Assembly (NCBI GenBank): GCA_030917865.1
Contig: JAUPTX010000003.1
Coordinates: forward strand, 1-60,131
Reading direction: 5' to 3'
Source: Patescibacteria group bacterium
GTDB lineage: Bacteria > Patescibacteriota > Minisyncoccia > Phycocordibacterales > CSBR16-119
Length of the DNA stretch: 60,131 nt
Shown here piece by piece: positions 1 through 60,131 of the stretch. Every line of letters begins with the position of its first letter. Within the stretch, counting starts at the first letter, position 1. A model generated the notes under the pieces. It was not told the DNA's origin and did no database searches. It saw only the letters and a list, made by a program, of their open reading frames with translations. Made by a program: the position numbers and the translations under genes.

Positions 1-35
1 CAAGAAAAAGCAAAATAAAAAGGCCGAAGGCCTTT

Positions 36-506
36 TTATTTTTTAGAAAAATTTTTCAAATCTTCTAAAACTTCTTTTGCATGATTTTCTGGTTTTACGT
101 TTTTGTAAACTTTCAAAATTTTTCCATCATCTCCGACCAGATACGACATCCTCTGTATTCCGATAAATTTTTTACCGAACATACTCTTCTCTTTTAGTGC
201 TCCATATTTTTCTAAAACTTCTTTTTTCTCATCTGACAAAATCGTAAAAGGTAATTTATATTTTTCTTCGAATTTCTTATGACTCTCTACTGAGTCGGCG
301 CTTATACCTAAAACCTTTGCATTTATTTTTTCAAAATTATGAAAGTCGTCTCTTATCATGCACGCCTCTTTTGTACACCCTGGCGTGTCATCTTTTAGAT
401 AAAAATAAATTAAAACATTTTGTCCAACATAATCTTTTAAGCTATGAAATTTTCCGTCTTGATCTTTTAATTTAAAACTTGGTGCTTTTGAATTTTCTTT
501 TAACAT
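36..506 (-). CDS. bcp: Thioredoxin-dependent peroxiredoxin (Bcp/PrxQ)
   Basis: FYxKDDTPGCTKEAC active-site motif, 156 aa. Confidence 0.93.
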   Translation of the reverse strand: MLKENSKAPSFKLKDQDGKFHSLKDYVGQNVLIYFYLKDDTPGCTKEACMIRDDFHNFEKINAKVLGISADSVESHKKFEEKYKLPFTILSDEKKEVLEKYGALKEKSMFGKKFIGIQRMSYLVGDDGKILKVYKNVKPENHAKEVLEDLKNFSKK

Positions 507-512
507 ATAAAT

Positions 513-1136
513 TTATTTTTCTATTTCTAAAAACTGACAAATAATTTTTGTACTTCTTTTTAATAAATTAAATATTATCGCCACTGTCAAAATTGTCAGC
601 GCAATATTTGTATTTATAAAAGAAATAAAAATTGAAATCAACGAGAAAAAAATTGGGATAAAGATTCTCATGTGCGCATGTGTCTGCTCTATCTTTGTGA
701 CTCTTTTGTTTTTCATCGTGTGAGATTTCCAAGCATACAGTCTCATAAAAAATAAAAGAAGTCCGATGATCATCACGTTCACCGAGAAAACAACAACAGA
801 CATCGGCACGCCACTATACTCTCCGAGCAAGTGCGATGAGAAAGGAATCAATGCGACAAACAAAAGAAATGCTCCGGCAATATTTTGAAAATTTACATCG
901 AAACTTTTTGCAAAATCAGACACGATAGAATGATACCCTCTCCAATATGTGAACAGCACAGCAAAAGAAAGTATATAGGATAAAAATAACGGGTAAGAAT
1001 TTTTTAATAGATTTAAAATTTCCTGATTTGTAGGATTTGAAATTTCTGGAACTTTAATTTCAAAAACAAGTATCGTCATAACAATAGCAAAAATCCCATC
1101 AGCTAAAATATCGAGTCTTGATACTTCTTTATTCAT
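513..1136 (-). CDS. TMEM175 (DUF1211) family potassium channel-like membrane protein
   Basis: N-terminal RLxxxxDGIFAIVMTILVFEI motif; about 6 hydrophobic helices. Confidence 0.8.
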   Translation of the reverse strand: MNKEVSRLDILADGIFAIVMTILVFEIKVPEISNPTNQEILNLLKNSYPLFLSYILSFAVLFTYWRGYHSIVSDFAKSFDVNFQNIAGAFLLFVALIPFSSHLLGEYSGVPMSVVVFSVNVMIIGLLLFFMRLYAWKSHTMKNKRVTKIEQTHAHMRIFIPIFFSLISIFISFINTNIALTILTVAIIFNLLKRSTKIICQFLEIEK

Positions 1137-1179
1137 ATAAATATTTTACACTAGAAATTATTTTTACTCTGTGGGAAAC

Positions 1180-1210
1180 AAAAGGTCGGGCGCGAAGCGC
1201 CCGACCTTTT
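1180..1210. terminator. GC-rich hairpin with GAA loop and A/T tails (REP-like family member; terminator of the ABC gene)
   Basis: aaaaggtcgggcgc-gaa-gcgcccgacctttt perfect inverted repeat. Confidence 0.75.
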
Positions 1211-1212
1211 GT

Positions 1213-2985
1213 TTAAATCACTCCATCTTTTTGTGCATTCCACAACTTTTCGTAATATCCTTTTTTAGACAAAAGATCTTCGTGCGTTCCATCTTCCACG
1301 ATCTTTCCTTTATCCAAAACTATAATCCTATCCATCTTTTTAATCGTAGAAAGTCTGTGAGCAATAACAATAGTTGTTCTATTTTTCATCGCCTCGTCGA
1401 ATGCTTTCTGGATCAAGTTTTCACTGATAGAGTCGAGCGATGAAGTCGCCTCATCTAGTATCAATATCGGAGAATTTTCGAGCATAACTCTTGCGATAGC
1501 TATTCTTTGACGTTGACCACCAGAGAGCTTCACACCCCTCTCACCCACCAATGTTTCATATCCATCTTTTAACTCTTTAATGAATTCTTCGGCGTGAGCT
1601 TTTCTGGAAGCCAGATCTATTTCTTTGTCAGTCGCGTCTGGATCACCATAAGCAATATTTTCTTTCAGGGTTCTATGGAACAAAACAGGCTCCTGAGGAA
1701 CATAAGATATTTTTCTTCGAAGGTCGTCTTGGGTTATATTTCTTATATCTTGTCCATCTATTTTTATTGCGCCACCAGCCACGTCTTCAAATCGCAAAAG
1801 CAGGTTTGTGATTGTTGTCTTTCCAGAACCAGAATGCCCGACGATGCCGACCTTCTGACCACTTGAGATTTGTAAATTGAAATCCTTGAAAACATCTTTT
1901 CCATCTTTATATTCAAAAGACACATTTTCAAAGGCAATCTCCCCGTTTTTAATTCTACACTCTTCAGGATTTTCCGGGTCTTTAATGTCGATTTCTGCGT
2001 CAAAAATTTCAACCATCTCTTTTGAATCTGAAAGGGTTGATGCAAAATCTCTCATAGACCTTCCAATTGTCCAAACGTAATCAAAAATTATAGACACATA
2101 CATTTGCACTAAAATAAAAAGACCAACATTTGCCTGGCCTCTTGCCCACATGTCTACAACAATCCACATGCTTGAGACTCTTAATGCAAAAGTGGCAAAT
2201 GCTTGAACTGTATCCTGGTTACTTCCAACCATCCAAGTCTTAAATGCTTTATTTCTCAAATCCGTAACAGTCTCTTCGTATTTTTTTATCTCATGTTTTG
2301 TATTAGAAAAAATTTTTACATTAAATATATTAGCGATGATGTCAGAAAAAACCCCTGAAGCCCTTGAGTGAGATTTTGCTCTGTCCTCATCAAAACTCAT
2401 TTTATATTTAGCAAAAAAGAAAGAGGTTATTATAAATATTAAAGACCAGACAGAAAAGATAAATCCCAATAATCTATTTTGATTAAACAAAACAAATATA
2501 ACACCAGTTAGTACAACAATTGTTGGTAAAAATGTATATATAATTATGCTAAAAATATTTCCGAACCCTCCAACAAATCTTTGATTTTTTGAAATTATAC
2601 TGCCAACAGAATTGTCCACAAAAAACTTCCTAGAATTTGGCAATATTTTATTAAATGAACTTAGAGACAATTTTTTAGCAATACTATTAGTAATAAAAGT
2701 TGAGATATAGCTTACAACTCTCCAAGAAAAACTACTTAAGAAAAAACAAATTATTAGAAGCACTAGCAAGTCTTTTAGTTCTTTAGACCAAAAAGGAGAA
2801 GATATTGATACATAATCTAAAAGTTTTTGATAAACCAGAGGCTGGAATATTGACCCAACTATTGTTGCAACCAAAACAAAAAAAGTCAGAGTAAAAATCC
2901 CGACCCTGCTTCCCTTAGTAGCCTTCCAAAAATAGTAAAAAATTCTTGAATATTTAACTGTACTCTTTTTCTTTTTATCTTCCAT
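1213..2985 (-). CDS. ABC exporter, fused permease/ATP-binding protein (MdlB/MsbA-like)
   Basis: TM domain plus Walker A GHSGSGKTT, signature LSGGQRQR, Walker B ILILDEATS; ATG start chosen at 2985, just after the upstream stop. Confidence 0.93.
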   Translation of the reverse strand: MEDKKKKSTVKYSRIFYYFWKATKGSRVGIFTLTFFVLVATIVGSIFQPLVYQKLLDYVSISSPFWSKELKDLLVLLIICFFLSSFSWRVVSYISTFITNSIAKKLSLSSFNKILPNSRKFFVDNSVGSIISKNQRFVGGFGNIFSIIIYTFLPTIVVLTGVIFVLFNQNRLLGFIFSVWSLIFIITSFFFAKYKMSFDEDRAKSHSRASGVFSDIIANIFNVKIFSNTKHEIKKYEETVTDLRNKAFKTWMVGSNQDTVQAFATFALRVSSMWIVVDMWARGQANVGLFILVQMYVSIIFDYVWTIGRSMRDFASTLSDSKEMVEIFDAEIDIKDPENPEECRIKNGEIAFENVSFEYKDGKDVFKDFNLQISSGQKVGIVGHSGSGKTTITNLLLRFEDVAGGAIKIDGQDIRNITQDDLRRKISYVPQEPVLFHRTLKENIAYGDPDATDKEIDLASRKAHAEEFIKELKDGYETLVGERGVKLSGGQRQRIAIARVMLENSPILILDEATSSLDSISENLIQKAFDEAMKNRTTIVIAHRLSTIKKMDRIIVLDKGKIVEDGTHEDLLSKKGYYEKLWNAQKDGVI

Positions 2986-2986
2986 A

Positions 2987-3751
2987 TTAATTTTCAAAAT
3001 AATTCATATTAATGATATCTGAAACGCCAGCAGTTTTTACAGAAAATTCTGGCGTTCCATATGCATAAGGCACAACTTGGTAAGTTTGAAATATAAAGAC
3101 TATTCCGTCATCTGTCGCATACCACGTCGCCCAGTTTGCAGGTTCTGGTTTTAGACCTTCATAAAAAGCAACTTCAGGATATTCTGATTGCAGAAACTTG
3201 TCACCCAAGGCTGCCAGAACTGGTAAATAGTTTTCAGCAGAAGTGTTAAACAGGTCCGAAAGAGAAATCCTAGAGCCAGTTTTCTTGTCGTAACTAAAAG
3301 TCAGAACTTCCAGATTCCCGTGTGCACCGCCTGTGAAAACCGCTGTTTTTAGAATATATGTCTTTATTGCCGAAGATTCTTTTTCTGAATATGAGAACTC
3401 TAAAGTGTATTTCATGCCGCGATTAAAACCGAGCATTTCTTTGTCTTCTTCTGTAATACTTTCAAAACCAGATTCTGTTTTAAACTGAGAAACACGATCT
3501 TCGATATATCTTTTAATATCAGCCAACGGGGCATCTTCTTTGATTTCTGCGACATTTCCATAATTTACAATATACATATCTGTTTCTTCTTTTTGGAACG
3601 GCTCGCCATTTTCTGGCTCTTCGTTTAAATCTTTTTCTTCAAAAACAAAGTCTGGATTATCTACCACTACAACCCTTTCTTTATTAAAAACAGCTAAAAT
3701 AATCCCGGAAACAATGATTATTAAAAACAAAATTGGTTTAAAATTTTTCAT
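2987..3751 (-). CDS. Membrane-anchored DUF3298/DUF4163 (RsiV/PdaC-like) protein
   Basis: FTGGAHG motif, TG..ISLSDLF, GIVFIFQTYQVVPYAYG; N-terminal TM. Confidence 0.75.
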   Translation of the reverse strand: MKNFKPILFLIIIVSGIILAVFNKERVVVVDNPDFVFEEKDLNEEPENGEPFQKEETDMYIVNYGNVAEIKEDAPLADIKRYIEDRVSQFKTESGFESITEEDKEMLGFNRGMKYTLEFSYSEKESSAIKTYILKTAVFTGGAHGNLEVLTFSYDKKTGSRISLSDLFNTSAENYLPVLAALGDKFLQSEYPEVAFYEGLKPEPANWATWYATDDGIVFIFQTYQVVPYAYGTPEFSVKTAGVSDIINMNYFEN

Positions 3752-3772
3752 ATTTTGATTATAACAATAATT

Positions 3773-3807
3773 ATAAAGGCCGGCACGCTTCGCGTGCCGG
3801 CCTTTAT
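3773..3807. terminator. REP-like hairpin (reverse orientation of the GCACGCGAAGCGTGC tip)
   Basis: ataaaggccggcacgc-ttc-gcgtgccggcctttat. Confidence 0.75.
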
Positions 3808-3816
3808 TTCCCCTAT

Positions 3817-4557
3817 TTATCTTAAATTAAACGTCGCTCTAACCGTCACCATAATATCTTTTTCTCTTGTAGAAGTGTCGTATGAACCGTAATCAGAAAC
3901 CTCTATTGAGTTTGGTGACAGAACCTGCACCACACCGCTCGTAGAAGATTTTAGCTTACCAACAGAAGACCCGCCGCCTCGTGCTATTTCTGCAGCTCGT
4001 GCCTTAGCGTCTTGTATCGCACTAGACAAAAGTTCGACTCTCTTCTCCGCCAGGCCACTGTACAAATACTGAAGTCCGTAACTTTGGAACAAAACATTTT
4101 TGTTAACCAAAGATGAAACAGAATTTGCGAAACCTTCAACTTTGTCGATATCAGTAGAGTTTATTTCTATAGTCTGTCTAAACTCATACTTTTTAGGTAA
4201 ATTCTGAGAACCTTCGTTGTATTGATAGACTTCGTTTACAGAAACAGGCTGTATTGAATATTCTTCTTTTGTTAAACCTTTTTCAGTTAAAAATGCTTCC
4301 ATTATTTTCGCATCAGAAGCGATATTCGCATAGCCACTTTTCAGGTCATATTCAAAAGCTGTTCTCACGATTGCTCCGCTCATTTTTGCAGAATCAGACA
4401 TCACGCGAACCTTTGAAGACCCGGTAGATGTAATGGTTTCTCCATCATTTCTAATCTTTGAAACAAAATACCCCAAAGCAAAAGAAGCCAAAATCAAAGA
4501 CATTCCCATCACCAGAGCTGGATAAAAAAAGGGCTTTTCAGATAAATTCTTGAACAT
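3817..4557 (-). CDS. SIMPL domain (DUF541) protein
   Basis: N-terminal TM; TITSTGSSKVRVMSD; AIQDAKARAAEIA; C-terminal VTVRATFNL. Confidence 0.85.
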   Translation of the reverse strand: MFKNLSEKPFFYPALVMGMSLILASFALGYFVSKIRNDGETITSTGSSKVRVMSDSAKMSGAIVRTAFEYDLKSGYANIASDAKIMEAFLTEKGLTKEEYSIQPVSVNEVYQYNEGSQNLPKKYEFRQTIEINSTDIDKVEGFANSVSSLVNKNVLFQSYGLQYLYSGLAEKRVELLSSAIQDAKARAAEIARGGGSSVGKLKSSTSGVVQVLSPNSIEVSDYGSYDTSTREKDIMVTVRATFNLR

Positions 4558-4585
4558 AAAATTAAACTTAAAATTAATAGACTAA

Positions 4586-5083
4586 TTATACACCCTTTTT
4601 CCTTCTAAAAAAACGAAGTCTTCTGTGAGATTTTGGCTGGGCTAAATATATGGAAATCAGCGTTCCGACAAACCTACCGAACGTCACCCCAAATATTATA
4701 AAAAATGTATAAGCCAGAACCTTTGAAATATTTCCGTCAAAATATTCATTCAAATATGCATCAGAAAATATTCGCGCGCCGATATAGCTGACCAAAATAA
4801 ATATTCCGAAAATATCCATTTTTTGCGTGACCATTATCTGCCTTCTTTTATCCCAAGTAACTTTGTGCATTTTTGAAATAATAATCATCCCGATCAAAAA
4901 AGACCCAGCAACGACCAAGAAAACATGGAACCAATAAAAACCTTCAAATAAAATATCGTAAACAGTTATAAGTCCAAACAAAAAAGAAAGAAACTTAAAA
5001 ACAGTAAGTCTTCTAGAAATTTTTTTATCGAGCTTCCCTTCTCTGTGAAGCTCGTCTGCTGTTGTCTTTAGTTCATCAATCAT
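4586..5083 (-). CDS. Hypothetical multi-pass membrane protein (weak resemblance to DUF1453/CcdC)
   Basis: 165 aa, 4 hydrophobic segments, typical codon composition, abuts the neighbouring gene. Confidence 0.55.
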   Translation of the reverse strand: MIDELKTTADELHREGKLDKKISRRLTVFKFLSFLFGLITVYDILFEGFYWFHVFLVVAGSFLIGMIIISKMHKVTWDKRRQIMVTQKMDIFGIFILVSYIGARIFSDAYLNEYFDGNISKVLAYTFFIIFGVTFGRFVGTLISIYLAQPKSHRRLRFFRRKKGV

Positions 5084-5084
5084 T

Positions 5085-5525
5085 TTACTTTTTTATAGGA
5101 TGAAGTTGCGCAGACACACCTATCGCCGCCGCGATAAAAACTATGTTTTTAATTATATACTGACCTTCGAGTGTTGGCACCAAAAACTTTTGCCAAGCTT
5201 CTTCTGGTAAATACACCAGTGGCCCAAAAGTTGTAATCATGTGAATCAAAAGTAGAGGCATCACTATTCTCTCTGCGCCTTTTATCAAAAACAATATTCC
5301 GATTAAACATTCAAAAAGTCCGAACAAAACAAGAAACGTAGAAAACTCCATAAAAGGAATCGTATTTTCAAAAAGTCTTTGCACTACTCCGTTCGCCGGT
5401 GAAAGTCCGATGACTTTCAAAAATCCAAACCAAAAGAAAACAACAAAAAATCCAAATCTCGCAGTCGGAACAAAAGCCCGTCTAAAGAAATTTATAAGTC
5501 CAAGATCTATTTTATTTAGAGACAT
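5085..5525 (-). CDS. DoxX/DUF417 family membrane protein
   Basis: FFWFGFLKVIGLSPA, GLFECLIGILFLI, TLEGQYIIKN motifs. Confidence 0.8.
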   Translation of the reverse strand: MSLNKIDLGLINFFRRAFVPTARFGFFVVFFWFGFLKVIGLSPANGVVQRLFENTIPFMEFSTFLVLFGLFECLIGILFLIKGAERIVMPLLLIHMITTFGPLVYLPEEAWQKFLVPTLEGQYIIKNIVFIAAAIGVSAQLHPIKK

Positions 5526-5628
5526 AAAATTAAATTACTTTTTATAATTTAATATTATACCAAAGAAAAGACGCTATCATTCCTAGAATCAACACAAAAC
5601 ACCCTCTCGGGTGTTTTGTGTTTTCGTG

Positions 5629-5701
5629 GGTGCCTATCGGGATTTGAACCCGAACTGAGAGTTCCACAAACTCTAGTGCTAACCATTACACTATAGGCAC
5701 C
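5629..5701 (-). tRNA. tRNA-His(GTG) with encoded G-1
   Basis: Cloverleaf; anticodon arm AGAGT-TTGTGGA-ACTCT; G-1:C73 pair. Confidence 0.95.
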
Positions 5702-5752
5702 ATATATGGTTCTTTCGAACCCATATGTTATACCAGATTAAAGATTAAAAAT

Positions 5753-6178
5753 CTACTCCTGGTAAATATCTTGGTCGAAAGTGCTCGGAGCAAGTTTCGA
5801 CAGAGCTTCTTTTTTAAATCTCTCTAAATCAATCTTTAGTTTAGAATATTCTGCGAATGGCGTCCCTGTTAAAATTATTTCTTGATGAGCCTTCTCAAGA
5901 GAGTCTCTCTCGCCCTTAGATTCGATCAAAAAATAATCTTCCCCCACTTTAGTTTGCCTCATCAGATCTTCTATCTGAGAAAGATTTGACTGCATGTCTA
6001 TAATATATGCTTCTATTCTATCTAAAACTGATTGGTCGGGATCTGGATTCATGGAGTTTAAAAGATTGTTAGATTCTTCAAAGTTTCTTTTAAAATTTTG
6101 AACAAAAACTTGCGCCTCTTCGAATATTTTTTCTTGCGATTTTAACGCTTTTGGTCTTTCCCAGAATCTAAAATTCAT
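5753..6178 (-). CDS. Hypothetical protein
   Basis: 141 aa ORF with ATG start, abutting the VKOR gene; no recognised motif. Confidence 0.55.
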   Translation of the reverse strand: MNFRFWERPKALKSQEKIFEEAQVFVQNFKRNFEESNNLLNSMNPDPDQSVLDRIEAYIIDMQSNLSQIEDLMRQTKVGEDYFLIESKGERDSLEKAHQEIILTGTPFAEYSKLKIDLERFKKEALSKLAPSTFDQDIYQE

Positions 6179-6179
6179 A

Positions 6180-7205
6180 TTATTTATTTATCTCTTTATT
6201 TCTTTTTATAATTAAATACCTATCAAAAATTTGTGACCCAACTATCGCCAACACTAAAATTAAAACATAGATAGAAATTCCTGCACCAGCAGAAATTGGT
6301 ATTTTTCTGATAGACCCTAAAATAAATACAACATACCATGAAGAAATCGAAATACCGCCCAACGCAAAAGCTAGTTTTCTCATAAAATGAAGCTCACCTT
6401 TTGCGTGTGAGTGCTCGTCGCCGAAAGTTATATCCATAAGTTTTGGCGACACCACCAAGTTCAGCATCGCACCGTTTACAATCAAAACCAAAACAGCGAC
6501 AACTTTTGTTAAGAATTTAGATGATTGCATCAAAACTTCTTGATTTTGAATAAGTAAACCAACACCAGTTAAAACAAGCACACCCAAAGCTATCCATATA
6601 ACAGAAGAAAGTGTTCCCATTATTTTGTGTTCTGATTCAGAAATCCTATAATCTTTTAAAAATTTAAAGAAGAAGATATCTGTGACAGTCGCAGCGCCCA
6701 CACCAATAGCTGCAGCAAAAGCGTGAAAGAAAACAACAACGCCTTTATATTGTGTAAGAAGTGCCACCAAAGAAAAGTCCGCTCCGAAAACCGCTGTTAT
6801 GAAAATAAATGTTGAAAATCCTGCAGAGAAAAGACACCACGTACACCACTGACGCAAAATAAATGCTTGGATAAATACAAGATAACAAGAAAAAAGAAAA
6901 GCCATTATTGTGATAGATGTCATGAAAAATTGGAAAACGTCACTCACAGTGCTTTTGTTTATAAAAATAAAAACATACGCGAGCATTATAAATGCGTAAT
7001 AAAGCATCCCCATAACCTCAACTGGGATTCCCATAAATTTAGAATAACGACTATTTACCACCTCGTCACAACTGCCGTTCATAGGGCAAACCAAGTTCTC
7101 TTTCTTTTGCTTTTTTGAATAAACATAACCAGCGAGTAAAAAACCGGCGAGTCCAAAAAAAACTGGACCAAGATCAAAAAATATTTTCTCTAAAATAAAA
7201 AACAT
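6180..7205 (-). CDS. Vitamin K epoxide reductase (VKOR) domain protein fused to a C-terminal multi-TM domain
   Basis: CPMNGSCDEVVNSRYS loop cysteines, WCTWC redox motif, extra ~5 TM C-terminal domain; ATG start chosen at 7205. Confidence 0.88.
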   Translation of the reverse strand: MFFILEKIFFDLGPVFFGLAGFLLAGYVYSKKQKKENLVCPMNGSCDEVVNSRYSKFMGIPVEVMGMLYYAFIMLAYVFIFINKSTVSDVFQFFMTSITIMAFLFSCYLVFIQAFILRQWCTWCLFSAGFSTFIFITAVFGADFSLVALLTQYKGVVVFFHAFAAAIGVGAATVTDIFFFKFLKDYRISESEHKIMGTLSSVIWIALGVLVLTGVGLLIQNQEVLMQSSKFLTKVVAVLVLIVNGAMLNLVVSPKLMDITFGDEHSHAKGELHFMRKLAFALGGISISSWYVVFILGSIRKIPISAGAGISIYVLILVLAIVGSQIFDRYLIIKRNKEINK

Positions 7206-7206
7206 A

Positions 7207-8136
7207 TTATAAAAAGCCAAAAACCTTACCAATAAAAATTATGTATAGAATTAAATACATAAAACCTTCCCACTTATGAATTATATTCGATAAGCAAGAA
7301 ATAATAAACACAAACGTGACTATAAGTAGCGCAGGCAAAGCAAGCCCTAGTGTCACCGGGTCAAGAGGCAGAGTTTTAAAAAGTCCAGGAAGCCCAACCA
7401 CCATCATCAAGTTAAAAGCGTTTGAACCAAAGACGTTGCCTATTGCCACCTCCGGACTTCCTTTTATCGCAGCTTTTACAGAAACTAAAAGCTCTGGTAA
7501 AGAAGTACCAAAAGCAACAGCCACAACAGATATTACGCCAGGTGCGATGTTTAGTATCTCCGAAATAGAAACTACAGAATCTATTAAATATTTAGATCCA
7601 AAAACAAGCCCAACAAGACCTAAAACCAAGAGTATAAAATCTTTTGTAGAAATTTTTGGTCTTTCTGTCTTTTCTGTAGATTCATCTGGTTTGTTAAATA
7701 GTGAATACGCGAGATAAATCAAAAAAGAAGCTATCAAAGTTACAGAGTCGAATTTTGAAATATTTCCGTCATATGCCAAAGCCAAGAAAATCAGAGTAAT
7801 AATCGCCATCATAGGTATCTCTAAATCAGTAAGATTTGTTTTTGATTTTATTTTTCTGGCAACAATAGCCGAAATACCAATTATCACTAAAATATTTGCA
7901 ATATTTGAACCCACGGCATTAGCGGTGACTATCTCTGGCACACCTTCTATAACAGCAACAAGTGACGATATAAGCTCTGGAAAAGAAGTCCCAACACCAA
8001 CAATAACCACACCAACAACAAAAGGAGAAAGCCCGGCTGCCAAGCCAACTTTTTCTGAACTATTTAAAAATAAATCTGCACCCTTTACCAGAACAAAAAG
8101 ACTGGCAATAAAAATTAAAACATAAACTATAATCAT
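7207..8136 (-). CDS. Calcium/sodium antiporter (YrbG/CaCA family)
   Basis: Two alpha repeats GTSFPEL...GSNIAN and GTSLPEL...GSNAFN. Confidence 0.93.
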   Translation of the reverse strand: MIIVYVLIFIASLFVLVKGADLFLNSSEKVGLAAGLSPFVVGVVIVGVGTSFPELISSLVAVIEGVPEIVTANAVGSNIANILVIIGISAIVARKIKSKTNLTDLEIPMMAIITLIFLALAYDGNISKFDSVTLIASFLIYLAYSLFNKPDESTEKTERPKISTKDFILLVLGLVGLVFGSKYLIDSVVSISEILNIAPGVISVVAVAFGTSLPELLVSVKAAIKGSPEVAIGNVFGSNAFNLMMVVGLPGLFKTLPLDPVTLGLALPALLIVTFVFIISCLSNIIHKWEGFMYLILYIIFIGKVFGFL

Positions 8137-8180
8137 AAAAAGATTATATCAAAACAAATTTTTTATTATTGGGGATTGTT

Positions 8181-8212
8181 AAGGGCCGGAGCGCTTCACG
8201 CTCCGGCCTTTT
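8181..8212. terminator. REP-like hairpin downstream of tRNA-Leu
   Basis: aagggccggagcg-cttca-cgctccggcctt. Confidence 0.7.
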
Positions 8213-8214
8213 AT

Positions 8215-8299
8215 TGGTGCCCAGGAGAGGATTTGAACCTCCACGCCTTGCGGCACATCCACCTCAAGGATGCTTGTCTACCAATTTCAACACCTGGGC
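8215..8299 (-). tRNA. tRNA-Leu(GAG), CCA encoded
   Basis: Cloverleaf with long variable arm; CATCC-TTGAGGT-GGATG. Confidence 0.95.
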
Positions 8300-8327
8300 A
8301 TAAACAAGATATTACAAAAAGTTTATT

Positions 8328-8370
8328 AAAAATCAAAGCCCGGGCGCGAAGCGCCCGGGCTTTGATTTTT
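8328..8370. terminator. REP-like hairpin, rplS terminator
   Basis: aaaatcaaagcccgggcgc-gaa-gcgcccgggctttgatttt. Confidence 0.78.
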
Positions 8371-8804
8371 TATTCAGATTTTGTTTCTTCTGCTGGAACC
8401 TCGTCCATCATATCTTCTGCCTTAATTTCTGCTGGCTCATCTTTTGCAATGAATCCAAAAGCTTTAAGTTTTCTTCGGATCTCCTTAGCAGTCTTTTCTC
8501 TTAAGAAGTAAAGTTTAGATCTTTTTACCTTTGCTCTTTTTACAACTTCAAATCTATCAACGTTTGGAGAGTATAGAGGGAAAATTCTTTCCACGCCCAC
8601 ACCTTCTGAAATCTTTCTAACTGTGATTGTCGCACCAGCCTCAGATCCATGCTTTCTAGCAAGAACAAGTCCTTCAAAAGCTTGAAGACGAGTTTTACCT
8701 TTTTCTTGGATTTTTGAATAAACACGAATAGTGTCCCCTGCTTTAACATCAAGGTTTTTTCGTGATTCTATATCTACTGGTGATAATTTAATTGCTGTAG
8801 TCAT
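8370..8804 (-). CDS. rplS: 50S ribosomal protein L19
   Basis: GDTIRV, RLQAFEGLVLARK, GVERIFPLYSP, RAKLYFLR-type motif; ATG at 8804. Confidence 0.97.
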   Translation of the reverse strand: MTTAIKLSPVDIESRKNLDVKAGDTIRVYSKIQEKGKTRLQAFEGLVLARKHGSEAGATITVRKISEGVGVERIFPLYSPNVDRFEVVKRAKVKRSKLYFLREKTAKEIRRKLKAFGFIAKDEPAEIKAEDMMDEVPAEETKSE

Positions 8805-8867
8805 ATTTTCTATATAAAACACCCGTTTTCGGGCGACTCATTAACAAAGAAGACTTTATCATAAGTC

Positions 8868-9587
8868 TTATAGTTTAGCAAGTAGCTCCATGAAGTCTTC
8901 AGGATACGAGGCTTCGAACGTTTTAACCCCCTCTTCTGGTATCTCGATAGTCAGACTTCTGGCGTGTAGCGCCACCCTTTCAAAGCCTAAAACGTACGGT
9001 CGGTTTTCAGCATAAAGCTTGTCGCCAACTATTGGGTTGTTCAAATACTTCATATGAACTCTGATCTGATGAGTTCGCCCGGTTTTAGGTCTTACTTCTA
9101 AAAATACAAATTTCTCGCCTTCATCTTCAAACCTTGCAAGAACTTTGTATTCCGTCACCGCTTCACGCATCTGCCCACGAGCACCACGTGTTGCGCTCCA
9201 TTGTCGAAAGTCTTTACTGTGTCTGCCGATTGGCGCATCTATGACACCTTCGTCGTTTTTGATATTTCCCCAAACAACCGTGTTATAAACTTTCTTCGCT
9301 AATCTTTCTTGGAATTGCTCTTTTAAAAAATAAAAAGTTTCTTGATTTTTCGCCAAGATAATCACACCAGAAGTTTCTTTATCGAGCCGATGAACAACTC
9401 CGGGTCTTTTAATTATTTCACCGTTTATATCCATTGGTTCGCCCACGTTTTCCATTTCTGGATAGTTTTCCAGTATCCAATCGCAAAGAGTTTCTTCTTT
9501 AGTTTTTCCGTCACCATGAACAACAAGCCCAGCTGGCTTGTTTAAAACTAACACATTTTCATTTTCGTAGATTATTTCTGGGGACAT
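8868..9587 (-). CDS. RluA/RluD family pseudouridine synthase (no S4 domain)
   Basis: NKPAGLVVH, VHRLDKETSG, TGRTHQIRVH. Confidence 0.95.
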   Translation of the reverse strand: MSPEIIYENENVLVLNKPAGLVVHGDGKTKEETLCDWILENYPEMENVGEPMDINGEIIKRPGVVHRLDKETSGVIILAKNQETFYFLKEQFQERLAKKVYNTVVWGNIKNDEGVIDAPIGRHSKDFRQWSATRGARGQMREAVTEYKVLARFEDEGEKFVFLEVRPKTGRTHQIRVHMKYLNNPIVGDKLYAENRPYVLGFERVALHARSLTIEIPEEGVKTFEASYPEDFMELLAKL

Positions 9588-9634
9588 AATAAAATAGTAG
9601 CAAATTTTTTTAAAAAGGTTTACTATTTAAATAT

Positions 9635-10360
9635 ATGATAGAGAAAGTAAGCGAAAAGGTAATTTATAAAAAAGACAATGCACCAAAAATAAAACATTGG
9701 ACAGAAGAAGAGATTTCGCCTCTTATTGGAAACATGATTATTTTAAAAGAAACTAATAATTTAAAAGAAAACCCTGAAGATTACAAAAGAAGAGCAATTG
9801 AAACATTTAAAGAAATACACAATCTAATATTAGACAACGGAGGAATGCCGTATCTAGATGTATCTGAAATATATAATAAATACAGCACTACTAATCCCTT
9901 AATAGTAAGACGTGAAGATCCAGCAAGATTAAGCAGGTTAATAAATGGAGAGGAATTGAAAATATACTTTGATCCAAATGTTGCATACCAAGACGGTGAA
10001 AAATATGCAAACTCAGCTCTTTGGCCCTATGGTCCAGAAGAAAAAACAAACGGTATTGCAAATGCTTTTTTAGAAGGAAGAGGTAATGCTGGACCAATAG
10101 TAATGCTCGGCGGATACAGCACTGAAGGTAAAAATATAAGCATAGTTGAACCTGAAAAAAGAGAAGAGGTTGTAGGAACATTAAATAGACATAGCGTGCG
10201 GATTCTTTCAGGAGAAATAAGCCCGGAAGATTTAGAGTTTGTAATAATAAGAACAGCTGCCAATTTTTTTGATAAATCGCAAATGACAGAAAAAGAATTA
10301 AGTAGATTTCAAAAAGGAGAACAAAAACAAATATTTAGAGGATATTATTTTAAAAAATAA
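9635..10360 (+). CDS. Hypothetical protein (orphan)
   Basis: 241 aa ORF with ATG start, AT-rich; no recognised motif. Confidence 0.6.
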   Translation: MIEKVSEKVIYKKDNAPKIKHWTEEEISPLIGNMIILKETNNLKENPEDYKRRAIETFKEIHNLILDNGGMPYLDVSEIYNKYSTTNPLIVRREDPARLSRLINGEELKIYFDPNVAYQDGEKYANSALWPYGPEEKTNGIANAFLEGRGNAGPIVMLGGYSTEGKNISIVEPEKREEVVGTLNRHSVRILSGEISPEDLEFVIIRTAANFFDKSQMTEKELSRFQKGEQKQIFRGYYFKK

Positions 10361-10389
10361 GAGGTGGACACAATATAGTATCCACCTCT

Positions 10390-10683
10390 TCAAGTCTGTC
10401 TTTTTCCGTCGCAAGCAACACAGGCCAACGCCGCAGGAACAAGGATGAGCCTCTGCCTTGGTATATCGCAACCACAAACCACGCAAACACCGTAGCTACC
10501 AGCATTCATCCTATCTAGAGCTTGTTGGAGATAGCCAGTTACAACGGTTATCTTATAACGCTGATAGGGCGAAAGGTCGCCAATAGAGTCTAGCTGATCC
10601 TTAACTGTATTAACATTGTTATACCTATTAATCCTTTCCAGAATCCGCAAGCGCTGTTGTGCTTCAAACGAGCTTTTGTCCAT
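10390..10683 (-). CDS. TraR/DksA-type C4 zinc-finger protein
   Basis: ALDRMNAGSYGVCVVCGCDIPRQRLILVPAALACVAC. Confidence 0.85.
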   Translation of the reverse strand: MDKSSFEAQQRLRILERINRYNNVNTVKDQLDSIGDLSPYQRYKITVVTGYLQQALDRMNAGSYGVCVVCGCDIPRQRLILVPAALACVACDGKRQT

Positions 10684-10762
10684 TGTTAGGATTTTCTACA
10701 GATTAACATAAAAAATTAAAAATGTCAAACAAAAAACACCTTCCGGTGTTTTTTGTGTTTTG

Positions 10763-10835
10763 TGGGCGATAAGGGACTTGAACCCCTGACCTTTCCAGTG
10801 TAAATGGATTGCTCTACCAACTGAGCTAATCGCCC
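10763..10835 (-). tRNA. tRNA-Val(TAC)
   Basis: Cloverleaf; loop TT-TAC-AC. Confidence 0.93.
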
Positions 10836-10881
10836 TTTTAACTTTTACAATATACACTATTTGAGGAAAACCTCAAACTTG

Positions 10882-10953
10882 TCCCCTCGGCAGGAATCGA
10901 ACCTACATCGAGACCTTAGAAGAGTCCTGTTCTATCCATTGAACTACGAGGGG
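10882..10953 (-). tRNA. tRNA-Arg(TCT)
   Basis: Cloverleaf; GGACT-CTTCTAA-GGTCT. Confidence 0.93.
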
Positions 10954-10996
10954 TCGAGTGATTGAAATATAACACAAATAAAAGAAATATCAAGCT

Positions 10997-11353
10997 TTAT
11001 TCCTCCGGAACAAGTGTCTTTTCTTTATCTACTTCGTAATTAAAGTTTTTTATAATTTCATAGATTTTATCTATATCATCTATTGGTTCACCATTTTTAT
11101 CAAAGAAAGCATAACTTCCGTTTGTTAAATATTCTTGAACAAACCTATGGCCATACCCTTTTTGAAGTAGCGCGTAAGCCAAGTGAGTCTCTGTCATCAA
11201 AGATTGATCCATTGAATCTGAAATATAATGCATTATTTCTCCTTGCGATGCCAGGCGCTCTTTTGTCCCTGAACCAATTCTCGCGCGAAGTCTTTCAGAA
11301 ATACTCTGTTCCCCAACATCTTTACTATTTTTTATATTAGGTAATTTTTCCAT
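10997..11353 (-). CDS. Hypothetical protein
   Basis: 118 aa ORF directly downstream of the pilM-like gene. Confidence 0.55.
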   Translation of the reverse strand: MEKLPNIKNSKDVGEQSISERLRARIGSGTKERLASQGEIMHYISDSMDQSLMTETHLAYALLQKGYGHRFVQEYLTNGSYAFFDKNGEPIDDIDKIYEIIKNFNYEVDKEKTLVPEE

Positions 11354-11355
11354 AT

Positions 11356-12225
11356 TTAAATTATTGCCGCACCAATAGCTATAGCAAAAGAAAAAGATTC
11401 GTCTTTTGTCACAACAGGTAATTGATTTTTTGTATTTAAAAGATTAATAAAAACATCTGCTTGCTTGATCGGGAAACCAGAAAATCTTTTTAGTGTATTT
11501 AAAAAATATATATCAGCAGCAAACGAACCAGAGAGCAAAAAAGAATTTATATTTTCTTCGTTTTGATTAAAATATTCCACATGAATCTTTTTTATTTCTA
11601 AATATACGTTGTCTTTATTTGCATTAATGTGAAAATCTTTATATTGATTAAATAGATTATATATAGAAACATCGAGGTCGAAGTTTTCGTAGTTAATAAT
11701 CATGGTACTTTTTAGCTGACCCTTGGGTATACATGAATTTTGCAGAGCATCAGACCTTTTAATAACTTTTTTAACAACAAGGCCTGTATTCTCAAAAACG
11801 CTTTTGAAAAATGAAATATTTAGATTATCTGTTACAAAAATATCATAGAAATCAAAATTATTTTCTGTAAATCTTTTATTAAAATAAAATATGTCGTTTT
11901 TAACAGACACAGGATCAGATTCTTTTAGTTTAATTATTAGCTCTTCTTTAATAAAATTTTTAGGAGTTTCTTTTTTAATAGAAACTAAATAGTGTTTTAC
12001 AATATCTGATTGTATAGAAATATTGGCTTTTTTACATTTTGTTTTTCTTAGAATATTTAATATTGCAGACATAAGAGCGTTTCTGGGTTCAACTCTTGGT
12101 ATTTTTTCAGTACCAGCTTCTAAAATTCTAGAACCTTTGTATGAATTTAAAACAAGAGCATATCTTACATACTCCTCTGTTATATCTAGTCCTAAGATTT
12201 TTTCTCTTTTTAAAAAAGAAATCAT
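11356..12225 (-). CDS. PilM-like (actin-fold) type IV pilus assembly protein, divergent
   Basis: N-terminal ILGLDI..YVRYA, late LLSGS, C-terminal FAIAIGAA pattern of PilM/FtsA-like proteins. Confidence 0.6.
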   Translation of the reverse strand: MISFLKREKILGLDITEEYVRYALVLNSYKGSRILEAGTEKIPRVEPRNALMSAILNILRKTKCKKANISIQSDIVKHYLVSIKKETPKNFIKEELIIKLKESDPVSVKNDIFYFNKRFTENNFDFYDIFVTDNLNISFFKSVFENTGLVVKKVIKRSDALQNSCIPKGQLKSTMIINYENFDLDVSIYNLFNQYKDFHINANKDNVYLEIKKIHVEYFNQNEENINSFLLSGSFAADIYFLNTLKRFSGFPIKQADVFINLLNTKNQLPVVTKDESFSFAIAIGAAII

Positions 12226-12262
12226 TAAATAAATTATATAACAATTTCTGTTTTATTAGTGT

Positions 12263-12865
12263 TTAAAACTTAAATATAAAGAAACCTATTAGAGCCATTA
12301 GTGCAACAATTAAAATAGAAGCAGTATTTAGATATTTATAAAAAACACGAGCAAGATGAGTGCCGAAAACTTTCATCAAAAAGCCAACTGAGAAAAATCT
12401 TAACGATCTACCGATAATATAAGCGATTATGAAGGTTGGAATGTTTAACTTAAAAAGACCAGAAGCCAAGTTAAAAACCTTGTCAGGTAGCGGTGTAAAA
12501 GATGAAACGAAAACAGCCCAAAAAGCATGATCGTTAAAGATCCCCGAAACTTTATCAAACTCCGCCTGCATATCATAGAAGTCGATTATCTTTTGACCCA
12601 ACGTATCAAAAAACAAAAACCCAATCATGTAGCTGGTAATACCACCCAAAACAGAAAATACAGATGTCAGAAAAGAATAGTATGCCCATCTTTTGGCGTT
12701 ATTAGATGCTAAAATCGCCATCAAGAAAAAGTCTGGCGGTATCGGGAAAAATATTGCTTCTAAATATGAAATTACAGAAAGCAAAACGACGGACTTCTTA
12801 GAATCTCCGTTTTTTACAAACCATTCTTTTAAATTTTCTTTTTTGAAAAAGTGTAAAAATTTCAT
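12263..12865 (-). CDS. YqaA/DedA (VTT domain) membrane protein
   Basis: SYLEAIFFPIPPD, FTPLPDKVF, GRSLRFF. Confidence 0.9.
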   Translation of the reverse strand: MKFLHFFKKENLKEWFVKNGDSKKSVVLLSVISYLEAIFFPIPPDFFLMAILASNNAKRWAYYSFLTSVFSVLGGITSYMIGFLFFDTLGQKIIDFYDMQAEFDKVSGIFNDHAFWAVFVSSFTPLPDKVFNLASGLFKLNIPTFIIAYIIGRSLRFFSVGFLMKVFGTHLARVFYKYLNTASILIVALMALIGFFIFKF

Positions 12866-12871
12866 CTTAAA

Positions 12872-13237
12872 TTATCTCGCCTTACTTCCGTTCGGCACAT
12901 CTTCTTCTGGAATCAAAAAGATTGGCTGATTTTCAACTCCATCCACCGCCACCACCATCCCCTCACTCACATGCCCGCGGATAGCTCTTGGTTCTAAATT
13001 TGAAACAAAAACTAATTTTTTATTTAAGAAAAATTCTGGATCAGAATAATATTCACGAATCGCAGAAAGTATTTGTCTTGGCTTTTCTTCGCCCATCTCC
13101 ACCATAAATTTATATAGCTTGTCTGCACCTTCAACTATCTCTACTGAGATTATTTGTCCGACTCTCATTTCCACCTTTTTAAAATCTTCGTAAGAGATCG
13201 TATTTTTTTCTTCTGTTTTTGTTGTTTCGTTTTCCAT
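12872..13237 (-). CDS. Stand-alone tRNA-binding OB-fold protein (MetRS C-terminal/EMAP/CsaA type)
   Basis: ISYEDFKKVEMRVGQI, GADKL, NLEPRAIRGHVSEGM. Confidence 0.9.
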   Translation of the reverse strand: MENETTKTEEKNTISYEDFKKVEMRVGQIISVEIVEGADKLYKFMVEMGEEKPRQILSAIREYYSDPEFFLNKKLVFVSNLEPRAIRGHVSEGMVVAVDGVENQPIFLIPEEDVPNGSKAR

Positions 13238-13238
13238 A

Positions 13239-13646
13239 TTATTTTTTAAATTTTTGCTTATCTAAATATCTTTGAAGTATTAAAGCCGCAGCAGAATGGT
13301 CTTTTTTAGGTAATATTTCTTTTTTTGTTTGTCTTGCTACTGGCTTTGTTTTTGTAAAAATATCTGTGTGTAGCGATGTCATAAACTCTTTTTCAAGAAA
13401 CACCGAAAGTCCGAATTCTTTTAACCTTTCCACAAAAACATTTACTTCTTTTTTGATCTCGTTTTCTCCTGGGTCGCCCACGACAACAGTCTGTATTTTT
13501 TCTTTTTTAACCAACTCAGAAATCTTTGCAAAAACTTCTTGGTTGTTTTCTAAAACATCCAAAGGAAAAGCAAAGCTTGCGTTTTCGTCAGAAATAGCAA
13601 CGCCGATCCTCTTTTTTCCATAATCTATGCCTAAAATTTTTTGCAT
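13239..13646 (-). CDS. ruvX: Holliday junction resolvase-like / pre-16S rRNA nuclease RuvX (YqgF)
   Basis: ILGIDYGKKRIGVAISD; DHSAAALILQRYLD; ATG at 13646. Confidence 0.92.
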   Translation of the reverse strand: MQKILGIDYGKKRIGVAISDENASFAFPLDVLENNQEVFAKISELVKKEKIQTVVVGDPGENEIKKEVNVFVERLKEFGLSVFLEKEFMTSLHTDIFTKTKPVARQTKKEILPKKDHSAAALILQRYLDKQKFKK

Positions 13647-13708
13647 ATTTATACAATACCACAACTTGCCATCTTTATTAAAAATTCTTTTATTGGTAAA
13701 ATATATCC

Positions 13709-13939
13709 ATGTTTGAAATTAGTCAATTAGGAAATATGGGTTTTGGAACACCATTTTTTGCTGTTTTAATGGCATGGGTGTTTATTTGGAAAGGTCTTGC
13801 TCTTTGGAAAGCAGCAAGAAATGGATCAAAGGTTTGGTTCATAATTTTATTATTAATAAACACAATAGGGATTTTAGAGATAATCTACCTATTCGCGGTC
13901 AAACCAAGATGGGGACTTAATCTAAAAGCTAAAGAGTAA
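13709..13939 (+). CDS. DUF5652-type small membrane protein
   Basis: WKGLALWKAARN..WFIILLLINTIGILEIIYLF. Confidence 0.8.
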   Translation: MFEISQLGNMGFGTPFFAVLMAWVFIWKGLALWKAARNGSKVWFIILLLINTIGILEIIYLFAVKPRWGLNLKAKE

Positions 13940-14160
13940 TAAAAGGGGCGCCGTAGGCGCCCCTTTTATATCCCTTGAATTTATACTAAAGGCGTGATAG
14001 TATTTCGATATTGTAATTTTGTTAAATTAACAAAAGACAATACGAAGTTTATTGGAGGCGTGGCTGAGATGGGCAAGACAGAAACTGCTTTCTGTCGAGC
14101 CGGCACGAAGTGCCGACCACGAAGACACGCTTTCCGAAGGACGACAATATAAAATTTATT

Positions 14161-14247
14161 GGAGGCGTGGCTGAGTGGTTGAAGGCACCTGTCTTGAAAA
14201 CAGGAGACCGTTAACGCGGTCCGTGAGTTCGAATCTCACCGCCTCCG
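14161..14247 (+). tRNA. tRNA-Ser(TGA)
   Basis: Cloverleaf with long variable arm; CCTGT-CTTGAAA-ACAGG. Confidence 0.95.
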
Positions 14248-14365
14248 CATAAAATAAATGAACCCGACACAACAGTGTTGGGTGATTTTATTTTATGCTA
14301 TTTTTAATTAACTTATTCCCACAACCAAAAGTGTTTTTTGTTTTTTATCTGTTAAAATTGAATCA

Positions 14366-14833
14366 ATGGAAAATAATATTCTTTTAGAATGGGAAGCTTA
14401 TGAATTCCCAGAAAAACAAAGAAAGCCAGATTGGTTTTGGGCTATTGGTATAATCGGTGTTGCCGGCAGTACTGCAACTTTCATATTTGGTAATTTCCTT
14501 TTCGGTATTTTCATAATCCTGGCGTCTGTTGCGATGATGTATTTTGGCTCAACAAAACCAAAGAAAATAAAATACTCGATCCTACAAAAAGGCATAATTC
14601 ACGAAAACAGATTTTATCCATACGAAAGATTAAAAAGTTTTTGGTTAATAGACGACGGGATAGAAAAGAAACTTTTGATAAGATCGGATAAAACTTTTAA
14701 CCCTATAATGTCTCTACCTTTCGAAGAAGATGAAATAGGAGACCAAATCTACGACACACTAATACAAATAATACCAAATGAAGAAATCCAAGAATCTTTT
14801 GCAAATAAAATAATGAATAGGTTAGATTTCTAA
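14366..14833 (+). CDS. Conserved CPR-type hypothetical membrane protein (2 TM plus soluble C-terminal domain)
   Basis: LEWEAYEF...R.PDWFW followed by two TM segments and YPYERLKSFW. Confidence 0.65.
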   Translation: MENNILLEWEAYEFPEKQRKPDWFWAIGIIGVAGSTATFIFGNFLFGIFIILASVAMMYFGSTKPKKIKYSILQKGIIHENRFYPYERLKSFWLIDDGIEKKLLIRSDKTFNPIMSLPFEEDEIGDQIYDTLIQIIPNEEIQESFANKIMNRLDF

Positions 14834-14839
14834 ATAAAC

Positions 14840-14872
14840 AAAAGAGCGGGGCGCGAAGCGCCCCGCTCTTTT
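14840..14872. terminator. REP-like bidirectional hairpin
   Basis: aaaagagcggggcgc-gaa-gcgccccgctctttt between convergent units. Confidence 0.78.
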
Positions 14873-14879
14873 AATCTTG

Positions 14880-14951
14880 TGCTCCCGGTAGGAATCGAAC
14901 CTACATTTTAACTTCCGCAAAGTCATGTCCTATCCATTGAACGACGGGAGC
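14880..14951 (-). tRNA. tRNA-Arg(GCG)
   Basis: Cloverleaf; TGACT-TTGCGGA-AGTTA; Arg-type D loop CAATGGATA. Confidence 0.92.
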
Positions 14952-15011
14952 CCGAAGTGATAATACAATATAAAACCAGAAAAAACAAAACCCCTTTCGG
15001 GGCTTGTTTTA

Positions 15012-15266
15012 TTACTTAGTCATCTTTGAAAGACCTGATTTCTTTCTAGAGGCTGTATTTGTTTGAATCACTCCTCTTTTGTTTGCCTTGTCTATAGCTT
15101 TGTAAGCTTTTGGAAGAAGTTTTTTAGCTTCATCTTTCTTGCCCGCCTTAACAAGTTTTGTGATTTCTTTTACAGACTCTTTTAGAGCCTTTCTTCTTCG
15201 GTCATTCACAATTCTTTTTCTGTGTGAAACTCGAAGTGATTTTTTTGCTGATGCTGATATTGGCAT
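15012..15266 (-). CDS. rpsT: 30S ribosomal protein S20
   Basis: SAKKSLRVS...AYKAIDKA..RGVI..NTASRKKS. Confidence 0.96.
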   Translation of the reverse strand: MPISASAKKSLRVSHRKRIVNDRRRKALKESVKEITKLVKAGKKDEAKKLLPKAYKAIDKANKRGVIQTNTASRKKSGLSKMTK

Positions 15267-15451
15267 AATTTTATATAAAGTTTGTATTTACTAAATTTGC
15301 GACACGTAAATAACGAACGACCAAATAATACCAGGATTTTAGATAAAATGCAATAGCGTGATTTCGTTATTCCAAAATGCTAAAATATAAAAAGTAGGAC
15401 GCCCAAAACTCACCTTCTACTCACTATAAACTAATAACTATAAACCAAGCC

Positions 15452-16024
15452 ATGATCGCTCATATAAAAGGAAAAATTTTAGACAAAACTTCAAAATTTC
15501 TGGTTATCGAAGCTGGAGGTATTGGATATCAGGTCTTTTTAAATACAAACACTCTTTCTAATTCACCAAACATGGACGAGGAAGTTTCTCTTTGGACATA
15601 TATGGCGGTTCGAGAAAACTCAATGGATCTTTATGGATTTGAAACAATAGACGAAAAAAATTTCTTTGAGCTACTCTTAGAAGTTTCAGGGATTGGTCCA
15701 AGAAGTGCGCTTTCAATTTTATCATTAGCTCCAATAGAAATACTTAAAAAGGCCATAGGCTCTGGAGATATTTCATACCTAACAAAAGTTTCAGGGATTG
15801 GAAGAAAAACAGCAGAAAAAATTGTCGTGGAACTGCGTGACAAACTCGCATCGCTCGGACACAAAGACGAGATGGGGTCACTACAAGGCGACGCGGATGT
15901 TTTGGCCGCGCTCGAATCTTTGGGATATTCAGCACAAATAGCAAGAGGTGTTTTAAAAGAAATAGACCAAACACTAAACACAAACGATAAAATAAAAGAA
16001 GCTCTAAAAATATTAGGAAGATAA
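15452..16024 (+). CDS. ruvA: Holliday junction branch migration protein RuvA
   Basis: MIAHIKG, GGIGY, LYGF, VSGIGPRSAL, GIGRKTAEKIVVEL. Confidence 0.97.
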   Translation: MIAHIKGKILDKTSKFLVIEAGGIGYQVFLNTNTLSNSPNMDEEVSLWTYMAVRENSMDLYGFETIDEKNFFELLLEVSGIGPRSALSILSLAPIEILKKAIGSGDISYLTKVSGIGRKTAEKIVVELRDKLASLGHKDEMGSLQGDADVLAALESLGYSAQIARGVLKEIDQTLNTNDKIKEALKILGR

Positions 16025-16032
16025 ATAAACCC

Positions 16033-16968
16033 ATGCCAGAATTACCAGAAGTACAAACAACCGTTGACGGACTTAACAAAACAGTAAAAGGTTTTGTTAT
16101 AGGAAGCGTTTGGAGCGACCTTCCAAAAAAAGGTCATATCAGAAAAGACGAGATTAAGAATCTAGAGTTTTGGAAATTTTTCCAAAAAAATGTTATCGGA
16201 ACAAAAATTCTAGAAGCAAAACGTCACGGAAAAAATATTTTTATAAACCTTTCAAATGGTTTTACTATTCTAATACACATGAAAATGACCGGACACCTTC
16301 TTTTTGGTAAATGGCGCGTTGGCAAAAAAGAAGATGGCGAAGCTCATCACAACTGGACATGGTGGCCAGAAAACCAAAAATCTCTCCAAGATCCATACAA
16401 CAGATTTATTCACTTTAAAATTGATTTTAAAAACGGGAAACATTTGGCTTTTTGTGATTCTAGAAAGTTTGGAAAAGTCACTTTGATAAAAACAGACGAT
16501 AAGCAAACAAAACACGTGAAAGATTTAGGCATAGACGCACTAGACCCTAAAATGACTTTTAAAATATTTAAAGAAAAAATCGGAAGAAGACCGAGCGGTA
16601 GAATCAAAAATGTTTTAATGGATCAGACACTTATAACAGGTATCGGAAACATATATTCAGATGAAATGCTTTGGTTTGCAGGTGTTCACCCAGAAGAAAG
16701 AGTTTCTAAAATAAGAGAAGAAAAATTAAAAAAAATGTATGAAGTAATGAAGCCACTTCTTAAAAAAGGAATAGATTTTGGTGGCGACTCGATGTCGGAT
16801 TACCGAAATATTTACGGCGAAAAAGGTAAGTTCCAGAATAACCACAATGTCTATGGGAAAAAGGGAGATAAGTGTGGAAAGAAAAATTGCTCTGGTGTTA
16901 TAATTAGAAAAGTTGTAGGAGGAAGAAGTGCGCATTTTTGCGACACGCATCAAAAGATAGAAAAATAA
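16033..16968 (+). CDS. mutM: Formamidopyrimidine-DNA glycosylase
   Basis: N-terminal PELPEV, HMKMTG, GIGNIYSDE, C-terminal zinc finger. Confidence 0.97.
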   Translation: MPELPEVQTTVDGLNKTVKGFVIGSVWSDLPKKGHIRKDEIKNLEFWKFFQKNVIGTKILEAKRHGKNIFINLSNGFTILIHMKMTGHLLFGKWRVGKKEDGEAHHNWTWWPENQKSLQDPYNRFIHFKIDFKNGKHLAFCDSRKFGKVTLIKTDDKQTKHVKDLGIDALDPKMTFKIFKEKIGRRPSGRIKNVLMDQTLITGIGNIYSDEMLWFAGVHPEERVSKIREEKLKKMYEVMKPLLKKGIDFGGDSMSDYRNIYGEKGKFQNNHNVYGKKGDKCGKKNCSGVIIRKVVGGRSAHFCDTHQKIEK

Positions 16969-16969
16969 T

Positions 16970-17134
16970 ATGGTTTGGGATTTATTAAAATGGTTTTTGA
17001 TTTTATTCTTTGGACTTTTTATAGTCTGGGTTCTTTCTGGTGGACCAGAACGCGGAGGTGGAACAAAACCTTTAATACAAGGACCAACAACAATAAACAA
17101 TCCGGTTTTCACCGAAGTTGATTTTAGGAATTAA
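16970..17134 (+). CDS. Small membrane protein (54 aa), not in the ORF track
   Basis: ATG 1 nt after the mutM stop; MVWDLLKWFLILFFGLFIVWVLSGGPERGGGTKPLIQGP...; single TM. Confidence 0.65.
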   Translation: MVWDLLKWFLILFFGLFIVWVLSGGPERGGGTKPLIQGPTTINNPVFTEVDFRN

Positions 17135-17607
17135 ATTTCTAAAACCCTAAACAAAAAAATACCAGTCGCAACAGAAACATTCAAAGACTCTTTTTCTCCG
17201 AGCATTTTTATTTCTGCCACCTCGTCAGAAATATCCAAAATCCCCTTCTCTACTCCGGCCACCTCGTTACCAACAACAAAAACATTTTTCTCAGAAATTT
17301 TTATATCTTTATAGTCAACAGAATTTTCTGACTGCTCCAGTGAAATTATCTTAAATCCATTTTCTTTTAGACTTTGTAGTGTTTTTAAAATATCAGGAGA
17401 AGTTTCCCATTTCACACTTTCTTCTGCGCCGAGTGCCGACTTTGAAATATCACTTCTTTTTCGCCCAAATCGGTCGAGCGGAGCTGGTGAATATCCAGAT
17501 ATGATTATCTTGTCGATTCCACAAGCATCTGCCGTACGGAAAATAGCGCCAACGTTTTGCGCGCTTCGTATGTCGTGTAAAATCAATATGTTTTCTTTGT
17601 TTTCCAT
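17131..17607 (-). CDS. SpoU/TrmH family RNA methyltransferase
   Basis: LHDIRSAQNVGAIFRTAD, VGNEVAGV, ESLNVSVA; ATG at 17607. Confidence 0.93.
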   Translation of the reverse strand: MENKENILILHDIRSAQNVGAIFRTADACGIDKIIISGYSPAPLDRFGRKRSDISKSALGAEESVKWETSPDILKTLQSLKENGFKIISLEQSENSVDYKDIKISEKNVFVVGNEVAGVEKGILDISDEVAEIKMLGEKESLNVSVATGIFLFRVLEI

Positions 17608-17679
17608 CTCGCAAATATTACACCAATTGACCAAAATATAAAAGTTGTGTATATTCTTATAGTATTTTTAAATACAAAT

Positions 17680-17752
17680 CCTCTCGTAGCTCAGTCGGTA
17701 GAGCAGCTCCCTTTTAAGGAGACGGTCGTAGGTTCGATTCCTACCGAGAGGA
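17680..17752 (+). tRNA. tRNA-Lys(TTT)
   Basis: Cloverleaf; loop CT-TTT-AA. Confidence 0.95.
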
Positions 17753-17756
17753 CAAA

Positions 17757-17960
17757 ATTAAAAAAAACTCCAAGTTTCATGCTTGGAGTTTTTTAATTTC
17801 TTATTTCCGAAGGTGGGAATCGAACAAGAAGGGGGTCGGGGAAACATCTGTTTCCCCGTGGAGGAAAACAGCGAGCGTAGCGAGTGTCAGAAACCGTGGG
17901 TTTCTAAAGAGCGAGTTTACTTGTGAGTGAGATAGCGGAGCGTCCTACCGAGAGGACAAA
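17757..17960. mobile_element. Hairpin-rich ~190-bp insert ending in an 18-bp duplicate of the tRNA-Lys 3' end (att/MITE-like relic)
   Basis: tcctaccgagaggacaaa at 17739-17756 and 17943-17960; internal GC hairpins; no ORF. Confidence 0.5.
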
Positions 17961-18078
17961 CACAAAAAACCGCTTCGGCGGTTTTTTGTTTTTCAAACAA
18001 CACCAAGTGCCTACTTGCTAAAAAACCCCAAAACTCATAAAATCAATATATTAGCATTTTAATAACTTAAAGAATTAA

Positions 18079-18513
18079 ATGAATAAACAAACATTAATTT
18101 CAATAGGAGTAATAGTTGTGGCGGTTATTGGAGGTCTTGTTATTTTGCAATCAGCAAGCCAAAAAAACGCTGGCGTTCCAGGCCAATATGACGCTCTGGC
18201 TTCTTGTATAGCAGAATCAGGGGCAACATTTTATGGAGCTTTCTGGTGCCCACATTGTAATAACCAAAAGAAAGCATTTAAAGATTCAGTCGATCTTCTT
18301 CCTTACACAGAATGTTCTACACCAGACGGAAACGGTCAGACACAGGTTTGTATCGATGCAAACATTCAAAGCTACCCTACTTGGGCTTTCGCTGATGGAT
18401 CAAGACTTGCAGGAGAACAAGATTTGCAAACACTAGCTGCAAAAACAGGATGTGAGGCATTCTTGCCAGAAAATCAATCTACAGAAGAAGTTGTAGTGGA
18501 ACAAGAAGCGTAA
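18079..18513 (+). CDS. Membrane-anchored thioredoxin-like oxidoreductase
   Basis: FYGAFWCPHC, YTEC, second Cys, IQSYPTW (cis-Pro); N-terminal TM. Confidence 0.85.
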   Translation: MNKQTLISIGVIVVAVIGGLVILQSASQKNAGVPGQYDALASCIAESGATFYGAFWCPHCNNQKKAFKDSVDLLPYTECSTPDGNGQTQVCIDANIQSYPTWAFADGSRLAGEQDLQTLAAKTGCEAFLPENQSTEEVVVEQEA

Positions 18514-18514
18514 T

Positions 18515-19045
18515 ATGACACCTCTTGCAAACACAACAAATATAATCCTTGGTGCGGGAACCCTTATTTTACAAGCTATTTCTTTGTTTTTGATAGTTTC
18601 AATAATAACAAAAGATAAGGGCACTGTGCTTGTGTGGTTTAAAGAAAAATCTTTATTACTTGCAACGGTTGTACTCTTGGGCTCAGCAGCAGCAAGTCTT
18701 TGGTATTCAGAAGTTATCGGATATCTTCCATGTCTTATGTGCTGGTATCAAAGAATAGCAATATATTCTGCTGGTATAATCGGACTTATCGCAATATTAA
18801 AGAAAAGAGGTGACGAGGCCTGGATTTATATAAACACATTGTCGATACTTGGATTTATAATTGCAGTTTTCCACATATTCTCAAGATTCACAAATTCAGA
18901 AATATTTGACTGCGCAGCCTCAGGACCATCATGCCTTCAAGAATTATTTAAAGTTTATGGATTTATAGATATACCGGTAATGTCCTTTACAGCTTTACTG
19001 TTTGTCTTATTGTTAAACATAAACAGGAAAAGACTTTCTAAATAA
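18515..19045 (+). CDS. dsbB: Disulfide bond formation protein DsbB/BdbC family
   Basis: YLPCLMCWYQRIA, C..SGPSC, IPVMSFTA; 4-5 TM. Confidence 0.9.
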   Translation: MTPLANTTNIILGAGTLILQAISLFLIVSIITKDKGTVLVWFKEKSLLLATVVLLGSAAASLWYSEVIGYLPCLMCWYQRIAIYSAGIIGLIAILKKRGDEAWIYINTLSILGFIIAVFHIFSRFTNSEIFDCAASGPSCLQELFKVYGFIDIPVMSFTALLFVLLLNINRKRLSK

Positions 19046-19225
19046 TTACCTAAATCAAAAACACCCGGTAAGGGTGTTTTTTGATTACCATTTTAAAGCA
19101 CCAAATTTCGATCAAATATTTTAACCGTTTTTAATATTGCGACGCAAAAATAAAAGACAAAAGTTATCCACAACTTTTTTGAAAAATAATTTGTCCTTTA
19201 TGTCCTTTATGAATATAATAAAAGT

Positions 19226-19510
19226 GTTCGAAGATTTATAAGAACTAGATATACAAGGAATACCCACCTTACTGGGTCATAAAATAAAACAAGTATAATC
19301 ATCACTTAAGAAGATTCGAACGACAAAAGCCTGATGAGGACGCTTCAGGGGAAGCGAAAAGTACAATTAAATAAATCTGGTTGACGAACCATAAACGTAG
19401 ATTTGTACATTTGAAGTAATTTGTTCTTTCCTAGAGGTATCCATTCCTCAAATTTTATACGCCGTATAGGCGACATGATGAAGACCCGACCCATTTGGCC
19501 GGGTCTTGTT
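19226..19510 (+). ncRNA. Putative structured non-coding RNA of unknown class
   Basis: ORF-free interval with TATAAT boxes at 19214 and 19294, nested stems and a terminator hairpin at 19481-19510. Confidence 0.4.
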
Positions 19511-19525
19511 GATTTTAGGCTTATT

Positions 19526-20236
19526 TTACAAGGTTTTTAATATAAAAAGCTCTAGATTGTTTTGAAGGTCTTCCCCTCTCCTGGCGTCATGATAGATTGA
19601 AACTAGATCCTGTAACGATTTTTTAAGTATTTTTTCTTCCCAAAACTTAGCATTTGCCATACTTTTCTTAAAAACAAACGGATTAAGGCCAGAATTCTTT
19701 ATTTCAGAATCTGCGCCTTTTTTATTTTTTGTTAAAATCAAAGCTTTTATTGCCCAAATCAATATATTCACCACATCTTCTGGCAAAACCCCTTCGTTTA
19801 TAGCTTTTTGATAGATAACCCAAGCATTTTTCTTGTCTTTTTTAGAAAATGCATCAGTAAAAGCAAATATATTAAACTTTTTTTCTTCTTTTTTAGGATC
19901 TTCAAAGATAAAAATGTTCTCAGAAACCTTTTCTATTGGCTTTATATCTGTCTTCTTTACACTAGATTCAATAAAAATAAATATATTTGTTGATTTTTCA
20001 AGGTTTTTAGTGTTTTTACAAACAAAATCCATATTTTCTTTGTTTTCGAGCACGGAGTTAAAAACAAAAACGCTTTTTTTACCAAAAAGGCTTGAAGATT
20101 CTAGGTTTTCAAGCAAATAATCAAAAGAAAAGGTGTTTTCTGGCACAAAAACAACTTCATATTCAAAAAAACGCTTGAGTGCTGACTCAAACGCCTTTTT
20201 TCTTTTTTCAAAATTTCCAGAAAATAAATAAATCAT
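19526..20236 (-). CDS. holA: DNA polymerase III delta subunit-like (HolA), shortened
   Basis: MIYLFSG, SSLFG, FNIFAFTDA, GLNPFVFKK, LELFIL. Confidence 0.7.
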   Translation of the reverse strand: MIYLFSGNFEKRKKAFESALKRFFEYEVVFVPENTFSFDYLLENLESSSLFGKKSVFVFNSVLENKENMDFVCKNTKNLEKSTNIFIFIESSVKKTDIKPIEKVSENIFIFEDPKKEEKKFNIFAFTDAFSKKDKKNAWVIYQKAINEGVLPEDVVNILIWAIKALILTKNKKGADSEIKNSGLNPFVFKKSMANAKFWEEKILKKSLQDLVSIYHDARRGEDLQNNLELFILKTL

Positions 20237-20240
20237 TATT

Positions 20241-20708
20241 TTACAACCATTTTCTTACCTTACTCTTGTATTCTCTATATAAATCACCGTGTCTTTCTTC
20301 GAGCAAAGCTTCTTCTTTTTTAAGGAAATAAAAGTGTACAACCAAAGCAGATATTACAGAGGTTATCATTATAAATGTTGCATTAAGTATAACGCCAAGA
20401 CCTATCAAAAGAAGTCCAAGACCTAAATATTTAGGATTTCTAGTATATTTATAAGGACCTCTTCGCATATCGTCTATATGACATACGTTTCCAGCCTTTC
20501 TGTCCATAGAATACTTTTCGCCATACTTTTCTGCAGAATAAATAAGTCCTGTCGCCAAAACAACGATTATAAGGCCAAGTGTTTGATTCATTGGCTCTGA
20601 GACAAACCTTATTGGAAAAACAATATCTAAAATAACACCGAAGAACAGACCAACAGCAAAAACTGAAATTGAATAAGAGCTTATATGAGAAACGCTATTT
20701 TTATCCAT
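20241..20708 (-). CDS. Isoprenylcysteine carboxyl methyltransferase / PEMT family membrane protein
   Basis: GPYKYTRNPKYLG, EEALLEERHGDLYREYKSKVRKW. Confidence 0.88.
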   Translation of the reverse strand: MDKNSVSHISSYSISVFAVGLFFGVILDIVFPIRFVSEPMNQTLGLIIVVLATGLIYSAEKYGEKYSMDRKAGNVCHIDDMRRGPYKYTRNPKYLGLGLLLIGLGVILNATFIMITSVISALVVHFYFLKKEEALLEERHGDLYREYKSKVRKWL

Positions 20709-20794
20709 GATTTGATTATAACAAATTTTTTTCTAAGGCAAATATAAAAAGTTAATTAAAAGGGTGGGCGCTCCGCGCCCACCCTTTTAAAAAC

Positions 20795-23170
20795 TTACTT
20801 CAGCTCTCCCCAATTATCTCCTATAACATAGTTAACAGAGAGCGGAACTTCTGGTTTATATTTTATAAAAGAATTTTCTAAAACATGCTCCATAACTTCT
20901 TTCACCATTTCCGCGACTTTTTCTGCTATATCTTTTTTTACTTCATAAATTAGTTCGTCATGAATCTGAAGTATAGGGAAAACATTATCTGACAAACCTT
21001 CTTCTTTTATCTTTTCGTCCACCAACCTCATCGCGATTTTTATAATATCTGCAGAGGTTCCCTGTATCGGCGCATTGATCGCCATTCTTTCTGCCATCGC
21101 TCTCATAAAAGGCAGGCTAGAATTTATGCCTGGGAAATATCGTCTTCTTTTAAACAAAGTTTCTGTGTATCCAAATTTTCTAACAAAATTTTTCGTATCA
21201 TCTAGATAATCTTTGATTGATTTAAATTGCTCAAAATATTCATCGTAAAACTTTTGCGCTTCTTCTTTGCTCGTGCCAATATTTTTCTTTAAAGCCAGCA
21301 CCCCCATTCCGTAAAGTATTCCGAAGTTTATAACTTTCGCCACACGTCGCATGTCACTCGTCACGCCGTCTTCTTTTACATCGAAAACTTTCATCGCCAC
21401 CGCAGAGTGAATATCTTTTCCTTCGTTAAAAGCTTTTATCATATATTCGTCTCCCGAAAACATCGCTGCAATTCGTAGTTCTATTTGCGAATAGTCAAAT
21501 GAAATTAATTTGTATCCCTTCTCTGCCAAAAACGCATTTCGTATCGCGCGACCCAAATCACTTTTTGTCGGAATATTTTGCAAGTTTGGGTTGTTCGAAG
21601 AAAAACGACCTGTTGATGTTCCATGTTGCAAAAATTCTGCATGCAACCTTCCGTCTTCTTTTACAAGTTCCGGCAATACATCGATATATGTTGAAAGAAG
21701 TTTTTGAAGCTCGCGATAGTCGATGATTTTTTTGATTATAGCGTGCTCGTCTTCTAGTTTTTCTAGCGTTCCGATATCTGTAGAATACCCACCACTCGCA
21801 GATTTTTTAATCCCCTTTGTTGGCAAAAGCATTTTTGTAAAAAGAATTTCTGAAAGTTGTTTTGGAGATTTAATATTAAATTCTTCTTTCGCCAAAGCGT
21901 AAATATCTTTTTCTAAAACATCGAGCATTTTATGATATTCTTTGCTCAAATTTTCTAAATATTTTTTATCTAAAAGAACACCTCTTTCGTGCATCTTTTG
22001 AACAATTGGTATTATCGGCGCTTCTATTTCTTCATAAACTTTTTCCAAATCTCTTTTTTTAACTTCTTTCCAAATAACTTTTTTCGCTTCTTCAAAATTA
22101 TTTGTTTTTGCAAAAGATAAAATATCTTCGAGCGAAGCATTTGTCTTTTCAGAATCTATCAACCACATCGCGATGGCAACTTTTTTAACATCCTCGTCTT
22201 TTATATTTTGCTCTTTTTTAATATCAGACTCTTCTTTTTTTATCTCCACTTCACCCAAAACTTCTTTCTTGAACCTTCCTGGCAAACTCTTAAATTCATA
22301 TTTCTGACAGACTTTTTCGACATTTTCAAATTCTACATTTTCTCTCCAAGCTTTTTCTGGTAAAGAAAATTTAACCGGAACGTCACGCATTATTGTCGCC
22401 AAAGTTTTAGAAAACAAAGCCTCTTCTTCTCCCTCTTCTAAAAGCTTTATTATCCTGTCTGTGATACCAGCCTTTTTAAAAGAGTCTTTGTCTTTTTTAA
22501 GTTTTTTGTAAATATCTTCGATGGTTCCAAAAGTCACCAAAAGAGTCGTCGCTGTTTTCTCGCCAATTCCAGCAATACCGATTATGTTGTCTGACGGATC
22601 CCCGCGCAGACCTTTGTAATCCGGCAACATTTTTGGACCAAAACCAAAGCGCTCCTTCACAGCTTTTTCATCGTACAAAATAGTATCAGTCAGTCCCCTT
22701 TTTAAAGTAAAAACCTGAACTTGCTTTTTATCAACGAGCTGCAGTGTATCCATATCACCAGACGCGATAATTATTTCATTTTCTTTATCTTTCTTTAAAA
22801 CTTCTGCGAGTGTTCCGAGTAGGTCATCCGCTTCATAGCCTTTCATTTCATAATACGGAATAGACAGCGCGTCCATTATTTCCCGAGACTTTTGAATCTG
22901 ATCGATCAACTCATCGTCACCCTTTTTTCTATTTGCCTTGTACGTCGCAGCCTGCTCGCTTCTAAAAGTTCCACCCGGCATGTCATAGCAAGCGATAATA
23001 TAGTCTGGCTTTAGATTAGAAAGAATAGAAAGTATCATAGTAAAAAGACCATACAAGGCCCCTGTCGGCTCGCCCGCTGAAGTAGCGAAGTCAGGCAATG
23101 CGTGATACGCACGGTGGATTATCGCATGTGTGTCGAGTAGAACTATTCTTTTTTTGTTTTCTTTAACCAT
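20795..23170 (-). CDS. polA: DNA polymerase I (5'-3' exonuclease plus polymerase; proofreading domain vestigial)
   Basis: YEADD, GDPSDNIIGIAGIGEKTA, DYSQIELR, AKVINFGILYG, QIHDEL. Confidence 0.97.
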   Translation of the reverse strand: MVKENKKRIVLLDTHAIIHRAYHALPDFATSAGEPTGALYGLFTMILSILSNLKPDYIIACYDMPGGTFRSEQAATYKANRKKGDDELIDQIQKSREIMDALSIPYYEMKGYEADDLLGTLAEVLKKDKENEIIIASGDMDTLQLVDKKQVQVFTLKRGLTDTILYDEKAVKERFGFGPKMLPDYKGLRGDPSDNIIGIAGIGEKTATTLLVTFGTIEDIYKKLKKDKDSFKKAGITDRIIKLLEEGEEEALFSKTLATIMRDVPVKFSLPEKAWRENVEFENVEKVCQKYEFKSLPGRFKKEVLGEVEIKKEESDIKKEQNIKDEDVKKVAIAMWLIDSEKTNASLEDILSFAKTNNFEEAKKVIWKEVKKRDLEKVYEEIEAPIIPIVQKMHERGVLLDKKYLENLSKEYHKMLDVLEKDIYALAKEEFNIKSPKQLSEILFTKMLLPTKGIKKSASGGYSTDIGTLEKLEDEHAIIKKIIDYRELQKLLSTYIDVLPELVKEDGRLHAEFLQHGTSTGRFSSNNPNLQNIPTKSDLGRAIRNAFLAEKGYKLISFDYSQIELRIAAMFSGDEYMIKAFNEGKDIHSAVAMKVFDVKEDGVTSDMRRVAKVINFGILYGMGVLALKKNIGTSKEEAQKFYDEYFEQFKSIKDYLDDTKNFVRKFGYTETLFKRRRYFPGINSSLPFMRAMAERMAINAPIQGTSADIIKIAMRLVDEKIKEEGLSDNVFPILQIHDELIYEVKKDIAEKVAEMVKEVMEHVLENSFIKYKPEVPLSVNYVIGDNWGELK

Positions 23171-23618
23171 ATATTATTTTTCTCTCATCACCCTCTCCGT
23201 GCTCAATTTTTATCTCTATCATCCCTTCTGGAGCATTTTGCCAAATCTGGTTAGGCCATTCTACAAACAAAATATTACCTTCACTGTTTTTATATTCTTC
23301 CCATTTTATAGCTTCCAAACTTTTCTCGTCTTCTAGCCTATATAAATCCATATGAACCAATCTTTTAAATCCATGATTTTCTTGCCTTCTATTTTCCTCA
23401 CTTATCTCATATATCCTTTGAATGACAAAAGTAGGACTCACTACCGCCTCACCCACACCGAAAAACTCTGCCACACCTTTCACAAAGGCAGTTTTCCCTG
23501 CGCCAAGATCTCCAATTAACCCCACAAAAATGGCTCCTTTATTACTCGAAATTATTTGTTTTATTAAATCTTTTGCGACAGATTTTGTCTCGTTTTCAGA
23601 ATTAGTGATGTATTCCAT
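23163..23618 (-). CDS. tsaE: t6A biosynthesis ATPase TsaE
   Basis: GDLGAGKT, SPTF, HMDLYRL, VEW. Confidence 0.95.
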   Translation of the reverse strand: MEYITNSENETKSVAKDLIKQIISSNKGAIFVGLIGDLGAGKTAFVKGVAEFFGVGEAVVSPTFVIQRIYEISEENRRQENHGFKRLVHMDLYRLEDEKSLEAIKWEEYKNSEGNILFVEWPNQIWQNAPEGMIEIKIEHGEGDERKIIYG

Positions 23619-23680
23619 ACGCCCATTTTAGCACACAACACAAAACCCCGCTTTCGCGGGGTTTTGTGTTTTTATTTATT

Positions 23681-25147
23681 TTATCTAGCTATTTTAATTT
23701 CTTGTTCTTTTTCTGCTCGCTCTTCTTTATCTTTAGCAATTTTTCTTGCAATAAGAATTATTACTAGGATTGTTAGAGCTATCAGAAGCCATCCAAGGAA
23801 AGATGTTGGGAAGAATTTTCCTGCGAAAATTGTTCCAGCTGCAAGATTTGATCCACCATTTTCAACTTCTAGAATTGAATAATTTATAGAATCAACTATT
23901 GCGCCATCGATCACCGGGTGAGCGTGAACAGCCTCTAAAGAAGCAACTAAAATATTTTGTGAAGAAGCTGATTTAAGAACTTCTGCTATCACAATAAATT
24001 CTCCTTTTGCGTCTTTTGAAAGTTTATCAAAAGTAACAATAACTGAATGAATTGACTTAGAGTATTCACCTGCTGTTGTCTTTCTAAAAGACATTTCAGC
24101 TGGAAGAGACACTTTCATAACAACTCTTTCTAAGTCTTTACCAGAAACGTTTTTGTAGTTTACAGTAAATGTCACAATGTCACCCACCAAAACTTTATCC
24201 AAGTTAGATTCAATATCTATACCAAGATATGAAGTAGATGTAATTGTTTGATTAGAGTTATTTGAATTGTTAGAAGAAGTGTTACCCGCTGTAGAACCAG
24301 AGTTTGAAGATCCAGTTCCTGTGCTTGTAGTAAATCCTCCTGTTTTAAAAGTTCTTATTTCTCCGTAAGCTGTTCCAGAACTATTTTCTACAACCATTCT
24401 GTAGTAATAATCTGTTTTTGAAGATAGACCAGAGATTTGTCTTGAAACATTATTTGTTCCATTACCAACTGTTTGCTTTGGAGTTTCTATTCCTAGAGCT
24501 GTTGTGATACCAAATTGGAACCAAGCGCTTCCAGAACCCCCTTCGTTAATCATAGAAACACCGTTTAGTGTTGCAGAGTTTGTGGTTATACCAGTAGCTC
24601 CTGTAGAAACTGCGGCGATATCGTATGAATAATTATTGTCATCATCGTTATCGTTGTAGTTGTTATTACTGTCGTCGTCAGTTGTAAATGATCTTACATT
24701 ACCAGAGTCGTCATTTGTACAAGCTCTAAAGTAATATGTTTCATCTTCATCTAGACCTGAAATATTTCTTGAGAAATCGTCTCCCTCATCATAATCTCCA
24801 GAAACGTTGTATCTAATACTTGAGTCAGAACAAGAAGGTGTAGAATCGTTGTCGTCTATAACAAACCAAACGTCTATATTGCTGCCATCTGTGACTTCAC
24901 CTCGAAGTGTTGCAGAATCTTCGTCGATATTTGTGGCAGAAAGTGTAGAAACTTCGTCACCATAATTATTATCATTATCATCGTTATCATTGTCGTTGTC
25001 GTTGTCGTTTATATAACCATCGGCACAGATAAGTGGGTAGTATTCACAACCATAAAGTTGAGCAGAGGCTTTTTCAGCAAACAATCCAGCTGAAAACAAA
25101 ACAACCACGAACACGAATATATTTAATTTTTTGTTTATATTATTCAT
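23681..25147 (-). CDS. Secreted surface protein: two fibronectin-III-like repeats, DUF11-like domain, Asp/Asn and Ser/Thr linkers, C-terminal TM anchor
   Basis: Signal peptide; T..AT.I...SATL.G repeats; VGDIVTFTVNYKN; C-terminal hydrophobic helix plus charged tail. Confidence 0.7.
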   Translation of the reverse strand: MNNINKKLNIFVFVVVLFSAGLFAEKASAQLYGCEYYPLICADGYINDNDNDNDNDDNDNNYGDEVSTLSATNIDEDSATLRGEVTDGSNIDVWFVIDDNDSTPSCSDSSIRYNVSGDYDEGDDFSRNISGLDEDETYYFRACTNDDSGNVRSFTTDDDSNNNYNDNDDDNNYSYDIAAVSTGATGITTNSATLNGVSMINEGGSGSAWFQFGITTALGIETPKQTVGNGTNNVSRQISGLSSKTDYYYRMVVENSSGTAYGEIRTFKTGGFTTSTGTGSSNSGSTAGNTSSNNSNNSNQTITSTSYLGIDIESNLDKVLVGDIVTFTVNYKNVSGKDLERVVMKVSLPAEMSFRKTTAGEYSKSIHSVIVTFDKLSKDAKGEFIVIAEVLKSASSQNILVASLEAVHAHPVIDGAIVDSINYSILEVENGGSNLAAGTIFAGKFFPTSFLGWLLIALTILVIILIARKIAKDKEERAEKEQEIKIAR

Positions 25148-25323
25148 ATTATTTTGCCTGTTTTCACAGGATTATTAATTTATAACAAGTATATTATAGC
25201 ACTTTTAGTATTTTTTGTCAATACCTTTGAATGTTTTGTAGAAATTCTTAAATTCTCGATTTTCATCAAAAACTTAAGGATTTGGGCGAACTCTATACGA
25301 GCTCGCCCACCACCCTCTTCGTG

Positions 25324-26988
25324 TTACTTGCTCCGTTGAGGAACAGATGCTCCGCGACTTGCTGAGCCGCGTTGCATCATGGGCTGACCACCACCTCCGC
25401 GGTTCGCGGAACCTCCACGCATCGCGGGGGGTTGACCGCCAGGGCGACTACCGCCGTTAGTGCGGAGTACCGGAGCACCACCAGTAGAACGACTGCCGCC
25501 ACCGACGTAAGTCGGTTGTTGCGGGCGCCCGTTGGACGAACGTCCAACGGCTTGGTTTTGGGTGTATTGCCCTCGACCACCACGCTGTTGCGTTGCAACA
25601 GGAGTACGAGCACCCTGGTTCTCTGCCACCACGGGACGAGTGTTTGCTCCACCTCCTGAGCGATAGGCAGTAATAGCAGGGGCGGGGGCTGGTTTGTGAG
25701 CCACGGGAGCACTATGGCTCGGCGGCAAGCTCGTAGCACCCTCACGACTTACGGCAACGGGCATCCTCGAAGAGGTTGACGTTTGTCCGCCATGACTCGA
25801 AGGAAGCGTGATAGCCTTACCGCTCGCTTGCGCGATTGGTTCGACACCACGTCCGACCTGTTGCTGCGAAGCAACGGGTGGGTACTCTTGGGATTGAGCT
25901 TGGGCCGGCAATTCTGCCGACTTCATACAGCCATCGCCCCAATAGTTATTCACAACGCCCGCCGAGGCTGTCTGCCAGATGTGAGGCTGTGAGTACAAGA
26001 TGGGATAGAATCGGGTTGTTGGGGTTGCGCCCCAGTAAGACCAGTGATACGGATCGTAAACAATCCCTCCACCGCCAAAGGGTGCGCAACCAAAGCCACT
26101 ATTCCAGCCGAAGCCGAAGGACAAACCTCCGCCAATCCAGCTGTTACCCCATCCGTTATTCCATCCACCTCCTAACATAGGAGCAGGAGCCCAGGCGCCG
26201 CCTGGACCACCATACCATCCACCACCGAGCGGAGCGCCGTTGCGGGCGTGCCGGTAGTAGTTGTTTCGGTATCCAGCATAGTCACCCATGCCGAACTTAT
26301 AACCGTTCCGCTTATTAGAAGCGGTGGGATCCCACTCGCCCTCAGCATTCTTACTGAAGATGAAGGTGGGGTCACTCTTGCGGTCACCGGCCTTGATGGC
26401 ACGAGGAGCATCGGGGTCGCTGGTCTTCCATTCATCGCCAACCTTTTGATAAAGGCGGCCTTCGTGGAAGAAAGCCTTGTCCTCCTCTACCCATTCGACA
26501 TTGGCAACCTTCGCCACATCGCCGGATTCGGATTTCTTGGCCTCGGCCAACACCTCTTGTCCTTGACCCGAAGGTGCATAGGACTTGATGATGCGCTGCT
26601 GCCCATCGTAGATGGGGAGCAGGAACTTCGGGTCGTCCACGTCCACGCCAGGCGGGATATAAAACGGCACCGAAAGGTCCGTCACCCACACGTTCAGTGT
26701 GGTGTCACGGAACTGGAAAACGTTCTTCTTGTCTACCAAGGTGTAGTCACCCCGGAGCGCAACAAGCTGAACATGGGAAGGGTATGCAAATAGCACATCT
26801 TCCCACATACGGTCGTTCAACATCTCCGGAGAGATGCCGCCCGACACAACGTTGATGGACTTCCATGCGTTCGAGGTCGTCACGACCTCTTTCGCGGTTT
26901 TGAGCCACTCCTTGGAAGGAGCGGACGTCTGCGCCCACGACAGCTGAGCCATCGTGAACACGAAGAGAATTGACAAGGTGCTTTTCAT
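25324..26988 (-). CDS. Secreted Gly/aromatic- and Gly/Arg/Pro-rich hypothetical protein, G+C-rich
   Basis: 554 aa ORF, signal peptide ending SWA-Q, own TTGACA-17-TATATT promoter at 27061-27089. Confidence 0.7.
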   Translation of the reverse strand: MKSTLSILFVFTMAQLSWAQTSAPSKEWLKTAKEVVTTSNAWKSINVVSGGISPEMLNDRMWEDVLFAYPSHVQLVALRGDYTLVDKKNVFQFRDTTLNVWVTDLSVPFYIPPGVDVDDPKFLLPIYDGQQRIIKSYAPSGQGQEVLAEAKKSESGDVAKVANVEWVEEDKAFFHEGRLYQKVGDEWKTSDPDAPRAIKAGDRKSDPTFIFSKNAEGEWDPTASNKRNGYKFGMGDYAGYRNNYYRHARNGAPLGGGWYGGPGGAWAPAPMLGGGWNNGWGNSWIGGGLSFGFGWNSGFGCAPFGGGGIVYDPYHWSYWGATPTTRFYPILYSQPHIWQTASAGVVNNYWGDGCMKSAELPAQAQSQEYPPVASQQQVGRGVEPIAQASGKAITLPSSHGGQTSTSSRMPVAVSREGATSLPPSHSAPVAHKPAPAPAITAYRSGGGANTRPVVAENQGARTPVATQQRGGRGQYTQNQAVGRSSNGRPQQPTYVGGGSRSTGGAPVLRTNGGSRPGGQPPAMRGGSANRGGGGQPMMQRGSASRGASVPQRSK

Positions 26989-27169
26989 GACTTCTTGGGG
27001 TTTTATCGTGAGTTTGTTGTTTTTCTTTCGTTACTGAGTCCAAGACTCATTTCTGTGTATAATATAGCATATTCGAACCTTTTTGTCAAGCACTAAACCC
27101 ACCCCCATAACCCCTTTTTCCCCTTATAAAATATGGCTTTTACTTGACTTCATATATAATAAATAGCGT

Positions 27170-28876
27170 ATGAGTCCCTCATTTAATGAAGAAAAAGAGC
27201 AAAAACAACTCGAAATCCTTCGCCTTGCTGAAGAAGAAGACTTAGCGAAAACCCTCGCAAGCACAAAATACGGAGTTCCTTATATCGATTTAACAAAAGT
27301 TGTCATAGAAAACGAAGCATTAAAAGCTGTTTCAGAGAATGAAGCACGAGAATTTGAAGTTGCTCCGTTTAATATTTCAGGAAAAAAGCTTTTAATAGCC
27401 GTTCGCGCCCCAGAAAGAATGGAGGTTTTAAATTTAAAGAAAACTCTTGAAAACAAAGGGTATAAAGTTATTTTTTTCATGGCTTCTAAAAAAAGTCTTG
27501 AAAAAGTTTGGGAAAGATACCAAGAAATATCCCAAGCAGAAAAAATAAAAGCAGGAAGTCTATCTATTTCCGGAGAAACACTTCTAAAAACAGCTGAAAA
27601 AATAAAAAGCTTGAAAGATATTGAAAAAGAAGTCCAAAATATCAACGATACGACTTCTACTCACAAGATTTCAAAGATTATAGAAATAATTTTCGCTGGA
27701 GCTATCGCACTAAAAGCTTCAGATGTGCACATTGAACCTCAAGAAGGATATGTGGACGTGCGAATCAGACTAGATGGAATTTTGCACGAGGCTCTGAAAA
27801 TAGATGAAAAGACTTACAACCTCATAAATTCTCGTATAAAACTTATCTCAGGACTAAAACTTTCTAAAAACCAAGCACAAGACGGGCGTTTCTCTATCTG
27901 GCTTAACGAATATGAAGTTTCGATGCGTACATCTGTGATCCCCGGTGCATATGGCGAAGGTATCGTAATGCGTCTTCTTAACCCTCAGTCGATAATGGTG
28001 CCGATGGAAGAGCTTGGTATCGAGAAAAAACTTTTCAAGATAATAGAAAGAGAAATAGGAAAACCAAACGGATTAATAATCATAACCGGTCCGACAGGTT
28101 CTGGTAAAACAACAAGTCTTTATACCTTCTTACAAAGAATTTACTCAACTGAAATTAAAATATTAACTATCGAAAACCCGATAGAATACCACTTAGAAGG
28201 TATCACCCAAACACAAACAGATCATAAAAAAGGCTATGGATTCCTGGAAGGACTACGTAGTGCGCTAAGACAAGACCCAGATGTAATCATGGTTGGAGAA
28301 ATCCGAGACGGCGAAACAGCTAAAATTGCAGTTGAGTCGTCGCTTACAGGACACATGGTTTTTTCAACTCTGCACACCAACAACGCCGCTGGAACAATCC
28401 CGCGACTTATAGACCTCGGAGTAAACCCAAAAATCCTCGCCTCTGCCCTTTCGCTTTCCATAGCACAACGTTTAGTAAGAAAACTTTGTAATCATTGTAA
28501 AAAAGAAAGGGTTGTCAGCGCAGAAGAAAACGACATAATAACCAAAGTACTTAAAAATGCTCACGATTTAGGAAAAGATTTGGCTTCGTACGGAGTAGAT
28601 GTAAATCAAAAAATAAAACTTTGGGAGGCTGTCGGATGTGAAAAGTGCAACGGTATCGGATATAAAGGACGTATTGGAATTTTTGAAGCAATTTTGGCAG
28701 ACGAAAAGATTATCGAAATAATGCCCCAAAACCCAAGCGAAGATGAAATAAAAGACATCGCTAAAAGACAAGGAATACTAGACATGAAAGAAGACGGGAT
28801 AGTTAAAGCTGTGGCAGGCATCACTTCTTTAGAAGAAGTAAAAAAATCGGTAGATATTTATGAAGATGTAGAATAA
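27170..28876 (+). CDS. GspE/PulE/PilB family type IV pilus assembly ATPase
   Basis: ASDVHIEP, GPTGSGKTT, LRQDPDVIMVGEIRD, HTN, two CxxC pairs. Confidence 0.95.
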   Translation: MSPSFNEEKEQKQLEILRLAEEEDLAKTLASTKYGVPYIDLTKVVIENEALKAVSENEAREFEVAPFNISGKKLLIAVRAPERMEVLNLKKTLENKGYKVIFFMASKKSLEKVWERYQEISQAEKIKAGSLSISGETLLKTAEKIKSLKDIEKEVQNINDTTSTHKISKIIEIIFAGAIALKASDVHIEPQEGYVDVRIRLDGILHEALKIDEKTYNLINSRIKLISGLKLSKNQAQDGRFSIWLNEYEVSMRTSVIPGAYGEGIVMRLLNPQSIMVPMEELGIEKKLFKIIEREIGKPNGLIIITGPTGSGKTTSLYTFLQRIYSTEIKILTIENPIEYHLEGITQTQTDHKKGYGFLEGLRSALRQDPDVIMVGEIRDGETAKIAVESSLTGHMVFSTLHTNNAAGTIPRLIDLGVNPKILASALSLSIAQRLVRKLCNHCKKERVVSAEENDIITKVLKNAHDLGKDLASYGVDVNQKIKLWEAVGCEKCNGIGYKGRIGIFEAILADEKIIEIMPQNPSEDEIKDIAKRQGILDMKEDGIVKAVAGITSLEEVKKSVDIYEDVE

Positions 28877-28917
28877 ATCAAAAGGGCGGCACGCGAAGCG
28901 TGCCGCCCTTTTGATTT
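28875..28917. terminator. REP-like bidirectional hairpin
   Basis: aaatcaaaagggcggcacgc-gaa-gcgtgccgcccttttgattt. Confidence 0.78.
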
Positions 28918-28923
28918 AATTTT

Positions 28924-29095
28924 AAAGATCCACAAACCTCCAAATAATCCTTTTTCCTGCAAAACAGGAAAAGTAATGGAATCTCAAAGGATAGTCGCAG
29001 TAACTCCCACTCAAGGTGGGTAACCATTACGTCCTTTTCAAAGCCATATAGACATTGCCTGATTACTTAGAGGTTTGTGAACCCTTTCAAAGAAG
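28924..29095 (-). ncRNA. ssrS: Probable 6S RNA
   Basis: ~26-bp closing stem (28924-28949 with 29061-29087), central bubble with a 3' hairpin TTTTCCTG/CAGGAAAA, inner stem GTAATGG/CCATTAC; TTTACA-17-TACATT promoter at 29102-29130. Confidence 0.65.
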
Positions 29096-29282
29096 ACCTA
29101 TAATGTATCAAAGACAAAATATATTGTAAAGTCCTTTTAAATTTTCTTTAAAAAGTCTTTTATATTTCAGTCCTTTAAAACATCAAATTCCTTTATTTTT
29201 AAACAAAAAATCACAAAAGTGATATAATGTTTTCAAGGTATTTAATTTACTTACTTCAAAAGTGTAGCATATAAAAACAATT

Positions 29283-30275
29283 ATGTCAAGTGATAATCCA
29301 AAAAACGAAGAAATTAAAAATGACAGCTTTTTAGACAGTACTCTACGCCCACAAAGATGGGATGAATATATCGGACAAGAAAAGATTAAACAGAATTTAA
29401 AAATTTTGATTCAAGCTGCCGAAGAAAGAAATCATGTTCCTGAACACATATTGTTTCATGGACCTCCGGGACTTGGAAAAACAACTCTCGCACACTTGAT
29501 CGCCCGTGAAGCTGGGAAACAGATGAAAATAACGTCAGGCCCAGCAATAGAAAAGGTTGGAGACTTGGCATCAATCCTGACAAACCTTTCACCTGGAGAT
29601 ATTTTGTTCATCGACGAAATTCACAGATTAAACAAAATGGTTGAAGAGGTTCTCTATCCTGCGATGGAGTCCGGAGTTCTAGATATTATTATAGGCAAAG
29701 GCCCATCCGCCAGAACAATTCAACTCGACCTGCCACCTTTTACACTTATCGCAGCAACGACTCGCCCAGCGATGATATCTTCTCCGCTTCGATCACGTTT
29801 CTCAGGCGGGGTTCACAGACTAGAATTCTATACAAACGATGAGATGAAAGAGATTGTGAAACGAGCAAGTAAAATCTTGGGAACAGATGCAGAAACAGAA
29901 GCAATCGAAGAAATCTCTAAAAGAGCTCGTTTCACACCAAGAACTGCCAACTATTTCCTAAAACGTGCGCGAGATTACGCACAAATAAACAAAGAAAGTC
30001 TGACAAAAGAAAATGTCCGTAAGGCTCTCGATCTTTTAGGGGTGGATGATGTAGGACTTTTTGAATCAGACAGAGTATTATTAAGGACAATAATAGAAAA
30101 ATTTAATGGCGGACCTGTCGGACTCGGAACACTAGCAGCGGCAACAAGCGAAGACGAAGCGACAATAGAAGAAGTTATTGAACCATATTTAATACAACTC
30201 GGTCTTTTAGAAAGAACACCACGCGGACGAACCGCCACAGAAAAAGCTTACGGACATTTAGGGATAAATAAATAA
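29283..30275 (+). CDS. ruvB: Holliday junction branch migration helicase RuvB
   Basis: LRPQ..DEYIGQ, GPPGLGKTTLA, FIDEIHRL, EPYLIQLG...RTPRGR. Confidence 0.98.
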   Translation: MSSDNPKNEEIKNDSFLDSTLRPQRWDEYIGQEKIKQNLKILIQAAEERNHVPEHILFHGPPGLGKTTLAHLIAREAGKQMKITSGPAIEKVGDLASILTNLSPGDILFIDEIHRLNKMVEEVLYPAMESGVLDIIIGKGPSARTIQLDLPPFTLIAATTRPAMISSPLRSRFSGGVHRLEFYTNDEMKEIVKRASKILGTDAETEAIEEISKRARFTPRTANYFLKRARDYAQINKESLTKENVRKALDLLGVDDVGLFESDRVLLRTIIEKFNGGPVGLGTLAAATSEDEATIEEVIEPYLIQLGLLERTPRGRTATEKAYGHLGINK

Positions 30276-30276
30276 C

Positions 30277-30798
30277 ATGGGATCAACACATAAAAAATTA
30301 GGAAAAATAGCAGACAATAACGAGAAAAAGTCGAAAATATTTTCGAACTTAGTAAAACTTATTCAAATGGAAGCAAAGAAAGCTGGAGGAAATCTAAGTT
30401 CGCCAGGCCTCAGAGCGGCAATCGAAAAAGCAAGGAAAGAAAATATGCCAAGCGATAATATCGAACGCGCAATAAAGAAAGCATCTGAAGGAGGTGCGGC
30501 CTTAGAGCCTGTGATGTTTGAAGCATATGGACCAGGAGGCGTGGCGATGATTATCACAGCGCTAACCGACAACAACAACAGAACAAGCCAGGAAATAAAG
30601 CACATTCTTTCTAAAAACGGCGCGTCGCTCGGAGGACCTGGATCTGTGGCCTGGAATTTTACCAAGAACACTGAAGGTGTGTGGACGCCAAACATGACAA
30701 CACGAGCGAGCGAAGAAGATTTAGAAAAACTTTCTATAATAGTAGAGACCCTAGAAGCACACGATGATGTTCAGGATGTTTATACGAGTGTGGAGTAG
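30277..30798 (+). CDS. yebC: YebC/PmpR family protein, shortened (173 aa)
   Basis: NMP.DNIERAIKK, EAYGPGGVA, TDNNNRT, LE..DDVQ.VY. Confidence 0.9.
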   Translation: MGSTHKKLGKIADNNEKKSKIFSNLVKLIQMEAKKAGGNLSSPGLRAAIEKARKENMPSDNIERAIKKASEGGAALEPVMFEAYGPGGVAMIITALTDNNNRTSQEIKHILSKNGASLGGPGSVAWNFTKNTEGVWTPNMTTRASEEDLEKLSIIVETLEAHDDVQDVYTSVE

Positions 30799-30816
30799 GT
30801 AAATTAAAATTTTAGA

Positions 30817-31296
30817 ATGATAATACTTTCAATAGATCCAGGATATGAGCGGATTGGGGTTGCTGTTTTGGAGAAAAACCAAGGCGACCGAAAAGAAAAG
30901 GTTTTATATTCAAACTGTTTTAAAACTTCATCCAAGCTTCCGCTCGCGGAAAGGATTTTTTTGATTGGAAAGGAAATCGAAGATGTGATTAAAAAATATT
31001 CTCCGAAAGCTCTGTCTATAGAAAAGCTATATTTTGAAAACAATGCAAAGACGGCGATGGGTGTGGCGGAAGCGCGCGGAGTGATAATCTACATCGCAAA
31101 AAGTTTTGAGTTAAGTGTTTTTGAATACACACCACTGCAAATAAAAAGTGCGGTGACAGGATACGGAAAAGCCGACAAGGGTGCAGTGCATATGATGGTT
31201 CACAAATTGGTAGAACTTCCAAAAGAAGTTAAACAAGACGATGAAATAGACGCCATCGCTGTCGGGATCACCTGCTTTGCATGTGAAAGATTTTAA
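30817..31296 (+). CDS. ruvC: Crossover junction endodeoxyribonuclease RuvC
   Basis: SIDPG, IEKLYF, VAEARG, EYTP.QIK..VTGYG.A.K, DD..DA.A. Confidence 0.96.
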   Translation: MIILSIDPGYERIGVAVLEKNQGDRKEKVLYSNCFKTSSKLPLAERIFLIGKEIEDVIKKYSPKALSIEKLYFENNAKTAMGVAEARGVIIYIAKSFELSVFEYTPLQIKSAVTGYGKADKGAVHMMVHKLVELPKEVKQDDEIDAIAVGITCFACERF

Positions 31297-31383
31297 GTTT
31301 CCCCAACAATCTTTTTAGGGTATTGCCAAAGAAAAAGCTTTCTGCTAAAAATAGCGTAATTATAATAATCAATTTAAAAACAC

Positions 31384-31593
31384 ATGGGACACGATGATTT
31401 ACTTGGGGAAGATTTGTTTGCAAGTGAGTTAGATGATGATCTGCTCGTGGGGGCGGATTTACCAGAGGAAGATGTACTTGATCCGTTTTTAGAAGATGAC
31501 GAGCTTGCAGCAGAAGATGACGAGCTTGGTTTGGGTGAAGATGAAGATGATATTGGATACGATGGAGGATATAATCCAGATGAGTGGAATTAA
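31384..31593 (+). CDS. Small hyper-acidic protein
   Basis: 69 aa, 29 D/E, no K/R; followed by a strong hairpin terminator. Confidence 0.65.
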   Translation: MGHDDLLGEDLFASELDDDLLVGADLPEEDVLDPFLEDDELAAEDDELGLGEDEDDIGYDGGYNPDEWN

Positions 31594-31702
31594 TTAAATA
31601 CAAATAGGGGGCGGGCCTTCGGCCCGCCCCCTATTTGTATATATCATATTTGACAAAAAATCTTATTATGTTATCGTGAAGTCGAACCAATTCACCTAAA
31701 CA

Positions 31703-32203
31703 ATGAACAAGAAAGTGAAAAGCCTTCTAGTTTTCTGGGTGATGACGATCTTTATCACCCTTTCGAATTCTTGCAATTCAAGCAATAAAGATAAGCAAGG
31801 ATTTAACCCTTTTGTTGGGTCACATCCTTCTCGTGTATACGACATGTACGACATCACAAAGTACGCAACTGCCTCCCATCACGAGAAGACCATTAGAAAG
31901 ATCCTTCTTAGGATGCCCAAAATGAGAACTGTGCATGATGTGCATAAGTATATTAAGATGAAGGCACCCAGAAGTCCTGTCACAGGGCAAATGGTTGTAG
32001 CATCAGCTAAGAAGTACGGAGCAGATGTGCACATGATGCTGGCAATCATGCAGATGGATTCCCATTTTGGAACGAAGGGGCTAGGAGCAAGAACGAAAAA
32101 CCCTGGAAACGTTGGAAACGATGGGAAAAGAAGGAGATACTATTCTTCTTGGCAAGACGGAGTGCACGCTGTTGCACACTGGATTGCCAGAAAGAAAAAG
32201 TGA
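31703..32203 (+). CDS. Lipoprotein with a lysozyme-fold glucosaminidase-like (GH73-like) domain
   Basis: Lipobox-like LSNSC; AKKYG.D..MMLAIMQMDSHFGT, NPGNV, YSSWQDGV. Confidence 0.65.
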   Translation: MNKKVKSLLVFWVMTIFITLSNSCNSSNKDKQGFNPFVGSHPSRVYDMYDITKYATASHHEKTIRKILLRMPKMRTVHDVHKYIKMKAPRSPVTGQMVVASAKKYGADVHMMLAIMQMDSHFGTKGLGARTKNPGNVGNDGKRRRYYSSWQDGVHAVAHWIARKKK

Positions 32204-32235
32204 AATGGCCGGGCGAATGCCCGGCCATTTTTCGT

Positions 32236-33432
32236 TTACCTCACAACAATCCTCACAAAATCTTTTTTACCGTATTTTAAGGTTATATCTTTTTCAAGAA
32301 CAATATCTGAAGACAAAACTTCTCCAGTCTCCATATTTTTTATCGCACCTCCGTTAATTCTTCTATTAAATTCTGAGATTGATGGTAGAAGTTTTGCCAA
32401 ACTAAATACGATTTTTAAACTACTACCTTTTGCTGCATTGATTTCTTTCAAATCTTCTGGGATTTCTTTTTTAGAAAAAGTATTTTGCCAAAACTCTTCT
32501 GCCTTTTCTGCCTTTTTCTGATCGTGATACATCTTGGTTATCTCAAAAGCAAGTTTTTGTTTTATATCTTTTGGGTTAAATCCTAAAGATAGAGACTTTT
32601 CGTGCTCCGCCACCATTTCCATCGGAACACGAGTTAGAAGTTTAAAGTATGGAATTATTAAATCATCAGACATAGACATTATTTTTCCATACATTTCATT
32701 TGGTTCATCTAGGAAATTTATTGTGTTTCCCCAAGAAGAACTCATTTTTCTACCATCGAGACCTTCTATTATTTTTGTCATTACGATATCTTGAGGATTC
32801 TGGCCGACTTCTTTTTGCATATCGCGTCCAGCCAAAAGATTAAACTTTTGATCTGTGCCACCGAGCTCAACATCGGCTTTTATTGCGACAGAATCGTAGC
32901 CTTGCATAAGAGGATACAAAACCTCACGCAAAGAAACTCGTTTACCTTCTTTTAGTCTTTTGGCGATATTTTCTCTTGAGATAAATTGATTTATAGAAAA
33001 GATATTTGCGTGCTCTCCCACTTCTTTGTATCCAAGCTTTTTAAGCCATTTGCTGTTTTGGTGGAATTCACACTTTTTCAAATCAATAATTTTACCAACT
33101 TGTTTTTTGTAGTTTTTTAAATTTTGTTTAATTATTTTTTCTGTGAGCATTGGTCGTTCTGAATCTTTATCGGAAGTATCTCCGATAATCCCAGTAAAAT
33201 CCCCTGCAATAAAAACAACCTTGTGTCCTAGATCCTGAAAATCTTTTAGTTTCAAGAGTGGAATAGATCTTCCCAAGTGAATGTTTGGACTTGTTGGATC
33301 AATACCTAATTTGATTCGAAGCTGTTTTCCGGAAAGTAATTTTTTCTTTAAATTTTCTTTATCGATAACCTCCTCGACGCCACGAGTTAAAAGTTCTTCT
33401 ATTTTCTTTTCATCTTTTATTATTTTCGCCAT
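32236..33432 (-). CDS. tyrS: Tyrosine--tRNA ligase
   Basis: GIDPT..NIHLG, YPLMQGYD, GGTDQKFN, KMSSS, C-terminal S4-like domain. Confidence 0.97.
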   Translation of the reverse strand: MAKIIKDEKKIEELLTRGVEEVIDKENLKKKLLSGKQLRIKLGIDPTSPNIHLGRSIPLLKLKDFQDLGHKVVFIAGDFTGIIGDTSDKDSERPMLTEKIIKQNLKNYKKQVGKIIDLKKCEFHQNSKWLKKLGYKEVGEHANIFSINQFISRENIAKRLKEGKRVSLREVLYPLMQGYDSVAIKADVELGGTDQKFNLLAGRDMQKEVGQNPQDIVMTKIIEGLDGRKMSSSWGNTINFLDEPNEMYGKIMSMSDDLIIPYFKLLTRVPMEMVAEHEKSLSLGFNPKDIKQKLAFEITKMYHDQKKAEKAEEFWQNTFSKKEIPEDLKEINAAKGSSLKIVFSLAKLLPSISEFNRRINGGAIKNMETGEVLSSDIVLEKDITLKYGKKDFVRIVVR

Positions 33433-33555
33433 AACAAACAGATTTTATCATTTTGTCGGGTTTTGGTAAATTATTGATTTTTTATAACAAAAAGGTAATA
33501 TGCTTTCCACCTTTTCGTCTCTATACATACTGACGAAATTCATATTTCTGTTAAT

Positions 33556-36096
33556 ATGAAAGTAATGATAAAAAAACTTAAACATAAGGTAAAAAACATA
33601 AAAAACCACAAGCATCATTTTTTAAATGCTGGTCTTGTTTTTTTAGTTTTAGGGATATTATTAGTAAGTATTAGTATTATTTGGGTCGCAACATTAAGAG
33701 TTCCAGACTTTAGATCTTTCGATGAAAGAAAGGTTGCAAGATCAACAAAAATCTACGACAGAAATGAAGAACTTTTGTTCGACATACATCAAGACATAAA
33801 AAGAACGGTTATCCCATTTGAAGAAATGGGAGACGCTATAAAAGACGCAACCCTGGCTATCGAAGACAAAGATTTCTATAAACACAAAGGTGTTCAGCCG
33901 AGAGCTTTTATAAGAGCCGTTGTTGTAAATATAAAGTCTGGAAGCTTTTCTCAGGGAGGATCAACAATAACTCAACAAGTTGTTAAGAACTCTCTTCTAA
34001 CAAACGAAAAAAGAATTTCTAGAAAGCTAAAAGAATGGTTTTTGGCTTTGAAACTTGAAAAAGAAATGTCAAAAGACGAAATTTTGGCAACATATTTAAA
34101 CGAGATACCCTATGGAGGAAATATTTATGGTGTAAAAGAAGCTGCTAATTATTTCTTTAGTAAAAACCCGGCTGATTTAACTATTGCCGAAGCTGCTTAT
34201 ATGGCGGCTGTTCCAAAAGCTCCTACTTTTTATTCTCCTTATGGAAAAAACAGAGAGTTGTTAGATGAACGAAAAAATGTTGTTCTGGCTCAAATGTTTG
34301 ACCAAGGAAGAATAACAGAAGAAGAATACAATCAAGCTAAAGAAGAAGTGGTAGAATTTCTTCCTCAAGGACGTTTTGCAATAAAAGCTCCGCACTTCGT
34401 CTTCTATGTTCGAGAATACTTGGAACAAAAATACGGAAAAGATGCAGTAGAATCTGGAGGTCTTCGTGTTATTACTTCTCTTGATTATGAACTACAGCAA
34501 AAAGCTGAAGCTGTTGTATATAAACATGCAAAAGAAAACGAAGAATTATGGAATGCTTCAAACGCCAGCCTTGTGGCCGTTAATCCAAAAACTGGTGAAA
34601 TTTTAACAATGGTTGGATCAAGAAACTATTTTGATGAAGAAATAGACGGTAAATTCAATATCGCAACTGCTAAAAGACAACCAGGTTCATCTTTTAAGCC
34701 GTTTATATATGCAACGGCGATGACAAAAGGATTCACTCCAAACTCTGTACTTTTTGACACAAAAACAGAGTTTCAAACAACGTGTAGTCCGGAAGGAAGG
34801 GCTTTGTCTGGAAGCCAAGCAGACTGTTATATGCCGGTAAACTATGACGACGAATATAAAGGACCAGTAACTCTACGACAAGCTCTAGGTGAATCTAGAA
34901 ACGTTCCAGCTGTTAAACTTTTATATCTAACAACAATAAACGATTCTCTTAGATTAGCTAAAAATATGGGTATTAAAACTTTAGCTGATGCAAACCAATA
35001 CGGACTAACTTTAGTACTTGGAGGTGGTGAAGTAACACTACTAGACATGACATCTGCGTATGGAGTTTTTGCAACAGAAGGAATAAGACATGAACCTGTT
35101 TCAATATTAAAAGTTGAGGACGCAAATGGAAATGTACTCGAAGAATATACAGGAAGTAGAGGTCAAAGTGTTCTGGATGCAAACTCTGCAAGACTTATAT
35201 CAGACATGTTAAAAGACAATCAAGCCAGAACTCCGTTGTTTGGATCAAATTCTTTCCTTTATTTTGGTTCTAAAGATGTGGCTGGTAAAACAGGAACAAC
35301 AAACAACAACAGAGACGCATGGATGGTTGGGTATACGCCAGATCTTGTTGTTGGTGTTTGGTCTGGAAACAACGACAACACTCCGATGAAAAAAGGTTCT
35401 GCAATATCTGGAAGACTTTGGAGAGAGTTCATGGATTTTGCCCTAACAAAAACTCCAAGCAACTCTTTCACTCCGCCTTTTATAAACGAATCTTTGGATT
35501 TAAAGCCGATTCTTAGAGGAAACTGGCTTGGTGGAGAAAGTGTTTTAATTGATTCAATAAGCGGTAAACTTGCAACAGAATTAACCCCGCTAGAAACGAC
35601 CAAAGAATTAACTGTCACGAAGGTACACAACGAACTTCACTGGATAGATAGATTAAACCCAACAGGACCTAATCCAGTAAATCCAGGTGGAAGACAATAT
35701 GAAAATTGGGAATTCTCTGTACAAAGATGGTGGAACCAAAATAAAAATAGATTTGAGACAATAACAGAAGATGACATTCCTACAGGATACGATAATGTAC
35801 ACACTGAAGAAAAAATGCCTGAAATTAAAATAACCAATCCTGATTCTTCTTCAGTTTATGGTTACAGCGACGAAATAAATGTTCAAGTAGATATTAAAAA
35901 TACATATCCGATTGAATCATTTGATGTCTTTATAAATGATGTATATATGGGATCTGTTAAAAACTCAAACTTTAATTATTCTTTCAAACCAGACCAGATA
36001 GAAAATATTAAAAGTTTAAATCAGTTAAAGATTATAGTTAGAGATAATGTTTACAATAAGGCCGAAGATATTATTAATTTTTCTGTAGATATTTAA
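33556..36096 (+). CDS. Class A penicillin-binding protein (PBP1A family) with a C-terminal Ig-like domain
   Basis: EDKDFYKHKG, GGSTITQQVVKN, RKLKE, QPGSSFK, SRN, KTGTT. Confidence 0.95.
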   Translation: MKVMIKKLKHKVKNIKNHKHHFLNAGLVFLVLGILLVSISIIWVATLRVPDFRSFDERKVARSTKIYDRNEELLFDIHQDIKRTVIPFEEMGDAIKDATLAIEDKDFYKHKGVQPRAFIRAVVVNIKSGSFSQGGSTITQQVVKNSLLTNEKRISRKLKEWFLALKLEKEMSKDEILATYLNEIPYGGNIYGVKEAANYFFSKNPADLTIAEAAYMAAVPKAPTFYSPYGKNRELLDERKNVVLAQMFDQGRITEEEYNQAKEEVVEFLPQGRFAIKAPHFVFYVREYLEQKYGKDAVESGGLRVITSLDYELQQKAEAVVYKHAKENEELWNASNASLVAVNPKTGEILTMVGSRNYFDEEIDGKFNIATAKRQPGSSFKPFIYATAMTKGFTPNSVLFDTKTEFQTTCSPEGRALSGSQADCYMPVNYDDEYKGPVTLRQALGESRNVPAVKLLYLTTINDSLRLAKNMGIKTLADANQYGLTLVLGGGEVTLLDMTSAYGVFATEGIRHEPVSILKVEDANGNVLEEYTGSRGQSVLDANSARLISDMLKDNQARTPLFGSNSFLYFGSKDVAGKTGTTNNNRDAWMVGYTPDLVVGVWSGNNDNTPMKKGSAISGRLWREFMDFALTKTPSNSFTPPFINESLDLKPILRGNWLGGESVLIDSISGKLATELTPLETTKELTVTKVHNELHWIDRLNPTGPNPVNPGGRQYENWEFSVQRWWNQNKNRFETITEDDIPTGYDNVHTEEKMPEIKITNPDSSSVYGYSDEINVQVDIKNTYPIESFDVFINDVYMGSVKNSNFNYSFKPDQIENIKSLNQLKIIVRDNVYNKAEDIINFSVDI

Positions 36097-36097
36097 T

Positions 36098-36415
36098 ATG
36101 GGTTGGGTAATTCCTCTTTTAATTTTAGTTTTATTAGAAGCGTCTGCTGATATATTGGCAAAAACTTGGCAAATAAAAAGTATTTGGTTTTGGGCCGCTG
36201 CAGCACTGGTTGCATATTTATTAGCTAACATGTTTTGGCTTTTATCTCTTAAAAACGGAGCAGGTTTAGCAAAAGGAGCGGTTTTGTTTTCTATAATGTC
36301 AGCAATTCTTGCAGTTATAATAGGTGTTGTATTCTATAAGGAACAAATAACTCAAATTCAATTAATAGGTCTCATTATAGGAATAATCGCAATTGCATTA
36401 ATATTCTGGGAATAA
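36098..36415 (+). CDS. SMR/DMT superfamily small membrane protein (4 TM)
   Basis: Membrane-embedded Glu in TM1 (LLEASAD), GVVFYKEQIT..QLIGL. Confidence 0.7.
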   Translation: MGWVIPLLILVLLEASADILAKTWQIKSIWFWAAAALVAYLLANMFWLLSLKNGAGLAKGAVLFSIMSAILAVIIGVVFYKEQITQIQLIGLIIGIIAIALIFWE

Positions 36416-36448
36416 ATAAAATAAAAACACCCGAACTTCGGGTGTTTT

Positions 36449-36706
36449 TTATTTAATGTCTTTTATAGTTTTATCAATCCCCTGTTTTTTAATCTCCTTT
36501 AAAATAAAATTCTTTTGTAAATTTATTTCTGCTTTTATATAAGGATTTGCCTTTATAAATATAGTTTCTTTTTTAAAATCTAAGTCTTTTGAATTTAGAC
36601 TTAAATTAAGTTTTTTATTTATAACATTTAAAATTATGTCTTTTTCTCCATGACTTTTAAGAATCTTATTTTGAATTTCTTTTAAAAGACTATTTATATC
36701 AGACAT
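36449..36706 (-). CDS. Hypothetical protein, possibly DciA/DUF721-like
   Basis: 85 aa, immediately downstream of dnaN; pattern TIFIKANPYIKAEINLQKNFILKEI. Confidence 0.45.
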   Translation of the reverse strand: MSDINSLLKEIQNKILKSHGEKDIILNVINKKLNLSLNSKDLDFKKETIFIKANPYIKAEINLQKNFILKEIKKQGIDKTIKDIK

Positions 36707-36707
36707 T

Positions 36708-37805
36708 TTATCTATTCATTGGCATTATAAGATACTGAAAACTCCTATCTCCGTTGCCTTTTATTATAATTGGCCTATTTGATCCATTTAGATTTATAGA
36801 TATAGAATCTTCGTTTATAGATTGAAAACAATCAAGTAAATATCTTAAGTTTAGGTTTATTTTAACACTTTTTCCAGTAATAGAGCCTTCTAGTCTTGTT
36901 TTATTTTCTCCAACGTCTTTATTTTCAGCGTATATTTCAAAAAGTTTATTTTCTGGCTCTATAATCATTGTTATTTGATTAAATTTATCAGAAAAAACCG
37001 TTGAAAGCCTTAATGCATTTTGAATATCACTCTTTAAAACAATAGCAGTTGTTTCATATTCTTTTGGAATAATTTGTCTGTAGTCTGGAAAAACACCGTC
37101 TATAACCCTAGAAGTTAAATAAAATCCTGGAGCAGTAAAAGATATAAGGTTTTTATTGTAGTAAATTTTAATATCGTCTTTAAAAGAAGATAGTATTTTA
37201 ACTATTTCAACTATATTTTTATAAGGTATTAAAATAGTATCTATTTCAGCTTCTTTTTTGTTTTTTATAGACTTTTCAGCCAACCTAAACGAGTCAGTTG
37301 AGACAAAATATATATTATCTTGATTTGTGTATAAAAACACACTGGAAATTTCTGGTTTAATATCTGACACTGCTGAGCTGTAGAACACAGCCTTAATACC
37401 CTCTATAAGCTCATTAGAAGAGATTTCAAAGCTGGAACCCTCAACTGTCGGTAAAGTAGGAAAATCATCCTTAGAAATTGATTTTAGAGTTACTGAACTA
37501 TTTTTATTTGAAATAATTAAATTATTATCAACTTGCTCAAACTTTATAATCTTTTCAAAACCTAAATTTAAAATAGTATTACTTAAAAAAGATCCTAAAA
37601 TTAAAATCTCACCTTCTTTTTCTATGTTTGCTGGTATTTCAATTTCTATACCTAAACTAAGATTAGTAGCTTTTATTTTTAAAGACTTTCCACTAGCAGT
37701 TAAAAGGACAGAATTAAGAACTTCTAAAGTAGAATTTTTACTAACTACCTTATCTACAGAAGATATTGCGTCTTTTATCTTATCAGCTGAGCATTCTAAT
37801 TTCAT
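36708..37805 (-). CDS. dnaN: DNA polymerase III beta sliding clamp
   Basis: ATNL..GI, STDSFRLA, G.FPDYRQIIP, YLIMPM. Confidence 0.97.
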   Translation of the reverse strand: MKLECSADKIKDAISSVDKVVSKNSTLEVLNSVLLTASGKSLKIKATNLSLGIEIEIPANIEKEGEILILGSFLSNTILNLGFEKIIKFEQVDNNLIISNKNSSVTLKSISKDDFPTLPTVEGSSFEISSNELIEGIKAVFYSSAVSDIKPEISSVFLYTNQDNIYFVSTDSFRLAEKSIKNKKEAEIDTILIPYKNIVEIVKILSSFKDDIKIYYNKNLISFTAPGFYLTSRVIDGVFPDYRQIIPKEYETTAIVLKSDIQNALRLSTVFSDKFNQITMIIEPENKLFEIYAENKDVGENKTRLEGSITGKSVKINLNLRYLLDCFQSINEDSISINLNGSNRPIIIKGNGDRSFQYLIMPMNR

Positions 37806-38061
37806 ATAAATTATATTAGATGTATAAAACTTTCTTTTTAAAATCTATTATTCTTATTAACCCTGTTGATAATGTTGATAAGTTGAATAAATTATTATCT
37901 AACAAATACTTTTTAATAAAACCTGATGTTGATAAGTTGAAGATAATACTGTTTATAAAAATTTTTATTATGTATTTAAAAAAATTTTATTTTTTAAAGA
38001 AAAGTTTTTAACACTTACTTTGTTTAAAACATACACTTTATCAACATACTTATTAACAGAT
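37806..38061. promoter_or_regulatory. oriC sub-region between dnaA and dnaN with DnaA-box variants and an AT-rich tract
   Basis: TGTTGATAA at 37864, 37873, 37927; TTATCAACA at 38038; TTATTAACA at 38050. Confidence 0.75.
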
Positions 38062-39417
38062 TTAATTAAACATTATTCTTATTTGTTCAACTTCTTCGGC
38101 TAATTTCGGATCTTCTTTAAGGTCATTTTTTATTTTTAAGCATGAGTGGATTACTGTCGTATGATCTTTTCCTCCTAGTTTTTGTCCTATAAGAGGATAA
38201 GAGACGTTAAAGTCTTCTCTTAATATATACATTATAACTTGTCTTGCCTTAACTATTTCTTTCCTTCTTGTTTTTTCATAAATATTATCTTCTGCTATGT
38301 CATAGAAATCACTTATAGTCTTTACTATATTTTGAACAGATATGTTTTTCTTTGGTTTTATGTTGTTTTTTATCAGTTTTTTAACTTCTATTAAAGATAA
38401 ATCTCGTTTTTTAAACTGAATTTGGCAAATTATTGTGTTTAGTGTTCCTTCAAGTTCTCGGATACTTCCACTCATTGATGTTGCTATATAATCAGTAATT
38501 TCATCAGAAAGATCTATGCCGTTTTCTTCTAATTTTGACTTCATTATTGCTATTTTAGACTCCGTATCTGGTTCATTTATGTCTACAATCATCCCAGAAC
38601 CAAATCTAGATCTTAGACGATCTTCAAGTCCTGGTATGTAGTTAGGGTGTTTATCTGATGAAAAAACAATCTGTTTATTGTTTTCATAAAGACTGTTAAA
38701 TAAGTGGAAAAGTTCTTCTTGAGTCTTTTCTTTATTAGAAATAAACTGAACGTCGTCCATTATTAAAACGTCATATTGTCGATATTTTTGTTTGAATTCG
38801 TTAGGTTTATTGTTTCTTAGGGCGTTAACATAGTCTATTGCAAACTTTTCTAGAGGAATATAGTGAATATTTTTTCCAGGAAACCTTTCTTTTACAGCGT
38901 TACCTATAGCTTGAATTAAGTGAGTTTTACCAAGACCTGTTGGACCGTATATAAAGAAAGGATTATATGATTTACCTGGGTTTTTAATGATTGCTTGTGC
39001 TGCTGCATAGGCAAGTTCATTAAAAGACCCTACTATAAATGTATCAAAAACATATCTAGGATTAAGATTATCTCTTTTATCTATATAAAGATTATTTAAA
39101 GGCAGTTCGTTGTTGATTATTATGTTGTTTTGAATATTACCCGCCTCACCTTCTTTTTTATTTGGGTTGTGTTTATAGATGCTAAACTCAACATTTCTCA
39201 CACCTTGAGTGTAATTCATTAATGTTTTTAAAATAAGCTTATCGTATTTGTTTTTTAGCCAGTCTTTTACGAATTCGTTTGGAACACCAACATAAGCAGT
39301 ACCGTTTTCTTGCTTTGTTAATCTGGTGTTTTTGAACCAGGTAACAAAGTTAGCTCTAGATAAGTTATTTTCTATTTCATTTAAACAACTATCCCAGATT
39401 TGCTTGTTATCAATCAT
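38062..39417 (-). CDS. dnaA: Chromosomal replication initiator DnaA
   Basis: LNPRYVFDTF, YGPTGLGKTHL, DDVQF, QEELFHLFN, GGKDHTTV. Confidence 0.99.
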   Translation of the reverse strand: MIDNKQIWDSCLNEIENNLSRANFVTWFKNTRLTKQENGTAYVGVPNEFVKDWLKNKYDKLILKTLMNYTQGVRNVEFSIYKHNPNKKEGEAGNIQNNIIINNELPLNNLYIDKRDNLNPRYVFDTFIVGSFNELAYAAAQAIIKNPGKSYNPFFIYGPTGLGKTHLIQAIGNAVKERFPGKNIHYIPLEKFAIDYVNALRNNKPNEFKQKYRQYDVLIMDDVQFISNKEKTQEELFHLFNSLYENNKQIVFSSDKHPNYIPGLEDRLRSRFGSGMIVDINEPDTESKIAIMKSKLEENGIDLSDEITDYIATSMSGSIRELEGTLNTIICQIQFKKRDLSLIEVKKLIKNNIKPKKNISVQNIVKTISDFYDIAEDNIYEKTRRKEIVKARQVIMYILREDFNVSYPLIGQKLGGKDHTTVIHSCLKIKNDLKEDPKLAEEVEQIRIMFN

Positions 39418-39604
39418 GGTTTTTAAGCTAAAAATAATTAAAGTGTTCTCATTATAAACTTTTTATTAAACGAAAACTTTTTAACAAAAATGTTTATAAC
39501 CTGTGGATAACCTTAATTATATAAAATCACAAAACAATTTAAAAATTTTTATAAAGTAATAACCATTGATTTATTTTTCTGTCTAGTATATACTCATACC
39601 ACTT
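39418..39604. promoter_or_regulatory. oriC sub-region / divergent dnaA-rpmH promoter with DnaA boxes
   Basis: Perfect TGTGGATAA at 39502-39510; variant TGTTTATAA at 39491. Confidence 0.7.
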
Positions 39605-39751
39605 ATGTCATTTACATATAAACCTAAAAAGAAAAAAAGAGCTCGAACCCATGGTTTCTTGGCTAGAACGTCAACAACAAGTGGTAAGAAGGTTTTGACT
39701 AATCGCCGAAGAAAAGGACGAGCTAAATTGACTGTTTCTAAGTCTAGATAA
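39605..39751 (+). CDS. rpmH: 50S ribosomal protein L34 (not in the ORF track)
   Basis: [38 protein letters not shown]. Confidence 0.96.
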
Positions 39752-39761
39752 TAAAAAGCTT

Positions 39762-40100
39762 ATGATTCCTAAGAAAAATAGGATATCAAAGGATTTATTT
39801 GAAAAAATAACCAAAAACGGGAAAGGCCTATCTTCCCCGTTTTTGTCTGTTAAATATTTAAAAAATGATGAAAATAAAAGCTTTTTTGCGACAGTTGTAT
39901 CAAAAAAAGTCTCAAAAATATCCCCAAAAAGGAATTTGATTAAACGAAGGGTTAATTCTGTTGTAAATAGTAATAAAAACCATATAAAACAAGGTTTTTT
40001 CCTGGTTTTTTATATAAAACCAGGCGCCTTAAATCAAAGTTTTGATCAAATAAAGCAAGAAACTCTTGATTTGCTTAAAAAATCTGGCCTTTTGTTATAA
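39762..40100 (+). CDS. rnpA: Ribonuclease P protein component
   Basis: VVSKKVSK..PKRNLIKRR; canonical position after rpmH. Confidence 0.9.
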   Translation: MIPKKNRISKDLFEKITKNGKGLSSPFLSVKYLKNDENKSFFATVVSKKVSKISPKRNLIKRRVNSVVNSNKNHIKQGFFLVFYIKPGALNQSFDQIKQETLDLLKKSGLLL

Positions 40101-40107
40101 TTAAACG

Positions 40108-40338
40108 ATGAAATATTTATTTATAATCCTTATCTGGCTTTATCAAAAGCTAATATCTCCTATTTTCTATATCTTAGGTGTTAGGTGTCGTTTTTACCCA
40201 ACGTGTTCACACTATTCTATGGAAGCCTTCAAAAAACATGGATTTTTCAAGGGTTTCTGTCTTTCTGTTAGCAGAGTCTCTCGTTGTCACCCATGGGGTG
40301 GTTCTGGAATTGATAATGTTCCAGAAAAAAAGCCTTAA
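40108..40338 (+). CDS. yidD: Membrane protein insertion efficiency factor
   Basis: [23 protein letters not shown]. Confidence 0.95.
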
Positions 40339-40375
40339 TTTTGTATTTTGGCTACTTTTACGCTAAAATCAAAGA

Positions 40376-41116
40376 ATGTTTAATACAATTTTTTACGAAC
40401 CAATCTATAACGCATTAATATTTATTTTAAATGTTATTCCTGGCGGAGATGTTGGTTTAGCTATTATATTACTTACAATTATTATTAAATTTATCCTTCT
40501 TCCTCTTCACCAAAAGGCTATCGTTAGTCAGATTAAACTTAAGCAATTAGAGCCAAAAATTAACGAAATCAAAGAAAAATATACAGACAAGCAAGAACAA
40601 GCAACAAAAACATTTGAGCTTTATAAACAAGAGAAAATAAACCCTCTATCTGGATGCTTGCCTATTTTAATCCAGCTTCCTATTATTTTTGCCCTGTATA
40701 AAGTATTTTTAGATGGATTTTCGTTTGAAAATGTTGATTCTATATATAAATTTATCAACATACCAGAATCTTTAAATAATAATTTCTTAGGTCTATTTGA
40801 TTTGTCTGCAAAAAGTATTTTCTTGGCTGTTTTAGCGGGAGTCACTCAGTTCTTCCAAATAGATCTAGCTGTTAAAAGAAACCCTGTTCAAAAGAACGAC
40901 AGCTCTATGCAAGCAAACATTGCTGGAATGATGAATAAACAAATGCGATTTGTTATGCCGATTGTTGTTGGTTTTATTTCATATCAAATATCAGGCGCTA
41001 TTGCTCTCTACTGGTCTGTAAACAATATATTCACAACAATTCAAGAAGTTATTATTAATAAAAAAATGTCTAAAGCCAAAGAAAACAATGCAATAGACGC
41101 TGAAATTGTTAAATAA
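40376..41116 (+). CDS. yidC: Membrane protein insertase YidC/Oxa1
   Basis: GLAIILLTIIIK..LLPL, NPLSGCLPILIQLPI, ALYW..NN. Confidence 0.95.
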   Translation: MFNTIFYEPIYNALIFILNVIPGGDVGLAIILLTIIIKFILLPLHQKAIVSQIKLKQLEPKINEIKEKYTDKQEQATKTFELYKQEKINPLSGCLPILIQLPIIFALYKVFLDGFSFENVDSIYKFINIPESLNNNFLGLFDLSAKSIFLAVLAGVTQFFQIDLAVKRNPVQKNDSSMQANIAGMMNKQMRFVMPIVVGFISYQISGAIALYWSVNNIFTTIQEVIINKKMSKAKENNAIDAEIVK

Positions 41117-41123
41117 TAATCAT

Positions 41124-41582
41124 ATGGAAACAGAAATAAAGAAAATTATAGAAGAATTTTTAAACAAAGCGGGATTTAGCTTTAAAAATGTTTCCAGTGA
41201 TGTAGATATGAACAATGGAACGATTGTTTTTTCTATAGAAAGCGACGACTCTAGACACCTTATTGGTAAAAATGGAGAAAATCTTTTTAACATAAGCTAT
41301 ATAATAAAAAGAATTTTAGATAAAAGATTTCCAGACGGTTTCCCTAAAATAAGTATAGATGTAAACAACTACAATAAAACAAGAATAGAAAAAATAAAAA
41401 CAATAGCTCATATGATGGCAGAAAGAGCTAGGTTTTTCAAAAGCAAGGTTTCTCTTGATCCAATGAATTCTTTTGAAAGAATGGTTGTTCATGAATATGT
41501 TGCGAATCACCCAGATTTAAAATCGGAATCAGAGGGTTTTGGCCCAACAAGACACGTAACAATATCCCACGTTAAAGAATAA
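41124..41582 (+). CDS. jag: Jag/KhpB-like KH-R3H RNA-binding protein (no Jag_N domain)
   Basis: LIGKNGENL (KH), MNSFERMVVH (R3H), SEG.GPTRHV. Confidence 0.85.
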   Translation: METEIKKIIEEFLNKAGFSFKNVSSDVDMNNGTIVFSIESDDSRHLIGKNGENLFNISYIIKRILDKRFPDGFPKISIDVNNYNKTRIEKIKTIAHMMAERARFFKSKVSLDPMNSFERMVVHEYVANHPDLKSESEGFGPTRHVTISHVKE

Positions 41583-41777
41583 CCCCAAAAGGGTTATTTT
41601 ATTAGACAAAGGGCTCTTTTTTCTGGTATAGTAAAAATATCGATTAATAATTAAAGAAAATCGCTTAGAATCCGACACAATACTGATTTCCCTTATGTTT
41701 TATATAAATAATATAAAAAATACTTCTCGAGATAAAAACATTCACTGTTTTGGGTTTTACTGCGATTAAAATCGCTT

Positions 41778-43304
41778 ATGAATACATTAAGTATAATAAT
41801 ATCTGCTGTTGCCCTGCTTATCGGTGGCGCCGTGGGTTATTTTTTGCGTATAGCAATATCTTTAGGGCAAAAAGGTGGTGTTGAGCTCGAGATTAAGCAA
41901 AAAATGATCGAAGCCAAAGAAGAAGCACAGAAAATTATTTCTGAGGCAAATGAAAAGGCAGAAGAAAGATTGAAAGAGTTAGAAGATGAAGAAAAAAGAA
42001 AAGAAGAAGAATTAAGAAGAAATGAAGAACGTTTAAACAAAAAAGACGACGTTTTGCTTAAAAAAGAAGAAGAATTAACAAAAGAAACTGAAAAAATAAA
42101 GCAAAAAATAGAAGAAGTTCAGAAAATCAAAGAAGAAATCGAAAAGAAAAAAGCAGACCAAGAACAAAAACTAGAACAAATAGCAAATCTTTCTAAGGAC
42201 GAAGCAAAAGAAGTCCTAATAAAACAAATAGAAGAAAAATATGAAGAAGATTTTCTAATAAGAATGCAGAAGTTAGAAAATACTGCAACGGAAAAGCTTG
42301 AAAGACGAGCAAAAGACATATTGTCTACGGCAGTACAAAGAATCGCTAATACAGGAGTTTCTGAAATGATGGCAACAACGGTTAATATTCCTTCAGATGA
42401 TATAAAAGGTAAGATTATCGGAAAAGAAGGCCGGAATATCAAAGCTTTTGAACGAGCTGCGGGCGTTGAGGTTATTGTTGATGATACGCCAGGTTCTATA
42501 ATTATTTCCTCTTTTGACCCAGTTAGAAGACAAGTTGCAAGAGTTGCGTTAGAAAATTTAATAATCGACGGACGAATTCAGCCAGCAAAAATAGAAGAAA
42601 TGATTCAAAAGGCGCAAGAGGATATAAACAAAATAATCAAACAAAAAGGTGAAGAGGCTGTATATGAATGTGGAATCTTTAATTTGGACCCTAGAGTTGT
42701 AGCAATACTTGGAAGGCTGCACTTTAGAACAAGTTACGGACAAAACGTTCTTTCTCACTCTGTGGAAATGGCACATATTGCCGGAATACTTGCAGAAGAG
42801 CTTGGCGCCGACGTTGCTGTGGCTAAAGCAGGTGCACTAGTACACGATATTGGAAAAGCGTTAACTCACGAAGTTCAGGGTACTCACGTAGAAATAGGTA
42901 TCAGAATACTTCAAAAATTTGGAACAGATCAGAGGATTATAGACGCTATGAAGTCTCACCACGACGAGTTCCCTTACGAAACAATAGAGGCGCACATCGT
43001 TCAAACAGCCGACGCTATATCTGGAGGTAGACCCGGAGCACGAAGCGATACTGCAGAAAATTACATTAAAAGATTAACAGAGCTTGAATCTTTAGTTACA
43101 TCTTTTGATGGAATTGATAAAGCATATGCGATTGCTGCAGGTCGCGAGGTTCGAGTTTTTGTTAATCCAGAAAACATCTCAGACATAAGATCAAAAGAGC
43201 TTTGTAGAGAAATTGCTCAAAAAATAGAAAACGAACTTAAATATCCAGGCGAAATAAAGGTGGTTGTTATAAGAGAAAACAGGATAATTGATTTCGCTAG
43301 ATAA
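41778..43304 (+). CDS. rny: Ribonuclease Y
   Basis: N-terminal TM and coiled coil, KGKIIGKEGRNI, RTSYGQNVL.HS, HDIGKA. Confidence 0.97.
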   Translation: MNTLSIIISAVALLIGGAVGYFLRIAISLGQKGGVELEIKQKMIEAKEEAQKIISEANEKAEERLKELEDEEKRKEEELRRNEERLNKKDDVLLKKEEELTKETEKIKQKIEEVQKIKEEIEKKKADQEQKLEQIANLSKDEAKEVLIKQIEEKYEEDFLIRMQKLENTATEKLERRAKDILSTAVQRIANTGVSEMMATTVNIPSDDIKGKIIGKEGRNIKAFERAAGVEVIVDDTPGSIIISSFDPVRRQVARVALENLIIDGRIQPAKIEEMIQKAQEDINKIIKQKGEEAVYECGIFNLDPRVVAILGRLHFRTSYGQNVLSHSVEMAHIAGILAEELGADVAVAKAGALVHDIGKALTHEVQGTHVEIGIRILQKFGTDQRIIDAMKSHHDEFPYETIEAHIVQTADAISGGRPGARSDTAENYIKRLTELESLVTSFDGIDKAYAIAAGREVRVFVNPENISDIRSKELCREIAQKIENELKYPGEIKVVVIRENRIIDFAR

Positions 43305-43511
43305 GCTTATAAAATAAAGGTTTTTAGAGAAAATGTAGTTTTGAAACTACATTTTCTTTATTTTAGCCTTTATTTAAAAGGCTGGTTATCCCCTGTTATA
43401 AAAATACATAAGTATTGCAAGGTTTTTTACGGTTTTGTATAATAGACTTAGGCTTTTGTCACCGCTTATGGCGGTTATAAATAATTATAAATTTAAGTAA
43501 TATTTTAAAAT

Positions 43512-43784
43512 ATGAATAAAGCATCACTTGTTGAAAAAGTGCATGAAATGCTAGGAGGAACAAAAACTCAAGCAGAGCAAGTAGTTGACGGTATTTTCGA
43601 CACTATCACTAAAGCCCTTAAAAAAGGAGACGAAGTATCAATCTCAGGATTCGGTATCTTCTCAGCAAAGCTTAGAGCAGCTAGAACAGCAAGAAATCCA
43701 AGAACTGGAGAAACTGTGAAAGTTGCAGCTCAAAAAGTTCCAAAATTCCGAGCAGCAAAAGCTCTTAAAGATGCTGTAAAATAA
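43512..43784 (+). CDS. hup: DNA-binding protein HU
   Basis: MNK..LV, GFGIF, ARNPRTGE, PKFRAAKALK. Confidence 0.96.
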   Translation: MNKASLVEKVHEMLGGTKTQAEQVVDGIFDTITKALKKGDEVSISGFGIFSAKLRAARTARNPRTGETVKVAAQKVPKFRAAKALKDAVK

Positions 43785-43876
43785 TCTTTTCGAAAAGGTT
43801 AACTTATAAGAAAAACCCGGCGTGTGCCGGGTTTTTCTTATATATCGCTTGTTTATATAGACTTCCCTCTCTGGTA

Positions 43877-43920
43877 AAAACAAATGTCCTAAACGTTAGC
43901 ACGTTTAGGACATTTGTTTT
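43877..43920. terminator. Perfect 20-bp inverted repeat downstream of tRNA-Gly(TCC)
   Basis: aaaacaaatgtcctaaacgt-tagc-acgtttaggacatttgtttt. Confidence 0.6.
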
Positions 43921-43923
43921 TTG

Positions 43924-43994
43924 TGCGGGTAGGGAGAATCGAACTCCCGTCTTCTGCTTGGAAGGCAGACATTCTACCACTAAACCATACCCGC
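43924..43994 (-). tRNA. tRNA-Gly(TCC)
   Basis: Cloverleaf; loop CT-TCC-AA. Confidence 0.94.
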
Positions 43995-44054
43995 ATGTTT
44001 TTAAAGGATATCAAATATTTTAAATATTCTCAATCTTTTATATCCTTGGCCCTA

Positions 44055-44083
44055 GTGCCAGGGATTCGAACCCGGAGTCGCTC
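44055..44083 (-). repeat. Near-identical copy of the tRNA-Pro variable loop/T-arm/acceptor 3' segment
   Basis: gtgccagggattcgaacccggagtcgctc vs gtgccgggattcgaacccggagtcgctc at 44145-44172. Confidence 0.85.
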
Positions 44084-44139
44084 CCCTTTGGTCCAGGAAA
44101 TCAAAAGATTTCCGAAAATAAGTTTCGTTATGTTCAAAG

Positions 44140-44212
44140 TCGGGGTGCCGGGATTCGAACCCGGAGTCGCTCGTACCCAAAACGAGAATGTTAGCCGTTA
44201 CACCACACCCCG
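44140..44212 (-). tRNA. tRNA-Pro(TGG)
   Basis: Cloverleaf; CTCGT-TTTGGGT-ACGAG; C1 start. Confidence 0.94.
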
Positions 44213-44374
44213 ACTTTGCTCATAACTTATAAAAACTTATTTTCCCCACAAGAGATTTTGGCCATTAGACCGTGCTCTGTGTGGTAACAAAAGCTATATT
44301 AGCATACTTTTTGTTTAAAACAATATAAAGAAAAAAGGCGCTATCTGCGCCCTAGTTCTGTTTGGCCGTATTGC

Positions 44375-44617
44375 TTAGAATTTCTTAAGCTCTTTATTCA
44401 TCCTACTTCTATTTATCATAATAGAGTAATCTAACTCTTCCCCGGCAAGATCACACATTTTCCTGTAAAGAGCGGCTAAAATTTCAATGACATACTCATT
44501 GGCAGACTCTCCATAATGAGCAATAAGAAAATCGTAGATATTATTAAAGTTCGAAGGAGCTACTTCTTTTTGAAGCTTTTTCGCTCGGTAATCCAGGATT
44601 GAAACTATTCTGGCCAT
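44375..44617 (-). CDS. Hypothetical protein
   Basis: 80 aa, ATG start; MARIVSILDYRAKK 'coiled-hook'-like N-terminus; a parS site lies in its leader. Confidence 0.55.
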   Translation of the reverse strand: MARIVSILDYRAKKLQKEVAPSNFNNIYDFLIAHYGESANEYVIEILAALYRKMCDLAGEELDYSIMINRSRMNKELKKF

Positions 44618-44623
44618 GTTTTG

Positions 44624-45179
44624 TGTTTCATGTGGAACATTCCAACAAGATTTTATTATAAATATTATTTATGTCAAACAATAATATTCTCTAATATCTC
44701 TACTTTCCCCTGTTTTGTCTTTAAATCAATATAAACACAGGCTAGATCTATTTGCCAAGAAGTTTCAGGTGAAACGTGTTTCTCAGACAAATAAATATCT
44801 ATTGTTTTGGCTATTTTTAAGAATTTATTAAAACTAAGGTTTTCTTCTGGTCTGTATAAGTTATTTGTTACATGTGTAACATTTCCATCGTTCTCCACCC
44901 TATTTATTTCACATGAAACACTTTTTACCTCTATAAAGTGTAGATTGTTGCCTTTTTGAGCAATTATATCTATTTCACCACCCTGTTTAGTGTAGTTGCT
45001 TTCTATTATTTTAAAACCCAAACCTAAAAGCTTTTTACGGGCAAGTTTCTCGCCTATCTCACCAACTCTTTGGGTTTTTGAGGTAAATTTCTTCATAATG
45101 GTTCATATGAAACTTATTTATGAATAAATTATATATTGTTTCAGATGAAACGTTCACAAAATACGTTTCACGTGAAACA
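44624..45179. promoter_or_regulatory. parS cluster (six ParB-binding-site-like palindromes)
   Basis: TGTTTCATGTGGAACA 44624, AGTTTCAGGTGAAACG 44761, TGTTACATGTGTAACA 44866, TATTTCACATGAAACA 44905, TGTTTCAGATGAAACG 45137, CGTTTCACGTGAAACA 45164; consensus TGTTTCACGTGAAACA. Confidence 0.85.
44674..45096 (-). CDS. yraN: YraN family (UPF0102) endonuclease-like protein
   Basis: G.IGEKLA...L...GFKIIESNY...GEIDIIA, FIEVKS. Confidence 0.9.
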   Translation of the reverse strand: MKKFTSKTQRVGEIGEKLARKKLLGLGFKIIESNYTKQGGEIDIIAQKGNNLHFIEVKSVSCEINRVENDGNVTHVTNNLYRPEENLSFNKFLKIAKTIDIYLSEKHVSPETSWQIDLACVYIDLKTKQGKVEILENIIV

Positions 45180-45475
45180 TACATAGTCTTTTAATTTATA
45201 TGCATTCAAAAAACCTTATTTTACAACGTTTTTGTTTAAAAAGGGTTTAAAAAAGATTCAAAAAATACGCAAAAAGACAAAAGTTACCAACAATACTAAC
45301 AGGGTTATCCACATATGTTTGTTTATAAACCCTTATTTTTTAACAAATTAATTTCTTAAAATAAGAGACAAAAATTAAAAAAGAATAAGTGTCCTTTATA
45401 AAAGACATATAAAATGATTGTCTTTTATTAAACATTAAAGCTCGGTCTTTTAGAAGACCGAGCTTTAATTTTTTG

Positions 45476-45546
45476 TGCGGCTAGGGAGAATCGAACTCCC
45501 GACTCATCCTTGGCAAGGACGTATTTTACCACTAAACCATAGCCGC
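45476..45546 (-). tRNA. tRNA-Gly(GCC)
   Basis: Cloverleaf; loop TT-GCC-AA. Confidence 0.94.
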
Positions 45547-45675
45547 AAGTGAGAAGTAAAATAAGAATATCACATGTTCTTATTTTCTTCGAATGTCGCG
45601 GCTATACAAGGTTTACGCTTTTATAGCCGCAAATTAATATTTATAAAAACAATAATATCAAAAAATTGTTTTTTG

Positions 45676-45747
45676 TGCACCCGGAGGGACTCGAACCCCC
45701 AATAACGGTTCCGAAGACCGTTGTGATATCCATTTCACCACGGGTGC
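45676..45747 (-). tRNA. tRNA-Arg(TCG)
   Basis: Cloverleaf; ACGGT-CTTCGGA-ACCGT. Confidence 0.93.
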
Positions 45748-45830
45748 TTGGTTTTGTCATTATACACGAAACTTTTCAAAAATAAAGGAATAAATAGCTT
45801 TAATTTAAATATTGATATAATATTATTGTT

Positions 45831-47294
45831 GTGAGATTTAATATTCCAAAAGAGATAATAAAAGTTATAGATACTCTCGAATCTGCTGGGTTCGAAGGCT
45901 ACATTGTCGGCGGTTGTGTTAGGGATCTTTTGGTGGGGAAGAAGCCAAAAGATTGGGATATTACCACTAACGCCACACCAGAAGATATTCAAAAGATTTT
46001 TCCCGAATCTTTCTATGAAAACACTTTTGGAACCGTCGGTGTGAAAATCGAAGAAACAGAAGACGAAAGCCTGAAGGTCGTAGAGGTGACTCCATACAGA
46101 CTCGAATCAAAATATTCTAATAACAGGCATCCAGACGAGGTAACTTTCAGTAAAAGCTTGGCTGACGATCTAAAGCGTCGAGATTTCACCATGAACGCTA
46201 TTGCATACAATCCAACAAAAGATGAACTTGTTGATCTTTATGACGGACAAGAGGCCATAAAAGACAAGATGGTTATTTGTGTTGGCGACCCTAACGAAAG
46301 ATTCGAAGAAGATGCTTTGAGGATTCTTCGCGCTGTTAGGTTTGCTTGTCAGCATGGTTTTGCTATAGAGCACGAAACAATGAATGCAATGACTCAAAAA
46401 GCTGATCTTTTAGAAAACATATCTTTTGAGAGAATAAGAGATGAGTTTTTAAAAATGTTAATGTCTTCGTTTCCTATGACAGGAATAGCTCTTTCTCAAA
46501 AACTTGGAATCTTTAAATATATAATTCCAGAGCTAGAAGATGGTCTTGGGGTAGAGCAAAACGGGGGACATATATACGATGTTTGGGAGCATAATCTTCG
46601 AACAATGCAACACGCCGCAGATAAAGATTGGCCTCTTCATATAAGACTTTCTGGTCTTTTACATGACATCGGAAAGCCAGCAACTAGAGATTGGTCAAAA
46701 GAAAAGAATGACTATACATTCTATGGGCACGAAGTCGTTGGCGCAAAAATGTCTAAAAAGATTTGTGAGAGATTAAAACTCCCAAACGATTTGACTGAAA
46801 AAGTTGTTAAGCTGGTGAGAAACCACATGTTTTTTGCTGATCCTGAAACAATAACTCACGCTGGTGTTCGAAGGTTGATTGCTCGTGTTGGAAAAGAAAA
46901 TGTTTGGGATTTAGTTGATTTACGAATTTGCGATAGGGTAGGGATGGGAAGACCAAAAGAAGAGCCATACAGACTTCGAAAATATGAATCAATGATAGAA
47001 GAGGTGATGCGTGATCCAGTTTCTGTTGCAATGCTTAAAATTGACGGAGATAGATTTGTGGAGATGGGATATAAGCCGGGCAGGGAAATGGGCTGGGTGT
47101 TGCACTCGCTTCTCGAAGAAGTTCTCGATGACCCAACTAAAAACACAGAAGAATATTTAGAAAAAAGGTCTCGCGAACTTTTTGCAATGCCAGAAGAAAA
47201 TCTAAAAGAATTGGGCGAAGCAGGGAAGAATGCAAAAGAAGAAGCTGAAGATGAAGAGATTTCTAAAATAAGAAAAAGTTATAAGGTGAAATAA
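45831..47294 (+). CDS. cca: tRNA nucleotidyltransferase (CCA-adding, class II) with an HD domain
   Basis: VGGCVRDLL, DWDITT, RRDFTMNA, EDALRILRA, ERIRDE, HDIGKP; GTG start. Confidence 0.92.
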   Translation: MRFNIPKEIIKVIDTLESAGFEGYIVGGCVRDLLVGKKPKDWDITTNATPEDIQKIFPESFYENTFGTVGVKIEETEDESLKVVEVTPYRLESKYSNNRHPDEVTFSKSLADDLKRRDFTMNAIAYNPTKDELVDLYDGQEAIKDKMVICVGDPNERFEEDALRILRAVRFACQHGFAIEHETMNAMTQKADLLENISFERIRDEFLKMLMSSFPMTGIALSQKLGIFKYIIPELEDGLGVEQNGGHIYDVWEHNLRTMQHAADKDWPLHIRLSGLLHDIGKPATRDWSKEKNDYTFYGHEVVGAKMSKKICERLKLPNDLTEKVVKLVRNHMFFADPETITHAGVRRLIARVGKENVWDLVDLRICDRVGMGRPKEEPYRLRKYESMIEEVMRDPVSVAMLKIDGDRFVEMGYKPGREMGWVLHSLLEEVLDDPTKNTEEYLEKRSRELFAMPEENLKELGEAGKNAKEEAEDEEISKIRKSYKVK

Positions 47295-47352
47295 AAATAA
47301 AAAAGAACGCCCGACCTCTTGCGAGATCGGGCGTTTGACGTTACGGCTTTGC

Positions 47353-47784
47353 CTATGCGGCGCTGTGCAGGGGGCGGAAGCGCTCTTGTGTACCTTCCAA
47401 CATGTCTCCCAAGATGCGAGCACGATCATGTTCTCCGAACAGGATTCGTCCACCACTGTCGTGGGGGCGTTTGGAGAAGGTTGCTCGTTCGTATCCTCTG
47501 ATCTTCTCGATAAGGGTTCGTTGACCGTCGAGGCTCAGCTCGTTGAACAATCTATTCAACTTTTCCATCCGACCTTCAAACATGGCAACGTTCTTTGTGT
47601 CGGCATACTTCACCGCAGCCCTGATCGTGAAGAAGTCCCACCCTTTGACAGGGTTTTGGGTTACGAACCTTCGGAAAGCTGCGATCTGCTTCCTGTGATC
47701 GTTCATGAGAAGGATGTTCCAGAGTGCATATGCCTGTATAGACATGTGCATGAACACGAGAATGGGCGAATTCTTTCTTTTCAT
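47353..47784 (-). CDS. Hypothetical protein, G+C-richer orphan
   Basis: ORF from the ATG at 47784; TAGACA-16-TATTAT promoter at 47824-47851; hairpin terminator at ~47305-47337. Confidence 0.55.
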   Translation of the reverse strand: MKRKNSPILVFMHMSIQAYALWNILLMNDHRKQIAAFRRFVTQNPVKGWDFFTIRAAVKYADTKNVAMFEGRMEKLNRLFNELSLDGQRTLIEKIRGYERATFSKRPHDSGGRILFGEHDRARILGDMLEGTQERFRPLHSAA

Positions 47785-47917
47785 CCGTTGGTTTGGTGTT
47801 ATGCTCAAAGAGCGTTCTTTTACATAATACTGAAAAAAAATTTTTTGTCTATGTTTTATATAAAATTAAAAAGGCCCGCCCTTTGGTGGGGGCAGGCCTG
47901 TTTCGGTCGCTGGTCGC

Positions 47918-48310
47918 CTATGCGGCGATCTTCCTGCGGAAGACACCGAGGTCTCCGCAGAAGAAATCAATAGCATCCTGCACCCCGCTCATGTCCTTGT
48001 GGTTGGACTTGAGCAGGGCTCCGATGATGATACGTCGGATGTTCTTGTCCGACTCGCTGCTGTAGACGATGCAGGCATCATCTACCACGTCCGCCATGAA
48101 GGCGTTGTGTTCTTCGTTGGCGAACATGAAGAATGTTGCCAGCATGTCCCTCAGAGGCTGTCCTTCGATGAGGGCGATTCGACCAAGGAGTCCGGTTCGC
48201 ATAGCCTTCACCATGGAGTTAACTGCATCCTGTTTGAGTTCAGGAGTGCGGATCTCCTTTGCAAAGGAGCGGATGTCCGAAAGCAGGTTAACCAGATCTT
48301 GTGTACTCAT
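47918..48310 (-). CDS. Hypothetical helical protein, G+C-richer orphan
   Basis: 130 aa, ATG start, flanked by hairpins at ~47870-47900 and ~48353-48383. Confidence 0.6.
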   Translation of the reverse strand: MSTQDLVNLLSDIRSFAKEIRTPELKQDAVNSMVKAMRTGLLGRIALIEGQPLRDMLATFFMFANEEHNAFMADVVDDACIVYSSESDKNIRRIIIGALLKSNHKDMSGVQDAIDFFCGDLGVFRRKIAA

Positions 48311-48394
48311 TTTCGTATGTTCTGTAGGGTTAATGTTCAGTTTCTTAATTTTAAATAGCGGCGCCCTACGGGCGCCGCTATTTATTTCTTCAAT

Positions 48395-48793
48395 CTACAA
48401 AACTATTAAAAATTTAGGTAAAAATATTATAAGTCCGATAATGCTTGCAGTTATTGAAGCCAGCAAAACTGCACCAGCTGCAACATCTTTTGTATATTTT
48501 GCATATTCGTGATATTCCGGAGAGGTTAGATCTATATCAAATTCAAAAGCTGTGTTCAGTGTCTCTGTTACTAAAACAAATCCAATAGATAAAACAACAA
48601 ATAGCCATTCTGTCTGTGAGATATTAAAAACAAACCCAAACCAAATCGCTATGGCACCAACCACTATTTGCACCCATGCATTGTGCGTTGTTTTGAGGAA
48701 AACCTTTAATCCATTTCCCGCATTTTCAAAACTTTGAATTCTTTTAATTATACTAAATACTTGTTTTTCAGATTTTATATTTTTATTTCTCAT
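48395..48793 (-). CDS. dgkA: Diacylglycerol/undecaprenol kinase (DgkA family)
   Basis: SF.NA.NG, ETLNTAFE, AK.TKDVAAGAVL. Confidence 0.92.
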   Translation of the reverse strand: MRNKNIKSEKQVFSIIKRIQSFENAGNGLKVFLKTTHNAWVQIVVGAIAIWFGFVFNISQTEWLFVVLSIGFVLVTETLNTAFEFDIDLTSPEYHEYAKYTKDVAAGAVLLASITASIIGLIIFLPKFLIVL

Positions 48794-48805
48794 TACTTTA
48801 TTTTA

Positions 48806-49570
48806 CTACAAATTTATTTCAATTGGGCAGTGATCTGAGCCCATAAAGTCAGAATGTGTTTTAAAGTTTTTAATTTTCGGTAAAAGAGTAGGGGAGACAA
48901 AGAAATAGTCTATTCTCCATCCGACATTTCTTTCACGTGCTCTGGTTTTTTGATCCCAGTAAGTATAAACATCTTTTTTGTTTGGATAAAAATGTCTAAA
49001 AACATCTGTGTAGCCTTCTGTGACCACCTCGTCTACCCATGCGCGCTCTTCTGGTAAAAATCCAACATGCTTTTCGTTTTCTTTTGGTCTCGCAATATCT
49101 ATTTCTGTGTGTGCCACATTTAGATCTCCAGTAAAGATAATATTTTTATTTATTTTTTTAAGTTTGTTTACGTACTTTAAGAAAAAATCATAAAACTCTA
49201 ATTTATATTGAAGTCTTTCTTTTGGTCCTCCGCCGTTAGGGAAGTAGCAGTTTATTAAAATAAAATCTTTAAAGTGTAGGGTGATTGTTCGTCCTTCGTC
49301 ATCATCTCCTGGCATTTCTATGCCGTAAAAAACTTTTTTAGGTTTTTCTTTTGCATACACAGCTACACCCGAGTATCCTTTTTTAATTTTTGAACTCGAG
49401 AAAAAAGAAGTGTAACCAGCCGGTTCTAAAATTTCTTTTGTTAGTTGAGATACTTCTGCTTTGGTTTCTTGTAGGCAAAGTATATCTGGTTTTAATTTAA
49501 AAATGGCATCAAAAGATCCCTTTTTAACTCCAGCCCTGATTCCGTTTATATTCCAAGATATTATTCTCAT
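48806..49570 (-). CDS. xth: Exodeoxyribonuclease III
   Basis: SWNINGIRA, LQETK, GYSGVA, GDLNVAH, GWRIDY, SDHCP. Confidence 0.97.
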   Translation of the reverse strand: MRIISWNINGIRAGVKKGSFDAIFKLKPDILCLQETKAEVSQLTKEILEPAGYTSFFSSSKIKKGYSGVAVYAKEKPKKVFYGIEMPGDDDEGRTITLHFKDFILINCYFPNGGGPKERLQYKLEFYDFFLKYVNKLKKINKNIIFTGDLNVAHTEIDIARPKENEKHVGFLPEERAWVDEVVTEGYTDVFRHFYPNKKDVYTYWDQKTRARERNVGWRIDYFFVSPTLLPKIKNFKTHSDFMGSDHCPIEINL

Positions 49571-49653
49571 GAATTTATTATATCAAAAACAAAAATCTTT
49601 ATTGTTTGACAAATTGTATTTTTAGTGTATAATTTGAATTAAATTATTAAACC

Positions 49654-49752
49654 ATGGAGAACTTCCGCGATTGGCTTAATAAAGAGGCCTCACAGTACGT
49701 GTTCGGCTTCCTGATCGTTGTGCTCCTCGTCATCTGTACCCATGTCGGGTAG
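49654..49752 (+). CDS. 32-aa single-TM small protein (not in the ORF track)
   Basis: MENFRDWLNKEASQYVFGFLIVVLLVICTHVG; TTGACA-16-TATAAT promoter at 49606-49633; downstream hairpin. Confidence 0.5.
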   Translation: MENFRDWLNKEASQYVFGFLIVVLLVICTHVG

Positions 49753-49800
49753 AGTGGCGAGGTGAAAGAGTAAAGGGGTGGCCGCAGGCCGCCCCTTCTT

Positions 49801-50457
49801 TTATTTAATTTTCTTTAAAAGGGTTATAACAAAAATTTCGTTTTCGGCACCTTCTATAACTATATGATCTTGTTTAACTACCTCAAAATCTTCTCCGTAT
49901 ATTTCTTTTATTTCTTCATCTTTGAAAAAGTAGTAGTGAACACCCTCGGCTTGGAATTCACCGCTTTCAGAATTTGCCGGAGAAAAGTTTAAAAATTGTT
50001 TTGTGTTTTTTGAAAAAGAAACATTTAACACGTGTCCACCTGTTTTTAAAACTCTGGAAATTTCTTTACTATAATTTTTAAAATCCTGATTGTTTAGATG
50101 TTGAACCAATCCAAAGTCGGTAATTAAATCAAAAGAATTATCTTGAAAATTGGTATTAAAAACATCGCCAACTATAAACCTCATTTTGTCTGAAAGTCCA
50201 CGATACTTAACTTCTTCGTTGTTTGTTTTGACTAATTTTTCTACATAATCAATACCGATAACTTTAAATCCCATATCAACAAAAACAAAAGGCCAAACAC
50301 CTCTTCCGCTTCCAACATCTAAAACAAAACCAGGCTTTGGGATTTTTGAAATAAATTCAAAAACTTTTTTTCTATAATTTTTATGCGTCCAAATATCAGA
50401 CCCTGTTCTATATGCTGTTTCAAAAAATTTTTTTTGTAAGTCGTACATTAGAAACAT
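49801..50457 (-). CDS. Class I SAM-dependent methyltransferase
   Basis: VLDVGSGRG, GIDY, VGDVF, SRVLKTGG. Confidence 0.88.
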   Translation of the reverse strand: MFLMYDLQKKFFETAYRTGSDIWTHKNYRKKVFEFISKIPKPGFVLDVGSGRGVWPFVFVDMGFKVIGIDYVEKLVKTNNEEVKYRGLSDKMRFIVGDVFNTNFQDNSFDLITDFGLVQHLNNQDFKNYSKEISRVLKTGGHVLNVSFSKNTKQFLNFSPANSESGEFQAEGVHYYFFKDEEIKEIYGEDFEVVKQDHIVIEGAENEIFVITLLKKIK

Positions 50458-50526
50458 TTTAACATTTTTATGTTTGCAAAAAAGTTTTTGTGGGTGTATA
50501 AATTAAATAAATCAAACCGCCAGATC

Positions 50527-50712
50527 ATGATCTTACAAATCCTCCAATCTTTGCCAAGTGGAGCCTATCCCATTCTTTTTGTGACTGGGGCGTTGTTCCT
50601 CTGGTTGTTTATACGCAATCACGGAGCTACGGCACCTGATGTGTATTCAGAAAACATGAAAGATCTTGTCAAAAATGGCAAGATGGCCGGTCGATACGAG
50701 ACTGGCAAATGA
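50527..50712 (+). CDS. Small single-TM hypothetical protein
   Basis: ATG at 50527, 61 aa, G+C-richer, followed by a GC hairpin. Confidence 0.45.
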   Translation: MILQILQSLPSGAYPILFVTGALFLWLFIRNHGATAPDVYSENMKDLVKNGKMAGRYETGK

Positions 50713-50746
50713 GCCCCGCGGGAATCCCGACCGGGGTTCTCGCATT

Positions 50747-51667
50747 TTATTTTTTCTTCTTGCTATGGAATTTTTGGTGAATCTCTTTTAGTTTAGAATC
50801 TGTAACGTGGGTATATATTTGTGTTGTTGCGATGTTTGCATGGCCGAGCATCATTTGCACGCTTCTTATATCTGCTCCGTTTTGAAGTAGATCTGTTGCG
50901 AAAGAGTGTCGGATCACGTGCGGCGTCACCTTTTTAGAAATACCTGCTTTTATCGCGTATTTTTTAACAAGCCTCTCGATTGACCTTGTCGTTAATCTTC
51001 CACCCTTTTTATCTTCTTTATTTTTACTCATTTGCACGAACATTGCTTCGTCAAAATCTTTTCGTTCTTTCAGATATTTTTTAATAGCCTCTTTAGCTGT
51101 TGGAGAAAGAAAAACAACTCGGACTTTTTCACCTTTTCCTCTGATAGAAAATTCATCTTTGGATAAATCTAAATCTTTGTTCAAGCTCGCAAGTTCTGAA
51201 ACACGAAGACCAGTAGAGAAAAAAAGTTCTAGTATTGCTTTGTCGCGAAGTGCGGAAGGGGAGTCACCTTCGGGTGCGTTTAAAAGTCGCGCAAGTTCGT
51301 TTTCTGTTATAAGGTCAAGACTTCTTTGAGAAATTTTTGCAAGTTCTATTTTGTCTGGTGTGAGGGTTTTTACACCACGTTTTAGCATGTATTTTAGAAA
51401 TGTTCGCAGGGCTATCAGGTGATAGTTTTGAGTATTCTTTTTAAGGTTTGCTTGAGATTGGCCTTTTACTTTTATACCAAGTTGACGGTTTAGGTAAATT
51501 CTAAATTCGCGAACCTTGTCTTCTGTTATACCACCAACATCTTTTATTTTCGCAAATTCAAAAAACCGAGTCAGATATCTGTCGTAGTTTTCGACAGTTT
51601 TAAGAGAAAGACCTTTTTCAATTTCTAAATATTCTAAGAACTGTATTTTTGCAGAGTTTGATTGCAT
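50747..51667 (-). CDS. XerC/XerD-type tyrosine recombinase
   Basis: RDKAILELFFSTGLRVSEL, GKG.KVR, HVIRHSFATDLL, LGHA...TTQIYTHV. Confidence 0.95.
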   Translation of the reverse strand: MQSNSAKIQFLEYLEIEKGLSLKTVENYDRYLTRFFEFAKIKDVGGITEDKVREFRIYLNRQLGIKVKGQSQANLKKNTQNYHLIALRTFLKYMLKRGVKTLTPDKIELAKISQRSLDLITENELARLLNAPEGDSPSALRDKAILELFFSTGLRVSELASLNKDLDLSKDEFSIRGKGEKVRVVFLSPTAKEAIKKYLKERKDFDEAMFVQMSKNKEDKKGGRLTTRSIERLVKKYAIKAGISKKVTPHVIRHSFATDLLQNGADIRSVQMMLGHANIATTQIYTHVTDSKLKEIHQKFHSKKKK

Positions 51668-51770
51668 GGAATAATTTTAGCATAAATTTAATGTCGGAAA
51701 ACGTTTTGTAAAATTACAAAATGAAAGGCCCTGCTGTGGGCAGGGCCTTCATCTTAGACTTGACTGGTGT

Positions 51771-52094
51771 TTACCAGTAGTCGAGCATACTCATCGATCC
51801 TTCGGGGTTGCCGGGATAGTCGAACGGATCAATATTCTCGCCGTCTTGATAATTGTTTCGGAAAATCCCCCTTCTGCCCCGTGCTCGGTCAAGTGCATCC
51901 ATGTCTTCTCCGTATTGAAGTCGACTTTCTTCGGGAAACTCCCTTAGAAACTCCTCCATATCACGCGCATTTTCATCTTCGATCTTTTGCATTTCTGCTT
52001 CGATCGCCAGCCTTGTTTCTTCTTCGGCTGTGAGTTGTTCAATTATCAACTCTTTATTGGCCCGCTTTTGGGCCTTTCGATTGAAACGGCTCAT
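51771..52094 (-). CDS. Hypothetical charged protein, G+C-richer orphan
   Basis: 107 aa; TTGACA-16-TATAAT promoter at 52125-52152; hairpin terminator at ~51722-51752. Confidence 0.6.
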   Translation of the reverse strand: MSRFNRKAQKRANKELIIEQLTAEEETRLAIEAEMQKIEDENARDMEEFLREFPEESRLQYGEDMDALDRARGRRGIFRNNYQDGENIDPFDYPGNPEGSMSMLDYW

Positions 52095-52381
52095 GGTGTA
52101 TTTAGGTTAGGTTCTATTTATCCTATTATATCATATATAATTATTTTGTCAAATAAAGTTAGGTAGCCACTCTCGACCCTACACGAGAACACCGTAAAGA
52201 AAATAATAGATTTTGTCTTAAAAACCAGCACTGTTTAAGCAAAAACCAAAAGTGTCTATACACTTTTGGTTTTTGTGAGTTTGCAGGTTTTTTGACTTAA
52301 AATCTATTGTTTTTAGGTGTGAAGTGTGGGTCTAGAGTTTTTGTTACTTTTTTATCATGAAAAAAGTAAGGCTAAATTAAC

Positions 52382-52410
52382 TTGACAAACCCTCATCTTT
52401 TTGCTATTAT
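52382..52410 (+). promoter_or_regulatory. sigma70-type promoter of rpsO
   Basis: TTGACA-17-TATTAT. Confidence 0.65.
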
Positions 52411-52516
52411 ATGCCAAGTTTCGTATTAAAAATTTTTAATAAATAAAAACAAAAAGAGGTGTTAAGGGATTAACCGCCTCTTGCGAAACTTTTCTATATA
52501 TAGTAATATCCGAGCT

Positions 52517-52780
52517 ATGTTAAAAACAGCGAAAAAACAAAAGATAATCAAGAAAGCAGCAGTACACGGTACTGACACTGGATCTTCAGAGGTTCAGGTG
52601 GCTGTTCTTTCAGAGAGAATCAAAGAGCTTTCGTCTCACCTAAAGACTCACAAGAAAGATAATCACTCAAGAAGAGGACTTATCAAGCTTGTATCTAAGA
52701 GAAGAAAGCACTTAAAATATCTTGAAAGAAAAGATAAAGTTGCTTACGACAAGATTGTCGCTGATCTAAAGATTAGCTAA
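52517..52780 (+). CDS. rpsO: 30S ribosomal protein S15
   Basis: [29 protein letters not shown]; ATG at 52517. Confidence 0.97.
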
Positions 52781-53062
52781 ATGAAAACAAAAATCCCGAA
52801 AGGGATTTTTGTTTTTGGTGATACTATATATATATGTAAGAATATTTATATTTTACAACTTTTTTATAAGAAGAAAGATTTTCTAAATAATCTACTTACT
52901 TTTGCCTTGAAGCAAAAGTAACAAAAATTCAAGACCTAATTAAATATTGCTTAAAATATATTATTTTTGCGTCGTAATATTTAAAACGGTCAAAAGATTT
53001 TAATTTAAAATAACTTTTTAATATTAAGCTAATGGCAAATAGCTATTAGCTAAAAGCTAACA

Positions 53063-53662
53063 ATGATAATAAAACACAAAGAACAAAGAGTTGGTGTCTT
53101 TATCGACACACAAAACCTATACCATTCAGCAAAAAATCTGTATGGTCACAAAGTAAACTTCGCCGAGATTGTAAAAGACGCTCTGGCGGGAAGAAAGCTA
53201 ATCCGTGCGATGGCGTATGTTATCGCCTCTGTTGCAGAAACAGAACAAGGTTTTTTTGAAGCTTTAAACAAAAACGGAATAGAAACAAAGATAAAAGATT
53301 TGCAGGTTTTTGCTGGTGGGTCTAAAAAGGGTGACTGGGATGTGGGTTTGGCGGTAGATGCTATAACCATGGCGCCAAAGCTCGATGCGGTGATAATAAT
53401 TTCTGGCGACGGAGATTTTGTACCGTTGGTTAAATATTTGCAAATACATTCTGGTATTCAGGTGGAGGTCGCTTCTTTTGCACAGTCTTCTTCTGCAAAG
53501 CTCATAGAAGAATGTGACGACTTTATGGATCTTTCAAAAAATCCAGAGAAATATCTGATTGGATTTCGTCCCAGAAAAAACAAAAAGAAGAATAAAAAAC
53601 CAAACCAATCTCAGAATAAAAACGAAGGGAATGTGACAATCAGTCGCGTTAAACCAGAATAA
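53063..53662 (+). CDS. NYN domain (LabA/DUF88, PIN-like) protein
   Basis: VFIDTQNLY, KKGDWDVGLAVD, SGDGDFVPL, DDFMDL. Confidence 0.92.
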   Translation: MIIKHKEQRVGVFIDTQNLYHSAKNLYGHKVNFAEIVKDALAGRKLIRAMAYVIASVAETEQGFFEALNKNGIETKIKDLQVFAGGSKKGDWDVGLAVDAITMAPKLDAVIIISGDGDFVPLVKYLQIHSGIQVEVASFAQSSSAKLIEECDDFMDLSKNPEKYLIGFRPRKNKKKNKKPNQSQNKNEGNVTISRVKPE

Positions 53663-53825
53663 CAAAGGCACCGCTTCGGCGGTGTTCTTGTTTTTAAGTA
53701 AGAAAAAACATATACTAAAAAAGTTATAAGTTAATCGTTTGTTTTTAGGCAGGTAGAGTTGAAATCAATAGATTTCAATCCTAAAGCCTGAAAATAAACT
53801 AAGCCTAAGGGCTGATTAGATAAAT

Positions 53826-55928
53826 ATGAAACAAAAAGAATATTCAATAGAAATTGGTGGTAAGAAAATAACCGCTATTTTTTCTGATTTGGTAGATCAG
53901 GCAAATTCGGTGATTATGGCTTGTGGCGGAACACGCGTTCTTGTCACAGCTGTAATGTCAAAAGAAAAAAGCCAGACCGATTGGTTTAATCTAACTGTGG
54001 ACTATATTGAGAAGTTTTATGCTTCTGGAAAAATCGGCGGTGGAAGATTTATGAAAAGAGAAGGCAAGCCGACAGATGAGGCGATACTTGCTGGGCGTGT
54101 TATAGATAGAACACTTCGTCCGCTTTTTAACCAACAAATGGAATACGGTGTGCAAATAATCGCAACAGTTTTGGCGATGGACGAGTCTGTTGATCCGGGT
54201 ATTTTGGCGGTGAATGGTGCTTCACTAGCACTCGATATTTCAGAAATCCCTTGGGCTGGACCTGTTGGCGCAGTTAGACTTATTTCAAAAGACGGAGAAA
54301 ATCTTTGGAATCCTTCACAAAAGAAAAGAGTGGAAGGGTTTGACTACGATTTAATAGTTTGCGGAAAAGAAGGAAAGATAAATATGATTGAGGCTGTTGC
54401 TTATCAAACACCGGAAGATAAAATCGCTGCTGCTTTAGGTGAAGCAGAGGTGGAAATTAGCAAGCTTGAAAATTGGCAAAAAGAAATTCGTGCTGAAATC
54501 GGCAAAGAAAAGAAAGTGTTAGAGATAGGGTCTGTATCAAAAGAAGCACTTGATATTTTTGAAGAAAAAATCAGACCAAATTTTATGTCACATGCGATGA
54601 CAAAAACTCCTGGAAAAGAAAAAATGGAAGAACTTAAAAAGGTATGGAAAGATTTACTTAAAGAAAATTTTAGAGAGCAAGAAAGCTTTAAAAAAGAAGT
54701 TGATTATTTTGAAAGCGAGCTTGATCTTTTTATTCACAATCAAGCAATCGATGCGAATATGCGAGCTGACGGCCGAGCAATGGACGAGCTTCGTGAGATA
54801 TATTCAAAGGCAGGAGGATTTTCTGAGGTTCTTCACGGGTCTGGGATATTCTACAGAGGGCAGACTCATATTTTCACAGCGCTGACACTCGGTGGACCAG
54901 AAGATATGCAGATAATAGACGGCATGGAGGTGGAAGAAAACAAGCACTTTATGCATCATTACAATTTTCCACCTTTTTCTGTGGGAGAAATGGGCCGTGC
55001 CGGGTTTGTGAACAGAAGAGAAGTTGGGCACGGGGCCTTAGCTGAAAAAGCTTTAGAGGTTGTTTTGCCAAGTAAACTAGAATTCCCATACACAATACGT
55101 TTGGTTTCTGAGGCGATGGCATCAAATGGTTCGACATCACAGGCTTCTATTTGTGCATCCACTTTAGCGTTGATGGATGGTGGTGTACCGATCAAAGCTC
55201 CTGTTGCGGGTATTGCAATGGGTCTTATGTATAGAGATGAAAATAAATATAAAGTTCTAACTGATATTCAAGGTCCAGAAGATCATTATGGAGATATGGA
55301 CTTTAAAGTTGCTGGAACAAAGAATGGTTTGACCGCAATACAGCTCGATGTAAAAGTTGAAGGTGTTTCTCTTAAAATTTTAACAGAAGCTATGATGCAA
55401 AGTTTATCTGCAAGAAGCAAAATTTTAGAATCTATAACAAAAGAGATTGCAGAGCCAAGAAAAGATATTTCTCCTTTTGCGCCAAAAATCGTTGTGACGA
55501 AAATAAATCCAGATTCTATCGGCAAAGTTATCGGTTCTGGTGGAAAAACTATAAATGAAATCAGAGAAAAGACTAAAACAGAAATAACTATCGAAGATGA
55601 CGGAACTGTGTTTATAACAGGAAAAGACAAAGGGCCAGAAGAGGCAAAATTGATAATAGAAAATATGACTCACGAATGGAAGATAGGCGATGTTACGAGC
55701 GGAGAGGTGACAGGTATGAAAGAATTTGGAGCTTTTGTGAAGCTGACGAATGGACAAGAGGGAATGGTTCATATTTCTGAAATTGCACCTTTTAGAGTAG
55801 AGAAAGTTGAAGAGGTTTTGAAGATTGGACAGATTGTTCCTGTGAAAGTGATAAAAAATGAAATGGGAAAACTAGGGCTTTCTATTAAAGAAGCGGATAA
55901 AGATTTTGTTAAAAATCCAAAAGGTTAA
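53826..55928 (+). CDS. pnp: Polyribonucleotide nucleotidyltransferase (PNPase)
   Basis: GGRFMKREGKP, RVIDRTLRPLF, RREVGHG, SNGSTS, GDMDFKVAGT, KH and S1 domains. Confidence 0.98.
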   Translation: MKQKEYSIEIGGKKITAIFSDLVDQANSVIMACGGTRVLVTAVMSKEKSQTDWFNLTVDYIEKFYASGKIGGGRFMKREGKPTDEAILAGRVIDRTLRPLFNQQMEYGVQIIATVLAMDESVDPGILAVNGASLALDISEIPWAGPVGAVRLISKDGENLWNPSQKKRVEGFDYDLIVCGKEGKINMIEAVAYQTPEDKIAAALGEAEVEISKLENWQKEIRAEIGKEKKVLEIGSVSKEALDIFEEKIRPNFMSHAMTKTPGKEKMEELKKVWKDLLKENFREQESFKKEVDYFESELDLFIHNQAIDANMRADGRAMDELREIYSKAGGFSEVLHGSGIFYRGQTHIFTALTLGGPEDMQIIDGMEVEENKHFMHHYNFPPFSVGEMGRAGFVNRREVGHGALAEKALEVVLPSKLEFPYTIRLVSEAMASNGSTSQASICASTLALMDGGVPIKAPVAGIAMGLMYRDENKYKVLTDIQGPEDHYGDMDFKVAGTKNGLTAIQLDVKVEGVSLKILTEAMMQSLSARSKILESITKEIAEPRKDISPFAPKIVVTKINPDSIGKVIGSGGKTINEIREKTKTEITIEDDGTVFITGKDKGPEEAKLIIENMTHEWKIGDVTSGEVTGMKEFGAFVKLTNGQEGMVHISEIAPFRVEKVEEVLKIGQIVPVKVIKNEMGKLGLSIKEADKDFVKNPKG

Positions 55929-55946
55929 AATTGGGGTGTGCAAACG

Positions 55947-55979
55947 AAAAAGACCGGGCGCGAAGCGCCCGGCCTTTTT
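55947..55979. terminator. REP-like hairpin, pnp terminator
   Basis: aaaaagaccgggcgc-gaa-gcgcccggcctttttc. Confidence 0.75.
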
Positions 55980-56028
55980 CGTTGACAAAACACTAAATAT
56001 GAATAATATATATCGAGTATTGTTCTTT

Positions 56029-56101
56029 GCCGCGGTAGCTCAGTTGGTAGAGCACGTCACCGATAATGACGAGGTCGCAGGTTCGAGTCCTGCCCATGGC
56101 A
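56029..56101 (+). tRNA. tRNA-Ile(GAT) with C33 and one acceptor-stem mismatch
   Basis: Cloverleaf; CGTCA-CCGATAA-TGACG. Confidence 0.88.
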
Positions 56102-56122
56102 CGAAACCGCAAGGTTTCAAAA

Positions 56123-56217
56123 GGGGGTATAGCTCAGTTGGTTAGAGCGAGATATCTACAAGGGTCATAACTTTGTATGTTCTGTCTAGGTCGGTGGTTC
56201 AATTCCACCTACTCCCA
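56123..56217 (+). tRNA. Atypical 95-nt tRNA gene with a 21-nt insert in the anticodon arm (CAT in the apical loop, or an intron-containing TAC)
   Basis: Intact acceptor stem GGGGGTA/TACTCCC, D arm GCTC/GAGC, T arm GGTGG-TTCAATT-CCACC; AGATA/TGTCT closes a 28-nt segment. Confidence 0.7.
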
Positions 56218-56286
56218 CGAAGCCCGTCTGCACTGCAGGCGGGCTTTTTCATTTTGTTTTTTTGAAAGCGTGGTAAAATTATTTTA

Positions 56287-57228
56287 ATGGAACTCGACAA
56301 AGAGAGAGAAATTTTAAAAGAAGAGCTAGAGAAAACAACAGGCGTTGTTTCTTCTTCTTCATCTTCTAAAGAGCCTTCAAAAAAAGTTGGTGTTGGTATT
56401 CGAACATATTCTGCAGATATTGCAGATATTATGCGACGAGAAAAAGGTTCTATAATTAAAATCGCACTCGCTGAGCAGGCAAGACAAAAAGAAGGAAAAG
56501 AATCAAGAGACCCAACCTCTACCAGAAATATAATAATTATATTTATAGGAATTGCTTTTATTGTTTCTGGAATAATGATTTTTATATATACTGCTTTGGA
56601 TAAGCAGACATCTAATAATGCAGTTGTTATGGCGCCTATTGTGCCTGGTCTTATTTATACAGAAAACCAAACTCAAACAGATATAACAAATTTAACAAGA
56701 GGAAATCTTTTTAACACAATTTCAAATTCATCAGATGCTTCTTTCGCGGAAAATAAAACAATGGTGAATATTTTTTTGACAAACGCTAGTTCTCTAAGAA
56801 GTCAGATCTCTGTATTAGTTTTTTTTGATAAACTTGGAATTAAAATTCCTGAAAATTTAAAAGCTTCTTTGACTGGTGAGTTTATGTTGGGATCTTTCAA
56901 GGTCGAAGATAAAGGAAATTTGTTTTTGATTTTAAAAGTAAAAGATTACAATGAATCTTTTGTTGCTATGAAGGATTGGGAGGTTTCTATGGCAAACGAT
57001 TTGGTGCGTTTGTTTAAAATAAATCCTCAGTCTTTTACAGGAGATATATTTTTGTTGCCTTTTAGAGACAGGGTTTTATATAACAAAGAGATGAGAGGGC
57101 TTTATGATGAAGACGGAAGACTCGTTGTATCATATACCTATATAGATAGAAATACGATAATAATAACTTCACACACGCCTTCGGTTGAAGAAATAATAAA
57201 AAGAATTAATTCACAAAGTATTAGATAA
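56287..57228 (+). CDS. Hypothetical membrane-anchored protein
   Basis: 313 aa; RTYSADIA..M motif, single TM at about aa 80-103. Confidence 0.6.
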   Translation: MELDKEREILKEELEKTTGVVSSSSSSKEPSKKVGVGIRTYSADIADIMRREKGSIIKIALAEQARQKEGKESRDPTSTRNIIIIFIGIAFIVSGIMIFIYTALDKQTSNNAVVMAPIVPGLIYTENQTQTDITNLTRGNLFNTISNSSDASFAENKTMVNIFLTNASSLRSQISVLVFFDKLGIKIPENLKASLTGEFMLGSFKVEDKGNLFLILKVKDYNESFVAMKDWEVSMANDLVRLFKINPQSFTGDIFLLPFRDRVLYNKEMRGLYDEDGRLVVSYTYIDRNTIIITSHTPSVEEIIKRINSQSIR

Positions 57229-57244
57229 TTAGTAAAATATAAAT

Positions 57245-57610
57245 ATGAAAGATTTAAACAAATACAAAGGAATGCTTTTAGAAGAAAGAGCGAAACTAGA
57301 GAAAGAGCTTTCTGATCTTGGGATAATGGATCCAGAAACAGGTGATTGGGGTGCGTATCAAAGCGAGGCTGGCGAAGCCAATGTTTCTGATAAAAACGAC
57401 GCTGCTGATTTTGACGAAGATTTTTTAACCAGAGCAAACACTTTGGGGGAAATAGAAAAAAGATATATTGATGTTAAAAACGCTTTAGCGAAAATAGAGC
57501 GAGCAGATGGAAGTTTTGGAAAGTGTGAGGTTTCAGGAAAAGATATTGAAGAAGATAGATTAGACGCGAATCCTGCTGCTAGAGCTTGTAAAGAGCATAT
57601 GAATAATTAA
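57245..57610 (+). CDS. TraR/DksA family protein with a degenerate zinc site
   Basis: Coiled coil with D.AADFDE, AL.KIE..DGSFGKCEVSG..I...RL.ANPAARACKEH. Confidence 0.88.
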   Translation: MKDLNKYKGMLLEERAKLEKELSDLGIMDPETGDWGAYQSEAGEANVSDKNDAADFDEDFLTRANTLGEIEKRYIDVKNALAKIERADGSFGKCEVSGKDIEEDRLDANPAARACKEHMNN

Positions 57611-57696
57611 CAAAAAACCCGAAAGGGTTTTTTGTTTTTGCACATTTTATTTTTTAAAAAAGTAAAAAATAAAAAAGTTTTGATAAAATAAAAGCA

Positions 57697-59196
57697 ATGT
57701 CATTTTCAAGAGTATATTCAGCTCAGGTAAATGTTTTAGACGGAGAGCTTATAACAATAGAAACAGATATTTCTAAAGGTCTGCATAATTTTTCTATTGT
57801 CGGGCTTCCAGATAAATCTGTTGAAGAAGCTCGTGATCGTGTTGGTTCTGCGATTAAAAATTCAGGATTTACTTCTCCTAAACAAACAAATCAAAAAATA
57901 GTCGTTTCGCTTTCGCCGGCAAATCTTAAAAAAGAAGGTTCATATTTTGACCTTGGGATTGCTCTAGGGTATTTACTTTCTGCTGGAGATTTGAAATTTA
58001 ATCCAGACAAAAAAGCTTTTATCGGAGAGCTTTCTTTAAACGGAGATATAAAGCCAGTGAAAGGAATTCTTCCTTTGGTGAAAAGTTTAAAGTCGGCTGG
58101 CTTTGAAGAAGTTTTTGTGCCATTTGAAAACAAAGAAGAAGCCGCTTTGATAGATGGAATAAAAATTTTTCCAGCTAAAAATTTAATAGAAGTTATAAAG
58201 CACTTAAAGGAAGAAGATACTTTTTGTTTATCAACACAGCCGCTAACGGAAATTTTGATTGAGAATAATTTTGCTCATAATGATTTTTCAGATATAAGGG
58301 GTCAGGAAAATGTTAAAAGAGCACTACTGATCGCCGCCGCTGGTGGTCACAATATCGCAATGTATGGTCCGCCTGGAACCGGCAAGACAATGCTCGCAAG
58401 AGCCTTTTCTGGGATACTTCCACCTCTTTCAAAAGAAGATATTTTAGAAGTGACGGGTATACATAGTGTGGCAGGAACTTTGCGTGGCGCTCTCATCACA
58501 TCTGTTCCATTCAGAAGCCCGCACAACACTTCGAGCTACGTTTCTGTTATTGGTGGTGGCGCCATACCAAAACCTGGCGAGGTAACGCTTGCTCACAAAG
58601 GAGTTTTGTTTTTAGATGAATTTCCAGAATTCGATAGACGAGTTTTAGAATCTTTAAGACAGCCTCTTGAGGATAAAGTGGTGCATATTTCTAGGTCAAA
58701 AGGTACAGCAGTTTTTCCAACTAATTTTATTTTAATCGCAGCGATGAACCCACCGGACGATAACGCCACCGCTTCAGATATTGTGCGATTCAAAAGAAAA
58801 ATATCAGGACCGATAATGGATAGAATCGATATTTGGATAGATGTTCCTAAAATAGATTATGAGCTTTTAAGTCAAAAAGAAAAAAGCGGAAAAACAAGTG
58901 AGGAGTTAAGAAAAGAAATTTTAAGAGCACGCAAAAAACAAGAAGAAAGATTCGCCGGGTCTTTGGTGCGAACAAATAGTGCGATGTCTGTTAGAGATTT
59001 GGATAAAACAGTTGTGTTAAAAGAAGAGGTAAAAAAGATTTTAAATATGTCAGCAGAAAAGCTCGGACTTTCGCCAAGAGCTTATCATCGAATAATAAAA
59101 CTTTCTAGAACGATTGCAGACTTAGAAGATTCAAAAGAAATTGAAACAAAACATGTGTTAGAAGCTCTTGCTTATAGGCCAAAAGATGAGTTTTAG
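57697..59196 (+). CDS. comM: YifB/ComM Mg-chelatase-like AAA+ helicase
   Basis: IVGLPDKSVEEARDRV, NLKKEGSYFDL, GPPGTGKTM, PFRSPH, HKGVLFLDE, AAMNP. Confidence 0.95.
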   Translation: MSFSRVYSAQVNVLDGELITIETDISKGLHNFSIVGLPDKSVEEARDRVGSAIKNSGFTSPKQTNQKIVVSLSPANLKKEGSYFDLGIALGYLLSAGDLKFNPDKKAFIGELSLNGDIKPVKGILPLVKSLKSAGFEEVFVPFENKEEAALIDGIKIFPAKNLIEVIKHLKEEDTFCLSTQPLTEILIENNFAHNDFSDIRGQENVKRALLIAAAGGHNIAMYGPPGTGKTMLARAFSGILPPLSKEDILEVTGIHSVAGTLRGALITSVPFRSPHNTSSYVSVIGGGAIPKPGEVTLAHKGVLFLDEFPEFDRRVLESLRQPLEDKVVHISRSKGTAVFPTNFILIAAMNPPDDNATASDIVRFKRKISGPIMDRIDIWIDVPKIDYELLSQKEKSGKTSEELRKEILRARKKQEERFAGSLVRTNSAMSVRDLDKTVVLKEEVKKILNMSAEKLGLSPRAYHRIIKLSRTIADLEDSKEIETKHVLEALAYRPKDEF

Positions 59197-59240
59197 TAAA
59201 AACAAAAGAGCCGCGCCCTCTGGGCGCGGCTATTTTGTTT

Positions 59241-60131
59241 TTACCAAACTGGTGTTTTCATTGGGCCTTTCTTTCCTCGATACTCGATGTGTAAGTGTGG
59301 ACCTGTTGAACGTCCTGTGTTTCCAACTTCTCCAATTTTTTCTCCTTGTGCAACTGTTTGACCTTGGGTTACATCTATTTTGCTCATGTGTGCGTATAAA
59401 ACATTTGCTCGTCCATCGTCTATGATCACCATGTTTCCGTATCCACCACTCCATCCGTATCTTACAGCGATAACTCTTCCGGCAGATGAAGCAACAATAT
59501 CTGTTCCTTCTGGAGCGGCCAAGTCTTGAGCTTGGTATGGTCCGTGGAAACCTTGGCTTTTAACTGATCCTCTTGGTACTGGGTGAGTATAGAATCCTGC
59601 TGGATAACTAGACCCTGTTGCACTAGAAGATTTAGGGGTTGTTGTTTTAGATGCGGTGCTTGAAGATTTAGGCTTTGTTGTTTCTTTTTTAGGTTCTTCT
59701 ACTACAGGCAATGCTTCTGCGTTAGGAATTATAATCTCTGATCCAATAGCTAAAGTGCCGTCTGTAGAAATATCGTTAAATAGGGCAATGTCCATTTCGT
59801 CACTGTTCCATTTTTTGGCAACACTAGAAAGAGTATCGCCTTTTTCTACTTTATACAAAACACCATCAACTGGAAGAATTAGAAGTTCTTGTCCCGGTTT
59901 TAGGTCGCTATCTTTTCTAATATTGTTAAAACCTCTGATTGTGCTGACTTTTACGTCAAACATTTCGGCTATTTCAGAAAGACTGTCTCCTTCGCGTACG
60001 ACATATACGCTAATCTGGTCTGACCCAGAAACTATAACAGAGTTACTGTTTTCAACACCAAAAGCACTTGCAAGTAGGGCGTTGTCTTCTATTAGAATTT
60101 CTCCACCACCTGTTCCTGTAGCGTTTGGTTG
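59241..60131 (-). CDS. LysM + M23 metallopeptidase (5' partial; frame stays open to the window edge)
   Basis: YVVREGDSLSEIA and YKVEKGDTLSSVA LysM motifs; H....D (HGPYQAQD), YAH, GPHLH. Confidence 0.92.
   Translation of the reverse strand, partial: QPNATGTGGGEILIEDNALLASAFGVENSNSVIVSGSDQISVYVVREGDSLSEIAEMFDVKVSTIRGFNNIRKDSDLKPGQELLILPVDGVLYKVEKGDTLSSVAKKWNSDEMDIALFNDISTDGTLAIGSEIIIPNAEALPVVEEPKKETTKPKSSSTASKTTTPKSSSATGSSYPAGFYTHPVPRGSVKSQGFHGPYQAQDLAAPEGTDIVASSAGRVIAVRYGWSGGYGNMVIIDDGRANVLYAHMSKIDVTQGQTVAQGEKIGEVGNTGRSTGPHLHIEYRGKKGPMKTPVW

Follow-up and report, generated by a model that had tools for sequence, protein, structure and literature searches.

A probable copy of a protein-less, structured element carrying sense and antisense copies of the tRNA tail, located behind tRNA-Lys in a Patescibacteria genome

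The tRNA-Lys locus and its parts

The DNA analysed here (the window) is a stretch of 60,131 nucleotides from a Patescibacteria genome assembled to 462 kb and 76% complete. Its tRNA-Lys(UUU) gene is followed by a compact succession of features (Table 1), in which the tail of the tRNA leads into a hairpin, an inverted copy of the tail, a structured core and a second, direct copy of the tail, after which a terminator closes the unit. The direct repeat is an 18-mer, TCCTACCGAGAGGACAAA, which occurs exactly twice in the window and runs from T60 in the T-loop to the discriminator base A73 and four trailer bases. None of 100 shuffled sequences matched it, even when two mismatches were allowed, and beyond the exact 18 nt the similarity reaches 27 nt at 89%. 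The palindrome that follows the tRNA (hairpin 1) has a stem of 13-14 bp at 17762-17794 with a T-run on both strands, and it caps the inverted repeat that the tRNA-Lys tail forms with the antisense arm. Within this arm, GGTGGGAATCGAAC is complementary to the tRNA-Lys nucleotides 17732-17745 at 13 of 14 positions, covering T-loop and T-stem, while the acceptor part (17807-17811) is degenerate in the lineage of the window. A first-pass annotation of the same DNA had already described the 18-bp duplication, the terminator between its copies, the inverted T-arm string, the hairpins named H1 and H3 in Table 1 and the string GCGAGCGTAGCGAG (17871-17884), and all of these features were borne out by the present analysis.

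Table 1. Features of the tRNA-Lys locus in the window and copies of the sister family elsewhere in the same genome
Feature	Position	Strand	Description
Promoter-like site upstream of tRNA-Lys	17627-17655		
tRNA-Lys(UUU)	17680-17752	+	Intact; ARAGORN and Rfam tRNA, 70.3 bits; host gene with mirrored 3' part
X, duplicated tRNA-Lys tail	17739-17756	+	T60 to A73 plus trailer CAAA; exact 18-nt repeat
Hairpin 1, bidirectional terminator-like palindrome	17755-17799	+	Stem 17762-17774 / 17782-17794, loop TTTCATG
Left (antisense) arm	17807-17825	+	GGTGGGAATCGAAC at 17812-17825, reverse complement of tRNA positions 53-66 with one G·T
Conserved core	17826-17942	+	Covariance model R1 score 121 bits
Core part AAGAAGGGGGT	within 17826-17942	+	
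Core hairpin H1	17837-17858	+	CGGGGAAACA/TGTTTCCCCG
Core part TGGAGGAAAACAG	after H1	+	Preceding G (17858) closes H1
Core H2 region	17872-17884	+	
Core hairpin H3	17889-17905	+	AGAAACC/GGTTTCT
Core H4, variable	17911-17927	+	
Core GTGAGAT	17927-17933	+	Pairs with left GAATCGAAC through tandem G·A
Core mini-hairpin	17934-17942	+	AGCGGAGCG
Right (sense) arm X*	17943-17960	+	Direct copy of tRNA positions 60-73 plus trailer CAAA
Hairpin 2, intrinsic terminator closing the unit	17962-17995	+	CCGC TTCG GCGG, then TTTTTTGTTTTT
Family B copy behind tRNA-Ser(GGA)	C10:64128-64283	+	
Family B copy behind tRNA-Ser(GCU)	C9:27811-27966	+	
Family B copy behind tRNA-Tyr(GUA)	C6:929-1063	-	

The same annotation had called the insert ORF-less, which holds in substance. 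The sole frame, of 47 aa and starting with TTG, lies at 17783-17926 and is interrupted by two stops in the orthologue from a congener, so a coding insert was discarded; the lengths of the related elements described below have no triplet periodicity, and no reading frame is conserved among them. No internal promoter was found within the element of the window. At the gathering score, Rfam 15 returns only tRNA matches in the window, and a permissive search of 17800-17960 gave nothing above 22 bits or at half the gathering score of any family, the best match (E 0.025) being a ylbH leader that overlaps 17800-17861. No tmRNA was found in the window by ARAGORN. The inverted T-arm was also considered as part of a tRNA or tmRNA on the minus strand, a reading that was rejected because a matching 5' acceptor strand is missing and the G·U bias reported below favours the plus strand. 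Hairpin 1 is not a genome-wide REP either, since it is the sole CTCCAAG...CTTGGAG hairpin in this genome.

Family A: distribution, layout and folding

BLAST searches recovered many related copies of the insert at tRNA 3' ends in other CPR genomes, frequently more than one per genome among 60 relatives, so the possibility that it has no relatives clearly fails. A covariance model (R1) was built from 21 copies of this family, which is named family A. With the model, family A was detected in 99 of the 251 genomes of the order (39%), which represent 77 of its 171 genera and have 1-13 copies each. Of 200 genomes from elsewhere in the phylum, 16 have the element; the R1 matches are 83-169 nt long (median 130). 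By BLAST and covariance model together at E<=10, a search that includes weak and arm-only matches, the family A core is present in 55 of 61 relatives. A tRNA gene lies on the same strand no more than 250 nt upstream of 69 of the 93 copies examined, with 29 anticodon types represented. A second family A core was not detected by blastn-short in the genome of the window. The core is absent from 50,697 phage records and, by pattern, from IMG/VR, and a phage origin was discarded for this lack of matches in phage collections. As no Rfam family matches it and no description of family A was found in the full-text literature, the hint of the first-pass annotation that the system is undescribed apparently holds.

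We think it probable that a widespread Patescibacteria element, protein-less, structured and present in multiple copies, has one of its copies at 17754-17995; it resides immediately behind tRNA genes and in some cases behind protein genes. The earlier suggestion of a small element without protein, tied to tRNA 3' ends, is thus supported. One layout is common to the 28 loci compared, namely X, a hairpin, the reverse complement of X, the core and X again, with a terminator in most of them. The hairpin is either a terminator or a mini-hairpin of the GCGAAGC type, and a closing terminator after the sense arm is usual in the copies of the relatives (untallied). The core has a length of about 115 nt and contains three to four covarying hairpins. 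Both arms covary with the adjacent tRNA, which can be Lys, four Arg types, Ala, Met, His, Leu, Asp, Gln, Gly or Glu, and in L006 and L010 the arms mirror the final codons of a protein gene instead. Only GAATCGAAC / GTGAGAT is constant across the arms.

The inner boundaries of the arms are well defined. Among 65 copies linked to a tRNA, 44 have an antisense arm that begins at tRNA position 53, and 57 have one that begins within positions 51-53; the sense arm begins at position 60 in 36, with a subfamily in which it starts at position 53. The outer ends are ragged and extend from inside the acceptor strand to at least 12 nt into the trailer, which is reached to this depth by the antisense arm in 13 copies and by the sense arm in 7. 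Across family A the flanking direct repeat has no fixed length (about 14 to 71 nt); in L086, L060 and L027 it takes in the terminator and measures 57-71 nt. Identity between the sense arm and its tRNA is 91% over positions 60-73. The antisense arm mirrors T-loop and T-stem well (about 90-95%), but for the acceptor strand it does so at no more than 40-60% of positions. Of 38 sites at which the sense arm deviates from the tRNA, 36 have an antisense arm complementary to the tRNA. Tandem units are present in L059, L012 and L060. L027 has a plain 71-nt direct duplication of the flank with the inverted arm almost absent. In a 'fixed-arm' subfamily of core A (L062-L069 and L038-L041, in G125, G158 and G114) the target is not copied; the arms are constant, each being a hairpin flanked by short inverted repeats, and near-identical copies are found at unrelated loci, often just past the terminator of a gene.

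The proposed secondary structure consists of an arm helix, which includes GAATCGAAC/GTGAGAT with its tandem G·A, the hairpins H1 and H3, and the mini-hairpin. In these helices 90% of cells pair, a share that drops to 30-56% once the partners are slid, and 12 pairs have changes at both members. Over 93 copies, with three misregistered pairs set aside, G·U outnumbers A·C by approximately 88 to 22, an excess which indicates that folding is selected on the tRNA-sense strand, either as RNA or as single-stranded DNA. For the transcript from the tRNA to the terminator, the predicted fold has -124 kcal/mol (z = -6.4); in this minimum-energy structure the T-arm of the tRNA pairs with the antisense arm, and the 5' acceptor strand of the tRNA pairs with the distal sense arm. 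Substitutions of the sense arm that preserve pairing with the tRNA 5' strand number 18, against 16.5 expected, in a comparison where some rows are misregistered.

Turnover, constraint and origin of the arms

In a tree of the cores, from which the arms were excluded, the genome labels require 40 changes, compared with a shuffled mean of 59 (minimum 54), and the tRNA-type labels require 46 changes, compared with a shuffled mean of 47. The cores therefore cluster by genome and not by tRNA type, which suggests that the element multiplies within genomes while its arms are rewritten for each target; the genome-wise clustering could also stem from concerted evolution. As this genome, at its present completeness, has no second copy of family A, mobility is deduced from the relatives. 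Within the genus of the window, the tRNA-Lys(UUU) site is occupied by family A in G000 and G005, by core B in G003 (L029, contig C2) and G007 (L030, contig C15), and by nothing in G002 (L031, the empty orthologous locus), which is a turnover of unrelated cores at one tRNA tail. An empty/filled polymorphism was not found, and the junction had no exact match in public metagenome and genome contigs.

The copy in G005 allows the constraint on the window copy to be estimated. The flanking genes of the two genomes are 76-87% identical at the first codon position, 85-93% at the second and 52-55% at the third, and the spacer after the sense arm is unalignable. The tRNA is 95% identical, the hairpin-1 region 85% with its loop kept, the antisense arm 100%, and the core 90% with no gaps. 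The sense arm of G005 has followed both acceptor-stem substitutions of its tRNA. The identity of the core, compared with that of third codon positions, shows that the window copy is constrained. Together with the tracking of the tRNA by the sense arm, this conservation points to a copy that was inherited and held by selection or gene conversion, and that is no decaying remnant. Judging from these alignments, the window copy is old and common to the congener G005. Such strong constraint is unusual for selfish DNA, and it fits a host function equally well.

Regarding the origin of the arms, we infer copy-back or template switching, with the T-loop as the seed. Priming at the T-loop followed by outward copying fits three features: the inner boundaries are sharp and lie in the T-loop, the outer ones are ragged, and there are palindromes centred on the trailing hairpin, clearest in L029, L075 and L061. 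Sequence resembling the sense strand of the T-loop (GTTCGAWTC / GTGAGAT) is present at both 3' ends of the duplex element. The 3' ends would prime on the universal T-loop of tRNA genes and then copy outward through the tail. Extension of one end would give the direct copy that continues into the chromosome; extension of the other, with a strand switch at the hairpin, would give the inverted copy joined to the intact tRNA. The chemistry might be provided by host enzymes of replication and repair, or by an unlinked nuclease or HUH enzyme. Under the same idea, staggered priming sites in L027 would lead to its long direct duplication with a scant inverted arm. A template-switch model of this kind would account for retargeting without a dedicated recombinase, and L027 and the fixed-arm subfamily suggest that one mechanism may not cover all copies. 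Snap-back and template-switch insertions, such as those of quasipalindrome correction and of eukaryotic polymerase-theta-type end joining, similarly have inverted and direct copies of the flank with junctions at microhomologies or hairpins. However, family A differs from one-off repair scars of this type in the conserved, structured core of 115 nt between the copies, which is found phylum-wide.

No enzyme linked to family A was found among the reverse transcriptase, Xer, Y1 and GIY-YIG genes examined. RVT_1 is present in 8 of 29 genomes with at least four copies and in 10 of 28 genomes with no copy, and it is absent from G114, G125, G206 and G197, which have 10-13 family A copies each; mobilisation by reverse transcriptase was discarded, as these genes are no commoner in high-copy than in zero-copy genomes. 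An Xer-like tyrosine recombinase (PF00589) is encoded in 56 of 57 genomes, element-bearing or not, and mostly by exactly one gene. In the window it lies at 50798-51310 on the minus strand, 33 kb from the element, and it is the only tyrosine recombinase detected in this genome. A dedicated integrase was rejected, since there is just this universal gene and the insert has no ORF. Genes for mini GIY-YIG nucleases occur in several copies in most of the 57 genomes, high-copy and zero-copy alike, and are thus not discriminating. Two stand-alone GIY-YIG genes of about 90 aa in G132 (C28:7248-7454 and C13:3014-3226) are located within approximately 130-220 nt of two family A elements with their tRNAs.

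Matches to Y1_Tnp were obtained in 72 of the 99 genomes with family A and in 75 of the 152 without it (odds ratio 2.7, p = 2e-4, phylogenetically uncorrected). The Y1 proteins have about 230 aa with HxH and Tyr motifs, and their best NCBIfam match is 'REP-associated tyrosine transposase', below the cut-off. Family A is present without a Y1 match in 27 genomes, including G215 (6 copies, 96% complete), G013 and the genome of the window, and R1 matched nothing significantly in the flanks of four Y1 genes, searched to about 1.5 kb. In L096 (G125:C13:19400-22700) and L097 (G114:C27:14000-16894), single RAYT-like Y1 genes lie between perfect palindromes of their own (GACAAGTCTGACTTGTC; CACTTGGAGGCTAAGCCTCCAAGTG), unrelated to the family A element; this arrangement is that of RAYT genes with their cognate REPs.

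The constraint data can also be read as the signature of a cis-acting RNA module that serves the host on read-through tRNA transcripts, an explanation that we find unlikely, though deserving of attention. The antisense arm would pair with the T-arm and tail of the tRNA or with the downstream sense copy, the core would set the winner, and the outcome would control or proof-read how the upstream RNA is matured at its 3' end, terminated or degraded. Its copies would arise by rare duplication and then be kept by selection, which is compatible with our preferred explanation. The purifying selection on the core, the covarying stems with their G·U bias on the tRNA-sense strand, the faithful complementarity of the antisense arm to the tRNA where the sense arm deviates, the tracking of two acceptor-stem changes in G005, and the low predicted folding energy with its alternative pairing between tRNA tail and antisense arm are all in its favour. 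However, the patchy distribution (39% of the order's genomes, 0-13 copies, differing tRNAs, and a site that loses or exchanges its element within one genus) is not what a needed regulator would show, and the acceptor strand is poorly mirrored by the antisense arm. Besides, hairpin 1, to all appearance an efficient terminator, separates the tRNA from an element with no internal promoter, so a sense-strand RNA would need read-through. A regulatory or processing role of read-through RNA is compatible with the constraint data, and it may coexist with mobility. We give little credit to a REPIN-like population moved in trans by a domesticated RAYT-type Y1 (HUH) transposase acting on the folded single strand. 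Family A resembles REPs and REPINs in being short, hairpin-forming, multi-copy, extragenic near gene ends or terminators, and long kept. The excess of Y1 matches among its host genomes, the size and motifs of the Y1 proteins and a strand-specific fold with GCGAAGC-type mini-hairpins, which are stable in DNA, also speak for this reading. Unlike REPs, its arms are copied from the neighbouring gene instead of forming a fixed palindrome, many genomes have no RAYT, and the Y1 genes of G125 and G114 are flanked by palindromes other than family A, with no R1 match near the four Y1 genes. Moreover, the target is neither duplicated nor mirrored in known Y1 transposition. The RAYT transposase envisaged in the first-pass annotation was not found in this genome, and across genomes its association with family A is weak. 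Membership among MITEs or REPs, which that annotation had also offered, is not supported, given arms copied from each target in place of fixed terminal repeats, a flanking direct repeat of variable length and no second core copy in this genome at its present completeness. Family A is like MITEs in being small, non-coding, multi-copy and foldable; unlike them, its terminal inverted repeats are constant over no more than about 9 T-loop-like bases, it lacks a short target-site duplication of set length, no autonomous parent could be found, and it is under strong purifying selection.

A mini-element of the IMEX type, as in CTX phage, is in our opinion very improbable. In this scheme the folded arm-core-arm strand would mimic the duplex target and be recombined by the Xer-like enzyme with a crossover in the T-loop. 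An integrated CTX-type element has the order X, cargo, inverted X, spacer, X, with a hairpin stem that reproduces the target duplex, and family A shares this topology, has both arm boundaries within the T-loop and coexists with an Xer-like gene here and in nearly all genomes tested. That gene is, however, present regardless of the element; site-specific exchange would bring the old arms along and leave a chimeric tRNA, whereas the actual arms match 29 tRNA types, and the outer ends of the repeat are ragged. Family A also differs from CTX-phi, which uses XerC/D at dif, in its target (the 3' end of a tRNA or other gene), in a stem that varies with each target and in its size of 0.2 kb. The first-pass annotation had pointed to the attL and attR repeats of integrative elements and had offered the scar of an excised island as one reading. 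To such a scar, left by an integrase-borne island deleted to 186 bp, or to a chance or assembly artefact, we attach next to no credence. The crossover of tyrosine integrases in tRNA genes takes place in the T-loop or the anticodon loop, and their integration is classically marked by a direct repeat of the tRNA 3' end, here of 18 nt; as in their elements, the repeat of the tRNA 3' part brackets an insert, the tRNA is intact and the inner boundary lies in the T-loop. Unlike them, family A has neither integrase nor cargo beside the universal Xer-like gene, and it has an inverted copy of the tail that the att reading leaves unexplained; unlike integrative elements, which keep to one att sequence, its core serves 29 tRNA types with rewritten arms and variable outer ends. 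The same core is found in about 100 independently assembled genomes and is absent from phage collections, and the insert is a conserved and folded unit, 90% identical to the congener orthologue at a divergence where synonymous sites are saturated. A more speculative idea, which we consider a long shot, is a 'guide plus spare part' cassette, in which the antisense arm would direct the cassette to the tRNA's T-arm and tail (gene or transcript), the core would be catalytic or recruit an enzyme, and the sense arm, kept faithful to the tRNA, would be the donor of a replacement tail. If true, it would permit templated repair or rewriting of the 3' end of the gene, and self-retargeting to any T-loop without a transposase of its own.

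Implications, sister family B and other tRNA-tail duplicates

If the preferred reading of a target-copying family A element holds, Patescibacteria carry a class of genetic element without close precedent. It would be a protein-less unit that writes antisense and sense copies of the last ~20 bases of its target around itself, hops among tRNA genes leaving them undamaged, and is thereafter as well conserved as coding sequence. Such an element would represent a new route for DNA movement, or for 3'-end control, among the smallest genomes of cells. It would account for many 'tRNA fragment' and 'att-like' signals reported from CPR assemblies, and it would offer annotators a model for intergenic sequence that is as yet unexplained and amounts to several hundred bases per genome. 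It might also point to a target-copying mechanism that is usable as a tool.

A sister family, B, follows the same arm logic with a different core and is present in 30 of 61 relatives. Its antisense arm is split by an extra hairpin exactly between the acceptor and T-stem parts. The first-pass annotation had counted tRNA-Lys as one of four tRNAs in the window with partial self-duplication. This holds only in part. In the window tRNA-Lys alone has the architecture, tRNA-Pro has a plain direct duplicate of its T-arm, and nothing comparable was seen at the other tRNAs; on other contigs of the genome, tRNA-Ser(GGA), tRNA-Ser(GCU) and tRNA-Tyr carry the sister element (Table 1).

Other kinds of tRNA-related sequence were observed. 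The tRNA-Pro gene of the window (44139-44212, minus strand) has a plain direct duplicate at 44055-44083, about 60 nt past the gene and covering variable loop and T-arm, of which 19 nt are exact (GACTCCGGGTTCGAATCCC); with neither an inverted copy nor a core of family A or B, it is a tRNA fragment of a different kind. At tRNA-Ile(UAU) on another contig of the genome (C9:19756-19880), a near-exact direct copy of 27 nt of the 3' part (GGTCCTAGGTTCGAATCCTAGAGGGTGGAC) is found 26 nt later. Finally, directly after tRNA-Ile(GAU), a tRNA-shaped gene with about 21 extra bases in the anticodon arm lies at 56123-56218 of the window (plus strand), which ARAGORN reports as tRNA-??? and Rfam scores as tRNA with 54 bits.

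Follow-up and report, generated by a model that had tools for sequence, protein, structure and literature searches.

Evidence for a family-specific structured noncoding RNA gene behind a conserved DnaA box in the dsbB-holA gap of Parcubacteria/Paceibacteria

Introduction

What lies between dsbB and holA on contig JAUPTX010000003.1 of a Patescibacteria group bacterium (GCA_030917865.1; an incomplete assembly of 462 kb)? The original prediction, made on the stretch of 60,131 nt that was analysed here (the window), placed a lineage-specific structured RNA in an ORF-free interval at this site. By Pfam, the flanking genes encode DsbB and the DNA polymerase III delta subunit, and the interval at 19046-19525 was indeed found to hold spurious ORFs alone (32-49 aa). 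The DnaA box, the promoter repeats, the boxA-like motifs and the diverged RNA gene in the same slot throughout the family and beyond had escaped the original prediction. Parcubacteria/Paceibacteria have genomes of 0.5-0.8 Mb with very few transcription factors and, to our knowledge, almost no regulatory RNAs have been described for them.

Results

Predicted transcription unit and fold of the RNA

The features assigned to the gap are collected in Table 1. The near-consensus, sigma-70-type promoter of the original prediction was recovered by our scan, and so was the terminator together with its T-run; terminator-like elements numbered 2, compared with 0.3 expected from shuffles. The T-run of the terminator is interrupted in this genus (UUGUUGAUUUU). 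Both ends of the transcript are predictions, read off the positions of promoter and terminator. A second promoter had been proposed at 19294, where its TATAAT is TATCAT in most relatives and forms the 3' strand of helix P2; it was dropped. The RNA was G+C-richer than its surroundings, as predicted, the value being 0.375, vs 0.276 for the spacer upstream of it and 0.359 for the window as a whole.

Table 1. Positions in the window of the features described for the dsbB-holA gap.
Feature	Position	Strand	Remarks
dsbB intrinsic terminator	19057..19082	+	ACACCC-GGTAA-GGGTGT then T-run; sets dsbB apart from the RNA gene
ATAAAAGAC	19150..19158	+	promoter motif GTCYTTTAT in inverted orientation, directly upstream of the DnaA box
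DnaA box GTTATCCACA	19163..19172	+	contains a perfect TTATCCACA
Promoter	19191..19219	+	-35 TTGTCC, 17-nt spacer, -10 TATAAT; scan match 10/12
ncRNA	19226..19516	+	about 291 nt; both ends inferred
5' domain	19226..19321	+	closed by P1 (GUUCGAA 19226-32 / UUCGAAC 19315-21); encloses P2 and P3
P2	19247-54 / 19293-300	+	1 compensatory pair
P3	ACCC 19262-65 / GGGU 19274-77	+	2 compensatory pairs
Unpaired AAAAGCCUGA	19325..19334	+	invariant; 'GCCCGAUUACG' in g4, 'CCUGAU' in outgroup L137
P4 hairpin CGCUUC-AGGG-GAAGCG	19341..19356	+	C-AGGG-G tip invariant
P5 (AAUCU/AGAUU) enclosing P6 (GGUU-GACG-AACC)	19374..19403	+	P5 97.5% paired; P6 100%
M1 CGUAGAUUUGUACAUUUGAAG	19396..19416	+	largely unpaired; (U/G)AG(A/U)UCUUUG/C in other genera
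M2 UUUGUUCUUUCCUAG	19420..19434	+	unpaired; core GUUCUUU (19423-29) in every genus; boxA-like
P7 hairpin GAGG-UAUCCAUU-CCUC	19434..19449	+	100% paired; G-C to C-G swap in 2/8 sequences
P8 hairpin CGCC-GUAUA-GGCG	19460..19472	+	invariant in genus
Intrinsic terminator AAGACCCG...CGGGUCUU then UGUUGAUUUU	19481..19516	+	2 compensatory pairs

The + strand folded better than its shuffles (z -2.8), only 1/200 of which were equally good. When the fold was mapped onto the genus alignment, 96% of cells could pair, compared with 27-52% in slid controls, and compensatory changes were present in 8/50 pairs against at most 1 in the slid controls. At least six helices are kept through compensatory or wobble changes, and the G-U pairs in the terminator and elsewhere are compatible with the + strand only.

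The pairings of the original prediction were checked on 8-9 orthologues and fared unequally. Strong covariation was found for CGCTTC-AGGG-GAAGCG (P4), in which 4/7 pairs and 13 cells carried compensatory changes and the covariation score was 0.68 vs 0.24 in shuffles; GGTT-GACG-AACC (P6) covaried as well, in 2/4 pairs. GTTCGAA/TTCGAAC (P1), AAATCT/AGATTT (P5) and CGCC-GTATA-GGCG (P8) proved to be conserved but showed no compensatory change, and P8, being invariant in the genus, is uninformative for or against pairing. Helices 1-4 are 84-97% paired in the genus alignment, with an invariant 5' strand of P1. The long-range pairing TGAGGA(19335)/TCCTCA(19445) was not supported, as it is confined to this genome and it is the local partner of TCCTCA in P7 (GAGG/CCTC) that covaries instead. 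GTACA/TGTAC is likewise confined to this genome and found no support.

Conservation within the genus

Orthologues were recovered from 7/7 other species of the genus and from one further metagenome variant. At the nucleotide level, the RNA is 71-82% identical within the genus, vs 64-67% for holA and 69-72% for dsbB, and the upstream spacer showed no similarity among the genus genomes. No small ORF inside the RNA is conserved, and its indels do not come in multiples of three. This evidence shows that the promoter and the RNA body are under purifying selection. Matches to the 5' end of the RNA at a second locus in L009 and L010 lie inside coding sequence and were rejected as chance matches.

Comparison with known RNA families

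The whole window was searched with the 4227 models of Rfam 15 at gathering score, and 601 nt were searched at E<=10. The former search returned tRNAs alone, and the latter gave weak chance matches of the sRNA-terminator type confined to the dsbB terminator; neither placed a family on the RNA. At E<=1, no match was obtained within the RNA of 12 positional homologues. The RNA lies outside the catalogued families and constitutes a new one.

The earlier statement that signatures of RNase P RNA, tmRNA and SRP RNA are lacking could be confirmed on independent grounds for all three. RNase P RNA (RF00010) was located at other loci in 6/7 relatives of the genus, for instance at C1:173738-174044 in G004, where the candidate RNA is at C1:70855-71164; no RF00010 match was obtained in the incomplete assembly studied here. 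tmRNA (RF00023) was found elsewhere in 8/8 genomes, in this one at C9:16409-16783, and ARAGORN reported nothing at the candidate RNA. SRP RNA (RF00169, RF01854) was not detected in the genus or the family by model search, nor was a domain IV by regular expression in this genome. SRP54-type GTPases were found in 0/20 family genomes and not in this one, with 14/14 controls positive; in a family that lacks Ffh and FtsY, SRP RNA is not expected. That Parcubacteria lack ffh and ffs has been published before (PMC4508563).

A hammerhead ribozyme (CUGAUGA...GAAA, 19331-19360) was also considered and rejected, as its 'CUGAUGA' varies among the sequences (CUGAAGA, CUGAGGA, CUGAUUA, CUGAUCA) and no match was found at E<=10. 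6S RNA (RF00013) was discarded on the local pairing of the 5' end (P1, 19226/19321), the multi-hairpin fold and the lack of a model match.

A DnaA box in front of the promoter

The promoter overlaps a tandem repeat, TGTCCTTTA TGTCCTTTA (19192-19209), and TTTGTCCTTTATGTC.TTTA....TATAAT does not vary among 8 genomes; the 17-mer promoter repeat has no other copy in the genome. A DnaA box was called when the 9-mer TTATCCACA (TTWTNCACA) occurred at a conserved position. A perfect box was present in 9/9 sequences of the genus, with one of two spacings that put it some 20-30 bp before the -35 element. In other genera, the box is perfect or has one mismatch (g3 and g4) or carries 1-2 mismatches (g2). 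The 462-kb assembly has only four perfect boxes; dnaA is preceded by one of them at a distance of some 85 nt, with the identical 10-mer GTTATCCACA. Copies of GTCYTTTAT flank the DnaA box; an equivalent of the inverted copy (AAAAGAC/AAGGGAC) was found in most genus orthologues, and GTCYTTTA promoter repeats are common to related lineages. We infer that DnaA may tune transcription of the RNA gene in the manner of the dnaA promoter in this genome.

The same slot in other genera

Four genera share the gene order thioredoxin-like - dsbB - gap - holA - PEMT-like - polA, with a gap of 360-760 nt. A much-diverged RNA gene of the same layout was found in the dsbB-[RNA]-holA slot of 4/4 genera of the family and of two outgroup genomes. 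Among 80 Paceibacteria loci, which were gathered with a thioredoxin-like protein alignment, an RNA-sized gap with the motifs occurred only where holA is convergent downstream. Orthologues of genus g4 showed compensatory changes in 26/48 pairs. A covariance model of the genus core matched only the genus itself among 301 genomes of the order and 20 of the family (weak matches in L033 and L034 were terminator-like chance matches) and missed the positional homologues of the other genera; cross-genus homology is argued from synteny, promoter architecture and short motifs. All that the lineages have in common in the sequence of the RNA body is 'CCYGAU' and one or two pyrimidine-rich stretches, unpaired and with GUUCUUU at the core. 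The RNA is specific to one family of Parcubacteria/Paceibacteria.

Unpaired motifs resembling boxA

In the genus and in g4 alike, the consensus fold leaves M1 and M2 unpaired. M1 reads GAUUUGUAC in this genus, not GUUCUUU, and its region is matched at 20/25 nt by G013, a member of g4. BoxA, on which NusB-NusE docks, is known from rRNA-operon leaders, lambda nut, the suhB leader and the region upstream of CRISPR arrays, and is of the UGUUCUUUGAAAACU type in Firmicutes. For gamma-proteobacteria, the boxA consensus is GYTCTTTAANA (PMC5725501). The core of M2, GUUCUUU, agrees with the first seven positions of this gamma-proteobacterial consensus at 7/7. The 3' half of boxA is seen in g2 (UGUUCUUUCAACAAUU) and in L137 (GAUCUUUAAACAAUU), where the match runs on to ...AACAAUU, and is absent from this genus. 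The family's own rRNA-leader boxA is (U/C)UUUGA(A/C)AAC (UGUUACUUUGAAAACU), the 3' half of which is also missing from M2 here. A boxA would be sought near the 5' end of a long transcript that is little translated or not at all and in need of protection from Rho; M1 and M2 lie instead at about +170 to +205 of the 291-nt RNA, 60-110 nt before the terminator. A NusB homologue is encoded in the genome (35% identity, E 1e-16, with an approximate query sequence). The unpaired GUUCUUU motifs are putative protein docking sites, for which NusB-S10 is the leading candidate partner, a tentative and rather doubtful one. A U-rich core of 7 nt could also suit another partner than NusB-S10.

Discussion

The stretch 19226-19516 (+) of the window is very probably a stand-alone ncRNA gene in the dsbB-holA gap and, as judged from its sequence, a folded ncRNA gene with its own transcription unit. 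The prediction of a lineage-specific ncRNA is borne out by genus-wide conservation, covarying pairs, a conserved promoter and terminator of its own and the lack of a match to any known family.

As to its function, the proposal of a family-specific structured ncRNA, fronted by a DnaA box and carrying Nus-docking motifs, seems to us on balance probable as a whole. A DnaA-tuned promoter would drive a stable folded RNA of about 290 nt, and the NusB-S10 (NusE) heterodimer would dock on the GUUCUUU motifs as it does on the boxA (GYUCUUUAANA) of rRNA leaders. Either a Nus-modified elongation complex of the rRNA type would then make the RNA and aid its folding, or the released RNA might serve as a decoy for NusB-S10 and couple the availability of Nus factors to DnaA status. 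A bolder version, which we regard as speculative and rather improbable, is that an rRNA-type nut site is used here outside rRNA. A DnaA-controlled promoter would give a short RNA whose universally kept part is only the hairpin domain plus boxA, and which would either titrate NusB-S10, tying ribosome synthesis to replication status, or let the polymerase overrun the terminator and silence the convergent holA-polA; with the boxA-like motif at the 5' end of the RNA located at 28.9 kb in the window, a phylum-wide 'DnaA box + boxA' ncRNA module might then exist.

Other readings of the locus were weighed against this proposal. Single-stranded motifs among stable hairpins, with an intrinsic terminator at the end, are the usual anatomy of bacterial sRNAs, and the conserved motifs of this RNA are arranged in just this way. 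It might thus be a trans-acting, base-pairing sRNA, with the unpaired UGUUCUUUCC as the seed for purine-rich mRNA sites (GGAAAGAACA-like) and the hairpins as scaffold or for stability. We hold this to be unlikely, since the 462-kb assembly has no other site complementary to the M2 10-mer, gene starts are not favoured among the 17 matches of the 9-mer GAAAGAACA, RNAduplex gave no more pairing with the pre-16S rRNA of one genus member than chance would, and an RNA of 290 nt with more than eight helices is large for the seed type. An 'anti-SD mimic' is baseless, as the 16S 3' end of the family lacks CCUCC. Alternatively, the act of transcription itself might matter, if a DnaA-controlled promoter and a nut-like site (hairpin domain plus boxA) led to read-through into the convergent holA-PEMT-polA, with antisense effects or interference against these replication genes. 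The DnaA box at the promoter and the interrupted T-run would fit, as would the occurrence of the RNA only where a convergent holA adjoins downstream (the family, L081 and L137) and its absence from G018, where the neighbour of holA is different; the minimal outgroup form (L137) combines a good boxA-like site and a terminator with a closed hairpin domain and has little else. We nevertheless consider read-through quite improbable: P7 and P8, downstream of the motifs, are strongly conserved or covarying, which points to a functional RNA body, the link with holA may be mere inherited synteny, and Nus complexes of the kind that act in rrn antitermination counter Rho, not strong intrinsic terminators.

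It is very improbable that the RNA is the lineage's 6S-like or other RNA-polymerase-binding RNA. RF00013 found nothing in 8/8 genus genomes, and a strong promoter and a highly conserved gene of the abundant type would suit such a role; yet the fold has no rod and central bubble, the 5' end finds its partner inside the first 96 nt, the 3' end is the terminator hairpin, and no 6S match appeared at E<=10. The silence of RF00013 is weak evidence either way, because the model detected 6S RNA in only 5/10 bacterial control genomes. A better 6S candidate had been suggested at 28.9 kb, and a separate, rod-like candidate at 28924-29130 (-) with a z of -5.25 agrees with this. That the locus is no gene but what decay has left of the dsbB 3' end or a mobile element, its hairpins being due to chance, has an extremely small probability. 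The TATCCACA box of the outgroups falls within the last dsbB codons, so the region derives in part from old coding sequence, but the RNA is conserved above its flanking genes, its pairs change in a compensatory manner behind an invariant promoter, and neither a conserved ORF nor indels in threes were found. A highly diverged universal RNA (RNase P RNA, tmRNA or SRP RNA) is refuted and has next to no probability left: the length of about 290 nt is within the size range and RF00010 had no match in the incomplete assembly, but RNase P RNA and tmRNA reside at other loci and both SRP RNA and the SRP54-type GTPase are missing.

The proposed DnaA-fronted ncRNA was compared with the known systems closest to it. 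Like the boxA of rRNA leaders and lambda nut, it presents an unpaired GYUCUUU core beside hairpins; its transcript is likewise untranslated and driven by a strong promoter, and the genome encodes NusB. Unlike those sites, it ends 60-110 nt past the motifs at its own terminator with no long RNA to protect, and it lacks the 3' half in this genus, the rRNA boxA of the lineage being YUUUGAAAAC. It resembles orphan structured ncRNAs, such as the raiA motif RNA and other Rfam candidates of the Weinberg/Breaker type, in being a stand-alone gene with promoter and terminator, a covarying multi-helix fold and a narrow phylogenetic range, and differs from them in having no Rfam 15 model match, a single syntenic slot and a DnaA-box promoter. 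With 6S RNA and Ms1 it has in common a housekeeping-type, strongly promoted and conserved gene of 200-300 nt, but not the rod with a bubble, the 5'-3' closing stem or the model match. As at DnaA-regulated promoters (dnaA autoregulation, the Bacillus DnaA regulon), a perfect TTATCCACA stands just upstream of the -35 element, within the same 10-mer as before dnaA; here, however, the product is an ncRNA and a second 9-mer, GTCYTTTAT, is repeated around the box.

Annotators gain a new and defined RNA family with which to fill a gap now left blank. The promoter architecture, with a DnaA box and a second repeated 9-mer, and the boxA-like motifs suggest that replication control, Nus factors and RNA synthesis are linked in these uncultured organisms. 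An ncRNA gene that, in so tiny a genome, is better conserved than the protein-coding genes beside it is likely to play a central role.

A probable RNA gene between dsbB and holA

The original prediction placed a structured noncoding RNA in the gap between dsbB and holA, and we regard it as very probable that this RNA is a genuine ncRNA gene. The 480-bp interval holds no real ORF, merely frames of 32-49 aa that overlap on both strands, and all sequence strings quoted in that prediction were found where it had placed them. The proposed promoter and terminator were recovered by consensus scans, and the RNA is indeed richer in G+C than the upstream spacer (0.375 vs 0.276). The promoter block TTTGTCCTTTATGTC(C/T)TTTA-N5-TATAAT is invariant in the genus, which comprises the window genome and seven other species.

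Features of the dsbB-holA locus and of the dnaA region
Feature	Position	Strand	Remarks
dsbB	18515-19045	+	Pfam DsbB
dsbB's own terminator	19057-19082		
RNA promoter	19191-19219	+	TTGTCC-17-TATAAT, 10/12
RNA gene	19226-19516	+	about 291 nt, ends inferred from promoter and terminator
Helix P4	19341-19356	+	
Motif M1	19396-19416	+	(U/G)AG(A/U)UCUUUG/C across lineages; genus form CGUAGAUUUGUACAUU
Motif M2	19420-19434	+	UGUUCUUUC(C)
RNA terminator	19481-19507	+	followed by a T-run
holA	19526-20236	-	Pfam DNA_pol3_delta_C
dnaA	38062-39417	-	Pfam Bac_DnaA, DnaA_N, Bac_DnaA_C
Perfect DnaA box (GGTTATCCACAGG)	39502-39510	-	about 85 nt upstream of dnaA start; same 10-mer as RNA promoter box

BLAST detected one full-length orthologue per species in all seven remaining members of the genus, with no match in 53 genomes of other genera; one further variant (L054) came from a metagenome pattern scan. 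The gene order is constant in the genus: thioredoxin-like gene, dsbB, RNA, holA, PEMT-like ORF, polA. Nucleotide identity to the window was 71-82% for the RNA, 64-67% for holA and 69-72% for both dsbB and the PEMT-like gene, with none detectable for the spacer at 19046-19160. The comparative sample was 8-9 sequences per genus.

Fold and covariation

The plus strand of 19220-19515 had an MFE of -70.2 kcal/mol (z = -2.8 vs dinucleotide shuffles). Since the minus strand folded about as well, folding did not settle the strand, and the orientation was taken from other evidence: promoter and terminator are both directed along the plus strand, and the conserved pairs include several G-U, which on the opposite strand would become A-C.

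A named structure of fifty pairs in nine helices was counted on a MAFFT alignment of the genus. Standard pairs occupied 96.0% of cells, vs 27-52% when the 3' partners were slid by 1-3 columns, and both-sided changes were found in 8 pairs (12 cells), vs 0-1 pairs in the slid controls; 0/500 shuffles equalled the observed pairing values. Because length changes led MAFFT to misalign P4, this helix was counted on fixed-length cut-outs, in which 4/7 pairs (13 cells) were compensatory, with variants such as CGCUUC/GAAGCG, UUCAUUUC/GGAAUGAA and UCGCAC/GAGCGA around an invariant C-AGGG-G tip. Compensatory changes likewise occurred in P2, P3, P6, P7 and the terminator. Both sides of P1, P5 and P8 are conserved, but these helices are uninformative on covariation. 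Three elements of the original prediction did not hold up: the GTACA/TGTAC and long-range TGAGGA/TCCTCA pairings are confined to the window genome, and what had been taken for a second promoter, at 19294, belongs to P2 as its 3' strand.

Comparison with known RNA families

At the gathering score, Rfam 15 matched tRNAs alone in the window; at E<=10, a 601-nt query gave only terminator-type chance matches, and the positional homologues in other lineages gave no Rfam match. RNase P RNA was rejected, as it sits at other loci in 6/7 genus relatives; it was not found in the window genome's own assembly, which is 76% complete and from which the gene is simply missing. tmRNA is located elsewhere in 8/8 genus genomes. 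The 6S model, which is insensitive, matched nothing in the genus, and the fold argues against 6S RNA, since it forms no rod: the partner of the 5' end lies inside the first 96 nt, and the RNA closes with the terminator at its 3' end. A hammerhead was dismissed, given that its CUGAUGA...GAAA string (19331-19360) varies among the genus species.

The small and large bacterial SRP RNA models matched nothing in the genus or family. The SRP54 GTPase domain of Ffh and FtsY was found in 0/20 family genomes, 13 of them at least 90% complete, and in 14/14 control genomes; the window genome gave no Ffh/FtsY-type match by motif or tblastn. In agreement with these results, the ffh and ffs genes have been reported as undetectable in Parcubacteria (Nelson and Stegen 2015, PMC4508563). 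Given these absences, we would not expect any SRP RNA, and this identity was rejected. In the 20 family genomes FtsY is seemingly absent too, beside ffh and ffs.

The same slot in the family and beyond

Syntenic dsbB-holA gaps were collected from relatives, as had been proposed, and an RNA-type gap was present in all four genera of the family. In these holA-anchored loci the gene order is the same, the gap spans 360-760 nt, and each gap contains a structured body together with its promoter and terminator, all on the dsbB strand. In genus g4 (six sequences), compensatory changes affected 26/48 predicted pairs. A covariance model of the RNA core (R1, 149 positions) matched the 8 genus genomes alone among 301 order and 20 family genomes. 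Since R1 gives no score to the RNAs of the other genera, position, promoter architecture, short motifs and the intermediate genome G013, which has 20/25 nt (AGAUUUGUAC..GAGUAAUUU) in common with the genus, are the grounds for a putative homology across genera. Within the family, G018 has lost the arrangement.

Among 80 Paceibacteria loci fetched via the thioredoxin-like neighbour, dsbB nearly always adjoins that gene, and an RNA-sized gap with the motifs occurs only where holA is convergent downstream, namely in the family and in the outgroups L081 and L137. In three other dsbB-holA genomes the gap measures 100-160 nt and contains no RNA. In the L137 RNA (about 190 nt), a closed hairpin domain is followed by AAAUAGACGAUCUUUAAACAAUU and a terminator. 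In g4 (L043, L044, L045, L047 and L049), the terminator hairpin is long and carries at its apex a conserved hairpin, UUGUC(C)-N3-5-(G)GACGA, which is odd for a plain terminator and may be a further functional module.

DnaA box and promoter repeats

Upstream of the RNA promoter, a DnaA box reads GTTATCCACA in 9/9 genus sequences, and its spacing takes either of two values. The box is perfect or has one mismatch in g3 and g4 (TTTTCCACA, TTATGCACA) and has one to two mismatches in g2. L002 (G002) carries two adjoining boxes, GTTATCCACACTTTTCCACAA (TTATCCACA + TTTTCCACA), where others have one. Perfect TTATCCACA occurs just four times in the 462-kb assembly, and three of these lie in the window (19164, 39502 and 45305). 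A DnaA box upstream of dnaA is the classic autoregulatory layout.

In the outgroups L081 (3440-3840), L137 (3435-3815) and L105, the box TATCCACA is encoded in the final dsbB codons (K-Y/R-Y-P-Q); in the window's family, dsbB stops earlier and the box is retained in noncoding DNA. This retention where dsbB stops earlier argues that the DNA motif itself is under selection. What is dsbB coding sequence in the outgroups may have become a promoter element in the family by takeover.

The 9-mer GTCYTTTAT forms a tandem direct repeat over the -35 element and spacer in the genus and an inverted repeat in g4, and an inverted copy lies directly upstream of the DnaA box. A second cluster (45390-45428) lies close to another DnaA box: the intergenic region 45268-45430 contains AAAGACAAAAGTTACCAACAA, a near-copy of 19153-19173 (AAAGACAAAAGTTATCCACAA), the perfect box at 45305 and three GTCYTTTAT copies (45391+, 45398- and 45420+). 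This region may belong to oriC or represent another promoter of this kind.

Conserved motifs and possible function

A CCYGAU in the RNA body and one or two motifs (M1, M2), unpaired in both consensus folds, are retained across lineages. The GUUCUUU core of M2 equals positions 1-7 of GYTCTTTAANA, a boxA consensus worked out for the site of NusB-NusE (PMC5725501), and the likeness reaches through the AACAA half in g2 (UGUUCUUUCAACAAUU) and L137 (GAUCUUUAAACAAUU). The window genome encodes NusB. The 16S leaders of the family carry YUUUGA(A/C)AAC (UGUUACUUUGAAAACU in the genus).

The 16S 3' end in five loci (L058-L062: G009, G011, G012, G014 and G004) reads ...GGUCGUGGAAUAAUUCAAUUUGA, without the CCUCC anti-Shine-Dalgarno; this 16S has its own terminator within about 250 nt, followed by a protein gene, and is unlinked to 23S. 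A second candidate for a stand-alone structured RNA, previously put forward as 6S, lies at 28924-29130 (-), with a long closing stem (MFE -68.1 kcal/mol, z -5.25) and no RF00013 match at the gathering score; its 5' start GGUCUUCUUUGAAAGG is near the lineage's rRNA-leader boxA (UACUUUGAAAAC).

Docking of Nus factors would be our best single guess at a mechanism, and a doubtful one, because the 16S-leader boxA differs, the genus M2 is without the 3' half of the family's 16S-leader site, and the motifs lie near the terminator and not at the start of a long transcript. Of the alternatives, we rank a seed-type sRNA highest, although a target search came up empty, ahead of a role in transcription read-through against holA-polA and, behind that, a 6S-like role. 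Were Nus-factor docking correct, the unpaired GUUCUUU motifs would be the docking sites.

Follow-up and report, generated by a model that had tools for sequence, protein, structure and literature searches.

A tRNA-shaped gene with an anticodon arm lengthened by a 21-nt hairpin, downstream of pnp in a Patescibacteria genome

Introduction

Short inserts at position 37/38 of the anticodon loop are considered a distinguishing mark of the tRNA genes of archaea and eukaryotes. Bacterial tRNA genes interrupted in the anticodon loop, such as that of the cyanobacterial tRNA-Leu(UAA), carry group I self-splicing introns, which have a catalytic core (P3-P9) and a length of more than 200 nt. Furthermore, non-decoding tRNA-like RNAs have been described, among them tRNA-Other of Bacillus cereus and the cell-wall tRNA-Gly of Staphylococcus.

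The subject of this work is a tRNA-shaped gene, here called gene B, from the genome (462 kb, 76% complete) of a Patescibacteria group bacterium. The gene lies at positions 56123-56218 on the forward strand of the stretch of 60,131 nucleotides that was analysed (the window), and its anticodon arm contains an additional hairpin of 21 nt. Like the protein-spliced introns of archaea and eukaryotes, this insert is about 20 nt long, stands right after position 37, pairs with itself and lengthens the arm. Unlike them, it has neither a bulge-helix-bulge nor a conserved 7-nt junction loop, its host is a bacterium, and splicing endonuclease and RtcB were not found in the genus. As with the bacterial group I introns, a tRNA gene is interrupted in its anticodon loop, but the insert is of 21 nt only and matches no Rfam intron family.

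Gene B resembles tRNA-Other and the cell-wall tRNA-Gly in being an extra gene beside a full canonical set, in its aberrant anticodon region and in its relaxed identity features; to our knowledge, none of these RNAs has a 13-pair anticodon arm or shows arm-by-arm replacement among close relatives. With REP, RPE and MITE-like hairpins it shares a short hairpin-forming insert within a structured-RNA gene, but here the hairpin is single-copy and belongs to no family in the genome or in viral collections. A further likeness was found in the same genome, where a tRNA-Ile(TAT) gene on contig C9 is split and the insertion, as in gene B, follows A37 of a tRNA-Ile(UAU). The insert of gene B differs from that tRNA-carrying insert in that it is 21 nt long, contains no tRNA, is present in a single copy, has no recognisable terminal repeats and is common to four lineages. 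Full-text searches of the literature found no account of tRNAs from Patescibacteria with short inserts or with long anticodon arms.

Results and Discussion

Structure of gene B

Gene B has a length of 95-96 nt and the order GGGGGTA-TA-GCTC-AGTTGGTTA-GAGC-G-AGATA-(28 nt)-TGTCT-AGGTC-GGTGG-TTCAATT-CCACC-TACTCCC-A. Its acceptor stem (GGGGGTA/TACTCCC) comprises 7 bp with a single wobble, G4.U69, the D arm is formed by GCTC/GAGC and the T arm by GGTGG-TTCAATT-CCACC. The whole anticodon arm extends from 56150 to 56187. Its outer stem, AGATA (56150-56154)/TGTCT (56183-56187), encloses the 28 nt TC-TACAAGG-GTCATAA-CTTTGTA-TGTTC, in which the 21-nt inner hairpin (56157-56177) consists of the stem TACAAGG (56157-56163)/CTTTGTA (56171-56177) and the loop GTCATAA (56164-56170). 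This hairpin is unique in the genome. The earlier note on this DNA had described positions 56123-56217 in these terms, and its sequence, coordinates and pairings, with the 28 nt inside AGATA/TGTCT, held when the sequence was re-read.

Single-sequence folding returned a cloverleaf with a long arm (-30.9 kcal/mol, z = -2.7), composed of the 5-bp outer stem, one extra C-G pair (C56156-G56179), a bulge of three nucleotides, UUC, in the 3' strand (56180-56182) and the 7-bp inner hairpin. The anticodon arm amounts to about 13 bp in total, and a canonical 5-bp stem with a 7-nt loop carrying U33 and a purine at position 37 was not found. In Rfam the gene matches the tRNA model (RF00005) with 54 bits (gathering score 29), the alignment placing 26 extra nt in the anticodon loop. 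ARAGORN detected it under the label 'tRNA-???'.

The 96-nt sequence recurred exactly in seven assemblies that were obtained independently from other samples or runs, including one JGI metagenome. One of the seven represents a strain 99.06% identical over 3.9 kb, in which 37 of 3942 flanking positions differ. Samples that contain the strain of the window are SRR24011143, -46, -47, -51 and -52, SRR35185575 and JGI 3300043411. Since the 96 nt are unchanged in all seven, the insert is real DNA and no artefact of assembly. Gene B is therefore a genuine gene of tRNA shape, and a hairpin of 21 bases extends its anticodon arm.

The operon downstream of pnp

The polynucleotide phosphorylase gene, pnp, occupies positions 53826-55928 and is directly followed by a first tRNA-like gene (gene A) and then by gene B, with all signals of the locus on the forward strand. 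The terminator of pnp (55954-55972), detected by a terminator scan, keeps its position in the relatives with compensating changes. Behind it lies a predicted sigma-70-type promoter of the two genes, TTGACA-16-TAATAT (55982-56009; 10 of 12 consensus matches), of which TTGACA and the AATAT core of the -10 element, TAATAT in the window genome, are kept in seven lineages. Gene A (56029-56102) is tRNA-Ile(GAU)-like and represents an extra copy beside the canonical tRNA-Ile(GAT) on contig C17. It scored 66.7 bits in Rfam and was called tRNA-Ile(GAT) by ARAGORN, despite the C33 in its loop CCGATAA and the unpaired C5/A68 in its acceptor stem; an unpaired A in the 3' acceptor strand recurs in six lineages. 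Reading of the sequence between the two genes revealed a spacer hairpin with a GNRA-type loop (GAAACC-GCAA-GGTTTC, 56103-56118), which is GAAACC-GTAA-GGTTTC in the relatives L113 and L116, and a GAAA-loop hairpin stands at the equivalent place in G006 and G007. Gene B is followed by the predicted intrinsic terminator of the operon (56219-56247), a strong one with a 13-pair stem and a T run, kept with compensating changes wherever gene B is present.

The same frame, running from the pnp terminator through promoter, leader, gene A, GNRA-type spacer hairpin, gene B and terminator to the next gene, was found across the genus, and with its common promoter and its own terminator it agrees with the earlier prediction that gene B is co-transcribed with the upstream tRNA-Ile(GAT)-like gene. 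The operon is limited to this one genus; elsewhere in the family, pnp is not followed by a tRNA gene. It is absent from G004, L119, L125 and L126, and in G005 and L052 a single gene of the pair is present. Because it is absent or halved in some lineages and no tRNA stands behind pnp in other genera, the operon must be accessory and dispensable.

Two further connections were rejected. The Rfam match to a Y-RNA-like (YrlA) RNA linked to PNPase reached 23.9 bits (gathering score 69) and was made up of the T arm of gene A and the D arm of gene B, a weak match of a type expected of any tandem tRNA pair; the anticodon strands of the two genes are not complementary. A kissing pairing of the two loops was discarded as well, no consistent complementarity being found.

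Clean canonical tRNA genes are present elsewhere in the genome: tRNA-Ile(GAT) on contig C17, tRNA-Val(TAC) at 10762-10835, with the loop TTTACAC, and tRNA-Ile(TAT), elongator tRNA-Met and initiator tRNA-Met on contig C9. To judge by these genes, AUA, AUC/AUU and GUA would be read by canonical tRNA-Ile(UAU), tRNA-Ile(GAU) and tRNA-Val(UAC), respectively. The canonical Ile(GAT), Val(TAC), Ile(TAT), Met, Lys and Glu genes are 91-100% identical across eight genomes of the genus. Gene B does not share this rate of conservation, as its body differs by 13-18% from that of L113, and none of 60 relatives gave a full-length BLAST match to it.

Long-arm homologs and other relatives

Long-arm versions of gene B, 96-98 nt in length, were found in three further lineages, L113, L115 and L116, in which the neighbouring protein identity is 93, 83 and 72%, respectively. 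Their arms read AGACA-TCTTATAAGG-CTCATAA-CTTTGTATGCTC-TGTCT in L113, AGACA-TTCTT-CAAGC-TTCATGC-GCTTG-TCTGACCC-TGTCT in L115 and AGACA-TCTTACAAGG-GTCATAA-CTTTGTATGTTC-TGTCT in L116. The outer anticodon stem is 100% paired in the four lineages (the window genome included), with one change from U.G to C-G, and 97% of the alignment cells of the four long-arm sequences are paired. The inner-loop TCAT is invariant in all four. The closing pair of the inner stem turns from G-C to C-G in L115, and elsewhere among the homologs G.U has become G-C and C-G has become U.G. The inner 7-bp hairpin with its CAU loop, singled out in the earlier note, is thereby confirmed as a real element, kept with compensating changes in three other lineages. 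These changes, accompanied by an unaltered TCAT, are suggestive of covariation in the inner helix; in the shuffle control 68 of 500 shuffles reached the observed value, which is not significant with four sequences only.

A covariance model of the long-arm gene, searched against 401 genomes of the order, matched at full length only in the window genome (112.8 bits), and ordinary tRNAs scored at most 69 bits. The scan of genome and viral contig collections for the exact long-arm pattern gave 0 further matches. A repeated element was rejected as the source of the hairpin, and an origin as a mobile element of the REP/MITE type is not supported: the hairpin is single-copy, no second copy with up to 3 mismatches in a tRNA context was found in the genome, and its nearest matches lie in unrelated AT-rich DNA. 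A phage origin was rejected too, since 50,697 phage records gave generic tRNA similarity only and no viral contig with the long-arm pattern was found.

The loops of the pair vary by lineage throughout the genus, with Thr-, Lys-, Phe-, Ala- and Val-like loops among them. The anticodon arm of gene A is CGTCA-CCGATAA-TGACG in the window genome, TGTCA-CTGATAA-TGACA in L113, CTCCT-TTAAAAAC-GGGAG with an 8-nt loop in L116, TGTGT-ATCACAA-GCACA in G005, CTTGA-TTCGTAA-TCAGG in G001, TTGGA-TTGAAAA-TCCAA in L118, TCGGA-CTCAAG-TCCGA with a 6-nt loop in G006 and G007, and CCTGG-CCGGTGG-TCAGG in L120; in G003 the loop has 8-9 nt. Gene B has a long arm in the window genome, L113, L115, L116 and, as a further case, L117. 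Its loop is TTTTTCCAC (9 nt) in G006, TTTCAGG (anticodon UCA) in G007, GTATAAG (7 nt, AUA anticodon) in G003, CTTTTAA in G001, ATGGCAT in L118 and GACATAA (CAT) in L124. The arms of G003, L118 and L124 are of normal length, yet their sequences differ and no clean empty site was seen. The possibility that the relatives carry ordinary tRNAs of 74 nt and that the insert is unique to this genome holds in part for the distant homologs, which are of normal length but have aberrant arms, and fails for the closest lineages, which share the insert. The names given to these genes by ARAGORN shift with the lineage between Val, Ile, Tyr, SeC and '???', a warning for the annotation of such genes.

Relationship to tRNA-Ile(UAU)

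The body of gene B is of the tRNA-Ile(UAU) type. Among the best ordinary tRNAs matched by the long-arm model was the tRNA-Ile(TAT) of genome G253, GGGAGTATAGCTCAGTTGGTTAGAGC-ACAGAGCTTATACCTCTG-CGGTCGGTGGTTCGAGTCCACCTACTCCCA, whose acceptor, D and T arms agree with those of gene B nearly throughout, with two T-loop differences when compared by eye. The pattern of the 3' half of gene B, a stretch reaching from variable loop to acceptor strand, was matched in the 401 genomes by gene B and this tRNA-Ile(TAT) only.

A remnant of the Ile(UAU) anticodon loop was located at positions 56155-56160 by alignment and by comparison with the tRNA-Ile(TAT) of G253 and with the split tRNA-Ile(TAT) of contig C9. 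It reads TCTACA in the window, TCTTACA in L116 and T-CTTATA in L113. In L113 the sequence runs AGACA-T-CTTATA, then AGGCTCATAACTTTGTATG, then CTCTG, and this, as far as can be told from the alignment, is an Ile(UAU) loop, CTTATA/C, cut after A37. Relative to the Ile(UAU) loop CUUAUAC, the window remnant CT-ACA has lost one T and changed another T to C, which accounts for the apparent 'TAC' in the window; the loop is nonfunctional in all long-arm lineages. The position of the insert at 37/38 of the anticodon loop, proposed before, was borne out by the same alignment.

The older copy of tRNA-Ile(TAT) on contig C9 is split at the same site, after position 37. It reads GCACAGAGCTTATA, followed by a 169-nt insert with a working tRNA-Ile(TAT) and then by CCTCTCTGG, so that the cut lies between CTTATA and CCTCT. 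Gene A, for its part, has an arm typical of the tRNA-Ile(GAT) of the order, CGTCA-CTGATAA-TGACG. The operon therefore resembles a former pair of isoleucine tRNA genes, gene A being of the Ile(GAT) type and gene B of the Ile(UAU) type. The best-supported origin of gene B is descent from a tRNA-Ile(UAU) gene that would have taken up a short hairpin after position 37. The locus would then provide a dated example, in four lineages, of an anticodon-loop insertion hot spot in the tRNA-Ile(UAU) genes of these bacteria.

Mode of evolution and possible function

Comparison of close relatives revealed an uneven distribution of changes. Between the window genome and L116, the neighbouring gene shows 226 differences in 949 positions, the body of gene A 0 in 56 and its anticodon arm 11 in 21. 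For G006 and L120 the counts are 9 of 17 in the arm of gene A and 1 of 57 in its body. G006 and G007 have identical acceptor stems in gene B but 18 differences in the 76 positions of its interior. Changes cluster in the anticodon arms at 5-10 times the local background, the first two comparisons being examples. From these three comparisons, therefore, change in the pair is mosaic and centred on the arms. As regards the operon as a whole, its segments differ by 4-26% between the window genome and L113, against 12-16% in the coding flanks, so its overall conservation is unexceptional.

For each of the two genes, 93-100% pairing of the stems was observed in 12 lineages, and 2-6 pair types occur at the majority of the variable positions. 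This kept pairing fits either selection for the fold or the repeated arrival of intact tRNA genes, and the clustering of changes in the arms looks more like replacement or selection than like decay. An origin of the arm swaps by gene conversion, with canonical tRNAs of the same genome as donors, was rejected because the arms of gene A are, by eye, unlike the canonical Thr, Val, Phe and Lys arms of the genus. The locus thus exposes an accessory two-gene tRNA-like operon in which the cloverleaf is kept and turnover of the anticodon arms greatly exceeds that of the surrounding sequence. Three readings of such a gene were weighed: a dead gene, a new type of intron, and a new class of tRNA-like RNAs that do not decode.

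The explanation preferred here, which is considered probable by a modest measure, is that gene B is a non-decoding derivative, a spare tRNA-Ile(UAU)-type copy taken out of decoding by the hairpin. A hairpin of about 19-21 nt would have entered the anticodon loop of the spare gene after position 37, and position 37/38 of the Ile(UAU) loop would be an insertion hot spot, at which a tRNA-carrying cassette would have split the other Ile(UAU) gene. Gene B would be transcribed together with the redundant Ile(GAU)-type gene A from the conserved promoter, and the transcript would fold into a normal tRNA body that RNase P and the 3'-end enzymes should recognise. The hairpin would stay in the RNA and would not be spliced out. 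With an anticodon stem of about 13 pairs as against 5, the loop at the tip would be held about 8 bp too far from the elbow for the ribosome or an anticodon-reading synthetase. By the geometry of tRNA, an arm that is about 8 bp too long can neither bridge the decoding and peptidyl-transferase centres nor reach both recognition sites of such a synthetase; the RNA of gene B is therefore unlikely to decode. The accessory, genus-specific operon would keep its cloverleaves as the anticodon arms are replaced or remodelled piecewise, gene B being one outcome.

Several features argue against a gene that is simply dead. An intact promoter and terminator have been retained in a genome of 0.5-0.7 Mb, the cloverleaf is fully paired, and the inner helix has undergone a compensating flip from G-C to C-G around an invariant UCAU, with the neighbouring gene differing by 12-24%. 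In view of the retention of promoter and terminator, of the cloverleaf and of the inner helix, and of the modular way in which the arms change, a minor but real share of the weight was assigned to a selected non-decoding function. Genes A and B would then be working tRNA-shaped RNAs, with the body serving folding, processing or protein binding and the arm acting as a fast-changing specificity module, of which the long arm with the CAU loop would be one variant. They could be decoys or sponges for anticodon-loop-cutting toxins, or partners of another tRNA-binding factor. Such a function, possible although clearly less probable than the preferred explanation, is in line with the many compensating changes by which the cloverleaf is kept, the conserved promoter, spacer hairpin and terminator, the confinement of replacement to the arms between close relatives, the covarying inner hairpin with its invariant UCAU and the unpaired A that recurs in gene A on the 3' side of the acceptor stem; pairs of a short-loop and a long-arm tRNA-like gene occur, moreover, in other families (G318 and G147). 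It is opposed by the dispensability of the operon, which is absent from at least four lineages, and by its divergence between the window genome and L113, which at 10-26% per segment is about that of neighbouring coding DNA. In addition, neither a partner protein nor a target was found, the test for covariation is weak, being based on four sequences, and repeated replacement by incoming tRNA genes would also yield intact stems.

If a selected function applied, the pnp-linked pair might be the first example to be recognised of a class of bacterial tRNA-shaped RNAs outside translation whose arms are swapped or lengthened as modules, and the 21-nt UCAU hairpin would be a selected tip and no scar, a proposal that we put forward tentatively and regard as doubtful. 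Such a class could be driven by conflict, for instance as decoys for anticodon-cutting nucleases, or by site-specific insertion and removal of hairpins at 37/38.

Splicing and decoding

The proposal of the earlier note that the gene might be spliced, with removal of the 21 nt giving a loop that resembles that of tRNA-Val(TAC), would make the insert a new short bacterial tRNA intron, excised by an unknown pathway to leave a 75-nt tRNA (Val-UAC here, Ile-UAU in L113). This is improbable. The insert does stand at the classical 37/38 position, is common to four lineages and leaves the body intact, and its removal after position 37 would give TC-TAC-AC, near the Val loop TT-TAC-AC. The Val loop is as stated in that comparison, but the joined loop TCTACAC would carry C33 in place of the near-universal U33. 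Furthermore, searches of 8 genomes of the genus for the tRNA splicing endonuclease (PF01974) and for the RtcB ligase (PF01139) gave no positive genome, with controls positive in four archaea for the former and in 10 of 14 for the latter. The folds contained no bulge-helix-bulge, that is, two 3-nt bulges 4 bp apart; a single 3-nt bulge lies by the outer stem, and the continuous 7-bp hairpin occupies the place of the second. The junction shows no conserved 7-nt loop and no constant anticodon: the would-be spliced triplet is TAC, TAC, TAT and TTC in the four lineages, with an extra T in L116 and L113 that shifts the register by one base and TTC in L115.

A group I intron is contradicted by the lack of any Rfam intron match at E <= 1 and by the 21-nt insert itself, which has no catalytic core and is far too short for group I or group II self-splicing. 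Canonical tRNA-Val(TAC) and tRNA-Ile(TAT) genes are, besides, already present. The idea of a tRNA-Val(UAC) with an intron was abandoned because the TAC triplet is not kept in the homologs and because the body and the CTTATA remnant point to tRNA-Ile(UAU). A bacterial insert at 37/38 would be important if spliced; the evidence obtained here goes against it and advises caution on such calls in Patescibacteria genomes.

Lower still is the probability of a long-arm tRNA that uses the CAU tip loop, as a Met or Ile2-type tRNA, in a special translation step. A CAU in a 7-nt loop with U33 is indeed present (GUCAUAA, and CUCAUAA in L113), N-U-CAU-A-A being a Met/Ile2 loop; the UCAU is shared by four lineages, and gene B of L124 has CAT in an arm of normal length. 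In the long-arm genes, however, this loop is at the tip of a 13-bp arm, whose approximately 8 extra pairs would be incompatible, by the geometry given above, with the two ribosomal centres and with the anticodon and acceptor sites of MetRS. Both an elongator and an initiator tRNA-Met are encoded on contig C9, and the other homologs of gene B have unrelated loops. An Ile2 identity, entertained in the earlier note, would require reading without the lysidine enzyme: in the genus TilS (TIGR02432) reached at most 20 bits, where the cut-off is 93.6 (no positive among 8 genomes), and it was missing from 61 of the 61 genomes of the order searched. A relic of tRNA-Ile2(CAU) left after TilS loss was rejected on the same grounds, since an enzyme missing from the whole order sample must have been lost far earlier than the genus-specific operon arose. 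Neither splicing nor an Ile2 identity of gene B is thus supported. That the insert is an assembly or sequencing artefact, a suspicion prompted by the unusual structure and in favour of which nothing was found, has practically no probability left, given the identical sequence in seven assemblies and the homologous long-arm genes of three further lineages.

Related genes in the order

A pattern scan of the 401 genomes of the order detected some twelve further tRNA-like genes whose anticodon arms are enlarged, together with broken copies of tRNA-Ile(GAT) carrying hairpins. In G053 and G236 a long-arm tRNA-like gene lies between the 23S and 5S rRNA genes. G147 carries a gene with a 16-pair arm that adjoins a short-loop tRNA-like gene, and the tRNA-like pair of G318 has encoded CCA ends.

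Replacement of the Anticodon Arm in Gene A

Gene A, the tRNA-Ile(GAU)-like first gene of the operon behind the polynucleotide phosphorylase gene pnp (window 56029–56102), was compared with its homologs in relatives (L116:81–155, L120:973–1047, and the loci L022 and L023). In this sequence comparison, the anticodon arm was found to be swapped en bloc among close relatives, the remainder of the gene being identical. Between the source genome and L116, 11 of the 21 arm positions differed and none of the 56 positions of the body, and the arms of the relative G006 and of L120 differed at 9 of 17 positions. Furthermore, an unpaired A in the acceptor 3′ strand (positions 68–70) was found repeatedly, in six lineages.

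Gene B, the second gene of the operon, had a normal 7-nt loop (UUUCAGG, anticodon UCA) in the relative G007 (L023:1153–1226, minus strand). ARAGORN named this copy tRNA-SeC, and its anticodon resembles that of an opal suppressor.

Aberrant tRNA-Like Genes and AUA Decoding in the Order

A long-arm tRNA-like gene (48 bits) was located between the 23S and 5S rRNA genes of another genome of the order (L096:225–322, G053:C7, minus strand); its anticodon arm consisted of the stem TCTGAAT/ATTCAG around approximately 29 nt, and the same sequence was carried by G236:C12. Tandem aberrant tRNA-like pairs were present in other families of the order, at L097:130–310 (G318:C3) and L101:89–297 (G147:C24), one member having a 5–6-nt loop and the other a long anticodon arm of 94–106 nt. 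The CCA ends of the G318 pair were encoded.

Additionally, broken tRNA-Ile(GAT) copies adjoining an intact copy were observed at L089:100–420 (G278:C5), L091 (G079:C9), G049:C1:12872, and G346:C24:63. In every one of them, a 28–32-nt hairpin took the place of the anticodon stem's 5′ strand; the loop of this hairpin was CTCATAAAATCA in G049.

In this order as a whole, decoding of the AUA codon appears to fall to tRNA-Ile(UAU). TilS, the enzyme required for tRNA-Ile2(CAU), was detected in none of the 61 genomes searched across the whole order.

Other Odd tRNA Copies in the Source Genome

On contig C9 of the source genome, a degenerate tRNA-Ile(TAT) copy (19640–19890) was interrupted after CTTATA by an insert of approximately 169 nt bearing an intact Ile(TAT) gene, and its 3′ half occurred a second time at 19845–19885. 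The same contig carried a well-formed tRNA-Ser with the encoded anticodon ACT (A34; 27974–28061), 220 nt apart from a tRNA-Ser(GCT). On contig C6, an intact tRNA-Leu(CAA) (5170–5252) was directly followed downstream by a further tRNA-Leu(CAA)-like copy (approximately 5275–5365), which was degenerate and had approximately 16 nt inserted in the D loop.

Flanks of the Operon in Relatives

An extra gene with its own promoter, encoding a protein of 232–238 aa with a signal peptide, was found in several lineages (L113:714–1418, L117:422–1120, L125:404–1120, L024, L033, and L052). As an insertion, it separated the conserved gene of a 313-aa membrane protein from the tRNA-like operon or from the pnp terminator; the region is variable at this point. 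In G004 (L033, G004:C1:27158–29270), pnp contained one TGA and one TAG as in-frame stops, and this interruption may reflect a pseudogene or a sequencing error.
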